Positions 1 through 64,000 of a DNA stretch of 64,000 bases are shown piece after piece. Positions within the stretch are counted from its first letter, which is position 1. Each line of letters opens with the position of its first letter. The stretch is from an uncultured bacterium. Lineage in GTDB: Bacteria; Planctomycetota; UBA1135; GCA-002686595. The notes beneath the pieces were generated by a model. It saw only the letters and a list, made by a program, of their open reading frames with translations, did no database searches and was not told the origin of the DNA. The position numbers were made by a program, and so were the translations under genes. The stretch is taken from contig CALSNU010000005.1 in the NCBI GenBank assembly GCA_943787795.1, positions 96,001 through 160,000 of the forward strand, read 5' to 3'.

Positions 1-203
1 AGCCGCTGGATCAGCTTGTTGTAGTGCTGACTGTAGTTCGAGCCGAACTCTCGCACGACCTCCTGCAGTTCCGCCGCGATCTCCTCGTGGCTCGCATCGA
101 GCCCCGTTTCGATCATGGCGTCGACCGCGCGGGCGCGTGCGTTCTTCGCGAACTCCGTGGTGGAGAAGAGGGTGTCGTCAATGTCGAAGAGGACGGCCTT
201 CAT
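1..203 (-). CDS. HAD-superfamily hydrolase, TIGR02253-like (5' part only, runs off window)
   Basis: Manual translation from ATG 203: MKAVLFDIDDTLFSTTEFAKNARARAVDAMIETGL...FGSNYSQHYNKLIQR; HAD motif I DxDDT. Not in the ORF track because it is truncated. Confidence 0.85.
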   Translation of the reverse strand, partial: MKAVLFDIDDTLFSTTEFAKNARARAVDAMIETGLDASHEEIAAELQEVVREFGSNYSQHYNKLIQR

Positions 204-374
204 GTCGTGATGGGGGGGGCGGAGGGGCGGGCGCTTCTATTGTGCACGGGGTCCGTGCATCTGATCCATCGGAACCGCCGCGGCGGCACACGCACCGATT
301 CCGAGGAACCGCTGGTGGACCCTGCTGGCGGGCCTTGCCGGGCCTCCCTGGGCCTCAAGAAGCTTCACCAATAA

Positions 375-410
375 GAGAGCCCGGCGACCTAGAAGGTTCG
401 CCGGGCTCTC
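375..410 (-). terminator. Rho-independent terminator after the secretin gene
   Basis: 13-bp inverted repeat GAGAGCCCGGCGA/TCGCCGGGCTCTC followed on the minus strand by TTATT, 40 nt after the stop at 451. Confidence 0.75.
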
Positions 411-450
411 CGGTTCGTTCCAGGAGCGGGCCACGTGGGCCCGCAACCGA

Positions 451-3102
451 TCACTGGGACTCGAGCGAGTTCGCGACCGACTCGCGGATGTTGGTGATCG
501 TGGCCTTGACCAGCACCATGAGTGAGCTGCGCTCGTCGTTGAAGCCCTCGCTCTTGAAGAGGAAGCCAAGGACCGGGATCTGCCCAATCCACGGGACTTC
601 CGCGCGGCGCTCAATGTTGCGGATCCGGGACAGCCCGCCCAGGAGCAGCGAGCCGCCATCCGGGAGGAAGGCGCTCGTGTTCACGCTCTGGACCTCAAGC
701 TCGGGGAGCTGGAACTCGACCGGGGCGGTGTTGCCACCGAGGGTGGTCGAGAAGTTCCGGAGCGCGACAACCTTGGCCACGGTGGGCTGAATCTCGAGCC
801 GCAGCCACTGGCGGTTCTCGAGGATGGTGGGTCGCACGTCGAGGACCACGCCCTCGTTGAGGACGTTGACCACCGGGTCGGCGACCGCCTGGAACTGGGC
901 GACCTCAACGTCGAAGTCCTGGATGTAGGCGCGCTGGTTCAGCACCGCCACGTAGGCGCGCTGGGAGTCCTGGACGCTGAGCATCTGGCTGTTGACGATC
1001 TCGCTCTTCTCGCTCTTCTCCACGGCGCGGAGAATCGAGGAGACCTCCGAGTCGTCGAAGAAGGTCATCTGGAAGCTCAGGCCCCCGATGGTGCTCAGGC
1101 TGCTGCCGAGAGCCGTCTCGAAGAAGTTCTGCGTGGTCGCGCTGAAGGCGCCGTCCAGGCCATCGTCGAAGAAGAGACCCGCGCTGGGCGCGCCGGCCGC
1201 GTTCGTGCCGTCCGTGCCCGTGCCGCCGTTGTCGAGGCCGAGCGATGCCTGGTCCTCGAGGCCGTTCGTGACGTCCTCCAGCACCCGGTCATCCAGGCCG
1301 CGGAAGTCGTTCCCGATCTCCTGAATGAAGTTGTCGGTGACCTCGAGGAACTTGGACTCGATGGTGACGAGCGACGAGTTGAAGCGACGGAGGTCGTTCA
1401 GGAACTCGACGATCTGCATCTGGACCTCAGGGGTCTGGGTGACGAGCAGGTTGGTCTCGCCGACCTCGATGCCAACACCTTCCACTTCCCAGGAGTCCGG
1501 CGCGACGGTGTCCGTGATCAGCGTCTGGAGGTTCTCCAGCTCGATGATCCGCGGTGCCTCGCCGATGGCGCCGAAGGGGCCGCCGCCGTCGTCGTCCTCG
1601 AGCTGGTCGATCAGACGGATCCGGTCGATGCGCGGGCCCTGGAAGTCCGTGAGCGCGAAGATCAGGTCGGACACGTCGTGCACGACCGGCTCCGGTGCAC
1701 CGACGGCCTTCTCGGCGCTGGTGACGAGGACCGCGTCGAACATGATCGTCCAGCGGATCTCTTCGCCTGATGCGGCGACGATCCGGTTGATCGCCTGCTC
1801 GGCGGACAACTCGTTCTGGAAGTTGAAGTTGTAGACGACGCCCTCATCAGAGACGAGGTCCTCGGCGGCCTGGTCGACAATGATGGGGAGGTTTGTGAAG
1901 TCGGCGACGTAGCCCATCACGACCTTCAGGCTCTCCTCGTCCTCGATGCTCGGCAGCGTCACCTTGGTGGTAGCGAGCGCCGTCCGAAGCTCCGCCTCGA
2001 TGGGGGAGATCTTCTTCGAGGGGTTGTAGACGCGCTTGGAGCGGAGGATCGACTTGCGGCGCCACTCGTCGGCGTCGGGAAGCGTGATGATCTCGTTGCG
2101 GGCGATCCGCATCTCCTCGAGCTGCTCGCGGTACTCCTTGAACTGCTCGCTCTTCTTGACGATGTAGTCCGCCTGAACCTGCTGACGGCTGGCCCGGAAG
2201 GCCGCCGTGCGGATCTCTTCGGCCTGGTCGTTCCTCGGCTGCTTGGTGAGCGCGAGGCGAGCGGCCTCTTCAGCGTCCCGGTATCGGCCTTCTTCGAACG
2301 CCGTCGCAGCCTCGGTGACGATGAGGTCGACCTGGGCCTGCTGGCGGTCCGCCTCGGCGGTCTCCTTCTGCTTGAGCATCTCGAAGGCCTCCCTCCGAGT
2401 CATGTCCTTCTCGGACTTCTCAGCAACGCTGCGCTCTTGCTCGGTTTGCGCGAGGAGATCGCGGACCTCGACGTCCGTGCCTTCCCAGTCGATGTCGTAT
2501 CCACCGACCTCGATCTTGGTTCGGGCAAGCCGCAGCTCGGCGATGGCGCCGGCGTAGTCGCCGCGCTGCTTCATCATCTTGGCGTCGCTCAGGTCCTGGC
2601 GGACGGCGACCTTGAGCTGCTCGAGCTTCAGCGAGAACCGGGAGGCTTCCGCGTCGCCGATGGCGTTGACGCCGTCGGGGCGGTCGAGCAACGCGGCCAG
2701 TTCGGCGCGCATTCGCTTCGCCTCAAGGCTCTCGCCGTTGATGGCGAGCGCTCGATCGACCTGGGCCAACGCCTCTTCGAGCATGAGCTGTTGCTTCATC
2801 TCGGAGGCGCGTGCCATGGCGGAGTCGAAGAGCAGCCTGTTCTTCTGCTCGCGCAGGGTCAGGAGCTCAGCGTCGTCCCCGGCCTGATCATCCTGCGCGG
2901 CGGCAGCGCCGCCAGCGCGTTCGATCGTGGAGGGGTCGATAGTGGCGCGGCGACCTTCGCTGGTCGTGCTGACTTCGGCGTCCTGGGGGGCCTCGGAAGA
3001 GGTCGAAGCGCATCCCAGGAGAGCCATAGAGGCGCTGCCGGAGATGAGCAGGAAGGACACGTTGAGGGCGGGGCCGGTGATCCTCATGCGGGGAAGACTC
3101 AC
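451..3102 (-). CDS. Secretin-domain outer-membrane protein with N-terminal TPR/coiled-coil region, probable lipoprotein
   Basis: Lipobox LLGC; C-terminal secretin motifs (EGVVLDVRP, LPDGGSLLLGGL, VPWIGQIPVLGFLF, LMVLVKA); helical TPR-like N-terminus. Start may be ATG 3087. Confidence 0.85.
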   Translation of the reverse strand: MSLPRMRITGPALNVSFLLISGSASMALLGCASTSSEAPQDAEVSTTSEGRRATIDPSTIERAGGAAAAQDDQAGDDAELLTLREQKNRLLFDSAMARASEMKQQLMLEEALAQVDRALAINGESLEAKRMRAELAALLDRPDGVNAIGDAEASRFSLKLEQLKVAVRQDLSDAKMMKQRGDYAGAIAELRLARTKIEVGGYDIDWEGTDVEVRDLLAQTEQERSVAEKSEKDMTRREAFEMLKQKETAEADRQQAQVDLIVTEAATAFEEGRYRDAEEAARLALTKQPRNDQAEEIRTAAFRASRQQVQADYIVKKSEQFKEYREQLEEMRIARNEIITLPDADEWRRKSILRSKRVYNPSKKISPIEAELRTALATTKVTLPSIEDEESLKVVMGYVADFTNLPIIVDQAAEDLVSDEGVVYNFNFQNELSAEQAINRIVAASGEEIRWTIMFDAVLVTSAEKAVGAPEPVVHDVSDLIFALTDFQGPRIDRIRLIDQLEDDDGGGPFGAIGEAPRIIELENLQTLITDTVAPDSWEVEGVGIEVGETNLLVTQTPEVQMQIVEFLNDLRRFNSSLVTIESKFLEVTDNFIQEIGNDFRGLDDRVLEDVTNGLEDQASLGLDNGGTGTDGTNAAGAPSAGLFFDDGLDGAFSATTQNFFETALGSSLSTIGGLSFQMTFFDDSEVSSILRAVEKSEKSEIVNSQMLSVQDSQRAYVAVLNQRAYIQDFDVEVAQFQAVADPVVNVLNEGVVLDVRPTILENRQWLRLEIQPTVAKVVALRNFSTTLGGNTAPVEFQLPELEVQSVNTSAFLPDGGSLLLGGLSRIRNIERRAEVPWIGQIPVLGFLFKSEGFNDERSSLMVLVKATITNIRESVANSLESQ

Positions 3103-3882
3103 GTCGAATGCAAGGAGGTGGGGGGAGGAAGCGTGGAGGTGTCGAGACCTCTGCAGCTACCGGTAGAAAATCGATTGGCTACCGGGGATTAGCCGGATCG
3201 CAGTCGACGAACTTTGGGGGGGGAGGGACACGCGGACCAGGGCGTTCTCTGTTGGGAGGTCACCGACGGGCCGAGATCGACAGCAGCTGGGGAGCCACCG
3301 CGCCCGAACTCTCTTTCCAGTGGACGCGTGCTGCGTTTGCCGGGAAGAAGGAATGGGTCCAAGAGAGTAAGGAAGGGGTCGGGGACCGTCAAAGGCCCTG
3401 AGGCGAATCACCCCCATGAACTGAGGTCGGCCGGGGCACCTCGCCGCCGGGTAGAGGGGGTCCAGCAGGCCGCGGAGTTGGGACCGCGCCACGTGGGACT
3501 CGGCCGTCACTGGACGGATAGGGCAATGGATTGGCGAACCGGGCGGGGGAGGGGGCGCCGCTGGTCCGCCTCGCTGCCTCGGTGATCGGCAGCCCGGCCG
3601 ACGGGGGCCACGGGGAGAGAGCGACTCGGAGGGCGGCGGAGAGGTGATGCAGCGCCCTTTGCTCCCAAGAGGAGGGGGCCGATCCGAGATTGAAGCTTGG
3701 GGTCGGAGGGGGGGCGTAGTGCCTTGAGCCCCGGGGGCCCGGGGGCCTGGGGGCCGGGGCGAACACAAGAACTGGAGTCGATCCTGGGCGAGCCGGAGTG
3801 GATCTCGAGTGAGAGTGGGGCGGGGAGATCGCGAGGTGCCCCGCCGGCCAACTCACCGGGCCAGCGGCTCAAGGCTCGGGTG

Positions 3883-3957
3883 GTCGATCTGGAGCCCGTT
3901 GATCTGGAGGCTGTCGATCTTGAGCCCGTCGATCTGGGGTCCGTCGATCTGGGGTCC
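3883..3957. repeat. 15-bp tandem repeat x5 (GTCGATCTGGRGYCC-like)
   Basis: gtcgatctggagccc gttgatctggaggct gtcgatcttgagccc gtcgatctggggtcc gtcgatctggggtcc. Confidence 0.85.
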
Positions 3958-4189
3958 AGGGGCAGCGCTGAGCGGACGGTGACCGGGGTCTGCCCGCGCC
4001 CGAGGGTGCGTTGGGCTTGCGTCTTGTGGAGCGCCTCCGACTCGATCGGGGCCTGAAGGCGATGCCCGCGCGGAGCGATCTCCCCTCGTGGTCCTCCGGG
4101 AGAGGCTCATCCCCTTGCTCGCCTTGGGGTTCACGCTCCGCCACGGCCCCCTCGAGGCTCCCACCCCACAGCGAGCCCCAAGTCCCTTC

Positions 4190-4260
4190 CCGGGGAGCCT
4201 CCTTTCAACCGGGGAGCCTCCTTTCAGCCGGGGAGCCTCCGTTCCACCGGGGAGCTCCTG
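4190..4260. repeat. 19-bp tandem repeat x3 plus partial copy (CCGGGGAGCCTCCTTTCAA-like)
   Basis: Read directly in the intergenic region downstream of exbD. Confidence 0.85.
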
Positions 4261-4424
4261 CCCAGGGGAAGCCCCCTGGTCCGATGGGAGACTCTGCTCC
4301 CGAGGGGAGATCCGATGCTCACCAAGATGAGCAGCACCCCCAGGCGATGGATCGCCTGGGGGTGCTGCCGGGATGGGCCGCCGGTGGCGGACCGAGAGGC
4401 CTCTGGGGCCAAGACCTCTCGCGA

Positions 4425-4964
4425 TCAGCGCTCGAACGAGCCCTTGAACGTGATGTCCGTGTACCCGGCGTCCATCGCGGCGTCGAGCACGAGGACCACA
4501 TCGAGGTTGTTGATGTCCGTCCGGGGGTCGATCGTGGCCTTCTTCTCGGGCTCGGCTTTGATGAAGGCCTTGAGTGAGTCGACGACCTCCGACAGCTCGC
4601 TGGTCCGCTTGGAACCCACGGTGTACCGGATGACCCGCGAGCCGGGCTTGTAGACGAAGCGGCGGTTGGCCTCGACGTCGTCATCCGTGTAGGGCACGAG
4701 GCCGTCCCGGGTCACGCGCATCTTCTCGCCGGGCTGCAGCACGTCGAGGCGGATGTCGACCTTCTCGACCGGCTCAGCCTGGCTCGTGTTGACGCCCACG
4801 TCCTTCGGGAGGTACGCGCCGAGCTTGCCTTCGAGCACTTTGAACTTCAGCGTGCACATGAAGAAGATGAGCAGCAGGAAGGTGACGTCGATCATCGGCG
4901 TCATCTGCAGCTCGCACTTCTCGTTCATGATCTCGCCGAGGGCGCTTCCTTTCTTCTTGGCCAT
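4425..4964 (-). CDS. exbD: ExbD/TolR-family biopolymer transport protein
   Basis: MTPMIDVTFLLLIFF TM with the conserved Asp; C-terminal VVLVLDAAMDAGYTDITF. Confidence 0.9.
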   Translation of the reverse strand: MAKKKGSALGEIMNEKCELQMTPMIDVTFLLLIFFMCTLKFKVLEGKLGAYLPKDVGVNTSQAEPVEKVDIRLDVLQPGEKMRVTRDGLVPYTDDDVEANRRFVYKPGSRVIRYTVGSKRTSELSEVVDSLKAFIKAEPEKKATIDPRTDINNLDVVLVLDAAMDAGYTDITFKGSFER

Positions 4965-5025
4965 GTCTATTTGACTCCCTTGTGTTGGGGGCGGACCGAG
5001 CGGGCGAGCGAGCTCGCCCCGCCGG

Positions 5026-5535
5026 TCACTCGCCGCCCTCGTTGGTGTCGGGGGTGGAGACGGCGAGTTGCAGCTTCCAGATCTGCGTTCCGTCCTGACC
5101 GCAGCGCTCCATGATGTACTGCACGTACTTGAACGGCGTGACCTGGTCCGCGCGGATCAGGACGGGCTCATCGGGCACTTCGATGTTGCTCCCGGGGGCG
5201 ATCGGAGCGCGCTCCATGTTGTCGGCGGCGAACTTCAGCCACTTATCGAGGTCGTTCCACTTCTCCGGGCCGAGGTTCACGTCCGGGTCGAAGTAGGTCT
5301 TCTTCTTGATGATCATCGTCCCGTCGTGCGGGAGGTTGATGACCGGCCGCCACTCCTTGGGGTCGGGCTTATCCGGTTGGGCATGCTCAGCCACCGGGAG
5401 GTCAACGTCCTCCAGGTCCTGCTGGGTCATGTCCGTGATGATCATGAAGAAGATGATCAGGAGGAAGACGACGTCGATCATCGGCGTCATGTCCATCTCC
5501 ATCTCTGTCTCTGAGTCGTGCTTTGCCAGGTTCAT
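5026..5535 (-). CDS. exbD: ExbD/TolR-family protein (second paralog)
   Basis: MTPMIDVVFLLIIFF TM with the conserved Asp; DLP motif; VLIRAD motif. Confidence 0.9.
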   Translation of the reverse strand: MNLAKHDSETEMEMDMTPMIDVVFLLIIFFMIITDMTQQDLEDVDLPVAEHAQPDKPDPKEWRPVINLPHDGTMIIKKKTYFDPDVNLGPEKWNDLDKWLKFAADNMERAPIAPGSNIEVPDEPVLIRADQVTPFKYVQYIMERCGQDGTQIWKLQLAVSTPDTNEGGE

Positions 5536-5595
5536 GTGCAGTCTCCGTTGGAGCGTTCAGCGGCGCGTGGGCCTCTCTCTGAGTCGTGGTGTTGG

Positions 5596-5667
5596 CGGGG
5601 CGGGACAATCCCGACCCCGTTAGCCGGCGGCCGGCGGGTTCCCGGTGGGAGCCCCGCCGTCGCCGGC
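5596..5667. promoter_or_regulatory. Two adjacent GC-rich stem-loops between exbB and exbD
   Basis: cggggcggga-caa-tcccgaccccg (5596-5619) and gccggcggccggcgggttccc-ggt-gggagccccgccgtcgccggc (5623-5667). Confidence 0.5.
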
Positions 5668-5673
5668 AGCGGC

Positions 5674-6381
5674 TCAGGTCTGCGGGCGGAAGCGCTCGAA
5701 GAGGTCCTCGACGATGGCACCGGTCTCGATGATCGTCTTGATGAGGCGGTTGCGCAGGAAGGCGAAGGCCGCCGTCACCGGGATGGCAACGATCAGGCCG
5801 AGCATGGTGGTCAGGAGCGCCTGCGAGATACCGGCGGCGAGGTCGGCCGGGTTGGCCTGGCCCTGCGAGCGAGCGATCTCGTTGAACGCGGTGACCATGC
5901 CCATCACGGTGCCGAGCAGTCCCATCATGGGGGCCACGTTGGCGATCAGGGAGAGCCAGCCGATCTTCTGGTGGAGCTTGATCGACTCCTCGTCGCCCAT
6001 CTCCTCGAGCGACTTCTCAAGCACGTCGTAGGAGTGCCCGATCTTGGAGATGCCGGCGCCGCAGACGCGGGTGAAGTAGGTCTCTTCTTCCTCGCAGAGG
6101 TCCATGGCCTCCTGGAACTTCTCCTCGTTGAAGAGGACTTCGATGTCGTCGATGAGCTCCGGCGGTGCGAGCTTGTCGCGCTTCAGGGACATCGTGTTCT
6201 CGATGATCACCGCAAGCGCGACGATCGAGAGGAGCATGATGCACCAGCCGACCGGGCCAGCGTTCTTGAAGACGTCACCGGCCGTGGTGTTCTGGGCCAT
6301 GGCCGGAGTCGCCGTCGAAAGGAAGACGAGGCCGGCAGCAGCTGCAGGTGCCAGTCGAGCGAGGAGGGAGTTCGCGTTCAT
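5674..6381 (-). CDS. exbB: MotA/TolQ/ExbB proton-channel protein
   Basis: APMMGLLGTVMGM and GISQALLTTMLGLIVAIP motifs; N-terminal signal-like segment ending AMA. Confidence 0.92.
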   Translation of the reverse strand: MNANSLLARLAPAAAAGLVFLSTATPAMAQNTTAGDVFKNAGPVGWCIMLLSIVALAVIIENTMSLKRDKLAPPELIDDIEVLFNEEKFQEAMDLCEEEETYFTRVCGAGISKIGHSYDVLEKSLEEMGDEESIKLHQKIGWLSLIANVAPMMGLLGTVMGMVTAFNEIARSQGQANPADLAAGISQALLTTMLGLIVAIPVTAAFAFLRNRLIKTIIETGAIVEDLFERFRPQT

Positions 6382-6669
6382 TGGGATGGCTGGGGGGCGT
6401 GTCGAGCCTCACCGAGACTCCGAAGAGCGGAGCGGAGAGCGTCGAGGGACCGTGGGCTCGCCGAACCCTGGAGGTGACCGGAAGGGACACCGGGGCGGCG
6501 AGGGGAGAATTGGATTGGGGTAGGGAGACCGGGGGGATCGAGTCCCGGTCGGACGGGAACCGCTCGCAGAGATGCATGCGGAGCCCGAGGACTTGGTGGC
6601 TGCGGGCCCAGGGGCCGTTTTCCGGACAGAGAACGTACCGCCCGCTGGGCCATCGGCAACCGTGATGTT

Positions 6670-7836
6670 TTACAACGATTCGAGAAGTTGCGCCGCCTTG
6701 CGTGCCGAAGGCGTCGCGCCGTACTGAGACGCCACGTTCCTGAGGGCTGTCTTCGCGGCGTTGGCGTCCCCGGGCTCACCGGCGGCGATGCCCGCTTCGG
6801 CGAGCCCGACCAGCGCTTCCGCCCTGCGGTCAGCTGACGTGTGATCGAGGCCTGCGACCCAGGCGAACTCGAACTGAGCCTTGCGGAGGTCGCCCTCTGC
6901 GAGCCAGGCGTGCCCGAGCCCGAGGTGGGCGGCCGCCATGCCGGCCGAGGTCTCGCTGCTCTTGGCGGCGGACTCGAAGGTCCGGCGGACGCTCTTGGCG
7001 TCACCGGAGGCGGCCTTGGTGATCGCCTCGCCCATGCCCGCGACCTCGGCACCAGCAGCCGCAGCGGCGGCCACGGCGGCGTTCTCGCTCTCGACGGCTC
7101 CGAAGGCTGCGGCCGCGAGGTCGAAGAGCTCCCGGGCGCCGACGTTGTCGCCGGCGCTGATGGCGGCGTAGGCGGCCTGCATTGCAGCGTCCGCGGTCGC
7201 GATGGCGGAGTAGCCCTCCGCTCCGCCCTTGCCCGTCTCAAAGAGCGCGCGATACCCGTCCCGGGCAGCGGCGGCGTCGCCGTTCAGCCACTGGGCGCGG
7301 GACTTCATGGCGAGGACCATGGGGACCTGCCGCGCGGAGGGGAAGTCGGTCATGAAGCGGTCGCACTCGCTGGCGACGTCCCCGAACCGGGTCATGTCCG
7401 TGGCGGCCAGCGCCATGAGCGAGGTGGCCGCCTGCAGGCGGGCCTCGGCTCGCAGGGGATCGCGCACCTCGGAGTCGCCCGCGGCCTCCTGGAAGCTCTG
7501 CACGGCCTCTTCCCAGGCGCCCCGGCCCGCGTAGGTTCCGCCGTCACTGAAGGCGCTGGAGCCGCTGCCCCATGCGATCTGAATCACCTCGGCCGACTTG
7601 ATCGAGATCTCCCGTCCATCGCGCCGGGTCACCTTCACGTTGTCGAGACCATCCTTGGTGACCGTCCCGGTGACGGTGCTGGCCTTGTTGGTCTTCGGGT
7701 TCACACGGAACACCTGGTCCGGCTTGGACTGAGGGGCCGCCAGTGCGGGGGCCACCAGCATCGCGCAGGCAGCGAGCGCTGCGGGGGCGAGGCGTCGTAG
7801 GGAGCGGGGGAGCGTGGGGAGGGTGGCGATCTTCAT
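6670..7836 (-). CDS. Secreted/periplasmic TPR protein
   Basis: Signal peptide ending ALAA; Ala-rich TPR helices; C-terminal ASQYGATPSARKAAQLL resembling CpoB/YbgF-type TPR ends. Alternative TTG start at 7896. Confidence 0.7.
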   Translation of the reverse strand: MKIATLPTLPRSLRRLAPAALAACAMLVAPALAAPQSKPDQVFRVNPKTNKASTVTGTVTKDGLDNVKVTRRDGREISIKSAEVIQIAWGSGSSAFSDGGTYAGRGAWEEAVQSFQEAAGDSEVRDPLRAEARLQAATSLMALAATDMTRFGDVASECDRFMTDFPSARQVPMVLAMKSRAQWLNGDAAAARDGYRALFETGKGGAEGYSAIATADAAMQAAYAAISAGDNVGARELFDLAAAAFGAVESENAAVAAAAAAGAEVAGMGEAITKAASGDAKSVRRTFESAAKSSETSAGMAAAHLGLGHAWLAEGDLRKAQFEFAWVAGLDHTSADRRAEALVGLAEAGIAAGEPGDANAAKTALRNVASQYGATPSARKAAQLLESL

Positions 7837-7892
7837 CACAGTCTCGGGGAGATCGGGCGTCGCGGGGGCGTGGAGAGAGAGGGGGGAGGCGA

Positions 7893-10883
7893 TCAACGGG
7901 TCTGCTGATAGAGCCAGCGATAGCGGCCTGAGAGGGCTCCGTTGCCGAGGCGCGCGCGTATGGCCGCGTCCGTCTCTTCGCCGGAGCAGTACTCATCCAC
8001 CAGCTCGAACTGCAGGTCGTTCTCGAGGGTCAGCACCACGGTATCGATGAGCCGCTTGGCGCTGCCGGTCTTGCGGTCATCCTGGAGGCCCCAGACGTAG
8101 TAGGCGTAGATCGACATGAACTTGGCCTCGTACCAGTCGCAGGCGAACCACTTGTCGCCGGACTGCGCGAAGGTGTTCAGGCGGTCGGTGATGAACTGGA
8201 ACTCCTCCTCGGTGCCGCCAGCACCGCGCGTTGCGGAGACTCGCTCACCGCCGCTGCCGCCGTTGACGGAGCCGAGCATGGCGCGGCTGAGCAGCAGCGT
8301 CGGACGACGCGACTTCAGGACGGCATCGGGCCCGACGATGAGGGGCGCCAGCAGGTTCTTGGCGACCTCCATGTCGCCGAGCTCCACCAGGCACTCAGCC
8401 AGGTCAGGGGTGACCTGGTTGGCCACGGTCTTGCCGTACTTCTCGTCGTCCTTGAAGCGCGAGGCGAGCCGCTCGAGCGGCGCCTTGGCCTTCTCCCATT
8501 CCTGGAGCTCCAGCCACAGCTTGGACTCTGCCCGGAGGTTCTTGAACTCCGGGCTGGTGGTGATGCCGTTGGCCACCTGCAGGGCGCTGGCCATCTCGCC
8601 AGTGACTTGCTGGTAAGCGTTCGCGTCGGGCGTCCCTGCCGCCTCCAGGCGGTCACGTCGCGCCTTGAGCGCCAGGTAGAGGTCGATCGATGCGCTCGCG
8701 GTCTCCGGAGCGTCGGGGTTCGCCTCGACCATCTCGGCCACGATGGCGGCCGCGGCCGCGGCGTCGCCCGACTTGGCGTAGGAGTCAGCGAGCATGGACT
8801 GCGCGCGGATCACGAACTTGCCGGCGTTGCCGTAGGTCGACCCGTAGTTGCGGAGCTCGCTGATGACCGTCGCGAAGCCGCTGTCGTCCGCGCCCTCGGA
8901 CTTTCGATAGCGACTGTTGGCGATCACGTGGTCGATGTAGGCGCGGTAGAACTCGGCGCGCGAGAGGGCCTGGCTGCGGCGCGCCTCCTCGAGCGGGCTC
9001 GTGGGGGTGAACTCGGGGTCCTTCGCGCGACCGGTCAGGTAGCCGTCGAAGGCCTTCCGTGCGCCCGAGAGGTCCTTGTTGGAGAGCTTGCAGAGCCCGA
9101 TCTGGATCTGCGCCAGCTCGTAGAAGCCGTCGGCGGGCTGGATCTGCTGGTACTCGGCGATGGCGCCCTCCCAGTCTCGATCGCCGCGTCGCTTCTCGCC
9201 GCGGTTGAAGATGATCTCGTCGGCTGAGCCCTCCTCGTCAAACTGGATGACGAAGTTCTCGGCCTCGCGGACCATCGCGGCCACGTCGTCCTGCCGCTCG
9301 AGCCCGAGGTTGCGCGCCCAGGCCTTGATGGTGTTCTGGTAACCGCGCGCGTTCGAGCGGTTGAAGTCATTGTCGCGCCAGTTGATGAGCGCCTCACGGA
9401 AGGCCATGGCAGCCTCGAGCTGGCGGTCTTGGCGTCGCAGGGTGAGGCCCATGCCGTTGTAGACCTTCGCGCCGAACTCGACCCGGTCCGCGGGGTCGAG
9501 CGCGTCGAGCCGCGTCAGCAGTTCACGGTAGCCAGCCAGGGCCTCCTCGTAGTTCTCGCCCGCGCGCTTCGCGTCGGCGGCCTGGAGGAGCTGAGCCGGG
9601 GGGATCTCGATACCCGGCCGCTCGTTGATCGAGGCGATGAGCTCCCCGCCCTTCCGGGCAGCCTCGCTGCCGGGGTTGTCCGTCGCGATTTGCTTGGCGA
9701 GGTCGAGGGCGAAGGTGATGCTGTCGCGCTGCTGGCGACGGGACTTCACCGCCTCGCGCATCTCGGCCTCGGTGGCGAACCACTGGGCTCGACCCTGGCC
9801 GAGGTCGCCGCCGATGAACCCGCCGGCGTCCACGAGGGTGCTCGCGAACTCGAGCATGGCCGTGTTACCGAGCACAGAGAGCGAGAAGCCCTCCTGGCGG
9901 TAGAGGTTGTAGAAGAAGAGACCCGCGGTGATCGCGCCCTCAAGCTCACCGAGGTCCCTCGAGGTGCCCTGGACGCCGGGGATGACGAGCTCGACATATA
10001 GGAAGCGCTTCTGCTTGATGTCGAGGGGGAGCTTGGACCACTCGAGCATCTCCTCCCGCTCCGTGGGGTCGATGGGGATCACGCTGTTGATCACGCCGAG
10101 GTAGAAGTCACGGGCCTCCTCAGGGAAGCCGGTGCTCGCGTAGACGTCGCCGATGCCCGCGTTGGCGCGCAGGGCGATCTCGGTGCCCTCGCCCACATCA
10201 AAGATGAGCTCCGAGTACGTCTCGATGGCCTGCTCGCTGAAGAACGCATCGTCCGGCGTGGCGGCGCTGATCCGTGCGTAGAGCCCGGCCTTGTCCAGCA
10301 TCAGGACATCCCGCTTGGTCTTGAGCGCGGGGGTCATGGGGTCCGTCGCGTCGATCTCTTCGATGAGCTCCTCGCACAGGCGGACGGACTTCTCCAGCAC
10401 CTCGACCTTGCGCGCTCGGAGCGCCTCGGCTTCCTCGCCGACGGCATCCTCGAGGGAGATGTCGAGGCTGCGCGCATAGAAGCTGGCGAGCTCCACCATC
10501 GTGCGCTGGGCATCGATGCGATTGTCCGCGCCCATGTTGGCGTTGACGTAGTCCTCGTAGGCGCTGAGCGACTGCTCGAAGAGCTCGTTGCGACGGGCGG
10601 GGTCCGACGAAGCCTTGGCGCCGATGTAGTAGATGTCACAGCGGACGAGGTCGAGCTCGGACTCCATTCGGCCGGAGACACCCGCGTCGGCCACGTTGTC
10701 GAGGACCTTGTTGGCCATGTCGACGAAGGCCCACTGCTTGGCGAGGCCGCGCGCGAAGTTGATCTCCGCCTCGACGGCCTTCTCGGAGCTCGACTGAGCG
10801 CCGGCCGGCAGGGCAAGGCCGAGCGCGGCGGTGAGGAGGACGAGCTGACGGGGGAGGGTGCAGGCGCTGAGTGAGATGGTCAT
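7893..10883 (-). CDS. Large (~996 aa) secreted TPR solenoid protein
   Basis: Signal peptide ending LPAGA-Q; many TPR-like repeats (YEEALAGY, WEGAIAEY, WEKAKAPL); GC3-biased codons. Confidence 0.75.
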   Translation of the reverse strand: MTISLSACTLPRQLVLLTAALGLALPAGAQSSSEKAVEAEINFARGLAKQWAFVDMANKVLDNVADAGVSGRMESELDLVRCDIYYIGAKASSDPARRNELFEQSLSAYEDYVNANMGADNRIDAQRTMVELASFYARSLDISLEDAVGEEAEALRARKVEVLEKSVRLCEELIEEIDATDPMTPALKTKRDVLMLDKAGLYARISAATPDDAFFSEQAIETYSELIFDVGEGTEIALRANAGIGDVYASTGFPEEARDFYLGVINSVIPIDPTEREEMLEWSKLPLDIKQKRFLYVELVIPGVQGTSRDLGELEGAITAGLFFYNLYRQEGFSLSVLGNTAMLEFASTLVDAGGFIGGDLGQGRAQWFATEAEMREAVKSRRQQRDSITFALDLAKQIATDNPGSEAARKGGELIASINERPGIEIPPAQLLQAADAKRAGENYEEALAGYRELLTRLDALDPADRVEFGAKVYNGMGLTLRRQDRQLEAAMAFREALINWRDNDFNRSNARGYQNTIKAWARNLGLERQDDVAAMVREAENFVIQFDEEGSADEIIFNRGEKRRGDRDWEGAIAEYQQIQPADGFYELAQIQIGLCKLSNKDLSGARKAFDGYLTGRAKDPEFTPTSPLEEARRSQALSRAEFYRAYIDHVIANSRYRKSEGADDSGFATVISELRNYGSTYGNAGKFVIRAQSMLADSYAKSGDAAAAAAIVAEMVEANPDAPETASASIDLYLALKARRDRLEAAGTPDANAYQQVTGEMASALQVANGITTSPEFKNLRAESKLWLELQEWEKAKAPLERLASRFKDDEKYGKTVANQVTPDLAECLVELGDMEVAKNLLAPLIVGPDAVLKSRRPTLLLSRAMLGSVNGGSGGERVSATRGAGGTEEEFQFITDRLNTFAQSGDKWFACDWYEAKFMSIYAYYVWGLQDDRKTGSAKRLIDTVVLTLENDLQFELVDEYCSGEETDAAIRARLGNGALSGRYRWLYQQTR

Positions 10884-11112
10884 GTTCGTTCGTCGCAATC
10901 GCAGAGCCTCGCTGGGGGAGGCTGGCGGTGGGCTTCGACCGGGTCTTAGTCCGCTGGATGAAGGGGGTGACCAAGAGCTCGTCGAGGAATCCAAAAGGAT
11001 GCCCCTGTCACTCGAGGAGACCAGGAAGCGGGCGGGAGAGGATACGGCAAGCGGGCGCGACTGGGAACGGCTGAGCCCAGCTCTGCGGGCGCTATCTGGC
11101 GATACAAGAGAG

Positions 11113-11148
11113 CCGCCGGGCGGCCCGCAGATGCGGACCGCCCGGCGG
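11113..11148 (-). terminator. Hairpin/terminator after the second secretin
   Basis: CCGCCGGGCGG...CCGCCCGGCGG inverted repeat followed on the minus strand by CTCTCTTGT. Confidence 0.6.
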
Positions 11149-11183
11149 CGGAGGACTTGGCGCCCCTCAGGAGGGGCGGGCCA

Positions 11184-13817
11184 TCAGAAGTCGCGGCCGA
11201 GCTCGGCGTCGGTCGGCGCGTCTTCCTTGGGGATCACGATCACACCCTTGAGCAGGATCAGGAGCTTGCGGTTGGCGGTGTAGTTGCCCTTCCGCTCGAA
11301 CAGGAAGTTCAGCAGCGGGATCTTGTTCAGGAACGGGACGCCGGAGCGCTGGTCCTGCTTGGTGGACTCCTTCAGGCCGCCGAGGAGAACGGTGCCGCCA
11401 TCCATGATGGGGATGGAGGTCCGAACGCGCTCGATGGAGACCTCGGGCAGCTGGATGGTGACCGAGTTCTGGGTGCCGAGGGTGGTCGGCTTGTCCTGAA
11501 TCGGGCGCTTCAGCTTGGCGATCGTCGGGCGCAGCTCGAGGGTGATGAAGCGACGGTCGGCCGAGACCACCGGGCGCACGTCGAGCACCACGCCGTCCTG
11601 GATGACGTTGATGATCGGGTCGGCGATGGAGGCCGCCTGGGCGATCTGGACGTCGAAGTCAGAGACGTAGGCGACCTGGTTGAGCACCGAGATGTTGGCC
11701 CGGGCGCCGTTGTTCACCAGCAGTCGCGGGGCGACCACGGACTCGCGGCGCTCGCTCTTGGAGACCGCGCGCAGGATGAGCTCCAGCTGCAGGTCGTTCA
11801 GGAAGGACCACTGGAAGGACAGTCCACCGGAAGCCTGGAAGGTGTCCGAGCCGAGCTGGGTGTCGTAGAGGTCCTCGACGCGGCCGCGGTAGCTACCGTC
11901 AGCGCCGTCGTCGAAGTAGGCACCGACATCGCTCGTGCGACCGATGACGTCGCCGAACTCCGAGGAGCCGTCGCCGAAGTCGTTGAACTCGACGCCGTTC
12001 GGGCCGGGGCCGGGGAGGCCGAGGCCGCGGAAGTCGACGCCGATGTCCTCGAGGAAGCTGTCCTCGACGCGCATGAAGCGCGCTTGGATGTCGACCAGGA
12101 TGCCGGTGGACTCGCGGAGGTCGTCAAGGAGGTCCTTGATCTTGCCCTGCACCTCGGGGGTCTGGCTCACCACCAGCGTGCCCTTCTCCGTGACCCGGAT
12201 CGAGTTGGCCGGATCGTCGCCCCAGCTGTTCGGGGCGATGTTGTTCTGGATCAGCTCCTCGAGCTCACCGGTGCCGATCACGTTGGCCTCGCGCTCGGGC
12301 AGGTCCTCCTCCGGGATGGGGAGACCGTCGGAGGGGGAGATGTTGATGTCGGGCCCGGGGTAGTCCGGGATCGGCGTCACGAGGTCGGCCACCGAGTAGG
12401 TCGCGCTGACCTGACCGCCGGTCATCTCGCTGTCGGTCACGAACAGCACCACGCCGTCCTCGATCTTCCAGCTCATGCCCTCGGTGAGCAGCGCGATCAT
12501 GTCGAGGATCTGCGTGACGCTCCTGTCAGAGACGTCCAGGTCGACGGCCACCTCGTCCTCTCCGATCTCGTCGTAGACGAGGGAGCTGATCTGGAAGTTG
12601 ACGCCGCTCTGGGCCTGCAGGAAGTTCGCGACGCTCGAGAGCGCAGCGGGGCCGTCCTCATCGCCGAAGCGGGCGGGGACCACCGTTTGGTTCAGGCGCT
12701 CGAGGACCGCGGCGCGCTCGGGGTCGATCGCGGTCTCGATCTGAATGCTCGAGAAGGAGCGGCGCTGGCTCACTTCCTTCCAGCGGTCCAGATCGAAGAT
12801 CAGGGGCTGCGTCTGCGGGACGTCCATGGTCCGCAGGTCGTCGAAGGTGCGGAGCCACTCCTCGCGGTAGTCGCGGCGCTGGCGCTCATCGACCTTGGCG
12901 TGGCCGGCGGCGCGGGAGGTCTCAAGGAGCTCCTGGGCGGCCTCGCTGCCGGGGTCGGCCACGAGGATGAGCTGGGCGAACTTCGAAGCCTCGTCGTAGT
13001 TCTCGGCCATGAAGGCGGAGTTGGCGCGCTCGTAGTAGCTGCTCAGCTTGTTGCGGACGCGGTCGCGCTCGGCGGCCTCCATGCGGGCGACCTCCTCGGC
13101 AGCGGCGGAGCGCTGCTGGGCCAGCTCAAGCTGCTCGGCCTCGTCGCGGGCGATGAGCGCCTCCTTCAGCTTGTTGCTCACCAGGCGCTCGTCGAGCGAG
13201 TTGGTGGCGATCAGCGGATCGATGCGGAGGATCGTCTCGGCCTGACGGAAGCTCTCGATGGCGCGGTCGTAGTCGCCGGCCCTCATGGCAGCCTCGCCCT
13301 TGGCGTCCCACTCTTCAGCGCGAGCGCGCGTCATCGTCTGCTTGACGAGGTAGCGGTCCGCCTCGGAGGCGAAGGCCTCGCCGCCCTGGGCGAGGGGGTC
13401 GCCCATCATCGCCTCGACCTTGCGGAACCCCTCGCGGGCCGACTGGTTCGAGGGGTCCATCTGGACGGCCTCTGAGTAGAGCACCAGGGCTCCCTTCAGG
13501 TCCGAACGGCTGAGGGCCTCCGCGGCGCGCGCAGCGAACTGCTCGGAGAGCACCTTGCTCTTCTGCATTCGCACGAGCGCGGTGTTGAAGCTCTCGTCGG
13601 CACCGTCATCGCCGTCGTCCTCCTGAACGACCACGTTGGTGGCCAGGGCGAAGTCAGCGTCTTCGCTAGCGGCGGCCGCCACGTTTGAGGTGAAAAGGTC
13701 ACTGGACTCCGTTGTCGCGGTCTCCGCGACAGCGTCGGTGGAGACGCTCGGGTCGGTGCCTACGCATGCGACGGATGCCGCGATCAGGAACGGGAGGTAG
13801 GAAAGACTTGTCCGCAT
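11184..13817 (-). CDS. Secretin-domain outer-membrane protein with N-terminal TPR region (paralog of 451..3102), probable lipoprotein
   Basis: Lipobox SVAC; DGVVLDVRPVVS, MDGGTVLLGGL, GVPFLNKIPLLNFLF secretin motifs; shares DFDVxIAQxxxxADP with the first secretin. Confidence 0.87.
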   Translation of the reverse strand: MRTSLSYLPFLIAASVACVGTDPSVSTDAVAETATTESSDLFTSNVAAAASEDADFALATNVVVQEDDGDDGADESFNTALVRMQKSKVLSEQFAARAAEALSRSDLKGALVLYSEAVQMDPSNQSAREGFRKVEAMMGDPLAQGGEAFASEADRYLVKQTMTRARAEEWDAKGEAAMRAGDYDRAIESFRQAETILRIDPLIATNSLDERLVSNKLKEALIARDEAEQLELAQQRSAAAEEVARMEAAERDRVRNKLSSYYERANSAFMAENYDEASKFAQLILVADPGSEAAQELLETSRAAGHAKVDERQRRDYREEWLRTFDDLRTMDVPQTQPLIFDLDRWKEVSQRRSFSSIQIETAIDPERAAVLERLNQTVVPARFGDEDGPAALSSVANFLQAQSGVNFQISSLVYDEIGEDEVAVDLDVSDRSVTQILDMIALLTEGMSWKIEDGVVLFVTDSEMTGGQVSATYSVADLVTPIPDYPGPDINISPSDGLPIPEEDLPEREANVIGTGELEELIQNNIAPNSWGDDPANSIRVTEKGTLVVSQTPEVQGKIKDLLDDLRESTGILVDIQARFMRVEDSFLEDIGVDFRGLGLPGPGPNGVEFNDFGDGSSEFGDVIGRTSDVGAYFDDGADGSYRGRVEDLYDTQLGSDTFQASGGLSFQWSFLNDLQLELILRAVSKSERRESVVAPRLLVNNGARANISVLNQVAYVSDFDVQIAQAASIADPIINVIQDGVVLDVRPVVSADRRFITLELRPTIAKLKRPIQDKPTTLGTQNSVTIQLPEVSIERVRTSIPIMDGGTVLLGGLKESTKQDQRSGVPFLNKIPLLNFLFERKGNYTANRKLLILLKGVIVIPKEDAPTDAELGRDF

Positions 13818-14294
13818 GGATCGAGTCAGACGCGTGGGGGTCGTCGGGGGGAGATGACGGTCGTCCGCCCCAGTTCGTCGCCGACGCAGTCGGCGATGGG
13901 GGACAGGAGCGAACGCTGGGGGGGATTCGTGCCCAGGGCAACCAAGAGGGTCGCTTCTGAGCGCGTGGAACGGGACGCGGGGCGGTTCGAAGAACGGGTT
14001 GGTGGGGGGATCTCGCGTCCGTTGCTGAGGCTCCGGGCCGTTGCTGGCCGCGGCGACATTCAGCTTCGAGAGCCACCGCTAGCGCGGCGGAGCCCGATGG
14101 AGCGCCTCTATTGGGCTTCGGAGAGTACGGTTCCTGTGCAGAAGGGTCAACGGGCACCCAGTTCTCAGATAGCTCGCCTCCGATATAGATCGCGTCGCGA
14201 GCGGTTACCGGTGGCGGCGCGGTGTCCTCGCTGAAGATCTCGGGCGGATCCGTCGATGCCCGCAGCGCCTCGTTGTTTGGACGCCGAGGGGCGC

Positions 14295-15275
14295 TCAGGG
14301 GGTCCGACGGGGAAGCCCAGCCGCGTCCATGGCCAGCTGAATGTCCTCCCACGCCTTGCGCTTCTCGTGGGGGGACCGGAGCAGGTACTCCGGATGGAAG
14401 GTGGGGACGACCTTGCGCCCCATGTGGTCATGCACCTTGCCCCGCAGGCGTCCCAGGGGGGCGTCGACGCCCAGGAGGTGCCCGGCCGCGTGGCGGCCGA
14501 GGGGAATGATCACCAGCGGGTCCACAAGCTCGATCTGGCGCTCCAGCCACGCGGAGCAAAGGGCCTGCTCCTCCGGGAGCGGGTCCCTGCTCTCGGGCGG
14601 TCGGCACTTGACCACGTTCGCGATGTAGACGTCCTCACGGGCGATTCCCATCCCCTTTGAGATGATGTCATTCAGGAGGTCTCCCGCGGCGCCCACGAAG
14701 GGGACGCCCTGCCTGTCCTCGTCCTCGCCAGGGGCCTCGCCGAGGAAGAGGATCCGTCGGGAGCCGGTGCCGTCGCCGAACACGGTCTGCGTGCGCGTGG
14801 ACGCCAGCCCACAGGCCGTGCAGTCCGCAACGCAGGCCTCGAGCTCGCCGAGGTCTCGGGCGCCAGACGCTCGATCCTCCAGGTCTTTCGGGCGAGCGTC
14901 CGCTGCGCTTTCGGCAGTGGAGGGGGCAGCGCCCCGGCCTCCAGCTGCAGCAGGCGCGGCGGCAGGGGCGGCAGCAGGGGCGGCAGCAGGGGCGGCAGCA
15001 GGGGCGGCGGTACGGGCGGCTGCTGGGACGGCTGTTGCGGGCCCTCCGCCAGCGGGAGCGGCATCGGAGGAGCGGGGCCCAGGAGGCGCGGCATGGGCAG
15101 CGGGCAGGTCCTTCGCGGGGCGCGGTGGCGTCGCCGGTAGGGCGTCCAGCCGTGCGATGCGGCGAGTCCCCATGGCCTCGCGGCGGCCGAGGGCGTGCTG
15201 TAGCGCGAGAGCGAGCCCGGCGATATCGCCTTCGGGGCTCCCCGAGGAGCCCTCCTGGGGGTTGTCCTGGCTCAT
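14295..15275 (-). CDS. Uracil-DNA glycosylase family 4 with Ala/Pro-rich N-terminal linker
   Basis: CTAC, GEAPG, KCRPP and HP motifs; ATG 15275 overlaps the mtaB stop (ATGA). Confidence 0.9.
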   Translation of the reverse strand: MSQDNPQEGSSGSPEGDIAGLALALQHALGRREAMGTRRIARLDALPATPPRPAKDLPAAHAAPPGPRSSDAAPAGGGPATAVPAAARTAAPAAAPAAAPAAAPAAAPAAAGGRGAAPSTAESAADARPKDLEDRASGARDLGELEACVADCTACGLASTRTQTVFGDGTGSRRILFLGEAPGEDEDRQGVPFVGAAGDLLNDIISKGMGIAREDVYIANVVKCRPPESRDPLPEEQALCSAWLERQIELVDPLVIIPLGRHAAGHLLGVDAPLGRLRGKVHDHMGRKVVPTFHPEYLLRSPHEKRKAWEDIQLAMDAAGLPRRTP

Positions 15276-16723
15276 TTCGAGACCTCTGCTGGCCGTTCCG
15301 AGCTGCCCGGAGCCCTCACGTCGCCCACGGATCGCCCTAGAACGAGTGGCCCCGTGTCTCGCGTTGGACCGGCCACTCCCAGGGGGCGGCCCCTGAGGCG
15401 GCTGACCTCGCGCCCGTCCGCCGCGGTCTCGACGGTGCACTCCAGGGTCACATCCAGGGCGTCGGGGGGCACCCCCGCGATGTGGTCAGGGTCGACCGAA
15501 ACCCGTTGATAGCGGCCGGAGAGGCCCACAAAGCCCTCGAGGACCACCCGGTCGCGGGCGCCGTGGAGCTCCCGCCGGAAGGCCTCTTCCCAACCGCTTG
15601 CGGCCTCGGAGAGCGCCGCACGGCGCGCCCGGGAGGCCTCCGGAGGGACCCTGGAGCCCATCGAGGCGGCGGCTGTGCCTGGCCGAGGAGAGAACGGGAA
15701 GACGTGGACCTTGGTGAATCCGGCCTCCTCCGCAGTAGCGAGGGTGCGCTCGAAGTCGGCGTCGGTCTCTCCGGGGAATCCGACGAGGATGTCCGCGGTG
15801 AACGCGGGTCGATCGAGGCGGGCCCGGATCCGGTGACAGGCCTCCAGGTACTCCGCGACCGTATACCAGCGGTTCATGGCCTTGAGCACCGGGTCAGCAC
15901 CGGACTGCATGGGCATGTGGAGGTGGGGGGCGATCCGGTCCGGTCGCTCCGCCATGAGGGACACCATGTCGTCGTCGACCTCGGTCGCCTCGATGGACGA
16001 CACCCGCAGCCGCCACTCGACGGGGGCACCGTCAGGACCGGTGGCCTCCACCTTCACCAGGCGCTGGAGGAGGGCCGAGAAGCTGGAGTCGATGTCCAGG
16101 CCCCAGTGCCCGATATGGATGCCGCAGAGCACGATCTCCACGTGCCCCGAGGCCACGAGGCGCTCGACCTCGGCGGCCAGCTCCTCTGCCGGGCGGCTGG
16201 TGCTACGGCCGCGAACGTGGGGGATAATGCAGAACGCGCAGCGCTTGTCGCAGCCGTCCTGAATCTTGAGGAAGGCCCTCCGGTGGCCCGCGAATTCGGT
16301 GATCCCGGCGGGAATGCCGAGCTCCTCTGGGCCCACCTCCTGCCCGATCTGGCGCAGGAAGTTGACCGGGCGCTTGGCCTCGCCGTTGCCGAGGACCCAC
16401 TCCACATTGGGGATCTCGCGCAGGATCTCGGGCTCGGACTCCGCCAGGCAGCCCGTCACCGCCACCCTCGCCTCGGGGGTCTCGCGACCGATCCGGCGAA
16501 TCAGCTGGCGCGCCTTGCGGCCGGCCTCCGCCGTCACGGTGCAGGTGTTCACGACGACCAGGTCAGCCCCAGGGCCGGTCTCCTCGAGCCCCCGCCGCCC
16601 CAGGGCCTCCCGGAGGACCTGGGTGTCGTACTGGTTGGCTTTGCACCCGAAGGTGACGAAGCGCACGGAACCCGGCGCGTCCCTGTCGTTCGATCCTCCG
16701 CCCAGACTCTCCATGGGGGGCAT
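15272..16723 (-). CDS. mtaB: tRNA t6A37 methylthiotransferase (MtaB/MiaB-family radical SAM)
   Basis: TFGCKANQYDT, NTCTVT, CDKRCAFC radical SAM motif, HMPMQSG, FSPRPGT. Confidence 0.85.
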   Translation of the reverse strand: MPPMESLGGGSNDRDAPGSVRFVTFGCKANQYDTQVLREALGRRGLEETGPGADLVVVNTCTVTAEAGRKARQLIRRIGRETPEARVAVTGCLAESEPEILREIPNVEWVLGNGEAKRPVNFLRQIGQEVGPEELGIPAGITEFAGHRRAFLKIQDGCDKRCAFCIIPHVRGRSTSRPAEELAAEVERLVASGHVEIVLCGIHIGHWGLDIDSSFSALLQRLVKVEATGPDGAPVEWRLRVSSIEATEVDDDMVSLMAERPDRIAPHLHMPMQSGADPVLKAMNRWYTVAEYLEACHRIRARLDRPAFTADILVGFPGETDADFERTLATAEEAGFTKVHVFPFSPRPGTAAASMGSRVPPEASRARRAALSEAASGWEEAFRRELHGARDRVVLEGFVGLSGRYQRVSVDPDHIAGVPPDALDVTLECTVETAADGREVSRLRGRPLGVAGPTRDTGPLVLGRSVGDVRAPGSSERPAEVSK

Positions 16724-16749
16724 GGTAGCCGAAGCGGAGCGCCCACCCC

Positions 16750-18444
16750 ATGGCGGCGACCGCCTACACTGCCCGCACTGTGCTTCGAAACACGCTCGAC
16801 TCCATCGCAGGACTCGTCTCCCGCGGTGACTCCGCTCCTGCAGCCCTCCCCGTCCCCCGGGCACTCAGGTGCCTCACGGGGCTCCGACGGTCCCGCGTCG
16901 CCGCACCCTCGGGCTCGGCCTTGCTGCTCCTCGCCGCCCTCACGGCCTGCGGTGGCTCCGACCCCGATTCGCCGGAGGGGGCGGGGACCGCCCCGTCCGT
17001 CGCATCCTCGGAGCTGCGCCGAGACGGACGGGCCGAGGCGGTGCAGCTTCGCCGCCTGCTGGATGAGGGCCGGACGGATCTCGCCGCGCCGATGCTCGCG
17101 GCCCTCGAGCCAGAGCTCGGCCTCGAGGGGCCGCTGCTGCGTGCTCGTCTCGTCGTGATCCAGGGCGACCGGGGGTCCTGGCTCCAGCAGATCGAGATCG
17201 CCCGGGCGATGAACCCGGCCGACCCCAGGCCCTACGCCACCGCCGCCGAGCTGTACGCCTCGATCGGGCTCCACGAGTCCGCGTTGGATGAGATCACCCG
17301 CGGCCTCGAGGCCGTCGGTTCGCTGACCCCGGAGCTGCAGCGAGCGCAGGGGGTCTACGCCATCACGACTGTGGGCGGGGGGAAGACCGGGCTCCTCTAT
17401 CTGGAGTCCGCCCTCCAGGCCGACCCGGGACTCCCGTTCATGGGCCGCCCGCTGGGTCAGGCGTACCTGCTCTCCGCCCAGCGCTCCATGGCCGAAGGGC
17501 AGGGCAAGCTGGCGCTCGAGCGGATCCAAAGATCTCTCGAGTTCGATCCCACCGACCCAGGGGCGCGCCGCACCTACGCCGAGATCATCATCGCGGTGAA
17601 CCGGGACTTCTCTGGCGGCATCGCCTTGCTCGAGCAGCTCCTCAAGGACGGCGAGGAGGTCAAGGATCTCGTCGCCCGCATGAGCTGGTCGGCGGGGGTG
17701 AAGGCCCAGGTCGCCGGCGACCGAGGCGCTGCGCGCAAGTACTACCTACGCGCCCGGGAGCTCGGGTGCGTGGAGGCGACGCAGGGGATGGCGAAGGGCT
17801 TCTTCGAGGCCGAGGCGCGCGGGGCCTTCGACGCCGCGGTGGTCGCAGCCACGGCTGCAGAAACGGCGAGCCTGCGCCTGCGGGTCGCCGAAGCCGTCGG
17901 GCTCCTCGGCGAGGGCGAGCGCGGCCGCTACACCCTCTCGGGCTGGTTCCTGGAGGCGGCCGCCGCGGCGCTCTCTGCCGGCGAGACCGAGCGCGCGGGG
18001 CAGCTCGCTGCCGCCGCGCGTGACACAGACCCCCAGGTGGCGGGTCTGGCGGAGCTCTCGGGGGCCATCTATCTGCAGCGGGCGGTCGATTCCATGGGGG
18101 ATCGCGACCTCGAGGCAGCGCTGGTCTTCGCGGAGCAGGCGACCCTGGTGGACCCTGACGACGCCATGGCGCATCACCTGCTCGGGGAGCTGCGCTACGC
18201 CGCTGGTCGCTTCGCAGAGGCCGTGCCAGAGCTGGACCGCGCGCTCCGGAATTCGGAGCTCGACGGGGAGCCTCTCGGCCTCGAGGTGGCGCTGATGCTG
18301 GCTCGCTGCCAGGAGCAGAGCGGCCAGGCGAGCGATGCCATTGCGACCCTGGACCAGTACCTTCGCCGACCGGCGACTGCGGACGACGCCAGCACTCGGG
18401 AGGAGGCGAGCGCGCTCCTCCGGTCGCTCCGCGCGGGCGGCTGA
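16750..18444 (+). CDS. TPR-repeat protein, probable lipoprotein
   Basis: LLLLAALTAC lipobox-like segment (true start may be later); TPR motifs SLEFDPTDPGA, LVDPDDAMAHHLLG. Confidence 0.7.
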   Translation: MAATAYTARTVLRNTLDSIAGLVSRGDSAPAALPVPRALRCLTGLRRSRVAAPSGSALLLLAALTACGGSDPDSPEGAGTAPSVASSELRRDGRAEAVQLRRLLDEGRTDLAAPMLAALEPELGLEGPLLRARLVVIQGDRGSWLQQIEIARAMNPADPRPYATAAELYASIGLHESALDEITRGLEAVGSLTPELQRAQGVYAITTVGGGKTGLLYLESALQADPGLPFMGRPLGQAYLLSAQRSMAEGQGKLALERIQRSLEFDPTDPGARRTYAEIIIAVNRDFSGGIALLEQLLKDGEEVKDLVARMSWSAGVKAQVAGDRGAARKYYLRARELGCVEATQGMAKGFFEAEARGAFDAAVVAATAAETASLRLRVAEAVGLLGEGERGRYTLSGWFLEAAAAALSAGETERAGQLAAAARDTDPQVAGLAELSGAIYLQRAVDSMGDRDLEAALVFAEQATLVDPDDAMAHHLLGELRYAAGRFAEAVPELDRALRNSELDGEPLGLEVALMLARCQEQSGQASDAIATLDQYLRRPATADDASTREEASALLRSLRAGG

Positions 18445-18867
18445 GGTCGGAAGCGAGGTCCAGGCTTGGTTCTCGCGGCGCCGCTCGCTGAGGGGCTCGC
18501 CGTCCTCGATCGCGGCGGGGCGGTCCCGGAGAGGCTCGGCCCCTTGAGCGGCTCCACCGGCGCTCCCCAGGCTCCCGACGCCCCTCACGTCACCGACGCC
18601 ACCAGGGCCACCAACGGGCCCCAGCCCCAGGGCCCCCAACGCCCCCAACGCCCCCAACGCCCCCAAAGCCACAGGGGGGAGGGGCGCCCCCGGGAGTGGC
18701 CGTGCGCCGGCGCCGGGTGGAGCTTGAACCGCGGCCCCTGGATCCGTAGTTTGCTGTCGGAGAGCAGCTGTCCCCGCACAGGCAGCCGCGCTCATTCACC
18801 GCATAGGCCCCTCGCTGCCCCTCGATTGAGGGGGTCGAGCGACGGGTCGATTCCACCAGGGCACACC

Positions 18868-19863
18868 ATGACGCGCCGTAAGGTCACCATGCTCGAGGCG
18901 TTCCAGGACTCCGCAAGGACTTCCCAGGAGCGCCAAGACGCCGCGCTTTCCAGAACTCAGGCCGCCGCAGGGGATGGCGCTCTTGGCGTCGACAATCCTC
19001 TCGCCGGGGATCCTCTCGTCGGGGATCCTCTCGCGGGGGAGGGGCGCGCTGATCCGCGCCCCGCTCCGAGCGTGCACGATGGCCCGGCCATCGTCCCGGT
19101 GGGGGAGTCCTCCGTCGGCGGAAGCGCCTCCGGGGGCCACCCGGGCGTCGACTCCGAGGGCATTGACGCCGAGGGGCGCGCGGCGCGCACCGGCTTGACC
19201 CTGCCCTTCAGCGGGTACGGTTTCGCTGTCCTGCAGGTCCTGCTGCTCGTGGGCGCCTTCCTGCTCGGCCGCCAGTTCGAGGAGCATGGGTTCGGGCTGG
19301 GCGCGAGCCATTCGTCCGAGGCCTCCGGTCAGGCGCGTCTCGAGGCCGCGAGCTTCGGGATGCCGGGCCGGTCGCTGACGTCCCGCCAGCTCTCCGGAGC
19401 CGTCGATGCCGGCGCGCGAGCCATCCAACCGGAGCGCCAGACCGGGGCACCGGGGGAGGCGGGAACGCCGGGTGGCGGAGGTTCACCTGAGGGGACCCAG
19501 AGCGACGGCGTCGCGGCGGTTGACACCTCGAGTCCTTCGGCCCAGCCGGATCCAGACACGGCAGCGGACCAGGCCTTCTGGGACCCCGCCATGCGCTTCA
19601 CCGTGCTGGCCATCAGCTACACCCGGAGCCCCGCCAACGAGGCGCTGGCCTGGGAGACCTACGACCTGCTCGCCGAGCTGGGATTCCCGGTGGTGAAGCC
19701 CTCCAGCGGCGGCATCCGGATCTTCCTCCACGTCGGGGCGGCGGCTTCGATGGACGAACTCGCCGACCTGCGGAATGAGCTGCAGAACGTTCGTGTCGGG
19801 CCGCGTCGGACGCCGGACTTCCGAACGGCTTACGTCGTCAACATCAATCGAGAGATCGACTGA
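18868..19863 (+). CDS. Single-pass membrane protein with disordered linker and C-terminal SPOR-like domain
   Basis: ATG 18868; TM FAVLQVLLLVGAFLLG; Pro/Gly linker; C-terminal alternating beta/alpha pattern (FTVLAISY...IFLHVGAA...AYVVNI). Confidence 0.55.
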   Translation: MTRRKVTMLEAFQDSARTSQERQDAALSRTQAAAGDGALGVDNPLAGDPLVGDPLAGEGRADPRPAPSVHDGPAIVPVGESSVGGSASGGHPGVDSEGIDAEGRAARTGLTLPFSGYGFAVLQVLLLVGAFLLGRQFEEHGFGLGASHSSEASGQARLEAASFGMPGRSLTSRQLSGAVDAGARAIQPERQTGAPGEAGTPGGGGSPEGTQSDGVAAVDTSSPSAQPDPDTAADQAFWDPAMRFTVLAISYTRSPANEALAWETYDLLAELGFPVVKPSSGGIRIFLHVGAAASMDELADLRNELQNVRVGPRRTPDFRTAYVVNINREID

Positions 19864-19945
19864 GCGCGGCGCGGCGTGCGGGGCCCCGAGGCCCCGCCCT
19901 GCCGCGTTGGTCTCACTGCTGCCGAGATCTCACTGCCGCGCTGGC

Positions 19946-20001
19946 CTCAGCGTCACTTTGGTCTCAGCGTCACTTTGGTCTCAGCGTCACTTTGGTCTCA
20001 G
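19946..20001. repeat. Perfect 17-bp tandem repeat x3 (CTCAGCGTCACTTTGGT)
   Basis: Three identical copies plus a trailing CTCAG. Confidence 0.9.
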
Positions 20002-20394
20002 GGCCCCACCCCTCTCAGGCGCGCGGCTGCAGCTGGGCTCGGGCCCCGCGGTGGGCCGAGGTCCTGGTCGCCGGACCCCTGATGCGGCCCTCGGTCTCAT
20101 CTGCCCCGGCGGGCTGGCTCAGGTGGCCCACTCGGCGGGGGGTGAGGCGCCCCGTCTCGTTCGGCTGGCCTCGTTCGGCCGAGCTCGATCGGCTTGAAGT
20201 GGGCGCGGCGGCCGGTGCGCCGCAGCTCCTCTACGGTTGGGCCAGCGAGTGGTCCGCGGCCGGTGGGCGCCTGCTTGGGCCTCCGCGAGGCCTTCACTGG
20301 CCCCTCACCGCACATTTTGGTCTGGACGGGTGGTTGCTCCGTCCGTCCTTCGAGTACCCTCTCCGCCCCTCATTCGAACCTGAGGCCACCAATC

Positions 20395-20583
20395 ATGTCG
20401 ATCCACCCCAGCCTTCGCGGTGTCAACACCCTCATCGGTGAGCGCAGCGTCTTCACTCGCAAAGAGCGTCTGCTCAAACTGATGGAAGAGGGCCGTGTCG
20501 CTGACACGGACTCCGCTTACGGGCTCCCCAAGGTCCGCACCAAGTACAAGCTCAAGACGGCGAAGAAGAAGAAGGAGGAGTGA
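20395..20583 (+). CDS. PVC-superphylum signature small basic protein (TIGR04137-like)
   Basis: 62 aa MSIHPSLR...RSVFTRKER...YGLPKVR with Lys-rich tail; matches the family pattern as I recall it. Confidence 0.85.
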   Translation: MSIHPSLRGVNTLIGERSVFTRKERLLKLMEEGRVADTDSAYGLPKVRTKYKLKTAKKKKEE

Positions 20584-20740
20584 TCCTCCCGCCGGCGCGC
20601 CTGCCGGCCCTCTTCATCTCGTCTTGCCCCGGCGCGCGCCGCGGCCCGCCCGCGGTCACAGGGGGCACCATGAAGCCGATTCTCCCTGTGGGGGACTCGG
20701 CTTCCCGCGTTGCCCCCGCCGTCGCGAGCCTCTCCCAGCC

Positions 20741-21560
20741 ATGAGCCCCACGTCCGCCCCCGCCGCTGCCCCTGTCATGGAGGTCTTCGCCTCCTTCCAG
20801 GGCGAGGGACTGTACGTCGGGCAACCGCAGGTCTTCCTCCGGCTCGCCGGGTGTCCCCTGCGCTGCCGCTGGTGCGACACCCCGGGTTCCTGGGAGACCC
20901 GCATGGACGGGCAAGCGCGGATCGATGCACCGGAGGGCACGCTCCGCGAGGGGCGGGTCGCCTCGCCCTTCCAGGCGGCCTTGTGGGTCGCCGGCGTCGA
21001 GCCGGGCGAGCCGCGCACGGTCAGCGTCACCGGGGGAGAGCCGCTCATGTGGCCCGAGTTCATCCGCGGGCCTCCGGTCCATGATCGCGCCGCGCCGCAT
21101 TCACCTGGAGACCGCCGGGGCGCACCCCGAGGCGCTCGCGCGCGTCCTTGACCGGATTGACCACGTGAGCCTCGACCTCAAGCTGCCCGCGGACATGGGG
21201 GCCCCTGTCGAGCTGCAGTCCCGCGACGGAGAGCCGGAGTCCATCGATGAGCCCGCGCCGGTGACGCCCGAGGACTGGCGTATGGCCCGCCGCCGCTGCC
21301 TCGACCTCCTCCAGGATCGTGACGCCTGCGCCAAGGTCGTGGTCACCGCAGATCGCGAGCCCCGCGACTACGATGAGCTCTTCGAGGACGTCGCTCGCAG
21401 GGCCGCGTCGCTCCCCGTCTTCATCGCTCCGGTGACCCCGATGGGCGGATGCGAGGCGCCCACCCTCGACCACCTTGTCGAGGTCGTCGAGCACGCCCGC
21501 GAGCTGGAGCTCGACATCCGCGTTCTTCCCCAGGTTCATCGAGCCATGGGGATCGCCTGA
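20741..21560 (+). pseudogene. queE: 7-carboxy-7-deazaguanine synthase QueE, split by one extra base near 21068-21071
   Basis: EVFASFQGEG, CPLRCRWCDT and TGGEP in one frame; HLETAG, SLDLKLP and LPQVH in the next frame. Removing one G from CGCGGGCCTC joins them. Confidence 0.8.
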
Positions 21561-21579
21561 GTCCACGCCTGATCGATCC

Positions 21580-23019
21580 ATGAATGAACCCACCGAAGTC
21601 GATCCCCCTGCGGACGCCGAGCAAGAGCAGCGGGTGGCGCAGTCCGCGGCCGGCGCTGCGCGTTCCTCCGTGCCGATGCCGCGCGTGGCCCTCGTGGGGC
21701 GCCCCAATGTCGGCAAGTCCACGCTCCTGAACCGGCTCTGCGGGAGCCGCGTTGCGATCGTCGAGCCCACGGCCGGGGTCACTCGGGATCGGATCGCGGT
21801 CCCCGCTCGCCTGACCACCAGGGACGGCGAGCGCTGGGTCGAGGTCATCGACACCGGCGGTCTCGGTATCGTGGACCGCGACGACCTTGGGCCCCACGTG
21901 GAGGCCCAGGTGGACACCGCGCTCAAAGGCGCGGACCTGGTGCTGTTCATGGTCGACGTACGCGACGGGCTGACGCCGCCGGATCAGCAGGTGGCGAAGC
22001 TCCTGCGCGGCGCGGGCGTGCCGGTGCAGCTTGTGGTCAACAAGGCCGAGGGCGGCGGGTTCGAGTGGGAGGCCGAGTCCTTCCACGCGCTGGGTGTGGG
22101 GGGAGACCCCATCGTCATCAGCGCCCAGAACGGAGAGGGGATCACGGACCTGCGCCAGTGCATGGCGGACCACCTGCCGGGGGCGCCCGAGGAGAAGCCC
22201 ACGGAGACTCCGCTCATGAAGATCGCGGTGGTGGGGCGCCGGAACGCGGGCAAGTCGACGCTCGTCAACCACCTCGCGGGGGAGGAGCGCATGATCGTCT
22301 CCGAGATCGAGGGCACGACCCGCGACGCGGTGGACGTGGTCTTCGAGCGGGACGGAGAGACCTTCACCGTGATCGACACGGCGGGCATCCGAAAGCGCTC
22401 CAAGCTCGAGGACGCCATCGAGTTCTACTCGGACGCGCGGAGCCTCAAGACCATCCGCAGGGCGGACGTCGTCATCCTCCTGTTCGACGTGACGCGCAAG
22501 CTCTCGTCGATCGAGAAGAACCTCGCGCGCTACGCCATCGACCGCTACAAGCCCACCATCCTGGCCGCCAACAAGTGGGACCTCGTGGAGGGGCAGACCC
22601 CCGAGTCGTTCCGCGAGTACTTGGATGCGCAGGTACCTGGCCTCGGCTTCGCGCCCATCGTATTCCTCTCGGCCAAGGAGGGCCTGCGGGCGGACGACCT
22701 CATCGGCGTCGCAAAGGACCTCTTTGAACAGGGCCAGCAGCGCGTCAGCACCGGAGACCTCAACCAGGTCTTGGAGCGCGCCCTGGAGGCTCGGCAGCCC
22801 AGCTCGAAGGGCTATCGAGCGCGGGTCAAGTACGCCACCCAGGCGGAGGTGTCGCCGCCCACGTTCGTGCTATTCGTCAACGACAAGCGGCACATCGGCA
22901 AGGACTGGCTACGCTACCTCACGAACCGGCTCCGGGAGGAGCTCCCGTTCCACGAGGTGCCCCTGCGCATCGTGCTCAAGGACCCCAAGACGCTCTCGGA
23001 AGAGGCTGCGCAAGAATGA
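21580..23019 (+). CDS. der: Ribosome biogenesis GTPase Der (EngA)
   Basis: Two G domains (GRPNVGKS/DTGG/NKAE and GRRNAGKS/DTAG/NKWD); C-terminal PPTFVLFVN. Confidence 0.95.
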   Translation: MNEPTEVDPPADAEQEQRVAQSAAGAARSSVPMPRVALVGRPNVGKSTLLNRLCGSRVAIVEPTAGVTRDRIAVPARLTTRDGERWVEVIDTGGLGIVDRDDLGPHVEAQVDTALKGADLVLFMVDVRDGLTPPDQQVAKLLRGAGVPVQLVVNKAEGGGFEWEAESFHALGVGGDPIVISAQNGEGITDLRQCMADHLPGAPEEKPTETPLMKIAVVGRRNAGKSTLVNHLAGEERMIVSEIEGTTRDAVDVVFERDGETFTVIDTAGIRKRSKLEDAIEFYSDARSLKTIRRADVVILLFDVTRKLSSIEKNLARYAIDRYKPTILAANKWDLVEGQTPESFREYLDAQVPGLGFAPIVFLSAKEGLRADDLIGVAKDLFEQGQQRVSTGDLNQVLERALEARQPSSKGYRARVKYATQAEVSPPTFVLFVNDKRHIGKDWLRYLTNRLREELPFHEVPLRIVLKDPKTLSEEAAQE

Positions 23020-23489
23020 AGATCAAGTCGCTCGCCCCGGCCCTCCTCCTCCTTCTCGTGCCTGCGATCAGCGCGTGCGTGTCCGTGAACACGGCGATCC
23101 CCGTCGAGCGGACCGTCTCGGCGAAGACCGAGTTCGAGCTCTGGCAGGCGCTGCGTATCGCGGTGGACCTGAGCGATTATCCGGTGGGCACGGGCGCCGA
23201 TTCGGGGAAGCGCGAGATCCTCAGCGGGTGGAAGCTCGACCTCGCCCCCTACAAGGGGAAGGGGTTCAGGACGCGAGTCATTGCGCGGTACGAGCGCTCC
23301 GATGCGCCGGCCTCATCGGATCCCCTGGTGGCCTTCGATGTGACCATCCGCGTGGAGAAGGACACCAACGAGTCGTACCGCTCATTGGATCCCGCCTACG
23401 CCGACTGGAAGGGCGCGCCGGATGACGTGGTCGCGGCGAAGACGATCATGCAGCGGCTCGAGTCCCTTCTCGGATCGGGCGAGAGCTAG
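23016..23489 (+). CDS. Hypothetical lipoprotein
   Basis: Signal peptide with ISAC lipobox; ATGA overlap with der. Confidence 0.7.
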   Translation: MKIKSLAPALLLLLVPAISACVSVNTAIPVERTVSAKTEFELWQALRIAVDLSDYPVGTGADSGKREILSGWKLDLAPYKGKGFRTRVIARYERSDAPASSDPLVAFDVTIRVEKDTNESYRSLDPAYADWKGAPDDVVAAKTIMQRLESLLGSGES

Positions 23490-23664
23490 CTCGGCGAGCG
23501 GTGGCCGTCGAGCCCGGCGGCCCACAGAGTTTCCCCAGGAGTCTCCCGCGGGGGGGGGCGCGGGCGAACTCCTGACCCGTCCCGAGACGAGAGCGTTCCA
23601 GGAACTCGTGGCGGGGTGGCGATTGGGCTGAACACAGCGGACCCCAGGTGTCGATCCGCTCCAT

Positions 23665-24546
23665 GTGAAGCTCTCATCCGTGGACCTGACCCGCGCCGGC
23701 GCATCGACCGGCGGACGCCCCTCCTCCATCTCATTGATCCGAGAGGCGACCCAGGTCGGCCTCGAGGCGAGGGGCTTCGAGCCCTCCTTCGGGCCTGGGG
23801 CGGACCTGACTCTGGTGGATGTCCTCGACGATGGGCTCAGCCCCTGGGTGGAAGGGGCCGGGATAGAGAGCCTCTACGATCGGCTGGGGCCGCTCCTCGT
23901 GAGGGTCCACGCGGTGCCGGGCGATCACGCCCCCGCGACGGGGCTGCGGGAGCTCCTCTCCCACGCGGACGGAGTCATCGTGTCGACCCGCTCTCACCTC
24001 GTTCGCCTCGGCAGCGCCGGGCTCCTGCAAGCGGATCGCACCGATCTCATCGCCCCTGCGGCCCCCGAGATGTTCGCTGGCACCAACGGTGCGGTGGGCG
24101 AGGGGATCCTCGTCCTCGGAGAGGACCTCCCCGAGGAGCTCGAGCAGGCGCTCTATGGACTGTCGCTCGGCTGCTCAGTCCTCGGGCCAGACGCCCATGA
24201 CTCGGGCGCCGCGCGGCGCTTCAGGTCTCTCCTGGCGCGGCACGAGGTGGCGGTGTTGACCGAACCCGAGCACGGTGAGGACGGGGTCATCGCCGCGGTC
24301 TGTGCTCAGCTCGGCCGAGCCCTCGTCGCACCGGGGGGGGTGGACCTCGCGGCTCAGCCCCACTGCTTCCCGGTCTCCTCGCGGCCGACGGCGCTGGACT
24401 GGACCGCGGCCCTGCGCGGCGCCCTCGACCACGCGCAGCTCCCTGAGCTCAGGGAGGAGGAGACGGGAGAACAGCTCGACCGTCTCGCGCGGGTCCTCAC
24501 CCGGGCGAGGCGCCGAAAGGAATGCTCTCGCCCTACTGCTGCCTGA
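23665..24546 (+). CDS. Hypothetical protein (possibly degenerate GT-B-like fold)
   Basis: 293-aa ORF with coding-like codon usage upstream of the glycosyltransferases; no clear motif. Confidence 0.5.
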   Translation: MKLSSVDLTRAGASTGGRPSSISLIREATQVGLEARGFEPSFGPGADLTLVDVLDDGLSPWVEGAGIESLYDRLGPLLVRVHAVPGDHAPATGLRELLSHADGVIVSTRSHLVRLGSAGLLQADRTDLIAPAAPEMFAGTNGAVGEGILVLGEDLPEELEQALYGLSLGCSVLGPDAHDSGAARRFRSLLARHEVAVLTEPEHGEDGVIAAVCAQLGRALVAPGGVDLAAQPHCFPVSSRPTALDWTAALRGALDHAQLPELREEETGEQLDRLARVLTRARRRKECSRPTAA

Positions 24547-24665
24547 AGTACCTGCTGCCTGAAGTACACGCCGGTTGCCGCCTGAAGGACACGCCGGGGT
24601 TACGCTGGCCCCCCCCATCCCCCTTGGACGATCCCCTCAACAACGCGTTCGAATCCCTGCGCACC

Positions 24666-25946
24666 ATGGTCGTGAGGATGAGCTCCAGCGAAGGCCCTCC
24701 TGCCGAGCTGGGGGGCGAAGTCGTCCACCAAGCCACGCTGGTGGGGGACGCTGAGGGAGCGCTCGGTCTTCAGCCTGGCGCGGTCGGCCGGTCGCACGGT
24801 CTGATCGAGGCGCTCGGAGAGTTGCTCGAGAGCCACCGCGTCGAGGCGGTCTCGCTCCCGGTCGAGGCCGACGATGACGACGACCACCGCGCGCTCGTCG
24901 CCGCAGCGGCGGCGGCCTGCAGTCTGCGCGGTGTGCTGGTCAGCTGCGGCGGCGAAGTCCCTCTGTCGGCCTCGGGGTTCGATCGGGCCCGGCGCGCCGA
25001 GGCTCGCGAGCGGACCAGCGATGACTCTCGCACCGTCACCGCCGTGATCTCCGCCTGGAACAAGCGCGACGACGTGCGGGCCAACCTGCTCGGCATCCGC
25101 GCGCAAACGCGCCCCTTCGACGATGTCGTGGTGGTGGATAATCACTCCAGCGATGGCACGGCGCAGATGATCCGGGACGAGTTTCCCGAGGTGCGCCTCG
25201 TCGTGATGCCCAACAGCGCCTACGGCGCATGTGAGACGTTCAACGTGGGCTTCTCCACCGCGCTGACCGGGTACATCGCCATCCTCGACGACGACGTGGT
25301 GCTCACGCCCTGGTGGCTCGAGCGCTCCCTCTCGCGGATGGCCGAGGAGCCCGAGACCACGGCGGTCGTCTCCACGAAGGTCGTGGAGCCGGGGATGCCG
25401 GATAGCTTCCGAGACGCCGAAGCGCTGAACCGCGAGCGGTACATGAGCACGTTTCGGGGGTGCGCGAGCCTGGCTCGCAAGGAGGCCATCGACAAGGCTG
25501 GGGGGTACGACGAGCGCCTGTTCATCTACGGCAACGAGCGGGACCTGACCTGCCGATTGCTCAACCTCGGCTATCGCGTGCTGCAGTTTCCTGGCGCGGA
25601 GACCTTCCATCGGACGCCCTTCGGGCTGCAGATGGGCAAGCGCAGCCTCTTCTACCACGCCCGCAACGCCTGGCTCGGGATGCTCAAGTACGCCCCGGCC
25701 AAGGACCTCGCGCGGATGCCCTTCCTCGTGCTGACCAAGGTGTTGCTGCGCGGCCGAAAGGCCGAGGAGGCCGGAGAGGTCACCGACGCTGTCGGCACCA
25801 TCGGAGTGGGGAAGTCCCTCCGGGAAACCGAGGGCGCGTGGTGGATCGTGACGCGCGCGCTGTTCAGCGTGCTGTACAACGTGCCGTACTGCCTCAAGCA
25901 CCGCGAGCCCGTCCAGGCGCCGGACTTCGAGCTGCCGTTGCAGTAG
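24666..25946 (+). CDS. Glycosyltransferase family 2 with N-terminal extension
   Basis: VVVDNHSSDGT, ILDDD, GGYDERLFIYGNERD; start uncertain. Confidence 0.85.
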   Translation: MVVRMSSSEGPPAELGGEVVHQATLVGDAEGALGLQPGAVGRSHGLIEALGELLESHRVEAVSLPVEADDDDDHRALVAAAAAACSLRGVLVSCGGEVPLSASGFDRARRAEARERTSDDSRTVTAVISAWNKRDDVRANLLGIRAQTRPFDDVVVVDNHSSDGTAQMIRDEFPEVRLVVMPNSAYGACETFNVGFSTALTGYIAILDDDVVLTPWWLERSLSRMAEEPETTAVVSTKVVEPGMPDSFRDAEALNRERYMSTFRGCASLARKEAIDKAGGYDERLFIYGNERDLTCRLLNLGYRVLQFPGAETFHRTPFGLQMGKRSLFYHARNAWLGMLKYAPAKDLARMPFLVLTKVLLRGRKAEEAGEVTDAVGTIGVGKSLRETEGAWWIVTRALFSVLYNVPYCLKHREPVQAPDFELPLQ

Positions 25947-25978
25947 CCCCCCCCAGGATCCCCCTTCCCGTCCGCACG

Positions 25979-27079
25979 ATGGCCGAGCCCAACCAACGCT
26001 CCGACGGAGCCGCCTCGCCCCTGGGGCCGATCTCTGCGGTGGTCGTGAACTACCAGGGAGAGGCGTACCTGGAGGCGTGCATCCGCTCGATCCAGGCGCA
26101 GTCGCTGCCAGTGGCGGAGCTCATCGTCGTGGAGAACGCGAGCACCGACGGCAGCCTCAACCTGCTCAACACACAGTTCCGGGGCATCGAGACCCTCCGG
26201 ATGGTGGAGAACGTCGGCGCGTGCACCGCGAGGAACGTCGGCATGCGAGCCGCGAAGTACCGCTGGGTACTCCTCGTGGACAACGATGTCGTGCTCGCGG
26301 ACGACACCCTCGAGCACCTCGCGGCGGCGGTCTCGGTCGAGGAAGGCGCGGTGATGGCGCAGCCGCGGAGCCTCTTCAAGGCGGACCCCACCCGGGTCCA
26401 CTACGACGGAGGTGACTTCCACTTTGCCGGGCTCATCAGTCTCCACAACTTCGGTGCAGAGGTCGGGGCCCTCGAGTCGCCGCCGGTGGAAGACATCAAC
26501 GTGGCGATCTCCCTCTGCCTGCTCGTGGACAAGAAGGCCGCCATCGAGGTCGGCGGCTTCGACGAGTCGTTCTTCATCCTCTTCGAGGACCTCGATCTCT
26601 CGCATCGACTGAGGCTGGCGGGTCACCGGATCCTGAAGGTCAACTCCGCGGCGGTCCTGCATGACGCGGGGACCGCGGGGATCAGCTTCCGTGAGGGCAC
26701 GGACTATCCCGGCCGGCGGGTCTTCTTTCACTCGCGCAACCGCTGGCTGTACATGGCCAAGTGCCACCGCCTCTGGACGCTCCTCCTGAGCGCACCGGGC
26801 CTGCTCATCTACGAGGCCGCGTGGGTCCTCTTCTCCGCGAAGCAGGGTCACCTGGGTTCATGGTGGCGCGGGAAGGTGGCCTTCTTCGGGCGCCTGCCGG
26901 AGGTGCTCAGGCGCCGGCGGCAAGTCCAGCGCGGCCGCAAGATCGGCGACCGCGGGCTGCTGGTCGGGGGGCCGCTGACGCTCAGCCCCAACCTCTCCTC
27001 CTCGGGCGGCCTCGGGCTTCGACTGTTGGACGGCGCGCTCCGTGGATGGTGGGGGCTGTGCCGCTGGTTCGTGGTGTGA
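25979..27079 (+). CDS. Glycosyltransferase family 2
   Basis: VVVNYQG, VENASTDGS, VDND, GGFDESFFILFEDLDL. Confidence 0.9.
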   Translation: MAEPNQRSDGAASPLGPISAVVVNYQGEAYLEACIRSIQAQSLPVAELIVVENASTDGSLNLLNTQFRGIETLRMVENVGACTARNVGMRAAKYRWVLLVDNDVVLADDTLEHLAAAVSVEEGAVMAQPRSLFKADPTRVHYDGGDFHFAGLISLHNFGAEVGALESPPVEDINVAISLCLLVDKKAAIEVGGFDESFFILFEDLDLSHRLRLAGHRILKVNSAAVLHDAGTAGISFREGTDYPGRRVFFHSRNRWLYMAKCHRLWTLLLSAPGLLIYEAAWVLFSAKQGHLGSWWRGKVAFFGRLPEVLRRRRQVQRGRKIGDRGLLVGGPLTLSPNLSSSGGLGLRLLDGALRGWWGLCRWFVV

Positions 27080-27156
27080 GCGAGGTCTGGCGCACCGGAC
27101 TGTCTGCCCAGGCCCAGCGACAGCCACTTTCTGGCCAGCCACTGCCCCCCCCGCGA

Positions 27157-27231
27157 TGTCCACACGGCCCCTGTACATACGGCCGCTGTACACACGGCCG
27201 CTGTCCACACGGCCGCTGTACACACGGCCGC
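27157..27231. repeat. 15-bp tandem repeat x5 (TGTMCACACGGCCGC)
   Basis: Read directly; intergenic. Confidence 0.85.
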
Positions 27232-27380
27232 CGGCCGCCCTGTCAAGGCCGCGCCACCCGCAGGCCGGCCGCAAGCGAGCCACTCGCCCCCAGGCCCTCT
27301 CGCTGCCGCGCCACGACGGGTGGCTGCTCCGGGCATTCTGCGGCGCGCGGGACTAGGGTGGAGTAGGCCCCTTCTGAACC

Positions 27381-28844
27381 ATGCGCGTCCTCCTCGCCAC
27401 TCACCTCTACCCGCCGCACCACACCGCCGGCGTGGAGGTGTTCGCCTCCGTCACGGGTGCGCACATTGCGGCGGCGGGGCACGAGGTGGTCGTGGTCACC
27501 ACGGAGAAGGACATCGCCCAGCCGGACCTCTCCACCCGGGAGCGAGAGCACGCCGGGCTGCGGGTGATCGAGGTGATCAACAACCTCTTCGCGCGGACCT
27601 TCGAGGAGACCTGGCGTCGACCGGCGATGGATCGAGTCCTCGCTCGCGTGCTGGATGAGGTGCGCCCGGAGGTCGTCCATGTTCACCACCTGCTCTACCT
27701 GTCCGCTGGCCTGCTCGACCTCTGCGAGGAGCGAGGGATTCCGGTGGTCATGACCATCCACGACTTCTGGCTGGGGTGCGCGCGGTTCGGCCAGCTGCTC
27801 CATCCCGATGGGTCGCGCTGCGCGCACGTGGATGTGAAGCGCTGCGGGACGTGCCTGCCGAGCTTCAAGTGGCGTCAGTCCGACCTCGAGCGGCGGGTGG
27901 CCCGCGGAGTCTCCGCCGTGAAGGGCGTGACCGGGCTCGACGTGTCGGGTCCGGTGCGGCGGCTGGCCGCTGCTGCCCGAAGCGAGCCTGGTCCGAGCTG
28001 GGCGCCGCCCTCGGGCGGGGAGGCCGCGCGCTTCGAGGGAGCCGCGTCGAGCCGCCTGGAGGACCTCGTCTCCACCCTCCGGCGCTGCGTGGACCGGGTG
28101 CTGCTGCCTGCGCGCTTCATGGTCCCCTGGTTCGAGGAGCTGGGGCTCGACCCCGCGCGGCTCCACGTGGAGACCACCGGCGTGGACTGGGAGGGCGCAA
28201 GGCACCACCCGCGGGTCGAGCGTGGCCAGGGGGAGCCGGTGCGAGTCCTCTTCCTGGGGTCTCTGGTGCCCCACAAGGCGCCTCACCTCCTCCTCGAGGC
28301 GTGGGGCCAGCTCCCCGGGGTGACGCGTGAGGCCGCGACCCTGCGGGTCCTCGGTCCAGATCAACACGAGGCCGGCTACGTGGAGGGCCTGCGGCGAGCA
28401 GCTGAGCCCCTCAACGTCACGGTGGGGGGCGCCCTCGGGCGCGAGGAAGTGCGCGCGGAGATGGCCCGAACCGACGTGCTCGTGACGCCCAGCCAGTGGA
28501 CCGAGATCCGCCCGCTCGTGATGCTCGAGGCCTTCGCCGCGGGGGCCCGGGTGATCGCCACCGACCTCGGTGGCATGGCAGAGCTGGTGGCGGACGGTCT
28601 GCCGGGCACGCTCTTCCGCGAGGGAGACGTGAAGGGGCTGCGAGCCGCGCTGGCCTCCGAGTTGGAGATCGCCCGGGGCGTGGGCGGGGGCGTCACGAGC
28701 GCCGCTCCCGTCCCTGCTGCGGGTCCCACGAGCGGACTCACGAGGGGCCCCAGCCCTCGCTTCAGGGCGTGGTCCGAGGTGGGCGACGCGCTGATCGAAC
28801 ACTACGAGCGGGCGGTCCGAGGAGATCGGGCCCCGATCGGATAG
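27381..28844 (+). CDS. Glycosyltransferase family 4 (GT-B)
   Basis: MRVLL, HVHHL, TIHDFW, FLGSLVPHKA, PSQWTE...LEA...GGMAELV. Confidence 0.9.
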   Translation: MRVLLATHLYPPHHTAGVEVFASVTGAHIAAAGHEVVVVTTEKDIAQPDLSTREREHAGLRVIEVINNLFARTFEETWRRPAMDRVLARVLDEVRPEVVHVHHLLYLSAGLLDLCEERGIPVVMTIHDFWLGCARFGQLLHPDGSRCAHVDVKRCGTCLPSFKWRQSDLERRVARGVSAVKGVTGLDVSGPVRRLAAAARSEPGPSWAPPSGGEAARFEGAASSRLEDLVSTLRRCVDRVLLPARFMVPWFEELGLDPARLHVETTGVDWEGARHHPRVERGQGEPVRVLFLGSLVPHKAPHLLLEAWGQLPGVTREAATLRVLGPDQHEAGYVEGLRRAAEPLNVTVGGALGREEVRAEMARTDVLVTPSQWTEIRPLVMLEAFAAGARVIATDLGGMAELVADGLPGTLFREGDVKGLRAALASELEIARGVGGGVTSAAPVPAAGPTSGLTRGPSPRFRAWSEVGDALIEHYERAVRGDRAPIG

Positions 28845-28853
28845 GCTCGGCCC

Positions 28854-29678
28854 ATGGCATCGACGTGGACGATTTCGCGCCGCCAAGGGCGCTGCGCGGA
28901 GACCGAGCGTGAATTCGAGGAGGGGGAGCGACACGTTTCGCTCCTCACCGTCGTCGAGGGCGCGCTCGAGCGCGCGGACCTCTCGGTGGGGGCGTGGCAG
29001 TCCTTCCAGGAGAGGATCGACTCCGGCGAGGCGGAGCCGCCCCTGTTCCACTGGTTCACACGGCACCTCGTGACGCGGAAGAAGACGGTCCAGCTGGACC
29101 TCGAATCCCTCGACCGGCTCTTCCTCGAGCTCGAGGGGCGCGAGGAACTGCAGGTGCGCGAGCTCCGCTACGTGCTCTGCCTGCTGCTGATGCGCAAGCG
29201 CAGGGTGAAGGTGGAGAAGGTCCTACGAGAGGGTGACGAGGAGGCGTTCATCGTCAAGCGCCCCCGGGACGACCGCCGCTTCAAGGTCTTCGTCTACGAC
29301 TTCGAGGCGGACCGCCTCGATGAGGTTCGCGCCCAGCTGCAGGCCGTGTTCGATGGCGCCGAGGGGCCCCACGGCATCCGACTGGGCCTGGAAGACGACG
29401 ATATGGAGGGGGATGCGGCCGAGGCGCCGGACGCCGGAGCCTCCACCTCCGAGGGGTCCAGCCCCGCAGCAGCATCCAAGCCCGCGGCAGAATCCCAGCC
29501 CACGGCAGAATCCCAGCCCACGGCAGAATCCGCTCCCCAAGAGGGTCCCGGAGCTGAGCCGGCTGAGTCCGTCGAGCTGGCTGAGCCCGTCGAGTCGGCT
29601 GAGCCCGTCGAGTCGGCTGAGCCCGCCGAGTCGGCTGAGGCGGTCAAGTCCGGGGTCGAAGCCCCGGCTGAAGCCTAG
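28854..29678 (+). CDS. Hypothetical protein with repetitive acidic C-terminal tail
   Basis: Ordered N-terminal ~175 aa (LRYVLCLLLMRKRRVK) followed by AESQPT and AEPVES repeats. Confidence 0.7.
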   Translation: MASTWTISRRQGRCAETEREFEEGERHVSLLTVVEGALERADLSVGAWQSFQERIDSGEAEPPLFHWFTRHLVTRKKTVQLDLESLDRLFLELEGREELQVRELRYVLCLLLMRKRRVKVEKVLREGDEEAFIVKRPRDDRRFKVFVYDFEADRLDEVRAQLQAVFDGAEGPHGIRLGLEDDDMEGDAAEAPDAGASTSEGSSPAAASKPAAESQPTAESQPTAESAPQEGPGAEPAESVELAEPVESAEPVESAEPAESAEAVKSGVEAPAEA

Positions 29679-29788
29679 GCCAGCGCCCTGGCGGACGGCC
29701 AGGCGGGCGGCTCGACGCCATACGATCGGGGCCTTCCCCGGCTCGGGCTCCTGGTCGTGGCGGCCCGGTCGGTGCAAGGCGCCCGGCG

Positions 29789-29905
29789 GGCTGATGGACC
29801 CGGCTGATGGACCCGGCTGACGGGGCCGGCTGACGGGGCCGGCTGACGGGGCCGACTGAAGGGGCCGGCTGAAGGAGTCGGCTGAAGGAGTCGGCTGATG
29901 GGGCC
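29789..29905. repeat. 13-bp tandem repeat x9 (GGCTGAHGGRSYC-like)
   Basis: Nine consecutive units; neighbouring copies are the most similar. Confidence 0.85.
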
Positions 29906-30184
29906 GATGGCTGGAGCTGGACTCGCCTGCTGGGTGATGTCGCTCAGTCGCCCCTCGAGTGGCTCTCGCCAGGGCTCCGCGTCCGTGCCCATCGTTTGCT
30001 GAGCCTCGCTGGGGGAGCCCTGCGCGCCAGATCCTGCGCGCCAGATCGCGCGCGCCAGAGCTGCGCGCCGGTGCGGTGATGCCATCCCCAGGACGGGGCC
30101 CTGAGCCCACCAGGGGAGGCGGAGCCCTGCCACGCCTTGGTCAGGGGCCGTACCGGGACCGGGGGCCGAGGCAGGGAGAGGGCT

Positions 30185-30259
30185 GGCCCGGCGCGGGGAG
30201 GCCCGGCGCGGGGAGGCCCGGCGCGGGGAGGCCCGGCGCGGGGAGGTTCGGCGCGGGGA
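30185..30259. repeat. 15-bp tandem repeat x5 (GGCCCGGCGCGGGGA)
   Basis: Four identical units and one variant. Confidence 0.9.
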
Positions 30260-30580
30260 GCCCCGGGAGTGGGGCGATCCGATGGCGCGACCTTCGGGAC
30301 TGCCGAGGCGCCGAGGGGGCGTTCGATCGCGCGGTGGCATGGAGTGGCATGGGGGAGATCCACCGGCCGCGGGGGACGCGGGGCGCGACATGCGACCGCG
30401 CCAGTTGTGGTGGCCCGCCGCCGAGGGGCACTACATCTAGCGTTGGTAGGGCTCGCCGGACATTAAGGACACATCATCTTGTGCCTCGCGGCTGATTGTG
30501 CGCTTGCGGCCTAAGTGTTTGTCAGGGCTTGGCTTAGAAACCCATCGACTTTGCTGGAGGGGTGCCTTGTGTAGATCGAG

Positions 30581-30648
30581 GTGGCACTGCAAGCTACCCG
30601 GGTGGCACAGGAATGGCATAGAAAGGCAGCAACTGGCAGTGGAGGTCA
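30581..30648 (+). promoter_or_regulatory. Putative MraZ-binding direct repeats (TGGCA, ~10-bp period)
   Basis: TGGCA at 30582, 30603, 30614 and 30634, AGGCA at 30624, directly upstream of mraZ. Confidence 0.65.
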
Positions 30649-30652
30649 TCCG

Positions 30653-31129
30653 ATGACCCCCGCCCGCCGAAGGCGCTTCCTTGGGCCGTCCGAGCACACG
30701 GTCGACAAGAAGGGCCGCATGTCCTTCGCGAAGCGTTTCCAGGACGCTCTCGACCGCGACGAGGAGAACCGCCCCTACGGCGTGATGTGCCTCGAGCCCT
30801 CCCACGGCCGCTGCATCTGGGTCTTCAACGATGAGGGCTTCGATCAGGAGATGGAGGGGTTCGGCACCGGCGCCTTCGCCTCGGAGGGCGCGGCCGACCT
30901 CGACAGCCAGCGGGACTTCTTCGAGTTCGTCGCGGAGTTCACGCTCGACACCTCCGGCCGCCTCGTGCTGCCGGCGCGCTTCAGGGAGATCGCCGGGATC
31001 GGCGACGAGGTCGTCGCGGTCGGCATGCGCAGCCGCGCCGAGATCTGGTCCAGGGACCGCTGGGGCGATCGCCACCGCGGCGCCAAGTCACCGCTCCACC
31101 ACGCCGGCGACCCGGAGGTCCAGGCGTGA
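30653..31129 (+). CDS. mraZ: Transcriptional regulator MraZ
   Basis: FLGPSEHTVDKKGRM, LDTSGRLVLP, EIWS; first gene of the dcw cluster. Confidence 0.92.
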   Translation: MTPARRRRFLGPSEHTVDKKGRMSFAKRFQDALDRDEENRPYGVMCLEPSHGRCIWVFNDEGFDQEMEGFGTGAFASEGAADLDSQRDFFEFVAEFTLDTSGRLVLPARFREIAGIGDEVVAVGMRSRAEIWSRDRWGDRHRGAKSPLHHAGDPEVQA

Positions 31130-32169
31130 GCTCCATCCAATCCTCCGCGAGCGGGCCCGTCCCCCCGCTCCGCAGTCTCCAGCTGAATGTGCGCTCTGCG
31201 ATGACGGACCCCACAAGTGACGGACACGTGCACATCCCCGTGCTGGCCCAGGAAGTCATGCGTCTGCTGGGGGGTAGACGCGATAACGACTCCCTTTGTG
31301 GCCTGCTGGTGGATGCGACGCTGGGTGCCGGGGGGCACTCAGCACTCCTGCTCGAGCGCTTCCCGCGCCTATGCCTCCTAGGGGTGGACCAGGATCCCGA
31401 GATCCTGTCCATCGCGCGGGAGCGTCTCGAGCCCTTTCAAGGCCGCGTGCGCACCGAGCACGCCCGGATGTCCGAGCTGGACGGCCTCCTCGCGGAGGTG
31501 GACCAGCCCGTGGTCGGGGTCCTGATGGACCTCGGCGCGAGCTCCCTGCAGCTGGACCGGCCCGAGCGCGGCTTCTCCTTCTCCTGGGACGGGCCCCTGG
31601 ACATGCGCATGGACCCGCGGCGCGAGCGCGACGCGGCGACCATCGTGAACCAGTGGGACGAGGGCGACCTCGCGGACCTGTTCTTCCACGAGGGGGGAGA
31701 GCGCGGAGCCCGCAAGGTCGCGCGCGCCATCGTCGAGGCACGCCGGCGGGTGCCGTTCAAGCGGACCCGCGCCCTCAGCGAGCTGGTCGCCATCAGCCTC
31801 GGGCGGCCGATCCGGTCCCAGAGCGCTTCCCAACGCCCTCAGAGGCCTGGGAAGGCGCCCATTCACCCCGCCACGAGGGTCTTTCAGGCCCTCCGGAGGG
31901 CGGTGAACGAGGAGGCGGAGGAGCTTGAGGCCGGTCTCGAGGCGGCTCGGACGCACCTCGCGCCGGGGGGGCGACTCCTCGCGATCTCTTTCCACAGCGG
32001 GGAGGACGGCGTCGTGAAGCGCTTCCTGGCTGCCGGAGCGAGGGAGGGGGACTGGGACCTGGTCACCCGCCGGCCCGTCGAGGCCGCCCCAGAAGAGATT
32101 CGGTCCAACCCACGTTCCCGATCCGCCAAGCTGCGGGTCGGCGAGCGCCCTTCCCAGCGCGAAGACTGA
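31126..32169 (+). CDS. rsmH: 16S rRNA C1402 N4-methyltransferase RsmH (MraW)
   Basis: HIPVL, DATLGAGGHS, DLGASSLQLD, LDMRMD, NPRSRSAKLR; start 31126 (GTG) or 31201. Confidence 0.95.
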   Translation: MSSIQSSASGPVPPLRSLQLNVRSAMTDPTSDGHVHIPVLAQEVMRLLGGRRDNDSLCGLLVDATLGAGGHSALLLERFPRLCLLGVDQDPEILSIARERLEPFQGRVRTEHARMSELDGLLAEVDQPVVGVLMDLGASSLQLDRPERGFSFSWDGPLDMRMDPRRERDAATIVNQWDEGDLADLFFHEGGERGARKVARAIVEARRRVPFKRTRALSELVAISLGRPIRSQSASQRPQRPGKAPIHPATRVFQALRRAVNEEAEELEAGLEAARTHLAPGGRLLAISFHSGEDGVVKRFLAAGAREGDWDLVTRRPVEAAPEEIRSNPRSRSAKLRVGERPSQRED

Positions 32170-32171
32170 GC

Positions 32172-32414
32172 ATGATTCGAGCCGCCCTCTCTGTGTTTCT
32201 CTGCGCCGCCGTCCTCGCCATCGGGGCCGCCACCGCCGGTGTCCAGGTTCAGAACTACGAGGACGCGGCCGAGCTCGACCGGCTGACCCAGGAGTCCGAA
32301 TGGAACCTGCGCCGCAGCAGCGGGCTGAGAGTCGAGCTGGAACGATTTGAATTCGACCTCGCCGCAGAACACACTCGTCGCTCTGGATCGCTCACCGCAC
32401 TGAGCCTCCGCTGA
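32172..32414 (+). CDS. FtsL-like small membrane protein
   Basis: 80 aa, N-terminal TM followed by a coiled-coil; lies between rsmH and ftsI. Confidence 0.55.
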   Translation: MIRAALSVFLCAAVLAIGAATAGVQVQNYEDAAELDRLTQESEWNLRRSSGLRVELERFEFDLAAEHTRRSGSLTALSLR

Positions 32415-32514
32415 TGTCGCCTGGCCCATCGCATCGCACGCGCTGGCCCAGGGGATTCCACCGCACCTGACACTAGGCCCAGTTCCCTGGAGGGGGAGCA
32501 AGCTGCACCAACTG

Positions 32515-35334
32515 ATGGGGGGGCGTTCCACACGTCGGCCCGCCGGGAACCCTTTCGTTCCCGCCACGGCCGTGTATCCCGAAGCGGCGTCGGGCCTCCG
32601 GCCCGCGGGCGTCTTCGTTCTCATCGGGATCGTCTTCGCGGCGGTGGTCGTGAGGGGCATCTACATCCAGGCGTTCGCCGAGGGTCGGCAGCCGGATGCT
32701 CGACGCCAGACGGCGGCGCCCGCGCCGTCGTTCTCGATCGTCGATCGGCAGGGCGTGCCGCTCGCGCTCTCGGTCGAGACCTTCGACGTCACGATCTCAC
32801 CGCGCTCCATGTGGCGGTCTCACACGCCGGAGCACATGGCGCGCAAGATCTCGGAGGCGCTGGCGCTCGACGGTCCGCAGTCCGGCACCGCTGGCGTCGG
32901 TGGCCCGCTGCCCGGTCTCGCGGGCCCGAGCGTCGCAGCGATCCTCGAACGATCCATGCCCCCGGGCTTCTCCGAGGGGCGGCTCCCTGGCCGGGTGACG
33001 CCTGCGGATCCGGTCCTCCTGCGCTTCTCCACCGAGGATGCGCAGGCCGTGCGCCGCTACCTCTCGACCGGCGGGATCGGTGAGCGGGTCGGGCGGGCGC
33101 CCGTCCGCGGGCTCGACCTGGTGCCCGTCGACGACTCCCCCGGACACTCCCCCGGACACTCCGCCGCGGCAGCCCACGGGTCGGCGGCCTGGACGCTGGC
33201 CATGGAGCCGACGGTGCTGCTCGGGCCCGACGTGCGGCGCGAGCAGTTCGGGGTGACCGAGACCGCCGACGGCCGGGAGATCACGGCCAGCCCTGATCGC
33301 TGGACGCGGCGGCTGCTCGACGATCTCGTGGCCCTCGTCGGCCCGCAGCGGATCCTCGACGCCGTCGACGCCGACCGGCGGGCCGCCCTCGAGAAGGCCA
33401 CGTCGATCGAGCGGCGCGAGCTGCTGCGCGCAGAGGTCTGGGCGGAGCTCTTCCCGACCCGCTTCCGCGTCCTGGTGCGCGGGGTCGACCCGGTGCGCGG
33501 GCATCGGCTCCAGACCATCCTGCGTGACGAAGGGGTCTCCCCGTGGCAGGTCCAGCTCGTCTCGCGGGTCGAACGCCGCCACCCCACTCGACCGGGCGGC
33601 CGGCCAGCCGCTCCCGACGCTGAGCTCGCCATGCGGCAGCCCGAGGACGCCTTCGGACTCCTTGGGCACTGGGGGGTCCTGGACGAGGGGCGCGCGGACT
33701 TCTGGGCTCGCAAGGATCGCGCCGAGCGGCCTCACCTCCTCCCCTGGGACGAGGCCCCGGACCCGTTCGTCGCCTATCGTGACTCGCTGGTGGTGGAGCG
33801 CATGCCCTGGAGCGGCGTCGAGCGCGTGGCGCGGACCGAGATCGAGGACGGCCCGTGGTCCGAACTGGTCGACGGGGTTCGCGGCCGCACCTACACCTAC
33901 CGCAGTCGCGTCCTGGCGAGGGACCGTCGGCGCGCCTGGGAGGGGGGCGTCCCCGAGTATTTCCTCAGCGCCACGGAGGCGACCGAGGTGCCGGCGGTGG
34001 TCTCGACCCTCGACGCCCACCTCCAGGAGGTCGTGCACGCAGAGCTCGGGGCGCTCATGGAGGAGCACCTCCCCGCCATGGCGATGGCCATCGTGGTGGA
34101 CATCGAGAGCGGCGACGTGCTCGCCCTCGACAGCCGCTGCGAGTACGCCTACTCGGGCTTCGCGCCCCTCCTTCACGTCTTCACGCCGGGCTCCACCTTC
34201 AAGGCCGTGATCATGGCGCTGGCCCTCGACGCGGGGACCACCCGGCCTGATCGGACCTACGCGACCTTCGCCGGTGAGGGGGGGCTGCGGCTCCCTGGTC
34301 GCCGGATCCGAGAGGCAGAGGGAGCCCCCGAGGCGGACCGGATCACGGCGGCGGAGGGGCTCGCGTTCTCCTGCAACGCGGTCCTCGTTCAGGTCGCCCA
34401 CGAGATGGAGGCGGCGACCATCCGCGAGCGGCTCGTCGCGCTCGGCTACGACGCCGCCCCCGGGGCGGGCCTCGGCCCGGAGCGTGCGGGGCGCCTGACG
34501 CCGCTCCGCAAGGGCACCTGGAGCCGGAACCAGACGCACGCCTCCGTTGCCTTCGGGCACGAGGTCGGGGTCACCCTCTGGCAGCACGCGGCGGCGCTGG
34601 CGACGATGCTGCGCGGCGGGGAGCGTCGACCGCTTCGGTTGCTGCGTGGGATCGAGCTTGGAGGAGAGGCCTGGGACCTTGACGTGCCGGCGGGGGAGCG
34701 AGTGCTGAGCGAGCGCGCCTGTCGAGAGGTCCGGGAGATGATGGCCCTCGGCGCGGAGATCGGTACCGGGCGGCATATCGCGAACGCCGAGGCCAACCCC
34801 GAGTTCGACTGGATTGGAACCAAGACGGGGACCACGCAGAAGGTCGGCACCGAGCTGTGCGCCCACCTCGAGATGGAGGCCCTCGCAGAGTTCGCGCTCG
34901 ATGGCCGCCGGTGGACCTCGGCCGACCGCAAGGCGCTGTTTCAGCGGGCCGTTGACGACCACAAGACGTGCTACACGTCGTCGATCTGCGCCGCGGGGCG
35001 CGTGGTCACCGCCGACGGCCCGCGAGAGGTCATGGTGCTGGTGGTGGCGGACGAGCCGAGGGGCGGGGAGAAGTTCGGCTCGCGCGTCACCGGCGGTACG
35101 GCCCTCGCGATCCTCCGGCAGGCGCTCGATCTACCGCGGACCCACGAGGCGCCCGCTGGGGACGAGGCGCCGCTTCGAGCCGCCTCGAGCGGGCCGAAGT
35201 TCTTCCGGCGGGCCGGCCAGGGAGCGGCCTCGAGGGCCGAGGCGTTCGACGCCTCCTGGCTGGGCGAGGATCTGCCCTGGGCCGCGTTGCCGGAGGACGA
35301 GCCGACGGGTTCATCCGGGGAGGGGAGCCGATGA
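32515..35334 (+). CDS. ftsI: Class B penicillin-binding protein (FtsI-like) with large insertions
   Basis: N-terminal TM, IVDRQG motif, SxxK (GSTFK), SxN (SCN), KTGT; 939 aa. Confidence 0.85.
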   Translation: MGGRSTRRPAGNPFVPATAVYPEAASGLRPAGVFVLIGIVFAAVVVRGIYIQAFAEGRQPDARRQTAAPAPSFSIVDRQGVPLALSVETFDVTISPRSMWRSHTPEHMARKISEALALDGPQSGTAGVGGPLPGLAGPSVAAILERSMPPGFSEGRLPGRVTPADPVLLRFSTEDAQAVRRYLSTGGIGERVGRAPVRGLDLVPVDDSPGHSPGHSAAAAHGSAAWTLAMEPTVLLGPDVRREQFGVTETADGREITASPDRWTRRLLDDLVALVGPQRILDAVDADRRAALEKATSIERRELLRAEVWAELFPTRFRVLVRGVDPVRGHRLQTILRDEGVSPWQVQLVSRVERRHPTRPGGRPAAPDAELAMRQPEDAFGLLGHWGVLDEGRADFWARKDRAERPHLLPWDEAPDPFVAYRDSLVVERMPWSGVERVARTEIEDGPWSELVDGVRGRTYTYRSRVLARDRRRAWEGGVPEYFLSATEATEVPAVVSTLDAHLQEVVHAELGALMEEHLPAMAMAIVVDIESGDVLALDSRCEYAYSGFAPLLHVFTPGSTFKAVIMALALDAGTTRPDRTYATFAGEGGLRLPGRRIREAEGAPEADRITAAEGLAFSCNAVLVQVAHEMEAATIRERLVALGYDAAPGAGLGPERAGRLTPLRKGTWSRNQTHASVAFGHEVGVTLWQHAAALATMLRGGERRPLRLLRGIELGGEAWDLDVPAGERVLSERACREVREMMALGAEIGTGRHIANAEANPEFDWIGTKTGTTQKVGTELCAHLEMEALAEFALDGRRWTSADRKALFQRAVDDHKTCYTSSICAAGRVVTADGPREVMVLVVADEPRGGEKFGSRVTGGTALAILRQALDLPRTHEAPAGDEAPLRAASSGPKFFRRAGQGAASRAEAFDASWLGEDLPWAALPEDEPTGSSGEGSR

Positions 35335-36974
35335 GGCCGCGGTTCATCGACGAGCCGAGCCGCCCCGGTGGTGGAGCGCCGTCCTTCACCGCGCTGCTGT
35401 CCCGCTTCGGCGGCGTGGCGCTGGATGCGCGGTCGGGGGAGACCCTGTTGCCGGGCGATCTCCGCCTCGAGCAGACGCCCCGGGACGTCCACCAGGACTC
35501 CCGGCGGGTGGGGCCCGGTGACATCTTCGCGGGGCTGCCCGGGAGCCGCGTGAACGGGGCCCGCTTCGTCCCCGACGTCCTGGGACGCGGGGCGCTCGCT
35601 GCGCTCGTGCCGGAAGACGCCCAGCTCGACGACCTCGCCGACGTCCGGGTTCCCAGCGGGGGCGGCATCCTCTGGCGTCATCCGCAGGCGACAGAGCTGG
35701 TCGGTGCCCTCTCGACCCGGGTCCACGGACGCCCGGACGTGACCCTGGATCTCGTGGGGATCACCGGCACCAACGGCAAGACCTCGGTCGCGCACCTCGC
35801 CGGCGAGGTGCTCACGCGCGCAGGACGCCGGCCGGCGGTGCTCGGCACGGCGGGTCATCGCATCGCGGGTCCCGAGGGCACGGTCGAGCTGCCCGCCAGC
35901 CATACGACGCCAGAGGTCACCGAGCTGGTGCGCCTCCTCGCCCGTCACCAGAGCGCCGGCGGTGACAGCTGCCTCATGGAGGTGAGCTCTCACGCGCTGG
36001 TGCAGGGGCGGGTTCACGGGTTGGAGCTGAAGGTCGGCGCGTTCACCAACCTCACCCGGGAGCACCTCGACTACCACGGCTCCATGGCGGACTACGGGCG
36101 CGCGAAGGCGCGCCTCTGGGATCACGTCCGCTCCGGAGGGACGGCGGTGATCGCCGGGGACGGCGACGGCGCCCGTCGCATGCTCACGGCGGCGGCGGCC
36201 CGCGGACTGAAGACCCTCGAGGTCGCCATCGAGCGAGACGCGGACATCGTGGCGCGGGACCTCGAGCGCTTCGCCGGGGGGACCAGGTGCACCGTGCACG
36301 GGCTCCTTCCCGAGCCGGCGCGGATCACGCTGCCGTTGCCCGGTGAGCACAACGTCCAGAACGCCCTCGTGGCGGCGGGCATCGCCTCGTCGCTGGGCTG
36401 CGCGCCGTCGGCGATTGTCGCGGCGCTCTCACAGGTGACCGCGCCCCCCGGTCGGCTCGAGCCGGTGCGGCTCCCGTCGGGGCTCCGCGGCGCCCCCTTC
36501 GAGGTCTTCGTGGACTTCGCCCACAGCCCGGACGCCCTCGAGCGGGTCCTCGCGTCCCTGCGGGCGCGGATGGATGGAGACTCGAGCGGGACGGGACGCC
36601 TCCTCTGCGTGTTCGGGTGCGGTGGCGATCGAGATCAGGGCAAGCGCCACCCCATGGGGCGCGCTGCAGGGCGTCTGGCGGACGTGGTGTTCGTGACGAG
36701 TGACAACCCGCGCTCCGAGGACCCCGCCCGCATCGCGCGGGCGGTGGCCGAGGGCGTCGAGGCCGAGCGCGGCGCGGCGCCCGAGGTGGAGCTTGATCGG
36801 CGCCGGGCCATCACCGCTGCCCTCTCCATGGCGGGCGCGGGTGACGTGGTCCTCATCGCGGGGAAGGGGCACGAGACGACCCAGACGGTCGGCGATGAGG
36901 CCGTGCCCTTCGACGACCGGACCGTCGCCGCAGAGATCCTCGATGAGCTCGCTCGGCGGAGGTGCGCCTCGTGA
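35331..36974 (+). CDS. murE: UDP-MurNAc-dipeptide--meso-DAP ligase
   Basis: TGTNGKTS, MEVSSH, FTNLTREHLDYH, DFAHSPD, DNPR (DAP-type), AGKGHE; ATGA overlap with ftsI. Confidence 0.95.
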   Translation: MRPRFIDEPSRPGGGAPSFTALLSRFGGVALDARSGETLLPGDLRLEQTPRDVHQDSRRVGPGDIFAGLPGSRVNGARFVPDVLGRGALAALVPEDAQLDDLADVRVPSGGGILWRHPQATELVGALSTRVHGRPDVTLDLVGITGTNGKTSVAHLAGEVLTRAGRRPAVLGTAGHRIAGPEGTVELPASHTTPEVTELVRLLARHQSAGGDSCLMEVSSHALVQGRVHGLELKVGAFTNLTREHLDYHGSMADYGRAKARLWDHVRSGGTAVIAGDGDGARRMLTAAAARGLKTLEVAIERDADIVARDLERFAGGTRCTVHGLLPEPARITLPLPGEHNVQNALVAAGIASSLGCAPSAIVAALSQVTAPPGRLEPVRLPSGLRGAPFEVFVDFAHSPDALERVLASLRARMDGDSSGTGRLLCVFGCGGDRDQGKRHPMGRAAGRLADVVFVTSDNPRSEDPARIARAVAEGVEAERGAAPEVELDRRRAITAALSMAGAGDVVLIAGKGHETTQTVGDEAVPFDDRTVAAEILDELARRRCAS

Positions 36975-38503
36975 TCCCCGTCCGCCTGAAGGAGCTCCAC
37001 GCAGCGAGCGGGGTGCTCTGGTCCGCCGGAGCAGCCGGAGCAGCCGGTGCCGCGGGCGCCGGTGGACGCCTCATCAGCGGGGTCACGACGGACTCCCGCG
37101 GTGACGTGGGCGGCAAGCTCTTCCTCGGGATCCCCGGGCCGCGCTTCGATGGCGCTCGCTTCGCGGCGGATGCCGTGAGCCGTGGCGCCGCTGCCGTTCT
37201 GGTGGAGGACGGTCCGGGCGTTCGAGCCTCCCTCGCGGAGCTCGCTGCGGGGACCGGGGTCTCCGTCGCCACCTGCGCCGACGCGGTGTCGGCGCTTGGC
37301 GCCATGGCCGCCGCGGTGCGGGCCCGCGCCTCGGCCAAGGTGATCGGGATCACGGGGTCATGCGGGAAGACCTCGACGAAGGAGATCCTGGCCACGCTGC
37401 TGGGCGCGACCGCGGAGACCTGCGCGAGCAGGGCGTCCTTCAACAACCACATCGGCGTGCCGCTCACCCTCCTCGAGGTCACGCCGAGCGCCGAGGCGCT
37501 CATCGTCGAGATCGGGACCAATCACCCCGGTGAGATCGGGCCCCTCGCGGCGCTCGCTCGTCCGGAGATCGCCATCGTCACCAACGTGGGCCACTCGCAC
37601 CTCGCCGGGCTGGGCAGCCTGGCCGGCGTCGCGGAGGAGAAGGGCGCGCTGGTGGCGTCCCTCACCGACGGAGGCGTGGCGATCTTGAACGCGGACTGCC
37701 CGAGCACCCCGGCCCTCCAGTCGCGGGCGGCGGCGGGGGTCCGAGTGGTGACCTTCTCCGCCGCAGGTACGCCGGGGGCGGACCTGCGCGCTCTGGACCT
37801 CGAGGTCCACCCTGGGGGCACCCGCTTCGTCCTCGAGGGGAACGCGGTCCCGGGTGGGGAGCGGGGGCGCACGGTCACCGTTCCGCTGCTGGGCGAGCAT
37901 GCTGTGGCGAACGTCCTGGCCGCGCTCGCCGCGGTCATCGCCGCCGGGGCGGACCTTGGAGGCAGCCTCGGAGCGATCGATCAACTGAGGCCCGCGCCGC
38001 ACCGGCTCGAGCCGAGCACGGCGAACGGGGTGATGATCATCGACGACGCCTACAACGCGAACCCCGAGTCCGTCGCGGCGGCGACCCGGCTCCTCGCGAG
38101 GGTCCGCCCCGCCGCGGCCGAAGGCCGCCGCTGGTTGGCCCTCGGCGAGATGGGAGAGCTCGGCGCTGATTCGCTGTCGCTCCATCGAGAGGCGGGCGAG
38201 CTCGTGGCGCGCGAGGCCATCGATCGTCTCCTCGTGGTGGGGGAGGCCGCGCCCGGCGGGCCCCTGGCCGCCGCCCTCGAGGGCGCCCGCGCCGCGGGCG
38301 TCGACGCGGAGCATGCGAGCTCCATCGAGGTCGGTGTCCGGCGCCTCACGGACCATGACGACGGGCTCTTGCCGGGCGACGTGTTGCTGGTCAAGGCCAG
38401 CCGCGCCGCCGGGCTCGAGGCCCTTGCCCTCCAGGTCCGCGCGTCCCTCGACGCGGGGCCCCGCTCCACCGTCGACGGGCGCAGCGTGGAGGTCCTGACT
38501 TGA
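36971..38503 (+). CDS. murF: UDP-MurNAc-tripeptide--D-Ala-D-Ala ligase
   Basis: TGSCGKTSTKE, FNNHIGVP, EIGTNHPGEI, DAYNANP, KASR. Confidence 0.95.
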   Translation: MIPVRLKELHAASGVLWSAGAAGAAGAAGAGGRLISGVTTDSRGDVGGKLFLGIPGPRFDGARFAADAVSRGAAAVLVEDGPGVRASLAELAAGTGVSVATCADAVSALGAMAAAVRARASAKVIGITGSCGKTSTKEILATLLGATAETCASRASFNNHIGVPLTLLEVTPSAEALIVEIGTNHPGEIGPLAALARPEIAIVTNVGHSHLAGLGSLAGVAEEKGALVASLTDGGVAILNADCPSTPALQSRAAAGVRVVTFSAAGTPGADLRALDLEVHPGGTRFVLEGNAVPGGERGRTVTVPLLGEHAVANVLAALAAVIAAGADLGGSLGAIDQLRPAPHRLEPSTANGVMIIDDAYNANPESVAAATRLLARVRPAAAEGRRWLALGEMGELGADSLSLHREAGELVAREAIDRLLVVGEAAPGGPLAAALEGARAAGVDAEHASSIEVGVRRLTDHDDGLLPGDVLLVKASRAAGLEALALQVRASLDAGPRSTVDGRSVEVLT

Positions 38504-39636
38504 TCTTCGAGTTCTTCCCGTCCTTGATCGACGCCAACTCGATCTCCTTTCGGGCGGTCATGGCGGCGACGACGGCCATGGTCCTGACGCTGGTCCTGGG
38601 GTCCCCGACGATCGCCTGGCTGCGCCGGCATCGGGTGGGAGAGAACACGTCGAAGACGGACTCTGCCGAGCTGGCGCGGCTCGCGGATGAGTCGGGCAAG
38701 AACGCCACCACGACCATGGGGGGGAGCTTCCTGATCGTCTCCCTCGTGCTGAGCGTCCTGGTGTGGTGCGACCTCGGCAACCTCCAGGTCGTGCTGGGCC
38801 TCGTGCTCGTGGTCGGGCTCGCCGCCGTCGGCTTCGTGGACGACTACCTCAAGCTGGCCGTGGAGGGCTCGAAGGGCCTGTCCGTCAAGGCGAAGCTCGG
38901 CGGCCAGACGATCGCGATCCTCTTCGTCGTCGGAGCCTTCGCGTACTACGCCCACGACTCCGGGCGGTACTCGTTGCTCGCGATCTACCCGCCCTTCTTC
39001 AAGGACATGGTCCTCCCGCTGGGGGAGTCGCTGCTCGGCACGGTCGCCTTCATCGGCTTCGGCTGGTTCGTCATCACCGGAGCCTCCAACGCGACCAACA
39101 TCACCGACGGCATGGACGGCCTCCTGGCCGGCTGCGTGGTCCTCTCCGGGACCGCCTTGGCGGTGTTCTGCTACGTCACTGGCCGCCTGGACTGGACCCT
39201 CTACCTGGACCTGCCGTACATCCCCGAGGCCGCCGAGATGACCGTGGTCGGCGCGGCGCTCGTGGGATCCTGCCTCGGCTTCCTCTGGTTCAACGCCTAC
39301 CCAGCGGACGTGTTCATGGGGGACTCGGGGTCCCTCCCGATCGGCGGGCTCATGGCGTGGATGGCGGTGGTCGCGAAGCAGGAGGTGGTCCTCCCGTTGC
39401 TGGGCTTCGTGTTCCTCGCGGAGCTGGTCTCGAGCGGGCTGCAGCGCACGTGGTTCCGGCTCTCCGGCGGCAAGCGGCTGTTCACGATGGCGCCGATCCA
39501 CCACGGCCTCCAGACCAAGGGCGGCATCTTTCGGCCCGGGGCGCGCCCGTGGCACGAGGTGAAGATCGTGACCCGGGCCTGGATCATCGCCGCCATCTGC
39601 GCCATGGCCAGCCTCGCACTCATGAAGGTGCGCTGA
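38500..39636 (+). CDS. mraY: Phospho-MurNAc-pentapeptide transferase
   Basis: TMGG, GFVDDY, NATNITDGMDGL, FMGDSGS, MAPIHH. Confidence 0.96.
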   Translation: MIFEFFPSLIDANSISFRAVMAATTAMVLTLVLGSPTIAWLRRHRVGENTSKTDSAELARLADESGKNATTTMGGSFLIVSLVLSVLVWCDLGNLQVVLGLVLVVGLAAVGFVDDYLKLAVEGSKGLSVKAKLGGQTIAILFVVGAFAYYAHDSGRYSLLAIYPPFFKDMVLPLGESLLGTVAFIGFGWFVITGASNATNITDGMDGLLAGCVVLSGTALAVFCYVTGRLDWTLYLDLPYIPEAAEMTVVGAALVGSCLGFLWFNAYPADVFMGDSGSLPIGGLMAWMAVVAKQEVVLPLLGFVFLAELVSSGLQRTWFRLSGGKRLFTMAPIHHGLQTKGGIFRPGARPWHEVKIVTRAWIIAAICAMASLALMKVR

Positions 39637-40823
39637 TGTCCACGGTCGCTCGTCTTCGATCCCGGCGAGGAGGCTCGCCCTTCTCGCGCCTGGAGTCACT
39701 GGTCCCCGACGGGGAGGGGATCCATCCCGCGGGACCGCGGAACGCTCTGTTCTTCACGACGCTCGCCCTCCTGGCGTTCGGGATGCTCATCCAGCTCTCT
39801 CACGCGTCCACCACGCTGCCCGCCGCGGAGTTCTCCAGCGCCATGGGCGAGCAGCTGATGTTCCGCCTCGCGGGCGTCGGGCTTCTCCTCACGGGCATGT
39901 TCATCGGCCCGCGTGGCATCGAGCGGCTGATCCCTGCGGCGACCGTCCTCTGTACGCTGGCGCTGGTGCTCGTCTTCGTTCCAGGGTTCGAGCAGCCGAT
40001 CAACGGCGCCCACCGTTGGCTTCGAATCTTCGGCCACGGACCCTCTATCCAGCCCTCGGAGGTCGCTCGCGTGGTGTTCGTCCTGTGGGTTGCGCGGCGC
40101 TGCGCAATGCTCGACGGGGACCTACGGAGTCTGCGGCACGGGTTCATCCCGACGCTGTTCATGGGGCTCCTCGCCGGCGGACTGATCTTCCGTGAGCCGG
40201 ACCTGGGGGGCGCCCTCTTGTTCCTGTTGTGCTTCGGACTGACCCTGTTCGTAGGGGGCGCCCGCAAGCAGCACGTGGCCATCGTTGCGGCCGTGGGCGT
40301 CGGGCTGATGCTCGTGGCCCTGAGCACCTTCTCGCACGTCTCGGAGCGCTTCGCGGTCTGGACGGGCGGCTCGACCAACGCCCAGGTCACTCGGGCCAGC
40401 GAGGCCATGGCCTCGGGCGGCATCAGCGGCGTCGGGTTCGGCCAGGGCGGCTTCCGCAACGCGGGTCTCCAGTACACCCAGACCGACTACGCGCTCTCGC
40501 TCGTCGGGCAGGAGTTCGGCATCCCCGGGCTCCTGCTCGTGGTGGGGCTCTTCGCGGCCTTCGTCTGGTTCTCCCTGAAACTCGTCCTCTCGGTGCGTGA
40601 CCGCTTCGCGGCGCTCGCTGCCTTCGGGCTCACCCTGTCCGTGGCCCTCCAGGCCATGGTCCACCTTCAAGTGGTCACACAGCTCGCGCCGCCCAAGGGG
40701 ATGGCGCTCCCGTTCCTCTCGGACGGCGGAAGCTCCCTCCTCGCGTCCTGCCTCGCGGCAGGGCTCGCCCTGGGGGCCGCGCGTCCGCGCGATCTCGGCC
40801 CCACTCCTCGTACCGCACCCTGA
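39636..40823 (+). CDS. ftsW: SEDS-family peptidoglycan polymerase FtsW/RodA
   Basis: NGAHRWL, IQPSE, EPDLG, TDY...GQEFG, PPKGMALPFLSDGGSS. Confidence 0.9.
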   Translation: MSTVARLRSRRGGSPFSRLESLVPDGEGIHPAGPRNALFFTTLALLAFGMLIQLSHASTTLPAAEFSSAMGEQLMFRLAGVGLLLTGMFIGPRGIERLIPAATVLCTLALVLVFVPGFEQPINGAHRWLRIFGHGPSIQPSEVARVVFVLWVARRCAMLDGDLRSLRHGFIPTLFMGLLAGGLIFREPDLGGALLFLLCFGLTLFVGGARKQHVAIVAAVGVGLMLVALSTFSHVSERFAVWTGGSTNAQVTRASEAMASGGISGVGFGQGGFRNAGLQYTQTDYALSLVGQEFGIPGLLLVVGLFAAFVWFSLKLVLSVRDRFAALAAFGLTLSVALQAMVHLQVVTQLAPPKGMALPFLSDGGSSLLASCLAAGLALGAARPRDLGPTPRTAP

Positions 40824-40826
40824 CTC

Positions 40827-41939
40827 ATGCAGCCCATCGAACGATACGCCCTCGTCACCTTGCTCTTCCTGATCGTCCTCATCGTTGTGGGGGCCCTCTG
40901 GGATGACGGCGAGGTCGACGCGGCCGCGAGGCCCGACCAGCAGGTCGCCCGCGTGGAGCAAGCGGATCGCGGTTCGGCCCGCGGCGCGCGGGAGAGGGGG
41001 CGGAGCCAGGCCCTGCCGCTCAACATGCGGGAGCCGGCGGCGGAGGTGTCCCGTCAGCGAACCGCCACGCCGCAGCGCCAGGGGGCCGCCCCGGCGGGGA
41101 CCCCGAGCCGCCCCGTTCAGCCGATCAACACCACGGCGCGACCCGGCGGGTCTCAGCCCGCTCCGGCGTACATCGCGCCGTCGTCCGGCGCCTCGAGCCG
41201 TCCTGCGGCTCCCTCTGCCGAGGACCTCGACGGCTCCTTGCGCCCAGTACCCACCGGCGACGTCGCGCGGGGCCCGGCGAGTTGGGAGCGCGCGTCCAGG
41301 GCTCGGGAGAACCCGGTCCGTCCGAGCCGAACGGGGCGAGCGCAGGACTCGCGAGCACGGAGCGGGGCGGTCGAGGACACGACGCCCAAGACTCGTCCCT
41401 ACATCATCAAGGGTGGAGACAGCCTGGGGCGGATTGCCAAGCGAGAGCTTGGAGACGCTGGCGCTGTGGATCGGATCGCATCCTTGAATGGGATCGCCAA
41501 GCCTTACACGATCTACGCGGGGCGCACGCTCCTGCTGCCCGTCGGTGACGGCGGCGCCGCGACCCACTCCTCCGCACAGACCTCCCCCGCACAGACCTCC
41601 CCCGCACAGATCTCTCCCGCCCTGGACGCCCCCGCACGGGTGTCTCCCGCGGCGGGCGGTCGACCGATCTACACCGTTCGTGTGGGCGACTCCTCCCTGA
41701 GCGTCGTCCTCGAGCGTCGGTTCGGTACCTACAAGCGCTCCCTTCCCCTCGTGAAGACCTTGAACCCTGGCCTCAACCCCAACCAGATCCGGGTGGGGAT
41801 GCAGATCGTCCTGCCCCGGGCAGATGAGATCCCTGGGGGGGTGAGCGTCGCCTCGGCGTCCACTCCTTCGACCTCCAGGTCCTCCACCGGCGCCGCGAGC
41901 GCCGCCGTCACGCCCCGCAGGGAGTTCACCGTTCGATGA
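40827..41939 (+). CDS. Membrane-anchored double-LysM peptidoglycan-binding protein
   Basis: N-terminal TM; YIIKGGDSLGRIA...IYAGRTLLLP and YTVRVGDSSL...IRVGMQIVLP LysM repeats. Confidence 0.88.
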   Translation: MQPIERYALVTLLFLIVLIVVGALWDDGEVDAAARPDQQVARVEQADRGSARGARERGRSQALPLNMREPAAEVSRQRTATPQRQGAAPAGTPSRPVQPINTTARPGGSQPAPAYIAPSSGASSRPAAPSAEDLDGSLRPVPTGDVARGPASWERASRARENPVRPSRTGRAQDSRARSGAVEDTTPKTRPYIIKGGDSLGRIAKRELGDAGAVDRIASLNGIAKPYTIYAGRTLLLPVGDGGAATHSSAQTSPAQTSPAQISPALDAPARVSPAAGGRPIYTVRVGDSSLSVVLERRFGTYKRSLPLVKTLNPGLNPNQIRVGMQIVLPRADEIPGGVSVASASTPSTSRSSTGAASAAVTPRREFTVR

Positions 41940-42175
41940 CTCGACGCTTTCGAATGGGCCTGTTCTTGTGCCTGGCCGCGGCCACCGGGCTGCACCTGCG
42001 CCCCTGCCTCTGGACGATCAAGGGGGGCTGCGAGCCCGAACCCTCGGCGCCCCATGCGGCCCCCGCGCCGGAGATGACGGTCGCCCAGGTACGCGGCCGA
42101 CGCCCCTCGCTCGGAGACCTCTCCGCCGGCCCCGCCCTCGTGGGGATCCAGGCCGCCGTGGCCGAAACTCGCTGA
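41936..42175 (+). CDS. Small hypothetical protein in the dcw cluster
   Basis: ATGA overlap with the LysM gene, ends 12 nt before murG; N-terminal hydrophobic stretch. Confidence 0.4.
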   Translation: MTRRFRMGLFLCLAAATGLHLRPCLWTIKGGCEPEPSAPHAAPAPEMTVAQVRGRRPSLGDLSAGPALVGIQAAVAETR

Positions 42176-42187
42176 CTCGACCTGCCC

Positions 42188-43480
42188 ATGGCTGAAGAGA
42201 CTCCCCTCTCGGGATATGAGATCCCTCGCAGTGACGCTCCGCAAGGTGACCACGCTCGTGTTGGCGTTGAGGGGCCTGCGGATCCGGATGCCGGATCTCC
42301 TGGGGCCGCGCTTCCTGTGGCGAGCCAGGGCGGCGGTCTTCGCCTCGCGATCGCCGGCGGTGGAACCGGCGGGCACGTGGTCCCCGGGCTCCACCTGCTC
42401 GACTCTCTCCAGGAGGTGATCGGCCGCGCTGGCGGCCCGGCGCCTCACCTCGACGATCTGCTCTGGTTTCACAGCGGACGCCGTGCCGAGGAGCGCTGTC
42501 TCAAGGAGCTTGACCGACAGGTGGGGAGCATGGGCGTCGACCTGGAGCGGGTCATCCTCCCCCTCGAGCCCGATGGGGGCGGGGCGCCCAGCCTCGTGCG
42601 CCTCAGTCAGCGAATGGTCCCCTCCTTCTTCAACGCGAGGAAGGCCATGCGGGAGCACCGCTCCCAGGTGTTCCTCGGGCTGGGCGGCTACACCACGGCG
42701 CCCGCAGCGCTCGCGGCCCGAGCCCTGGGAATCCCCGTCGTCTTGCTGGAGATCAACGCCACGGCGGGCAAGGCCACGCGGACCCTCGGCCCGTTCAGTC
42801 AGCGTGTCCTCCATGCGTGGCGTGAGACCTTGCCGCCTGATCGCGAAGGTGAGAAGCACCAGCTCGTCGGCCCGCCGGTGGCGCGCCGCTTCGCCCCTCC
42901 CGCGGATCCGGACGGAGCTCGACGCGGGGCGAAGGACGACCTGGGCTTCGACCCGGATCGCCCGCTGTTGCTCGTCCTGGGGGGGAGCCAGGGGGCCAAG
43001 GGGCTCAACGCGTTCGTCAGGAACCACGTGAGCTACCTGCTCGGCTCCGGAGTCCAGGTCTTGCATCAGGTCGGCCCAGGCCGACGTGCCGAGGGCGCAG
43101 ACAGCCTCGATGGCTACGAGGCCATCGAGTTCATGGACGACGTCTACACCGCGCTCGTCGCGGCCGACGGGGTCTTGTGTCGAGGCGGAGCGTCGACTCT
43201 CGCCGAGATCGGAGCCATGGAGACGCCGGCATGGGTGGTGCCTTACCCTCATCACGGCGACCAGCATCAGGTCCGCAACGCGCGGCAGCTCAGCGGCGGG
43301 GTGCGCATTATCGAGGAACAGGACCTCGACCACGCCCGGTGTGAGGAGCTCGTGCGGTTCCTCGGGGCGCCCGGGGCTGAGGAACGCGAGCGCATGCGGC
43401 ATCACCTCAGGGAGGCGGTGCCGGCCGACGCCGCTCAGCGCGTGTGGACCGAGCTGGAAGAGCTGGCGCTCGTGCGCTGA
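42188..43480 (+). CDS. murG: MurG GlcNAc transferase
   Basis: GGGTGGH, GGSQGA, RGGAST, HQVRNA. Confidence 0.93.
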   Translation: MAEETPLSGYEIPRSDAPQGDHARVGVEGPADPDAGSPGAALPVASQGGGLRLAIAGGGTGGHVVPGLHLLDSLQEVIGRAGGPAPHLDDLLWFHSGRRAEERCLKELDRQVGSMGVDLERVILPLEPDGGGAPSLVRLSQRMVPSFFNARKAMREHRSQVFLGLGGYTTAPAALAARALGIPVVLLEINATAGKATRTLGPFSQRVLHAWRETLPPDREGEKHQLVGPPVARRFAPPADPDGARRGAKDDLGFDPDRPLLLVLGGSQGAKGLNAFVRNHVSYLLGSGVQVLHQVGPGRRAEGADSLDGYEAIEFMDDVYTALVAADGVLCRGGASTLAEIGAMETPAWVVPYPHHGDQHQVRNARQLSGGVRIIEEQDLDHARCEELVRFLGAPGAEERERMRHHLREAVPADAAQRVWTELEELALVR

Positions 43481-43532
43481 GGAGGCTCCTCAGCGGTTGT
43501 CGGGCCTGGGCTGCGGGTGGCCCCTTGGCTGC

Positions 43533-43596
43533 GCTGTCCCTCGATGGCGCTGTCCCTCGACGGCGTTGCCCCTCGGCGGCGTTGCCCCTCGGCTGG
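43533..43596. repeat. 16-bp tandem repeat x4 (GYTGYCCCTCGRYGGC-like)
   Basis: Read directly after murG. Confidence 0.75.
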
Positions 43597-43741
43597 GATG
43601 GCCCGCCGGCTAGGGCGCCCTATTGGGGAGGATCACTCGCCCTCGCCGCGGCGCTCGATCCTCAAGGCGGGCGCTCTGGCGAGGAGCGGCAGGGCGCTCG
43701 CCCCACCGACCTCGGAGGCCGCCACGGCCGGGGGGCCTTGC

Positions 43742-43847
43742 GGCAGGGGGGCTCAACCCGGCAGGGGGGGCTCAACCCGGCAGGGGGGGCTCAACCCGGC
43801 AGGGGGGCTCAACCAGGCAGAGGACTCAAGCCAGCAGGGGGACTCGA
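43742..43847. repeat. 18/19-bp tandem repeat GGCAG6-7CTCAACCC x4 plus two degenerate copies
   Basis: G-run lengths are 6, 7, 7, 6. Confidence 0.85.
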
Positions 43848-43988
43848 CGGGCTGCGACACGCGAGCTGCGACTCCCGGGCGTCACGCGGAATCGACGGCG
43901 GGCGCCGGATCCCGTTGCGATCCGGCGCCCGCCGTGGCTTGAACCTGGCCGGCTCTTGCGCTCGGCCAGAGAGAGGGGAGCGCTCCGC

Positions 43989-44756
43989 TCAGAAGGAGAA
44001 CTGCACGCCCATGTAGTAGCCGCTCAGGTCGAGGTCGGTGTCGATCAGGGCGTCGTTATCGGAGTACTCCGCGTCGATCTTCATGGTCTTGTAGCCGATC
44101 ACCAGGTCCCCGACTCCAAAGAGATCCACCGAGGCAGAGATCCCGATGTCGAAGATCGAGGCTTCGGACTCGTCGTACTCGACGACGAGGCCCCCGGCGT
44201 CGGCGCGCAGGTCCACAAGGCCCCACGTCCAAGCCGCCCGGGCGGCGAGCAGGGGCACAGGGATCAGCTCTTCTGACTCGATGGTGGTCCCGGCGCCGCC
44301 GATCTCCTGGAGCCGCAGGTCCAGATCGAGCAGGGTCGCGCCGAAGCCGAGCCCCAGGTCGAGGCCGTCGAGGGGGATGATGTCCCAGGTGAACAGCGCG
44401 CGAGCCGTGTTGAGTCGGACGTCCGACGCGACGTCGGTGCCTGCGCTGATGATCGAGCCCTGGTACTCGAAGTCGCCTGTGGCGGTGCCCGTCCCCGCGA
44501 ACTCGACGCCGTACCCGGAGATGGACAGCTCGGCCCCGCCGAAGTTGAGCCTCACGAGGCCTCCCACCACGGCCTCGTTGTCATCGAGGCCGAGGTCGTT
44601 GAAGTTGGAGGCCACCGACGTCCCGGCGCCGTCGCCGACGGCCAGGTCACCGTCGATGCCGACGGAGGCGATGAACGGGGTGACCGAGGCGCTGGGGGCG
44701 CCGCAGCCGGCGAGGGCGATGGGCGCCGCGAGGGCGATGAGGTGAAGGTGGCGCAT
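43989..44756 (-). CDS. Outer-membrane beta-barrel protein
   Basis: Signal with LAGC; alternating amphipathic strands; C-terminal YYMGVQFSF beta-signal. Confidence 0.75.
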   Translation of the reverse strand: MRHLHLIALAAPIALAGCGAPSASVTPFIASVGIDGDLAVGDGAGTSVASNFNDLGLDDNEAVVGGLVRLNFGGAELSISGYGVEFAGTGTATGDFEYQGSIISAGTDVASDVRLNTARALFTWDIIPLDGLDLGLGFGATLLDLDLRLQEIGGAGTTIESEELIPVPLLAARAAWTWGLVDLRADAGGLVVEYDESEASIFDIGISASVDLFGVGDLVIGYKTMKIDAEYSDNDALIDTDLDLSGYYMGVQFSF

Positions 44757-44764
44757 GGGCAGTC

Positions 44765-44820
44765 GGGGTGGGGACTGGGCAGCCGGGGTGGGGACTGGGC
44801 AGCTGGGGTGGGGACTGGGC
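44765..44820. repeat. 20-bp G-rich tandem repeat x3 (GGGGTGGGGACTGGGCAGCY)
   Basis: Lies immediately upstream of the OMP start codon. Confidence 0.88.
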
Positions 44821-44960
44821 GAACCTGACAAAGGTCCCTTCGTCAGGGGGCGGTCATTCCTTGAGGGAGGTTCACCCAGGTGCATAGAGGCCGGGAGCGA
44901 GGGCCGCTCTTGGGGCCCCTGGAGGGGCTAGAGGGGCTCCTTTGGGGGGGCACTGTCGAG

Positions 44961-45260
44961 CTAGTGGTCGTCCGATGCCGGCGTCCCCGAGGGGGGAGCA
45001 TCAGCGGAAGGAGCCTCCGAGGAGGAGTCTCCCGCCTGGGCTCGCCAGGCGGCGACGACCTCGGACGCGAACTCCAGGTCTTCAGCCTTCACGACGACCT
45101 CGGTGGGGCCGAGCATGCGCTGGGCTGCGCCGAATTCGTCCATCAGTTCTGAGCCCGCGGCCCGGGCGGCCACGCCCTCGGATTCGAGCAGGCCGACGAG
45201 GAGCTGGGCTTCAATGTACGAGGAGGCGGTGTGGACGACCCGCAGACTCAATGAACTCAT
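44961..45260 (-). CDS. DUF2007-like small protein
   Basis: EAQLLVGLLESEGV...EVVVKAEDLEFA pattern. Confidence 0.7.
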   Translation of the reverse strand: MSSLSLRVVHTASSYIEAQLLVGLLESEGVAARAAGSELMDEFGAAQRMLGPTEVVVKAEDLEFASEVVAAWRAQAGDSSSEAPSADAPPSGTPASDDH

Positions 45261-45326
45261 GGCTCAAGTCTCCGGTTCCCGGCTCGACGCTTCAAGCGGG
45301 TGCCCCCGTTTGGTTGGATAGCGGTC

Positions 45327-46766
45327 GTGTCCAATCGAACCAGCGAGAGCACCTCCGCGCGCGCCGCATCGGCGCGGCCCCGACTTCCCCGGAAGATCCA
45401 CATGCTCGGCGCCGGCGGCGCGGGTCTCTCCGGGGCGGCGCGCCTCCTCGCGGAAGCCGGGCATGACGTCTCAGGACATGATCGAGAGGCTTCACCGTTC
45501 ACGGCGAGCCTCGCGGCGCTGGGTGTTGACGTGAAGCTCGGGGCGAGCGAGGCGGCTCACATGCCCGCCGAGGTCGAGCTCGTCGCCCGATCGGCGGCGG
45601 TCTCCGACGAGGACCCGCAGGTCCGTGCTGCCCGTGAGCGCGGGGTCGAGGTCATCAAATATGCGGAGCTCCTGGGCCGGCTCAGCCCCCCGGACAAGAC
45701 GCTCGCGATCGCCGGGACGCACGGCAAGACGACCACCACATGGATGATCTACGAGGCGCTCGAGGCGGCGGGAGGTCCCGCGCCGGGGACCCTCGTCGGG
45801 GGCCTTCACCAGGCCCGCGGGGTGAACTCCATCTCGCCGGACCCCACCGGCTGGTTCGCCGTCGAGGCCTGTGAGTACGACCGCTCCTTCCTCCAGCTGC
45901 AGCCCTTCGGCGCGATCGTGACCAACTTCGAGGAGGATCACCTCGACTGTTACGGGAGCCTCGAGGAGCTGGAGCGCGGCTTTTGCCGCTTCGTGGATCG
46001 GGTCTCCGCCGAGGGCCTCGTGGTGCTCGGCACGGACGTCCCCGAGGCCATCGCCGAGGCGGCGCGCGGCCGCGTCTGGCGCCTCGGCAAGGAGATCCAG
46101 CTCGACCTCCTCGGGCAGGATCGCGGTTACTTCCGCTTCCAGGTGCGCGGTCCTGGCTGGACGACCCCTGAGGTCCAGCTCTCGATCCCCGGCCGCTTCA
46201 ACGTCGAGGACGCCGCGCTCGCGATCGCGCTCGCCGTGGGCTGCACCGGGGTGAGCCCGGCGGCAGCGGCGCGCGGAGTCGCGGAGTTCCCGGGCGCGGC
46301 TCGTCGATTTGAACGGTGGGGGGTGTCGGGGGGAATCCCCGTCGTTCACGACTACGCCCACCACCCCACGGAGGTCCGTGTGACCATCGAGGCGGCCCGG
46401 CGCGCGTTCCCCGGCAGGGACCTCGAGGTCTTGTTCCAACCCCACCAGGCGAGCCGGACGGCCCGGCACATGGAGGGCTTCGTGGAGGCCCTGCGGGGGA
46501 CCGGGCGGGTCGTGGTCACCGAGGTCTACGGAGCCCGCAAGCACATCGACCGTATCGAAGGTGCCGACGCCGTGACGCTCGCGTCCAAGTTGCGCAGGGC
46601 CGGAGTGGATGCCGTCGCGGGCAGTTCGTTGCTGGACTCCTGCGGCCGGTTCGTTGATGGCATGAAGCCCAACGCCTGCGCCCTCGTCATGGGGGCGGGG
46701 GACATCGATACGCTCAAGCTGGATCTCCTCGATGCAATGGCCCTGCGCTACCCTTCCGGGAGCTGA
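45327..46766 (+). CDS. murC: UDP-MurNAc--L-alanine ligase
   Basis: GAGGAGLSG, AGTHGKTTTT, EACEYDRSF, DYAHHPTE, FQPH, MGAGD; start uncertain. Confidence 0.95.
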   Translation: MSNRTSESTSARAASARPRLPRKIHMLGAGGAGLSGAARLLAEAGHDVSGHDREASPFTASLAALGVDVKLGASEAAHMPAEVELVARSAAVSDEDPQVRAARERGVEVIKYAELLGRLSPPDKTLAIAGTHGKTTTTWMIYEALEAAGGPAPGTLVGGLHQARGVNSISPDPTGWFAVEACEYDRSFLQLQPFGAIVTNFEEDHLDCYGSLEELERGFCRFVDRVSAEGLVVLGTDVPEAIAEAARGRVWRLGKEIQLDLLGQDRGYFRFQVRGPGWTTPEVQLSIPGRFNVEDAALAIALAVGCTGVSPAAAARGVAEFPGAARRFERWGVSGGIPVVHDYAHHPTEVRVTIEAARRAFPGRDLEVLFQPHQASRTARHMEGFVEALRGTGRVVVTEVYGARKHIDRIEGADAVTLASKLRRAGVDAVAGSSLLDSCGRFVDGMKPNACALVMGAGDIDTLKLDLLDAMALRYPSGS

Positions 46767-47724
46767 TCTCAGGGAGCGTACGACGCTCCGTGTCGGCGGG
46801 CCGGTGGCCTGGCTCCTCGAGCCTGCAGACCCCGAGCAGTTTCGCGAGGCCATCGTGGCCGCTCGCGAGCGAGGGATCCCCATGCGCATCCTCGGAGGAG
46901 GGGCCAACGTGGTGATCGATGACTCGGGGCTCGAGGGCGTCGTCATCTCGACCGAGCGCCTCAACAGGATCTTTCGCCCGGGGGACCCGAGCGTCGAGGA
47001 GACCCTCGATACACAGCTCCCCTCGGCTCGGGTCGCTCCCGCGAACCCGGCGGATGACCCGCGGCTCGTGGTCTGGAGCGGCGCGCCCCTGCCCAAGCTG
47101 TGCCGGGCCGCGCGGGACCTCGGCTACTCGGGCCTGGAGAAGATGGCGGGCGTCCCCGGGCACGTGGGCGGCGGGATCGCCATGAACGCCGGCGGCAAGG
47201 ACCCGGACGGGACCCTCTGGCAGATGAGCGACGTGGTGGAGCGGATCCGCCTCGTCAACGCGGCGGGGGAGATGGAGGACATCACACGGGACGAGTGGAC
47301 GCCCGAGTACCGGGACGGCCGGCTCGGTGACTCCATCGTGGCAGGGGCGGTGCTGCGCTTCGAGCCCCGCTCGAAGGCCGAGGTCGCCGAGGCCTCCAGG
47401 GAGTACCTGCGTCGCAAGAACGCGGTGCAGCCGGTCACTGAGCGCAGCGCTGGCTGCGTGTTCAAGAACCCCGACCCTGAGCGTTCCGGCGGCAAGACCG
47501 CCGGGCAGCTCGTGGACGAGGCCGGCGGCAAGGGCCGCCGCCGGGGAGAGGCGACGATCTCCGAGCGGCACGGGAACTTCCTCATCAACCGCGGTGCCGC
47601 GACGGCGGCGGACGTGTTCGGGCTGATCGAGGAGGTCCAGGACCTGGTCGCGCAGCGCGCGGGCGTGGAGCTCGAGTGCGAGGTCAAGCTCTGGCGCGAC
47701 GACGAGGGGCGCGCGGGGTCCTAG
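46732..47724 (+). CDS. murB: UDP-N-acetylenolpyruvoylglucosamine reductase
   Basis: TLRVGG, GGGAN, PGHVGG...MNAG, SAGCVFKNP, HGNF, LECEVK. Confidence 0.95.
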   Translation: MQWPCATLPGADLRERTTLRVGGPVAWLLEPADPEQFREAIVAARERGIPMRILGGGANVVIDDSGLEGVVISTERLNRIFRPGDPSVEETLDTQLPSARVAPANPADDPRLVVWSGAPLPKLCRAARDLGYSGLEKMAGVPGHVGGGIAMNAGGKDPDGTLWQMSDVVERIRLVNAAGEMEDITRDEWTPEYRDGRLGDSIVAGAVLRFEPRSKAEVAEASREYLRRKNAVQPVTERSAGCVFKNPDPERSGGKTAGQLVDEAGGKGRRRGEATISERHGNFLINRGAATAADVFGLIEEVQDLVAQRAGVELECEVKLWRDDEGRAGS

Positions 47725-48353
47725 CCGCGGTCCCGGAACCTCGCGCGGATCGACTCGACGATCGCGGGAGGCGCCTTCCTCAACGAGCCGCAGTCGAAGG
47801 GCGGGGCGGGGTCGTACTCGATGCTCAGCTGCAGGGTCATGGCGAGCTCGTCCCCGGCGGTCCGTGCCGCGAAGTCGAGGGCCATGTCGATACCGGCGGA
47901 GACGCCGGCTGCGGTGATGTACTTCCCGCTCGTCACGGCGCGCCGCTCAGTGGGGATCGCACCGTACTCGGCGAGGCGCTCCAGTGAGACCCAGTGGGTC
48001 GTGGCCTCACGCCCCTCGAGGAGCCCTGCGGCGGCGAGGACCATGGCCCCCGTACAGACAGACATGGTCGTCGAGGTCGTCCGGTCGATCCGACGCACCC
48101 ACTCCAGGAGCCCCTCGTCGCTCTCCAGGCGTCGGGTCCCAAAGCCGCCGGGCATGAGCAGCACGTCTGCGCGCTCGATCTCATCACGGCCGGCGTCGCA
48201 GACCATGGCGAGGGCGCCGTTGTCCGTCCTCGCGGTCCCGCGCTCCGGGCCGACGAAGCGTACGTTGGCCCCTGGGAGGCGCGTCAGGATCTCATAGGGG
48301 CCGACGGCGTCGAGGGCCGTGATCCCGTCAAACAGGTAGATGACGATGTCCAT
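47721..48353 (-). CDS. DJ-1/PfpI-family protein (InhA-like)
   Basis: MDIVIYLFDGITALDAVGP, PGG, SVCTGA, ATTHW, AGVSAGID, IEYDPAPPFDCG; this is the real 3' part of the long 895-aa ORF. Confidence 0.9.
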   Translation of the reverse strand: MDIVIYLFDGITALDAVGPYEILTRLPGANVRFVGPERGTARTDNGALAMVCDAGRDEIERADVLLMPGGFGTRRLESDEGLLEWVRRIDRTTSTTMSVCTGAMVLAAAGLLEGREATTHWVSLERLAEYGAIPTERRAVTSGKYITAAGVSAGIDMALDFAARTAGDELAMTLQLSIEYDPAPPFDCGSLRKAPPAIVESIRARFRDRG

Positions 48354-48575
48354 GTGGTTGACCTCCGGGTCGAGCCAGATCATACGGAGCCCGAGCGGGG
48401 GCCACGGACACCGGCGCCATCGGCCGAGAAATGCTGGCGGGAGCACAGGGAACCGGTGGACGGAGGGTCTAGACTCTGCCTTCAATCTCTCCACGAGGCC
48501 GCCGACCGGGAGCGCCCTCGTCTCCAGAGCCCTCAGGTGGGGGGCTGTTGGAGCCAACGATCCCGCGACAAGAAG

Positions 48576-50399
48576 ATGACTCAGGTAGATCCGGTTCCTC
48601 AGGTCGAGGGGCCCTTTCCCTTGTCGACGCTCCGACACTCGGTGGCCCACCTCATGGCCTCCGCGGTCCAGAAGCTGATCCCCGGCGCGCAGTTCGGCTT
48701 CGGGCCGTCCATCGAGCACGGCTTCTACTACGACTTCGATCTGCCGGAGCCGTTGACCGACAAGGACCTGCGGAAGATCGAGAAGGAGATGCGGCGCATC
48801 GCCAAGCGGTCGCCCGCGATCGAGAAGGAGACGCTGACCCGCGAGGAGGCGAAGGCGCGCCTCGAGGGCTGGGGCCAGACCTTCAAGCTCGAGGGGCTCG
48901 ACCTCATTCCCGAGGGCGAGGAGATCACCTTCTACTCCCACGGTGACGGCGACGACCGCTGGGGGGACCTCTGCGAAGGCCCCCACGTGGACTCGCTCAA
49001 GGACCACCAGTTCCACTTCAAGCTCCAGCACGTGGCTGGGGCCTACTGGAGGGGGGACGAGAAGAACCCGATGATGCAGCGCATCTACGGGACCGCCTTC
49101 TGGACCAAGGAGGAGCTGACCGGGCACCTCGAGTGGCTCGAGGAGGTCAAGAAGCGAGACCACCGCAAGCTCGGCACGGACCTCGACCTGTTCAGCGTTC
49201 ACGCCGAGGCGGGCGCGGGCTTCGTCTTCTGGCACCCGAACCTCGGCACCGTCCGGCGCGAGCTCGAGCAGTTCTGGTGGGACCTCCACACGCGCGGCGG
49301 CTACAAGGCGGTCTACACGCCGCATGTCTCGCGCGAGAGCCTCTTCGCGGTCTCGGGCCACCTCGAGAACTACGGCGAGATGATGTACGCGCCCATGGAG
49401 CTCGACGCGTTCCCGTATCGGGTCAAGCCGATGAACTGCCCGGGGCACGCGCTGATCTACAAGGATCGCGGCCGCAGCTACCGGGAGCTCCCCCTGCGCT
49501 GGGCCGAGCTCGGCACGGTCTATCGCTACGAGCGCAGCGGCGTCGTGCACGGGATGCTCCGCGTGCGCGGGTTCACCCAGGACGACGCGCACATCTTCTG
49601 CACGCCGGACCAGCTGGCCGAGGAGATCGCCGGGGTGTGCCGGCTCATCGACAAGGTGCTCACCACCTTCGGCTTCGAGTACAAGGCCTACCTGGCGACT
49701 CGCCCCTCCGAGAAGACGATCGGCGACGAGGCTATCTGGGCCCGCGCCACCGCCTCCCTCGAGGAGGCGGCCAAGATCGTGGGCCTCGAGCTCGAGCTGG
49801 ACGAGGGCGGCGGCGCGTTCTACGGGCCGAAGATCGACTACAAGATCAAGGACGCCCTGGGGCGCGAGTGGCAGAACAGCACCATCCAGTGCGACTTCAA
49901 CCTGCCCGAGCGCTTCGACCTGAACTACACCGACTCCGACGGCGGTCTCAAGCGGCCGATCATGGTGCACCGCGCGATCCTCGGCTCGCTCGAGCGCTTC
50001 GTCGGCGGCCTGATCGAGCACTTCGGCGGCAAGTTCCCCTTCTGGATCGCGCCGACCCAGGTGGCGGTGATTCCGATTCGAGAGGAGCACTCGCCCTACG
50101 CTCGCAAGATCGCGGACGCGCTGGAGTCGGAGCTGTTCCGGGTCGACGCCATGCTGGAGGTCGGGCACATGAACAAGAAGATCAAGCAGGCCCAGAAGGA
50201 GCAGGTGCCCTACATGCTGATCGCCGGCGAGCGAGAGGCCGCGGAGGGTACGGTCGCGGTTCGGCGCCGCGGGACCCGCGAGCAGCAGGTCGTGCCCTTC
50301 GACACCTTCGTGGCGATGATCCGCGGCCTGCGCGAGGAGCGCTCGCTGGAGACGCCCGAGGCGGGCGAGCCTGTCGCGGACGGGAGCGCCGCGGAGTGA
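48576..50399 (+). CDS. thrS: Threonine--tRNA ligase (no N-terminal TGS domain)
   Basis: RHSVAH, DLCEGPH, RDHRKLG, KPMNCPGH, RVRGFTQDDAH, HRAILGSLERF. Confidence 0.97.
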   Translation: MTQVDPVPQVEGPFPLSTLRHSVAHLMASAVQKLIPGAQFGFGPSIEHGFYYDFDLPEPLTDKDLRKIEKEMRRIAKRSPAIEKETLTREEAKARLEGWGQTFKLEGLDLIPEGEEITFYSHGDGDDRWGDLCEGPHVDSLKDHQFHFKLQHVAGAYWRGDEKNPMMQRIYGTAFWTKEELTGHLEWLEEVKKRDHRKLGTDLDLFSVHAEAGAGFVFWHPNLGTVRRELEQFWWDLHTRGGYKAVYTPHVSRESLFAVSGHLENYGEMMYAPMELDAFPYRVKPMNCPGHALIYKDRGRSYRELPLRWAELGTVYRYERSGVVHGMLRVRGFTQDDAHIFCTPDQLAEEIAGVCRLIDKVLTTFGFEYKAYLATRPSEKTIGDEAIWARATASLEEAAKIVGLELELDEGGGAFYGPKIDYKIKDALGREWQNSTIQCDFNLPERFDLNYTDSDGGLKRPIMVHRAILGSLERFVGGLIEHFGGKFPFWIAPTQVAVIPIREEHSPYARKIADALESELFRVDAMLEVGHMNKKIKQAQKEQVPYMLIAGEREAAEGTVAVRRRGTREQQVVPFDTFVAMIRGLREERSLETPEAGEPVADGSAAE

Positions 50400-50441
50400 G
50401 CCCGACACATGGGTAGAGAGCTGGCCGTTCCCGGCCGGCTC

Positions 50442-51476
50442 TCAGCCCATCCAGGGCGCCTCGTAGCGCAGCCCGAGGTTGAGGATCTTCTGGATCAGCT
50501 GCGGGTAGCTGTAGCCCAGCTGCTCGAAGCTCTCTGCGAAGTCCTCGCCGAAGCACAGGTCTGGGTTCGGGTTGGCCTCGAGGATCCAGACCTGACCCTC
50601 GCGGTCCATGCGCATGTCGATGCGGCTGTAGCCCGAGAGCCCGACGGCCCGGTGGATGCGGCGGGCCGTGCGGCGGATGCGCTCGGTGGTGGCGTCGTCG
50701 AGGCCCTCGGCGGGTCCCGTGCGCAGGCCGATCTTGCGCTGATACTCGGGGTCCCACTTCACGCGGCTGGTGGCGATGTTGGCGACCCCGGGGGAGAGGT
50801 CGTCCATGAACAGCTCCCAGATGGGGCTGATCTCCACGCGCTTGTTGCCGAGCACGCCGACGGTGAGCTCTCGGCCCTCGATGTACTCCTCGCAGAGCGC
50901 GCCGGTCCCCACGGTCTCGTGGATGTACGTCACCCGGGTCTGGAGCTGGTCGAGGTCGTGGACGATCGACGCCTGGCTGATCCCCGTGGAAGCATGTTCG
51001 CTCCGCGACTTGACGAAGAGCGGCCAGCGGAGGCCCTTGGGGAGCCGCGGTAGGCGCTTGCCGCGGGGCGCGACGAAGAAGCGTGGGGCGCGGATCCGAT
51101 GGTAGGCGAGGACCTTTTTGAAGAGGGCCTTGTCATTGGCAGCGAGCAGGCCGCGGGGATTGCAGCCGGTGTAGAGCTGCTTCATCAGCTCCAGCCACGA
51201 GACCACGGCCGAGTCGTAGATGCCGGCGTCGTGGAAGTGGGTGAGCAGATTGAAGGCCAGGTGCGGCTTGAGGTCCTTGAGCGCTCGGCGGATCGGCGCG
51301 AGCTCATCGACCACCGGAACGTGGATGACCTCGTGGCCGAGGGCCCTGAGGGTGGTGCAGACATCGAGCTCCTGCTTGATGTCGTTGAGCTCCCTCTCGC
51401 TCAGCCCCTCGACCGACGCTGGCGGCGCGAGGTGGGCGTGCATCAGGACGGCGACGCGGAGCTTGCGCTTGGTCAT
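50442..51476 (-). CDS. D-Ala-D-Ala-ligase-like ATP-grasp protein
   Basis: YTG, DKALFK, PLFVK, STGI, EEYIEGRE, YSRIDMR, LEANPNP. Confidence 0.85.
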   Translation of the reverse strand: MTKRKLRVAVLMHAHLAPPASVEGLSERELNDIKQELDVCTTLRALGHEVIHVPVVDELAPIRRALKDLKPHLAFNLLTHFHDAGIYDSAVVSWLELMKQLYTGCNPRGLLAANDKALFKKVLAYHRIRAPRFFVAPRGKRLPRLPKGLRWPLFVKSRSEHASTGISQASIVHDLDQLQTRVTYIHETVGTGALCEEYIEGRELTVGVLGNKRVEISPIWELFMDDLSPGVANIATSRVKWDPEYQRKIGLRTGPAEGLDDATTERIRRTARRIHRAVGLSGYSRIDMRMDREGQVWILEANPNPDLCFGEDFAESFEQLGYSYPQLIQKILNLGLRYEAPWMG

Positions 51477-52483
51477 CGGTGGTACCTGGGGTGACCCCCG
51501 AAGACGAACTGGGAAGAGAGGGAGGTGAGCAGGATCGCCGAATCCAGCAGGGCGTCTTGCTCGCCGCGCGGGAGCCGAAGGCCCTCCTCGCGGGCGCGCA
51601 GGGTCATCTCCCGGACGACGTGGTCCAGGAGGTATCGGTGCTGTCCGGTGGCGGCAGCGACCTGGCGCACGAGGCGCGCGCGGTGCTTGCGGAGGAACGG
51701 CGCCAGGCGCGGCGCGTTGGCCCGGGAGTCCTCCCCGCGGGGGAAGGAGTGGCGCAGCTGGCCGTTGAAGGCCGGGGTCCCCTCGCTGGCGTAGATCCCC
51801 TTCTTCTGGTCGTAGTACTCGCGGAGGGTCATGCGCACCCGCGCGAGCGGCTCCTCACGGCGGCGCGTGGTCCGGCGGGGGCCCGCTCGACCGACGCTGC
51901 CCATGAGCTCGTGCACGAACCTGAGCTTGTCCAGCGCTGCCCAGCCCTCGTAGCGCTTCCGCCAGCGGCTGCCGGGCCGGAGCCAGACGGCAAAGGTCTC
52001 CGCGAAGTCCTCCAGCGGATGGCTCTGGGCGTACCAGTAATCGAGGTGCTGGACGAAGGCGCGGCTGTTGGGGTCCGGGGTATACGAGCTGCGGTAGGGC
52101 TCGCCGGCGCGGCCGAAGACCTCGCGCCACCGGCGCATCCGCCTGAGGCCGTAGGCGTTGTCCAGGGCGTGGGCAGCCTCATGGCGCATGATCTTCATGC
52201 AGCCCTCGCGGGTCGCGCCCTCGACCTCGAGCATCTGCGTCCGCTCGAGCCGCACGAGCCGCGGGTGGGCGAGGTAGAAGGGGATCGCGAACCCCGTCGC
52301 GTCGTCAGGAGTGAACCACTCGGTGGAGAGCCAGGCGTAGGGCCGGAAGGAGATCGACCGCCGCGCGAGCTCCGCGTGGAGCTCCTCGAGCCGCGCCTGC
52401 AGGGGCGAGGTCTCCAGGGTCAGCCCGAGGTCCTTGATCGAAACGTCGAGGAGCTGGTCGTGGGGGAGGCGGGTCCAATCCAT
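51473..52483 (-). CDS. Putative zinc-binding metallopeptidase
   Basis: HEAAH zincin motif and YAQSHPLEDFAETF; ATGA overlap with the ATP-grasp gene; start may be 52549. Confidence 0.8.
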   Translation of the reverse strand: MDWTRLPHDQLLDVSIKDLGLTLETSPLQARLEELHAELARRSISFRPYAWLSTEWFTPDDATGFAIPFYLAHPRLVRLERTQMLEVEGATREGCMKIMRHEAAHALDNAYGLRRMRRWREVFGRAGEPYRSSYTPDPNSRAFVQHLDYWYAQSHPLEDFAETFAVWLRPGSRWRKRYEGWAALDKLRFVHELMGSVGRAGPRRTTRRREEPLARVRMTLREYYDQKKGIYASEGTPAFNGQLRHSFPRGEDSRANAPRLAPFLRKHRARLVRQVAAATGQHRYLLDHVVREMTLRAREEGLRLPRGEQDALLDSAILLTSLSSQFVFGGHPRYHR

Positions 52484-52577
52484 GGGGAAGGGCCCCGCGG
52501 AGCGAGTGCTCCGCGGGGCCCTTGAGCCTAATGCACGGCCACCGGACATCGCCAGCGGCCGGGCGAGGTCAGGCGAC

Positions 52578-54737
52578 CTACTTGAGGTCGAGGACGCCGG
52601 TGCCGTCCCCGCTCGTGAGGGTCTTGGTGTTGGCGAGGTAGTTCGAGCCCATGGTGAGCATCGTCCTCCAGGGGCGGGAGGTGCGATCACCGCAGAGCCC
52701 GAGGGCCACCACGGCGGTCTCGCGGACGGCGACAGAGTACTTGTCCTCCTTGTCCGTCACGATCTCGCAGAGGATCTCGACGCCGCGCTTGTCCCCGATG
52801 TACCCGAGGGCAGACACGGCCGCGATCTGGCGGGCGTCTCCGTCCTCTTCGTCGAGGGACGAGTTCAGGACCTCCAGCAGGGACTCCGCGACGCTCTCGT
52901 CGCCGAGCATGCCGAGGGCGAGCCCCGTGCGCGTCTGGAGCAACGGCTGCTCATCCGCGTCCACCAAGGTCTCCTGCAGCGACTCGATCGCCTCGCGCGC
53001 GCCGACCATGCCGAGGGACATGGCGACGTAGCCGCGGGCGTCCTCGTCACGGACCTTGTCGAGCTTCTTGAGCAGGCGCGGCGCCGCATCCGGCGTCCCG
53101 CGCAGGCCCATGGCGATCGAGTAGGCGCCCAGGTCCGCGACGCGCCTGGCGGAGCGCATGGAGGACAGGATGGCCGTGTCGACGCCCGAGTCCGGCTCGA
53201 CACCCTTGGCGCGGAGCTCGTGGCCCAGCACGCCGAGGGCGATGGCGGCCCAGGCCTTCTCCTTCTTCTTACCGGAGGAGAGCCCGCGGGTCAGGGTGTT
53301 GCGCACGTCGCCGATGCCGGCGTAGGGCTCATCGCCCTGGCCAGCGTGACCGCCGACCTCCGCGAGGGAGATCATGGCGAAGCGACGCTCCATGTCACCG
53401 CCGCCCTTCATCGAGCGACGGAGGGCCCAGCGGATCCACTTGTCCGTGTTGTCGTTGTCCGCGTCCCCGATGAGCCCGAGGGCGAGGGTGGCGCTCTCAC
53501 GCACCTGACGAGGCTGACGGGCAGACTTCTCGAGGGCGCGCACGAGGACCTCGGAGACGCCCTCCTTCATCCGCTCGGTCATCCCATCCGGACGGGCCGC
53601 GACGAGGCGACCGAGGGTGGTCGCCGTGTGGGCACGCAGGATCGGGTCGAACTCCTCGTCCGCCGTGAAGTACCTCATGAGGTACGTCACCTGCGGGCGC
53701 AGGGAGGTGTGGGGGTCGGGGACGACGCAGGTACCGCAGTAGCAGGCCACCACGTCCTCATCGACCTGAAGGGGCACCAGGCCCAGGGAGATCATCGCTG
53801 CCACGCGGGCATCGTTGGCGTCCGAGGCGTCGTTCTCGAGGATGTCGATCAGCGTCCGGACGACCTGGGACCGGACCGCCTGGTCCGTGCTCCTCGAGCC
53901 GATCATGCCGAGCCCGTACGCCGCGTAGGAGCGCATGGACATCGGGACGCGGGCGGTGGGGTGCTCACCCTCTGGGGAGATGAGCTTGCATCCCTCCTTG
54001 GTGTTGAGGGCGATCTCCCGGAGCATGTCGACGCGTGACGCGTTACCCGTCAGGCCGAGCACGAAGGCCGCCGTCGTGTGCATCTCCTCGGTGCCGTTCG
54101 CGAGGAACCAGTTGGTCACCCAGTCGAACTTGCCCTGGTTCTGACCGCCGACTCGCGTCATGGCGATGAGCGCCGACTGGCAGAACTCGTTGGAGCCGCC
54201 CTTCTCGAGGCCCTTGAGGAGGGCGTCGGAGAGGATCCCGTCGATGACGCGGTCCTGGGCGCGACCGCCCACGGTCTCCTGCTCGCGCTGGCCGCTACCG
54301 AGGTAGAAGTCATCGCTGCCCGTGAAGGCGCGGCCCGTCTGGATGTTCGAGAAGCGGAGGAAGCGGTCCTTGTTGAAGGACCACCACAGCTGCCAGTCGC
54401 TGCTGTCCTCGATTCGCCCGTAGCGGTCGATATCGTAGGGGTCCTGGCCAGGCATCACCGGCAGTCCGCCGAGCGGAATCTCCGGGAGGCCCATGGGAGG
54501 GGGAGACTGGGGTCCAGCGACTTGAGGGCCGGCGCCGCCGCCAGCAGGTCCACTCGCGGGGCCAGGTCCGCCGGCGCCTCCGCCAGCGGGACGCGGTGCG
54601 TCAGCAGGTCGAGCGCCCCCACCGGGGGCGCGGGCTCCACCGCCTCATCATTGGAAGGCGAAGGTCCAGTCGGCGCATCCGATGGCGCCTCCAAGGACCA
54701 CGGCCGTGCGTGCGAGCAGGACGTTGAACGAAGTCAT
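52578..54737 (-). CDS. Exported HEAT-repeat protein with two tandem in-frame UGA codons (candidate Sec30-Sec31 selenoprotein), 719 aa
   Basis: ATG 54737 with AGGGAGAG RBS and signal peptide, in frame (81 codons) with ORF 52578..54494 across TGA TGA at 54650-54645; HEAT repeats (AAYGLG, ATLALG, AVVALG); internal CYCGTC. Confidence 0.75.
54603..54644 (-). promoter_or_regulatory. Bacterial SECIS-like stem-loop
   Basis: mRNA after UGAUGA: GGC GGU G GA gccc GCGCCCCC-GGU-GGGGGCGC UC G ACC U GCU, i.e. lower stem, bulge, 8-bp upper stem and GGU apical loop. Confidence 0.65.
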
Positions 54738-55052
54738 GGGGTCTCTCCCTGTGAGGGGGTGGAATCGAGGAGCTAGCGCTTGGCTGCGTCGCGGCGGCGC
54801 ACTCCACGTCTCAAGGATACGAGTCTGAGGGGATCCAATCGAGGCAATGAGTGGATTCGACGCCCCTGCCTTTGGGAAGCGCCACGCGACCAGACTGTTG
54901 CGGGGAAAAAGTGGTTTCTGACCCGTTCCGGGGCGGAAAGGGGGGCGCTGCGGGTCTACCATGCGGCCTGCCGCGGGACGGGCCCTTTCGTCCGCCGCGT
55001 GGCTTGCCCGAAATGCTTCGCTGCGTGGCTCGTTCTGAGCACGCGCGGAGGT

Positions 55053-56776
<1,724 letters not shown>

Positions 56777-56796
56777 CCTCTACGGTGACCCTATGC

Positions 56797-56831
56797 GGGC
56801 CCGCGCCACCTTCTCGGGGGGCGCGGGCCCC
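56797..56831 (+). terminator. Hairpin after thiC
   Basis: GGGCCCGCGCC...GGCGCGGGCCC inverted repeat; weak U tail. Confidence 0.55.
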
Positions 56832-56943
56832 GTCGTTTAGCCAGGGCTAGCGCTGCGATCAGCGCAAGGGGGCTGTGACCGAGGCGGGCTGGCCGATGAG
56901 ATGGTGGTCGACCGTCATCCCCTAGGATGCACGTCGCCCGCCT

Positions 56944-59900
56944 ATGCTCATCCTCCTCAAGAGTCGCTCCTTCGGATCCCTCGTCCTCTCCCAGTTCCTG
57001 GGGGCGTTCAACGACAACGCCTTCAAGCAGCTGATCCTGCTGCTCACGGTGGGGGCCGCGACCACGGGTGCGATCCCGTGGGTCCAGGAGAGCGGCTTCG
57101 CCGTGGACGCCAGCGGCGTCAACCGCCAGGAGCTGCCCGCCACGCTCTTCGCCCTCCCGTTCGTCGTCCTGTGTCTGGTCACGGGCGCACTCGCGGACCG
57201 CTACTCGAAGTCCTCGATCATCAAGGTCGCCAACGTCCTCGAGGTCGTGGTGATGGGGCTCGGCCTGCTGGCGATCTACCTCGAGAGCTACCTCGGGCTG
57301 CTGCTGGTGGTGGGGTGCATGGGGGCCCAGAGCGCGCTCTTCGGACCGTCGAAGTACGGCATCCTCAAGGAGCTGCTGGACGAGCGGGACATGTCGCGCG
57401 CGAACGCGCTTATCCAGACGACCACGACCGTCGCCATCCTCGGGGGCGTCGTCGTGGCCGGCGAGCTGCTCGACCACTTCCCGGACAGGCTCTGGCTCCC
57501 GGGGCTCGCCTACATCGTGATCGCACTCGGCGGGCTCGTGGCCTCCCTCGCGATCCGGCATGAGCCGGCGCGGGTGCCCGATCGAGAGATCCCCTGGAAC
57601 CTGCCCGCGGAGTTCATTCGCCACTGGCGATCGCTCCGTGGCCACCCGACCCTCGCGGTCTCGATCGCGGGCAGCGCCTTCTATTACTTCGTCGCCGCGC
57701 TCCTGGTCCTCGTGGTCAACGAGTACGGCCTCATCGAGCTTGGCCTCTCGAGCGCCGCGACGTCCAGGCTCATGCTGCCCGTCATCATCGGGATCGGAGT
57801 CGGCGCGGTGGTTGGCGGCAAGCTGTCGGGCGACCGCGTCGAGGGAGGGCTGGTCCCCCTGGGCCTCTTCGGGATGACCGGGGCGCTGCTGGCGATTCAG
57901 ATCGCGCCGGCCAACGTGAACTGGGTCCAGGCGTGCCTCGGCTTCCTGGGGCTCTCCTCGGGGGTCTTCTCCCTGCCCATCCGGACCCTCGTTCAGGTGC
58001 TGCCCCCCGAGGAGAACCGAGGCTCGGTGCTCGGCTTCAGCCAGGTGCTGGACTTCACCGGCATCCTCCTCGCCGCTCCGTTCCTGATGCTCCTCAAGGG
58101 GATGTCCCTCTCGCCGCCGGAGATGATGATCGCCATCGCGGTCCTGATCCTGCTGGGCTTCGCCGTCTCCCTGCGCTTCGCCGCTCACTTCACGGTGCGC
58201 CTCGTGGCCTGGATCTTCGCTCACACGGTCTACCGGACGCGCCTGCTCGGCGCTGAGCATTTGCCCAAGTCGGGCGGCGCCCTGCTCGTGGCGAACCACG
58301 TGTCCTTCGTGGACGCGGTGCTCGTCGCCGCGAGCTCCGACCGGCCCGTGCGCTTCCTGATGTACCGCGGCTTCTTCAAGGTGCCCTTGCTCGGGTGGTT
58401 CGCCAGGAAGATGGAGGCCATCCCGGTCAGCAGCCAGGACTCGAAGTCCGAGAAGGTGGCGGCCCTCTCGGCGGCGGCCGATGCGGCGGCGAGGGGAGAG
58501 CTCGTGTGCATCTTCGCGGAGGGGGGGCTGACCCGGTCGGGGCACCTGATGTCCTTCGCTGCCGGCCTCGAGCGCATCGCCCGGGAGGCCCGGGTCCCGA
58601 TCCTGCCGGTCGCGCTCGACCGGCTGTGGGGGAGCATCTTCAGCCACGAGGGCGGGAAGGTGTTCTGGAAGCTCCCGCGCCGCCTGCCCTTCAAGGTGGA
58701 CGTCTCCATCGGCGCGCCGATGAGCCCGGACGCGTCCGCCTTCCAGGTGCGTCAGCGCATCGCCGAGCAGGTGGCAGAGGTCCGCACCGAGCGGCAAGGG
58801 CGGCGCGGCTCCCTCGCCTGGCGCTTCTTGAAGGAGGCGCGCGCGAACGCCGGACGCCCGGCCGTGCTTGACAGCACGGGCGCAGATCTCAACTACCGCA
58901 AGCTGATGGTGGGGGCGCTTTGCATGCGCGAGGTGCTCCGGCCGCACCTCGGAGAGGCGCGCTCGGTGGCGGTGCTCATGCCGCCCGGCGCTGGAGGCGC
59001 CCTCGTCAACCTCGCCCTCGCCCTCGATGGTCGGACCTCGGTCAACCTGAACTACACGATGTCCAACGGGGACCTCGCCGCGATGTGCGAGACGGCGGGC
59101 GCCGAGCACGTCATCACGGCTCGGCGCTTCCTGTCTGGCCTGGATCGGCCCTCTCCCCTCGGAGATGAGCAGACGATCCTGCTCGAGAATATCCGCGGAG
59201 GCATCACGACGGGGATGAAGCTCCGGTACCTGGCGCTGTCCTTCCTCCCGGGCGTTGCCCTGGCGAACATGCTGGCTCCGCGGCGCCGAGGCGGCGTGCC
59301 GGAGTCCGAGGAGGTGGCGACGGTCATCTTCTCCAGCGGCAGCACCGGGGTCCCCAAGGGCGTCATGCTGACCCACTCCAATATCCTCTCCAACGTCCAG
59401 TCGGTCCTCGAGGTCATCGCGCTCGGGCCCGGGGACGGGGTGCTCGGGATCCTGCCGTTCTTCCATAGCTTCGGGTACACGGTCAGCCTCTGGGCGACGT
59501 TCCTCTCCGGCGCGCGGGGCGTGTACCACGTGAACCCGCTGGAGGCGAAGGTCGTGGGGGAGCTCTCGCAGAAGGGCGGCGTCACTATCACGATCGCGAC
59601 GCCGACCTTCTATCAGTCCTACCTCCGTCGCTGCACCAAGGAGCAGTTCGCGGGGATCCGTGTCGCCCTCTCGGGCGCGCAAAAGCTGAACCAGGGGCTC
59701 GCAGACGCGTGGAAGGAGAAGTTCGGCTCGGAGCTCATGGAGGGCTACGGCTGTACGGAGGCGGCGCCTGTGGTCTCGGCGAACCTCCCCGGGGGCGCCG
59801 ACCGGCCCCCGCGCCAGCGAGGTCACCGTCAGGGGTCGATCGGACGACCGCTTCCTGGCGTCGCCGTGAAGATCGTGGACCCTGACGTCTACCCCGCCGA

Positions 59901-60447
59901 GGTCATCGAGCGCGAGGCGGGAGATGCCGGCCTCATCCTTGTGAAGGGGCCGAACGTGATGAAGGGCTACATGGGCATGCCGGAGAAGACGGCCGAGGTC
60001 CTCCGCGACGGCTGGTACACCACGGGAGACATCGGCTACATCGATCGGGACGGCTTCCTCTTCATCACCGATCGGCTCTCGCGCTTCAGCAAGATCGGCG
60101 GAGAGATGGTGCCCCACGGGCGGGTGGAGGAGGTCATCGGTGACCTCATGTTCGAGCTGCTCGGGCCGAGCAGTGAGGAGGCCGAGGAGGACGGGGTTGT
60201 CCCCGAACTAGCTGTGACGGCCGTTGAGCATGCGACCAAGGGAGAGCGCCTCATCGTGCTGCACACGCCGATGCCGTTTGACATGGATGAGCTGAAGGGG
60301 CGCCTCTCCGATAGCGACCTGCCTGCCCTGTTCCGGCCCGCGCCGAACGCCTGGGTCGAGGTGGCGGAGCTCCCCAAGCTGGGGACCGGCAAGCTCGACC
60401 TGCGGGGCCTCTCCGAGCTGGCGCGAGAGCTCGTCGCGTCCCAGTGA
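56944..60447 (+). CDS. aas: MFS lysophospholipid transporter / acyltransferase / acyl-ACP synthetase fusion (LplT-Aas)
   Basis: QFLGAFNDNAFK and FGPSKYG (LplT-type MFS); NHVSFVD and FAEG (PlsC); FSSGSTGVPKG and EGYGCTE (AMP-binding). Confidence 0.92.
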   Translation: MLILLKSRSFGSLVLSQFLGAFNDNAFKQLILLLTVGAATTGAIPWVQESGFAVDASGVNRQELPATLFALPFVVLCLVTGALADRYSKSSIIKVANVLEVVVMGLGLLAIYLESYLGLLLVVGCMGAQSALFGPSKYGILKELLDERDMSRANALIQTTTTVAILGGVVVAGELLDHFPDRLWLPGLAYIVIALGGLVASLAIRHEPARVPDREIPWNLPAEFIRHWRSLRGHPTLAVSIAGSAFYYFVAALLVLVVNEYGLIELGLSSAATSRLMLPVIIGIGVGAVVGGKLSGDRVEGGLVPLGLFGMTGALLAIQIAPANVNWVQACLGFLGLSSGVFSLPIRTLVQVLPPEENRGSVLGFSQVLDFTGILLAAPFLMLLKGMSLSPPEMMIAIAVLILLGFAVSLRFAAHFTVRLVAWIFAHTVYRTRLLGAEHLPKSGGALLVANHVSFVDAVLVAASSDRPVRFLMYRGFFKVPLLGWFARKMEAIPVSSQDSKSEKVAALSAAADAAARGELVCIFAEGGLTRSGHLMSFAAGLERIAREARVPILPVALDRLWGSIFSHEGGKVFWKLPRRLPFKVDVSIGAPMSPDASAFQVRQRIAEQVAEVRTERQGRRGSLAWRFLKEARANAGRPAVLDSTGADLNYRKLMVGALCMREVLRPHLGEARSVAVLMPPGAGGALVNLALALDGRTSVNLNYTMSNGDLAAMCETAGAEHVITARRFLSGLDRPSPLGDEQTILLENIRGGITTGMKLRYLALSFLPGVALANMLAPRRRGGVPESEEVATVIFSSGSTGVPKGVMLTHSNILSNVQSVLEVIALGPGDGVLGILPFFHSFGYTVSLWATFLSGARGVYHVNPLEAKVVGELSQKGGVTITIATPTFYQSYLRRCTKEQFAGIRVALSGAQKLNQGLADAWKEKFGSELMEGYGCTEAAPVVSANLPGGADRPPRQRGHRQGSIGRPLPGVAVKIVDPDVYPAEVIEREAGDAGLILVKGPNVMKGYMGMPEKTAEVLRDGWYTTGDIGYIDRDGFLFITDRLSRFSKIGGEMVPHGRVEEVIGDLMFELLGPSSEEAEEDGVVPELAVTAVEHATKGERLIVLHTPMPFDMDELKGRLSDSDLPALFRPAPNAWVEVAELPKLGTGKLDLRGLSELARELVASQ

Positions 60448-60557
60448 GAGGGCCCAACGGGAGAATCCAGCGCGAGAATCCAGTGGGAGGACCCGGTGAG
60501 GGGGGCGTCGACCGGAGCCTGCCGGGGTCGGGCTCGAACTCCCCCCTCGGGAGGTGA

Positions 60558-61574
60558 TCAGAGCACGGAGAGCGTGGCCTTGTAGGTGAGCGCCGCCGAG
60601 AGCTCTGCGGCGAGCTGGGTGTCGACGTCCATCTTCAACCGCGCGGCGACCTCACCCTCGAGCTCGATCTCGACCAGCTGTCCCGCGGCGAGATCGAACC
60701 GGCCCACACCCTTGAAGCTGATCTCGCCGTCGAGGCTTCCGGTCGACCCTTTCGGCGTCTCCGCGTCGCCACCGGCGGCCTCCTCGACCATGTCCACGAG
60801 ATCGTCGACCTTGAACGAGCCTTCCATGGCGTAGTCGATGATGGCGACACCCTCTGACACCTCGCGGAGAGTGCCCTGCCCCTCGAGCTCCACCTCGTCA
60901 AGGATCCAGCGCGCCCCGACCGAGATCGCGGGTCCCTCCATCTCCTCCCAGCCGTCGAGCGCCGCGGCGCACTGCGCCACGAGGTCCATCGTGCGCCCCG
61001 CGTACTCGCTGGCGTCGAGCTCGAAGGAGTCGCCGACCAGGACGGGCGCGTCGGGGAGCAGGTCAGCGAACGGTGCCGAGAGGGTGAGGCTCCTCGTGAG
61101 CTCTTCCTCAAGGTCGTCGCCGAAGAGGTCCTCGTCGGAGAGGTCCTCGACCTGGACCTCGCCGTCCTCGTTCGAGGTCAGGAGATAGCTGCGATCGTTC
61201 AGCGGGAGATCGAAGGCCTCGTTCATCTCCTTCGTGCGCGGTCCTTGCTCGGAGGTGATGTCCGCCTCCATGGTCTGCCCGGCGAAGTCCACGCGCTTGC
61301 TCTGGGCTCCCCCGCCTTCGGCGGTGAGGACCTCTTCGGTCCGTGAGGTCTCGGTCGAGAACAGCATCTCCAATCCAATGCCAACGCCCCCGACCTCCAC
61401 GCCATCGATGAGCACGGAGAGCTCGTCGAGCACGCCCTCAAGCCTGCCCTCCGAGGAGATCTCCAGGCGCTGGTCGGCGAGGACCTTCGGGCTCAGGCTC
61501 ACGGGGTCTTCGGCGGATCCGCTGGCGGCGGACATCGCGAGGAGGCAGGTGGCGGCGGCGAGCGGGAGTCTCAT
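60558..61574 (-). CDS. Secreted acidic beta-rich protein (DUF6263-like)
   Basis: Signal peptide; LLPDAPVLVGDSF and FDLAAGQL motifs shared with the neighbouring gene. Confidence 0.65.
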   Translation of the reverse strand: MRLPLAAATCLLAMSAASGSAEDPVSLSPKVLADQRLEISSEGRLEGVLDELSVLIDGVEVGGVGIGLEMLFSTETSRTEEVLTAEGGGAQSKRVDFAGQTMEADITSEQGPRTKEMNEAFDLPLNDRSYLLTSNEDGEVQVEDLSDEDLFGDDLEEELTRSLTLSAPFADLLPDAPVLVGDSFELDASEYAGRTMDLVAQCAAALDGWEEMEGPAISVGARWILDEVELEGQGTLREVSEGVAIIDYAMEGSFKVDDLVDMVEEAAGGDAETPKGSTGSLDGEISFKGVGRFDLAAGQLVEIELEGEVAARLKMDVDTQLAAELSAALTYKATLSVL

Positions 61575-61686
61575 GGTGGTTCCTCGCAGAGGTGGGGAAG
61601 AGGCGGCACCATCGCCACCTGCGGGTCCATTCACGCACTCCGCTGGGACTCATTACATGGGATCCCAGAAAACTTGGCACCTATGA

Positions 61687-61727
61687 CCGCGGGGCGGCCG
61701 TGGAGCGATTCCACAGCCGCCCCGCGG
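61687..61727. terminator. Strong hairpin between the two paralogs
   Basis: CCGCGGGGCGGC...GCCGCCCCGCGG 12-bp arms; no clear U tract. Confidence 0.5.
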
Positions 61728-61771
61728 GGCCCAGGGCGGCTCGACTCGAGCCTCCCTTCTGGAGTCTCAGG

Positions 61772-62803
61772 TCACTCGACTTCGACCTTGAAGGTCATCG
61801 CGATCGTCCCGGACATGGCCGCGGCGGCCTCGGCGCTGGTGCCCTGCATGTCGGCGGCGCCGTCCATCTCCATGGACATGTCACCCTCGATCTCGAGGGA
61901 GACGAGCTGGCCGAGCTCGAGGTCGAACATGCCCGTTCCCGTGAGCTCGAGGCCCATGAGCATGGAGGCCTCGACGCCCGGGGGGATCTCACCGGCCTCG
62001 GGCGAGACCTCGGCGGCGAGGGTCATGAGGTCGTCCATCTCGACGGCGGCGGTCATCACGTACTCGATGGTGGCCATGCCGTCCTCGACGCCGGTGACCT
62101 TGCCGACCGCCTCGATGCTCAGGGCTTCGTAGAAGCTCTCCATCACGACCTCCGCGGCGGCGGCCTCCTCATCACCGAGGTCATCCATGGCCTCGCCGAG
62201 GTCCTCTTCCATGAATTCAGCAGCGAGCTCCATCCACTCGCTGGCGAGCTCGAACTCCTCGCCGATCTCGACGGGCTCGTCCGGAAGCAGCCCGGCGGCC
62301 ATGGGCTCGAGGTCGAACATCGCGAGCTCCTCGTCGCTGAGGGCGCCGTCCGCGTCCTCGGTGACGTCCGAAATCTCAAGGTCGCCCTCCTCATCGAGGC
62401 GCACCTCGATGGTGCGGCCGGCGAGGTCGGAGTCGATGGACTCGTTCATGGTGTCCGACTCGCCCATGGCGTCATAGCTCGCCTCGAACTGGCCGTCCTG
62501 CTCGTCGAAGGTGATCCGCATGGCGGTGACCTCACCGTCCTTCACCTCGAGGATCTCCGTCGTCCTGGCCTCCTTCATCTCCGCCAGGACTTCGAACCCG
62601 ATCCCATCGCCCAGGACCTCGGCGCCGTCGACCATGACGGACAGCTCGTCGAGGGCCATATCGGCCTCGCTGGTGGTGCTCACCGTGAAAGTCTGGCCCT
62701 TCTTGAAGCGGAGGGAGAGGTCGACCTCGTCGACGGCGGGCTTGTTGCTGAGGGCCGCGAGGCTGATCAGGAGCGCGGCGCTGGAAGTGAGGGTGTAGTT
62801 CAT
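61772..62803 (-). CDS. Secreted acidic beta-rich protein (DUF6263-like), paralog of the previous gene
   Basis: Signal peptide; LDELSVMVDG, LLPDEPVEIGEEF, FDLELGQL. Confidence 0.7.
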   Translation of the reverse strand: MNYTLTSSAALLISLAALSNKPAVDEVDLSLRFKKGQTFTVSTTSEADMALDELSVMVDGAEVLGDGIGFEVLAEMKEARTTEILEVKDGEVTAMRITFDEQDGQFEASYDAMGESDTMNESIDSDLAGRTIEVRLDEEGDLEISDVTEDADGALSDEELAMFDLEPMAAGLLPDEPVEIGEEFELASEWMELAAEFMEEDLGEAMDDLGDEEAAAAEVVMESFYEALSIEAVGKVTGVEDGMATIEYVMTAAVEMDDLMTLAAEVSPEAGEIPPGVEASMLMGLELTGTGMFDLELGQLVSLEIEGDMSMEMDGAADMQGTSAEAAAAMSGTIAMTFKVEVE

Positions 62804-62993
62804 CGGGGGGGGAATAGGAGAGGGTCGAAAGCGAGCGGTAGCTGTTTTGCTATTGGTTGCGTCAGGGCAGCCTGACCCGCCTCGGGAATCTGGCTGAAAC
62901 CTGAATACGGAGCACAAATGTAGCGCCGGCGGCGCAGCGGACGGGGGCGGATCCTGGGAACGTCCAGCCCCCCCGGGACCCCTTCGGGCTCTC

Positions 62994-63047
62994 CCCTGGG
63001 TCCCTCAACTCCCCTGGGTTCCTCAACTCGCTGGGGTCCCTCAACTC
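62994..63047. repeat. 18-bp tandem repeat x3 (CCCTGGGTYCCTCAACTC-like)
   Basis: Read directly downstream of the DUF1501 gene. Confidence 0.8.
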
Positions 63048-63073
63048 GGGGGCCCCTCAGCCGCGGAGGCCCC

Positions 63074-64000
63074 TCAGGCGAGCCAGTCGTGCTGCACGTG
63101 GCCAAAGACGTCGGTCAGGCGCATGTCGCGTCCATCGAACCGGACAGACAGGCGCGTGTGATCGAGACCGAGGGCGTGCAGGAGCGTTGCGTGCAGGTCG
63201 TGCATCTCCACGGGCCGGTCCACCGCGAAGTAACCGAAGTCATCCGTGGCGCCGAAGCTATGGCCGCCCTTGAACCCGCCACCGGCGAGCCAGATGGTGA
63301 ATCCGTGCGGGTTGTGATCGCGGCCGCGGTTGTCGCCGTCGCCGCCCCCTTGGGCCATCGGGGTGCGACCGAACTCACCGGCGAAGAGCACCACGGTGGA
63401 CTCCAGAAGCCCGCGGCTCTGCAGATCCGCGAGCAGCGCGGCCACGGGCCGGTCCACGGCGCGGGCGTTGTCGGTGTGGCCCTTCTTCAGGTTGGAGTGC
63501 TGATCCCAGCGGTCGTGACCCGTGGCGACCATGGGGACCTGGACAAAGCGGACGCCGCGTTCGACCAGCCGGCGGGCGAGCATGCACTGGCGACCGAAGG
63601 TCGCCGTCGCCTTGAACTCGTCGTCGATCCCGTAGAGCTCCCGCGTGGCGGCGGACTCGGCGCTCAGGTCCGCGAGCTCGGGAACGGCGGACTGCATCCG
63701 GAAGGCGAGCTCGTAGTTGTCGAGGGCGGCCTCGATGGAGCCGTCGCGCTCACCGCCGCGCTGATCAAGGGCCTCCAGGAGCCTGCGGCGGTTGGCCTCG
63801 CGCTCGCTTCCGGAGTGGGGGCCACGGGCGTGGGCGACCGGCTCACCCTTGGACCGGAAGGTCGAGCCCTGATAGGAGGGGCTCAGGAACCCGCTGCCGT
63901 AGCACTCGATGCCGCCAGGCGGCGTCAGCCCGCCGTCGACGACCACATAGCCGGGGAGGTTCTTGGACTCGGAGCCGAGCCCGTAGGCGCACCAGGCGCC
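63074..64000 (-). CDS. DUF1501 family protein (3' part; start outside window)
   Basis: YELAFRMQ, ARRLVERGVRFVQ, WDQH, GEFGRTP, GRDHNP, GATDDFG, DLHATLLH, RLTDV. Confidence 0.93.
   Translation of the reverse strand, partial: GAWCAYGLGSESKNLPGYVVVDGGLTPPGGIECYGSGFLSPSYQGSTFRSKGEPVAHARGPHSGSEREANRRRLLEALDQRGGERDGSIEAALDNYELAFRMQSAVPELADLSAESAATRELYGIDDEFKATATFGRQCMLARRLVERGVRFVQVPMVATGHDRWDQHSNLKKGHTDNARAVDRPVAALLADLQSRGLLESTVVLFAGEFGRTPMAQGGGDGDNRGRDHNPHGFTIWLAGGGFKGGHSFGATDDFGYFAVDRPVEMHDLHATLLHALGLDHTRLSVRFDGRDMRLTDVFGHVQHDWLA

Follow-up and report, generated by a model that had tools for sequence, protein, structure and literature searches.

Gene organization at the UGA-UGA site

The window, i.e., the whole 64,000-nucleotide stretch of planctomycete DNA that was analysed, carries a gene at 54737..52578 on the minus strand. 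From ATG 54737 the frame reads MTSFNVLLARTAVVLGGAIGCADWTFAFQ, followed by TGA (54650-54648) and TGA (54647-54645). After the two TGA codons the translation runs from GGGARAPGGG... to PPPMGLPEIP and, with no shift and no further stop, into a 638-amino acid (aa) ORF (54494..52578). An earlier note on this DNA had described an in-frame UGA pair and an uninterrupted frame into a 638-aa HEAT-repeat ORF, and direct reading of the minus strand confirmed both. The same note had expected gene callers to truncate the gene, which was borne out: public protein records hold solely signal-less 638-aa and 636-aa forms labelled "hypothetical protein." The features of the gene are collected in Table 1.

Table 1. 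Features of the UGA-UGA gene, in order of translation.
Feature	Positions in window	Strand	Details and basis
Shine-Dalgarno-like AGGGAGAG, putative role	54750-54743	-	5 nt upstream of ATG 54737; read from sequence
Predicted signal peptide, residues 1-27 (MTSFNVLLARTAVVLGGAIGCADWTFA)	54657..54737	-	29 codons precede the UGAs; cleavage placed by eye
Upstream UGA of the pair (codon 30), putative Sec codon	54648..54650	-	Cys (TGC) in orthologs of other genera
Downstream UGA of the pair (codon 31), putative Sec codon	54645..54647	-	TGA in 32/32 orthologous genomes
SECIS-like element within the coding sequence	54603..54644	-	Lower stem, internal loop/bulge, apical 8-bp stem; fold and covariation
Gly/Pro-rich disordered tether, residues 32-99	54441..54644	-	pLDDT, codon-position variability, dN/dS
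HEAT/PBS-lyase-like alpha-solenoid, residues 100-719 (620 residues)	52581..54440	-	Pfam, structure prediction
C-x-C-G-x-C motif (C332, C334, C337), long inter-repeat loop	53727..53744	-	Alignment columns
True stop codon TAG	52578..52580	-	Read from sequence

Type I cleavage after the A-x-A-like T-F-A would leave a mature N-terminus of F-Q-U-U-G-G-G, and the N-terminal sequence is consistent with export through the Sec pathway. In all orthologs, inspected by eye, a K/R-bearing start and a hydrophobic core were followed by an A-x-A that abuts (F)Q(G)-[C/U]-U. The predicted mature N-termini in other genera were Q-G-C-U-G-P or Q-G-U-U-G-G. A twin-arginine motif was absent from the predicted signal peptide when the ortholog N-termini were viewed by eye. 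A lipoprotein reading of L-G-G-A-I-G-C was rejected, as Cys21 of this "lipobox" was not conserved in L028 or L031.

Residues 14-99 had pLDDT values below 50 in the predicted structure. Within the tether, a conserved [W/M]-G-x-P motif lies at the annotated ATG 54494 and has Trp in most other genera. The 638-aa ORF matched HEAT families as its sole Pfam matches (HEAT_2, 8e-21; HEAT_PBS, 4.4e-17), with PF13646 and PF03130 above the gathering score (74.6 bits vs. a cut-off of 27.7 and 61.1 vs. 20.9, respectively). The solenoid was predicted with a mean pLDDT of 81 and a pTM of 0.80. A fold search against the PDB returned generic solenoids alone (alphaRep, Rpn2, beta-catenin-type), the best being alphaRep and Rpn2, and the ESM Atlas returned generic planctomycete HEAT clusters. 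NCBIfam gave nothing beyond sub-threshold HEAT matches; among these, the phycobilin lyases CpcE/F and NblB scored 33 bits vs. a cut-off of 300 and 23 bits vs. 330, a similarity at the level of the repeats only. Both ends of the solenoid are conserved: W-Q-L-W-W-x-F-N-K at the entry and N-Y-x-A-x-T-x-T-L-T...G-x-L-D at the C-terminus. All 24 Sec-clade rows that were compared had the C-x-C-G-x-C motif, whereas none of 11 non-Sec "HGG" paralogs did, and the loop around it (residues 319-345) was modelled with block pLDDT values of 89-96.

Orthologs and the exchange of Cys and Sec

The site was represented in 32 genomes, all from the window's own planctomycete family, 19 with two UGA codons (UU) and 13 with Cys-Sec (CU). 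Position 2 was TGA in every one of them, and in the 13 CU genomes a Cys was aligned with the Sec at position 1. No ortholog with an intact N-terminus had Trp, Arg, or Gly at the UGA site. Among the 30 loci that were scanned, 18 read TGATGA and 12 read TGCTGA, the Cys codon being TGC in 12 of 12; the 13th CU locus, L088, was TGC-TGA as well. The earlier note had named TGA/TGA, TGC/TGA, and Cys-Cys as the codon pairs to look for in homologs, and the first two were found. A search with residues 1-135 through 5.8 billion proteins, in which 8000 candidates were scored, gave no full-length all-Cys (CC) homolog among these candidates and returned two truncated protein forms. The nearest Cys counterpart was L063, a single-Cys form (Q-G-S-C). 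The carriers are aerobic marine planctomycetes.

In an order-level search (E <= 1e-45), TGA-bearing orthologs were found in 21 of the 88 genomes with a match, all within the window's own family. None of 162 genomes from nine other families matched at this threshold, which would miss distant forms. A pattern scan of the genome contigs gave 12 loci, comprising 10 known orthologs and two chance matches (L044 and L046).

In 32 of 32 genomes one frame ran from the signal peptide through the UGA(s) into the HEAT domain, despite tether lengths of 147-240 nt. TGATGA was the same in 19 genomes, the most distant at 58% protein identity. All of these genomes are related MAGs, and the counts are therefore not independent. 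Among five close orthologs the signal peptide had seven variable columns, six of which fell at codon position 3 (positions 1/2/3 = 0/1/6). The stretch from UGA-UGA to ATG 54494 varied as 2/3/15, while the 150 nt 5' of ATG 54737 varied as 47/45/47. In the same five orthologs dN/dS was 0-0.22 in the tether and 0.04-0.12 in the domain. These substitution patterns indicate purifying selection in the UGA frame on both flanks of the UGAs, and the signal peptide, whose lack of conservation the earlier note would have taken as refuting its reading, was conserved. A frameshift alternative had been considered, because another frame (TTG 54694..54455, "EAVEPAPPVGALDLL...") appeared by eye more GC3-rich and two compensating frameshifts were suspected; it was rejected because substitutions among the close orthologs sit at codon position 3 when counted in the UGA frame.

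Metagenome contigs holding the stretch came from 13 studies. In the place of raw reads, to which the earlier note had pointed as a check on TGATGA, independent DNA contigs from two other studies were identical across it. One RNA-library contig also bridged TGATGA; carried-over DNA may account for it, and it was not taken as expression.

A tree of 51 rows (LG+G4, SH-aLRT only, quick method) grouped 35 rows as a Sec clade with an SH-aLRT of 99. The basal lineages of this clade were CU. UU formed three separate clades nested among the CU lineages, and because well-supported branches lie between them, at least three changes are needed. The tree suggests that the family ancestor was Cys-Sec (TGC-TGA) and that a single C-to-A change turned its Cys codon into another Sec codon on three or more occasions; the direction from CU to UU is a probable one, since the root on paralogs is weak (support 16).

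The hairpin and the selenocysteine machinery

Downstream of the UGAs the transcript can form a perfect 8-bp stem, GCGCCCCC (54631-54624) with GGGGGCGC (54620-54613), closing a GGU loop (54623-54621). The distance to the start of the loop is 24 nt from the first UGA and 21 nt from the second, and lower pairing reaches 54603. The hairpin, with its stem, loop, and spacing of 21-24 nt, was thus present as the earlier note had claimed. UGA-to-SECIS spacing is reportedly restrictive in work on E. coli. As a single sequence the fold was no better than chance (z = -1.27; 25 of 200 shuffles folded equally well), a score that is uninformative because the sequence is 70% GC, and support for a real hairpin therefore rests on the comparison of orthologs.

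A hairpin was present in 30 of 30 orthologs scanned; its loop was GGU in 25 of them and GUG in five, and began 18-22 nt past the last UGA. Paired cells made up 89.2% of the hairpin alignment vs. 70.9% in shuffles, a percentage that is inflated since the alignment (A1) was cut around loops located by best pairing; the compensatory changes and the slide control are not inflated in this way. Changes on both sides occurred at five of the eight stem pairs. In total, 31 cells had changed on both sides vs. 11.3 in shuffles, a number reached by none of 500 shuffles. The covariation score was 0.471 vs. at most 0.104 with slid partners. One stem pair had CG in eight, GC in seven, AU in three, and UA in two cases among its types, and joined codon position 1 of the P/A/T/S codon that precedes the loop to the wobble position, synonymous, of the Gly codon that follows it. 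The hairpin was therefore found to be both conserved and covarying, the outcome that the earlier note had sought in homologs. Because the element overlaps the conserved x-G-G-G peptide, conservation of its sequence is partly driven by the protein. The assignment as a putative SECIS was made from fold, loop, spacing, and covariation.

The genes selA, selB, selC, and selD, named in the earlier note as a prerequisite, were all found in the same genome. Each exceeded its curated cut-off: selA at 457 bits, selB at 350 bits, tRNA-Sec (selC) at 69 bits, and selD, itself Sec-containing with an in-frame TGA, at 327 bits. At least six further genes, each from a known family, had a UGA within their redox motif: AhpC/TSA-Redoxin, Rdx, a molybdopterin FdhA-type protein, two Thioredoxin_7, and CMD. 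UGA-to-loop spacing in these six genes was 18-24 nt, a range that includes the 24- and 21-nt spacings of the UGA-UGA gene.

Proposed decoding, alternatives, and relation to known selenoproteins

The analysis established the gene structure, the conservation, the Cys/Sec exchange, covariation within the hairpin, the presence of Sec machinery, and the joint occurrence of the UGA site and the tri-Cys motif. The refuting conditions set by the earlier note were all checked and none of them held, which supports its interpretation. The best explanation of the whole, which we regard as highly probable, is a single gene for a 719-residue exported selenoprotein in which UGA-UGA is decoded as Sec-Sec by means of one SECIS and which may provide a redox or metal-binding arm. 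Translation would start at ATG 54737 with a Sec-type signal peptide, and SelB with Sec-tRNA(Sec) would decode both adjacent UGAs (54650-54645) as selenocysteine, one hairpin recruiting the SelB complex for both codons. The sequence comparisons point to insertion of Sec at each of the two. Cleavage of the signal peptide would leave a vicinal selenol pair at the free end of the Gly/Pro tether, a disordered segment about 70 residues long that leads to the HEAT solenoid. The C-U or U-U pair could close reversibly into a vicinal selenenylsulfide or diselenide, or could chelate a soft metal, and might shuttle between substrates outside and the tri-Cys site C-x-C-G-x-C of the solenoid.

Three alternatives concern the UGAs themselves. 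Tandem stops are a common fail-safe terminator, and UGA-UGA could be the double stop of a 29-residue leader or uORF, with a cytoplasmic HEAT protein starting at ATG 54494; such an ATG exists in this genus, and only the 638-aa and 636-aa forms are annotated in public records. The 150 nt from the UGAs to this ATG nevertheless vary as coding sequence in the UGA frame (2/3/15). The Met at 54494 is not conserved as a start: it is the M variant of [W/M]-G-x-P, and most other genera have Trp in its place. The frame is continuous in all 32 genomes despite tether indels, the first UGA is replaced by Cys in 13 genomes, and paralogs of the same architecture are single ORFs, all of which make two separate products exceedingly unlikely. 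The UGAs could also be read through by a near-cognate or suppressor tRNA inserting Trp, Cys, or Arg, with a hairpin that just slows termination. Downstream structures that stimulate stop-codon read-through do exist in other systems. Against such read-through, the position alternates solely between TGA and the Cys codon TGC, the classic Sec/Cys signature; the G/U apical loop and its spacing are within the range of the known-family selenoprotein genes of the same genome; and the genome has complete Sec machinery. Insertion of an ordinary amino acid is thus very unlikely. The two stops are the sole ones in an otherwise open frame, as they would be in a pseudogene or after an assembly or sequencing error at 54645-54650. 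The recurrence of TGATGA across the 19 genomes and in contigs of two other studies, the low dN/dS of the domain, and purifying selection on the signal peptide leave this reading a negligible probability, and it is refuted as far as sequence comparison reaches.

As to the role of the pair, the tethered G-C-U-G or U-U arm may partner the tri-Cys site in a redox relay or a soft-metal hand-off. The most specific form of the proposal is that one SECIS serves two consecutive Secs, that the N-terminal diselenide arose three times from Gly-Cys-Sec-Gly, and that it acts as a periplasmic swinging arm trading electrons, a soft metal, or a chalcogen with C-x-C-G-x-C; we hold it tentatively, at slightly below an even chance. 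Such an arm would be a counterpart, in bacteria and outside the cytoplasm, of the selenolthiol tail of thioredoxin reductase, but on a non-enzymatic scaffold. The same exported Sec-Sec gene could instead use the pair and C-x-C-G-x-C as a fixed ligand set for a metal or metalloid (candidates are Cu, Hg, Zn, Ni, As, selenium, or sulfur) in a periplasmic scavenger, chaperone, sensor, or structural solenoid cap. Three Cys and one or two Sec make a soft-metal ligand set, and all 24 rows compared have both sites together. At the same place the non-Sec paralogs have S-x-G and then H-G-G-(T/S)-Y-R-G-P-G-D, and their putative cleavage would expose an N-terminal His, a typical metal ligand. CU dipeptides of bacterial selenoproteins have also been tied to organometallic chemistry in the available part of a preprint (bioRxiv 10.1101/2022.07.06.499078). 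On the other side, no metal-handling genes were found nearby in the window and eight orthologous loci, and the length of the tether, predicted to be disordered, suggests reach rather than a fixed site. We consider a fixed ligand set possible, though we lean against it. Present evidence fits a fixed ligand set and a relay alike. A conserved redox or metal partner gene was likewise not found near the locus in the window or at the eight orthologous loci; the neighbors were thiC, thrS, an ATP-grasp Ddl-like gene, and murB (housekeeping), together with sulfatases and DAO.

In the bacterial SECIS model of the fdhF type, an intragenic hairpin with a G/U apical loop lies within about 20 nt of the UGA (PMC13188914). 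The gene described here resembles fdhF-type genes in having a UGA followed by a hairpin with a G/U loop, in the presence of selA/selB/selC/selD, and in Cys homologs at the Sec position. It differs in its two directly adjacent UGAs with one hairpin, and in that the Sec pair is at the predicted mature N-terminus of a probably exported HEAT carrier, not in a thioredoxin-fold or metalloenzyme active site.

Mammalian thioredoxin reductase (TrxR), as described in the accessible portion of one source, has a flexible C-terminal Gly-Cys-SeCys-Gly tail that relays with a CVNVGC dithiol (PMC9313168). As far as that portion goes, TrxR and the CU orthologs both have G-C-U-G at a flexible chain terminus and a second Cys site in the body (CVNVGC in TrxR; C-x-C-G-x-C here). 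Ten of the 13 CU genomes have Q-G-C-U-G-P and the others G-C-U-G-G, A-C-U-S, and R-C-U-G, and U-U-G occurs in the window's genus. Unlike TrxR, the planctomycete protein is bacterial and predicted to be exported, has its motif at the N-terminus, has no flavin/NADPH domain, and in the window's genus now has a second Sec in place of the Cys. Because only HEAT families matched, with no FAD/NADPH body, the planctomycete protein is not a member of the TrxR family, and the resemblance is best described as an analogy of design, a working likeness without homology.

Vicinal Cys-Sec is also found in CU selenoproteins of anaerobic bacteria, which in the available part of the report include MerB-like proteins, ABC transporter components, and HgcA (bioRxiv 10.1101/2022.07.06.499078). 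According to that part, they are truncated at the UGA by gene callers, some have signal peptides, and one Cys of a CC pair is replaced by Sec, as here; they belong to unrelated families, and neither a UU dipeptide nor a HEAT scaffold is among those it covers. In the UxU rhodanese-related sulfurtransferase of the Olavius delta-1 symbiont, a second Sec arose from a neighboring Cys (PMC1976440). The excerpted account of this protein places the two UGAs a few nucleotides apart, the second Sec having arisen beside an existing one, as in the present gene; there, one residue separates the Secs in a cytoplasmic protein of rhodanese fold, while here the putative Secs are directly adjacent, an arrangement that recurs in three clades.

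A further comparison is with the non-Sec paralogs of this planctomycete HEAT family (e.g., G000:C6:239383-241440 and L079), at 31-37% identity. They have the same layout in a single unbroken ORF: a signal peptide, a short N-terminal motif, a G/P tether, and a HEAT region of about 600 residues, with W-x-(F/L)-W-W-x-F-N-K and the C-terminus in common. They start with H-G-G-(T/S)-Y-R-G-P-G-D-T-V-P-P, not [C/U]-U, and are without C-x-C-G-x-C.

The earlier note knew of no HEAT-repeat selenoprotein of this kind, and no HEAT-repeat or planctomycete tandem-Sec protein was found in the literature searched. The terms "HEAT" and "Planctomycet" were absent from the text of the 2026 review, BSepDB, and deep-Sep. 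Literature matches to UGAUGA were unrelated uses of the string, and none dealt with adjacent, consecutive, or vicinal Sec. Judged from its sequence, the locus most likely encodes a secreted helical-repeat protein starting with two neighboring selenocysteines, a type undescribed for bacteria in the literature searched. Current annotation, in which gene callers and public records show only a signal-less "hypothetical protein," therefore hides its predicted export and chemistry.

If the proposed decoding is true, the gene is a natural and conserved case of two adjacent Sec codons served by a single bacterial SECIS. Such a system opens questions about the spacing tolerance of SelB, the reloading of a second SelB after a 3-nt translocation, and the cost in yield. 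It would add a selenoprotein family beyond the thioredoxin-fold and metalloenzyme classes, predicted to be exported and to carry its selenium on a disordered tether. The repeated change from Cys to Sec at position 1 argues that a diselenide or two selenolates may be selectively better than a selenenylsulfide in this family.

Gene structure and reading frame

Read directly from the minus strand, the frame opening at ATG 54737 runs through MTSFNVLLARTAVVLGGAIGCADWTFAFQ, TGA (54650-54648), TGA (54647-54645) and GGGARAPGGG...PPPMGLPEIP. With both UGAs read, it continues unshifted into a table 11 ORF (54494..52578, minus) encoding a HEAT/PBS-lyase-type repeat protein (Pfam HEAT_2 8e-21, HEAT_PBS 4.4e-17). 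The frame thus agrees with the earlier note, as does the presence of a SECIS-like hairpin (8-bp stem, GGU loop) directly 3' of the UGAs. The truncation by gene callers that the note expected was seen in public protein records, which contained only shortened forms of 638 and 636 aa annotated as 'hypothetical protein'.

Substitutions among five close orthologs (L021-L025) were counted by codon position of the UGA frame. Variable columns at positions 1/2/3 numbered 2/3/15 between the UGAs and ATG 54494, and 47/45/47 in the 150 nt 5' of ATG 54737. The N-terminal peptide was conserved, with signal peptide variation mostly at position 3 (0/1/6). The dN/dS ranged from 0 to 0.22 for the tether and from 0.04 to 0.12 for the domain. 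This third-position bias and low dN/dS on both sides therefore indicate that the flanks of the UGA pair are translated in one frame. A frameshift into the frame of a 79-aa TTG ORF (54694..54455), where GC3 was higher by eye across the Gly/Pro stretch, was dismissed because the substitutions among the same orthologs follow the UGA frame.

The TGATGA at 54645-54650 showed no listed difference in any of four runs. It was matched without change by DNA contigs of two further studies (X3 record 14, 54433-54900; X6 record 18, 54607-54900), giving the independent sequence support that the earlier note had sought. An RNA-library contig (X16 record 5, 54607-54741), possibly carried-over DNA, also spanned it, extending 38 and 91 letters beyond it in the two directions.

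The intergenic sequence that separates the gene from the divergent thiC (54738-55132) varied at 139 of 150 columns among close orthologs, and one RNA-library contig departed from the window exactly at 54741; this resembles promoter-region variation among strains. The downstream 405-aa ORF and ATP-grasp gene recur as a pair behind the G016 ortholog (L101), and the ATP-grasp gene also lies beside the G071 ortholog (L095). At 47721-50408, two long opposite-strand ORFs overlapped, both with Pfam support; the true ThrRS and DJ-1/PfpI genes probably abut near 48400, the long ORFs being GC-rich artefacts.

Features of the probable selenoprotein gene, its neighbors and known-family selenoprotein genes of the same genome
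Feature	Position	Strand	UGA-to-loop (nt)	Remark
Shine-Dalgarno-like AGGGAGAG	54750-54743	minus		upstream of ATG 54737, read from sequence
8-bp perfect stem GCGCCCCC/GGGGGCGC, GGU loop	loop 54623-54621	minus		directly 3' of UGAs; weaker pairing to 54603
C-x-C-G-x-C loop motif (C332, C334, C337)	53744-53727	minus		conserved in Sec clade
thiC	55133-56776	plus		divergent from selenoprotein gene
405-aa ORF	51473-52690	minus		downstream; weak Peptidase_Mx match 8e-07
D-Ala-D-Ala-ligase-like ATP-grasp gene	50442-51476	minus		downstream of selenoprotein gene
ThrRS	47994-50399	plus		Pfam
DJ-1/PfpI domain	~47867-48344	minus		3' end of 895-aa ORF; Pfam
AhpC/TSA-Redoxin, W-U-x-x-C			24	genome scan + Pfam
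Rdx, C-x-x-U			22	genome scan + Pfam
FdhA-type molybdopterin oxidoreductase			19	genome scan + Pfam
Thioredoxin_7, two genes			22 and 18	genome scan + Pfam
CMD, C-x-x-U			24	genome scan + Pfam

The hairpin and probable Sec decoding

The single-sequence fold was not unusual at 70% GC (z = -1.27). The best local hairpin in all 30 orthologs scanned had a 5-9 bp stem and a 3-nt loop (GGU 25, GUG 5) starting 18, 19, 21 or 22 nt past the last UGA, and visual inspection showed the same hairpin in three more loci (L087, L088 and, with one mismatch, L085). The 30 stem-loops were aligned in windows cut around loops located by best pairing; the rows are related genomes, and the five GUG-loop rows align imperfectly. 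Across the 8-pair helix 89.2% of cells were paired, against 70.9 +/- 2.3 in shuffles, and 31 cells had both partners changed, where shuffles gave 11.3 +/- 2.4 (0 of 500 reached 31). The covariation among homologs that the earlier note had proposed as a check was found, with changes on both sides in five of eight pairs and a score of 0.471, compared with 0.056-0.104 when the 3' partners were slid by 1-3 columns. The most telling pair, columns 10/18 (CG 8, GC 7, AU 3, UA 2, UG 2, GU 1), links position 1 of the codon preceding the loop (CCC Pro, GCC Ala, ACC Thr, UCC Ser) with the synonymous position 3 of the Gly codon that follows the loop (GGG, GGC, GGU, GGA); judged from the alignment, this is covariation that protein selection cannot explain.

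The genome (G000; 4.7 Mb, 8 contigs, 85% complete) carried the full Sec machinery named in the note: selA (457 bits), selB (350 bits), tRNA-Sec (69 bits) and selD (327 bits), the last with its own in-frame TGA within an A-C-A-G-U-A-A-K motif. The selA and selD genes were adjacent (C5:184589-187201; L001, L020), on the window's contig and ~35 kb from the selenoprotein gene. Scanning this genome for in-frame TGAs flanked by coding signal and followed within 15-25 nt by a hairpin with a G/U loop returned 24 candidates. Ten were compared with Pfam, and in six the UGA lay within the redox motif of a known family (see table).

Genes with Cys-Sec (CU) had a UGA-to-loop spacing of 18 or 21 nt, or 19 nt with a GUG loop. 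In Sec-Sec (UU) genes the last UGA stood at 18 or 21-22 nt, and hence the first at 21 or 24-25 nt. Both UU spacings lie inside the known-family range of the genome (18-24 nt, itself bounded by the 15-25 nt scan window), and therefore one hairpin plausibly serves both codons. A second SelB-GTP-Sec-tRNA complex would bind after a single 3-nt translocation, on the hairpin already used for the first UGA. The feature is real and very probably a true selenoprotein gene carrying two adjacent Sec codons.

Three FG-GAP / ASPIC-UnbV repeat proteins of this genome, L109 (C2:619320-620624), L110 (C3:275291-279001) and L111 (C8:4493-7957), each contained a single UGA in frame, flanked by coding signal and followed at 18-19 nt by a hairpin with a G/U loop. 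Two shared U-S-x-(F/Y)-W-R-H-V-V and the remaining one had N-N-W-U-C-I-G; they may represent another unlisted selenoprotein family. L108 (C4:265387-265986), a small ORF that looks exported and matched no Pfam family, had two candidate Sec codons ~80 codons (~240 nt) apart (G-K-G-U-S-A-G-K-K and P-G-L-T-U-S-D-T; C4 - 529718 and C4 - 529958), with a hairpin after each.

Orthologs and the Cys/Sec exchange

The read-through protein was searched against 41 relatives, 151 family genomes and 251 order genomes, plus two extra fetches. Thirty-two genomes kept an ortholog with in-frame TGA(s) directly behind the signal peptide, at identities down to ~40%: 19 were UU, from the window's genus (11), g4 (2), g52 (4) and part of g34 (3), and 13 were CU, over eight genera including the rest of g34. 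At codons 30-31, the 30 loci scanned read TGATGA (18) or TGCTGA (12). The context was A-x-A, (F)Q or Q-G, then [C/U]-U-G (e.g., '...AFQ-UU-GGG', '...AAQG-UU-GGG', '...AQG-CU-GP'), and the tether from last UGA to HEAT anchor was 147-240 nt, always in frame. In the order-level sample, TGA-bearing orthologs were confined to the window's family, where 21 of 88 genomes gave a match at E <= 1e-45; nine other families gave 0 of 162 genomes at this threshold, which weaker relatives escape. The stretch was found in marine metagenomes of 13 studies.

A quick IQ-TREE (LG+G4; 51 rows, 619 columns) was built from the HEAT domain alone, excluding the N-terminal trait and omitting L027, L034 and L060 (no N-terminus) and L058 (duplicate of L032). 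The Sec clade comprised 35 rows (SH-aLRT 99) with CU lineages basal within it. UU formed three clades, each with CU as sister or neighbor, kept apart by well-supported branches, so at least three changes are needed. The simplest reading would be three independent conversions of the first codon from TGC to TGA, a direction that depends on paralog rooting (basal split support 16).

L089 (G014:C6:29500-33500), a remote paralog at 24% identity from a genome of the window's genus, had a single in-frame UGA right behind the signal peptide (F-G-Q-A-U-P-P-A-P), with GGU 18 nt downstream in a larger loop. This points to an N-terminal Sec gained a second time, independently, in the HEAT family.

Protein architecture, proposed function and precedents

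AlphaFold2 on the 35-row protein alignment (mean pLDDT 81, pTM 0.80) gave a confident alpha-solenoid at ~100-719, with residues 14-99 disordered (pLDDT below 50). Foldseek returned generic solenoids only (alphaRep, proteasome Rpn1/Rpn2, beta-catenin, karyopherin), NCBIfam only sub-threshold HEAT matches, and ESM Atlas planctomycete HEAT clusters. Non-Sec paralogs of the same overall plan (31-37% identity, several per genome; e.g., L079:1477-3552 and L091, G000:C6:233000-248000) open right behind the signal peptide with S-x-G and an invariant H-G-G-(T/S)-Y-R-G-P-G-D-T-V-P-P-G-G; a cut after G would leave His at the N-terminus. Their genes formed tandem arrays in several genomes (e.g., G019:C364, G040:C10). 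Among Sec-clade rows, 24 of 24 carried the C-x-C-G-x-C motif, including two U-less rows with one tether Cys each (L063, 'Q-G-S-C', and L090), versus 0 of 11 paralogs.

The [C/U]-U pair always co-occurred with this tri-Cys site on the scaffold, and is predicted to lie 2-3 residues from the mature N-terminus on a flexible ~70-residue tether. In mammalian thioredoxin reductase, a Gly-Cys-SeCys-Gly tail swings between a CVNVGC dithiol and substrates (PMC9313168). An end-of-chain [C/U]-U on a flexible tether with a second Cys site is the same design, and the tetrapeptide G-C-U-G is common to the CU orthologs and that tail. The tethered arm may work with the tri-Cys site in the manner of the reductase tail. 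About equally compatible is soft metal or chalcogen hand-off or chelation; hints of it come from the predicted N-terminal His in the non-Sec paralogs and from CU selenoproteins, which Haft and Gwadz connected with organometallic chemistry. Gene neighbors were housekeeping genes (divergent thiC, thrS, ATP-grasp Ddl-like, murB), with no partner among them.

Neither 'HEAT' nor 'Planctomycet' occurred in the main texts of a 2026 prokaryotic selenoproteome review (PMC13188914), BSepDB (PMC13326102) or deep-Sep (PMC12013277), in keeping with the note, whose author was aware of no such HEAT-repeat selenoprotein. A search of open-access main texts for adjacent, consecutive or vicinal Sec found nothing relevant; a planctomycete genome paper confines its selenoprotein list to a supplement (PMC4807772). 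The closest precedents found were the CU/UC dipeptide proteins (Haft and Gwadz) and a U-x-U rhodanese (PMC1976440), whose two Sec are separated by one residue whereas those here are directly adjacent. Gene structure and Sec decoding are well supported, and we infer function from the anatomy of the protein, not from gene neighbors. As a probable tandem-Sec gene, it represents a new family of selenoproteins and a new form of Sec decoding in bacteria.
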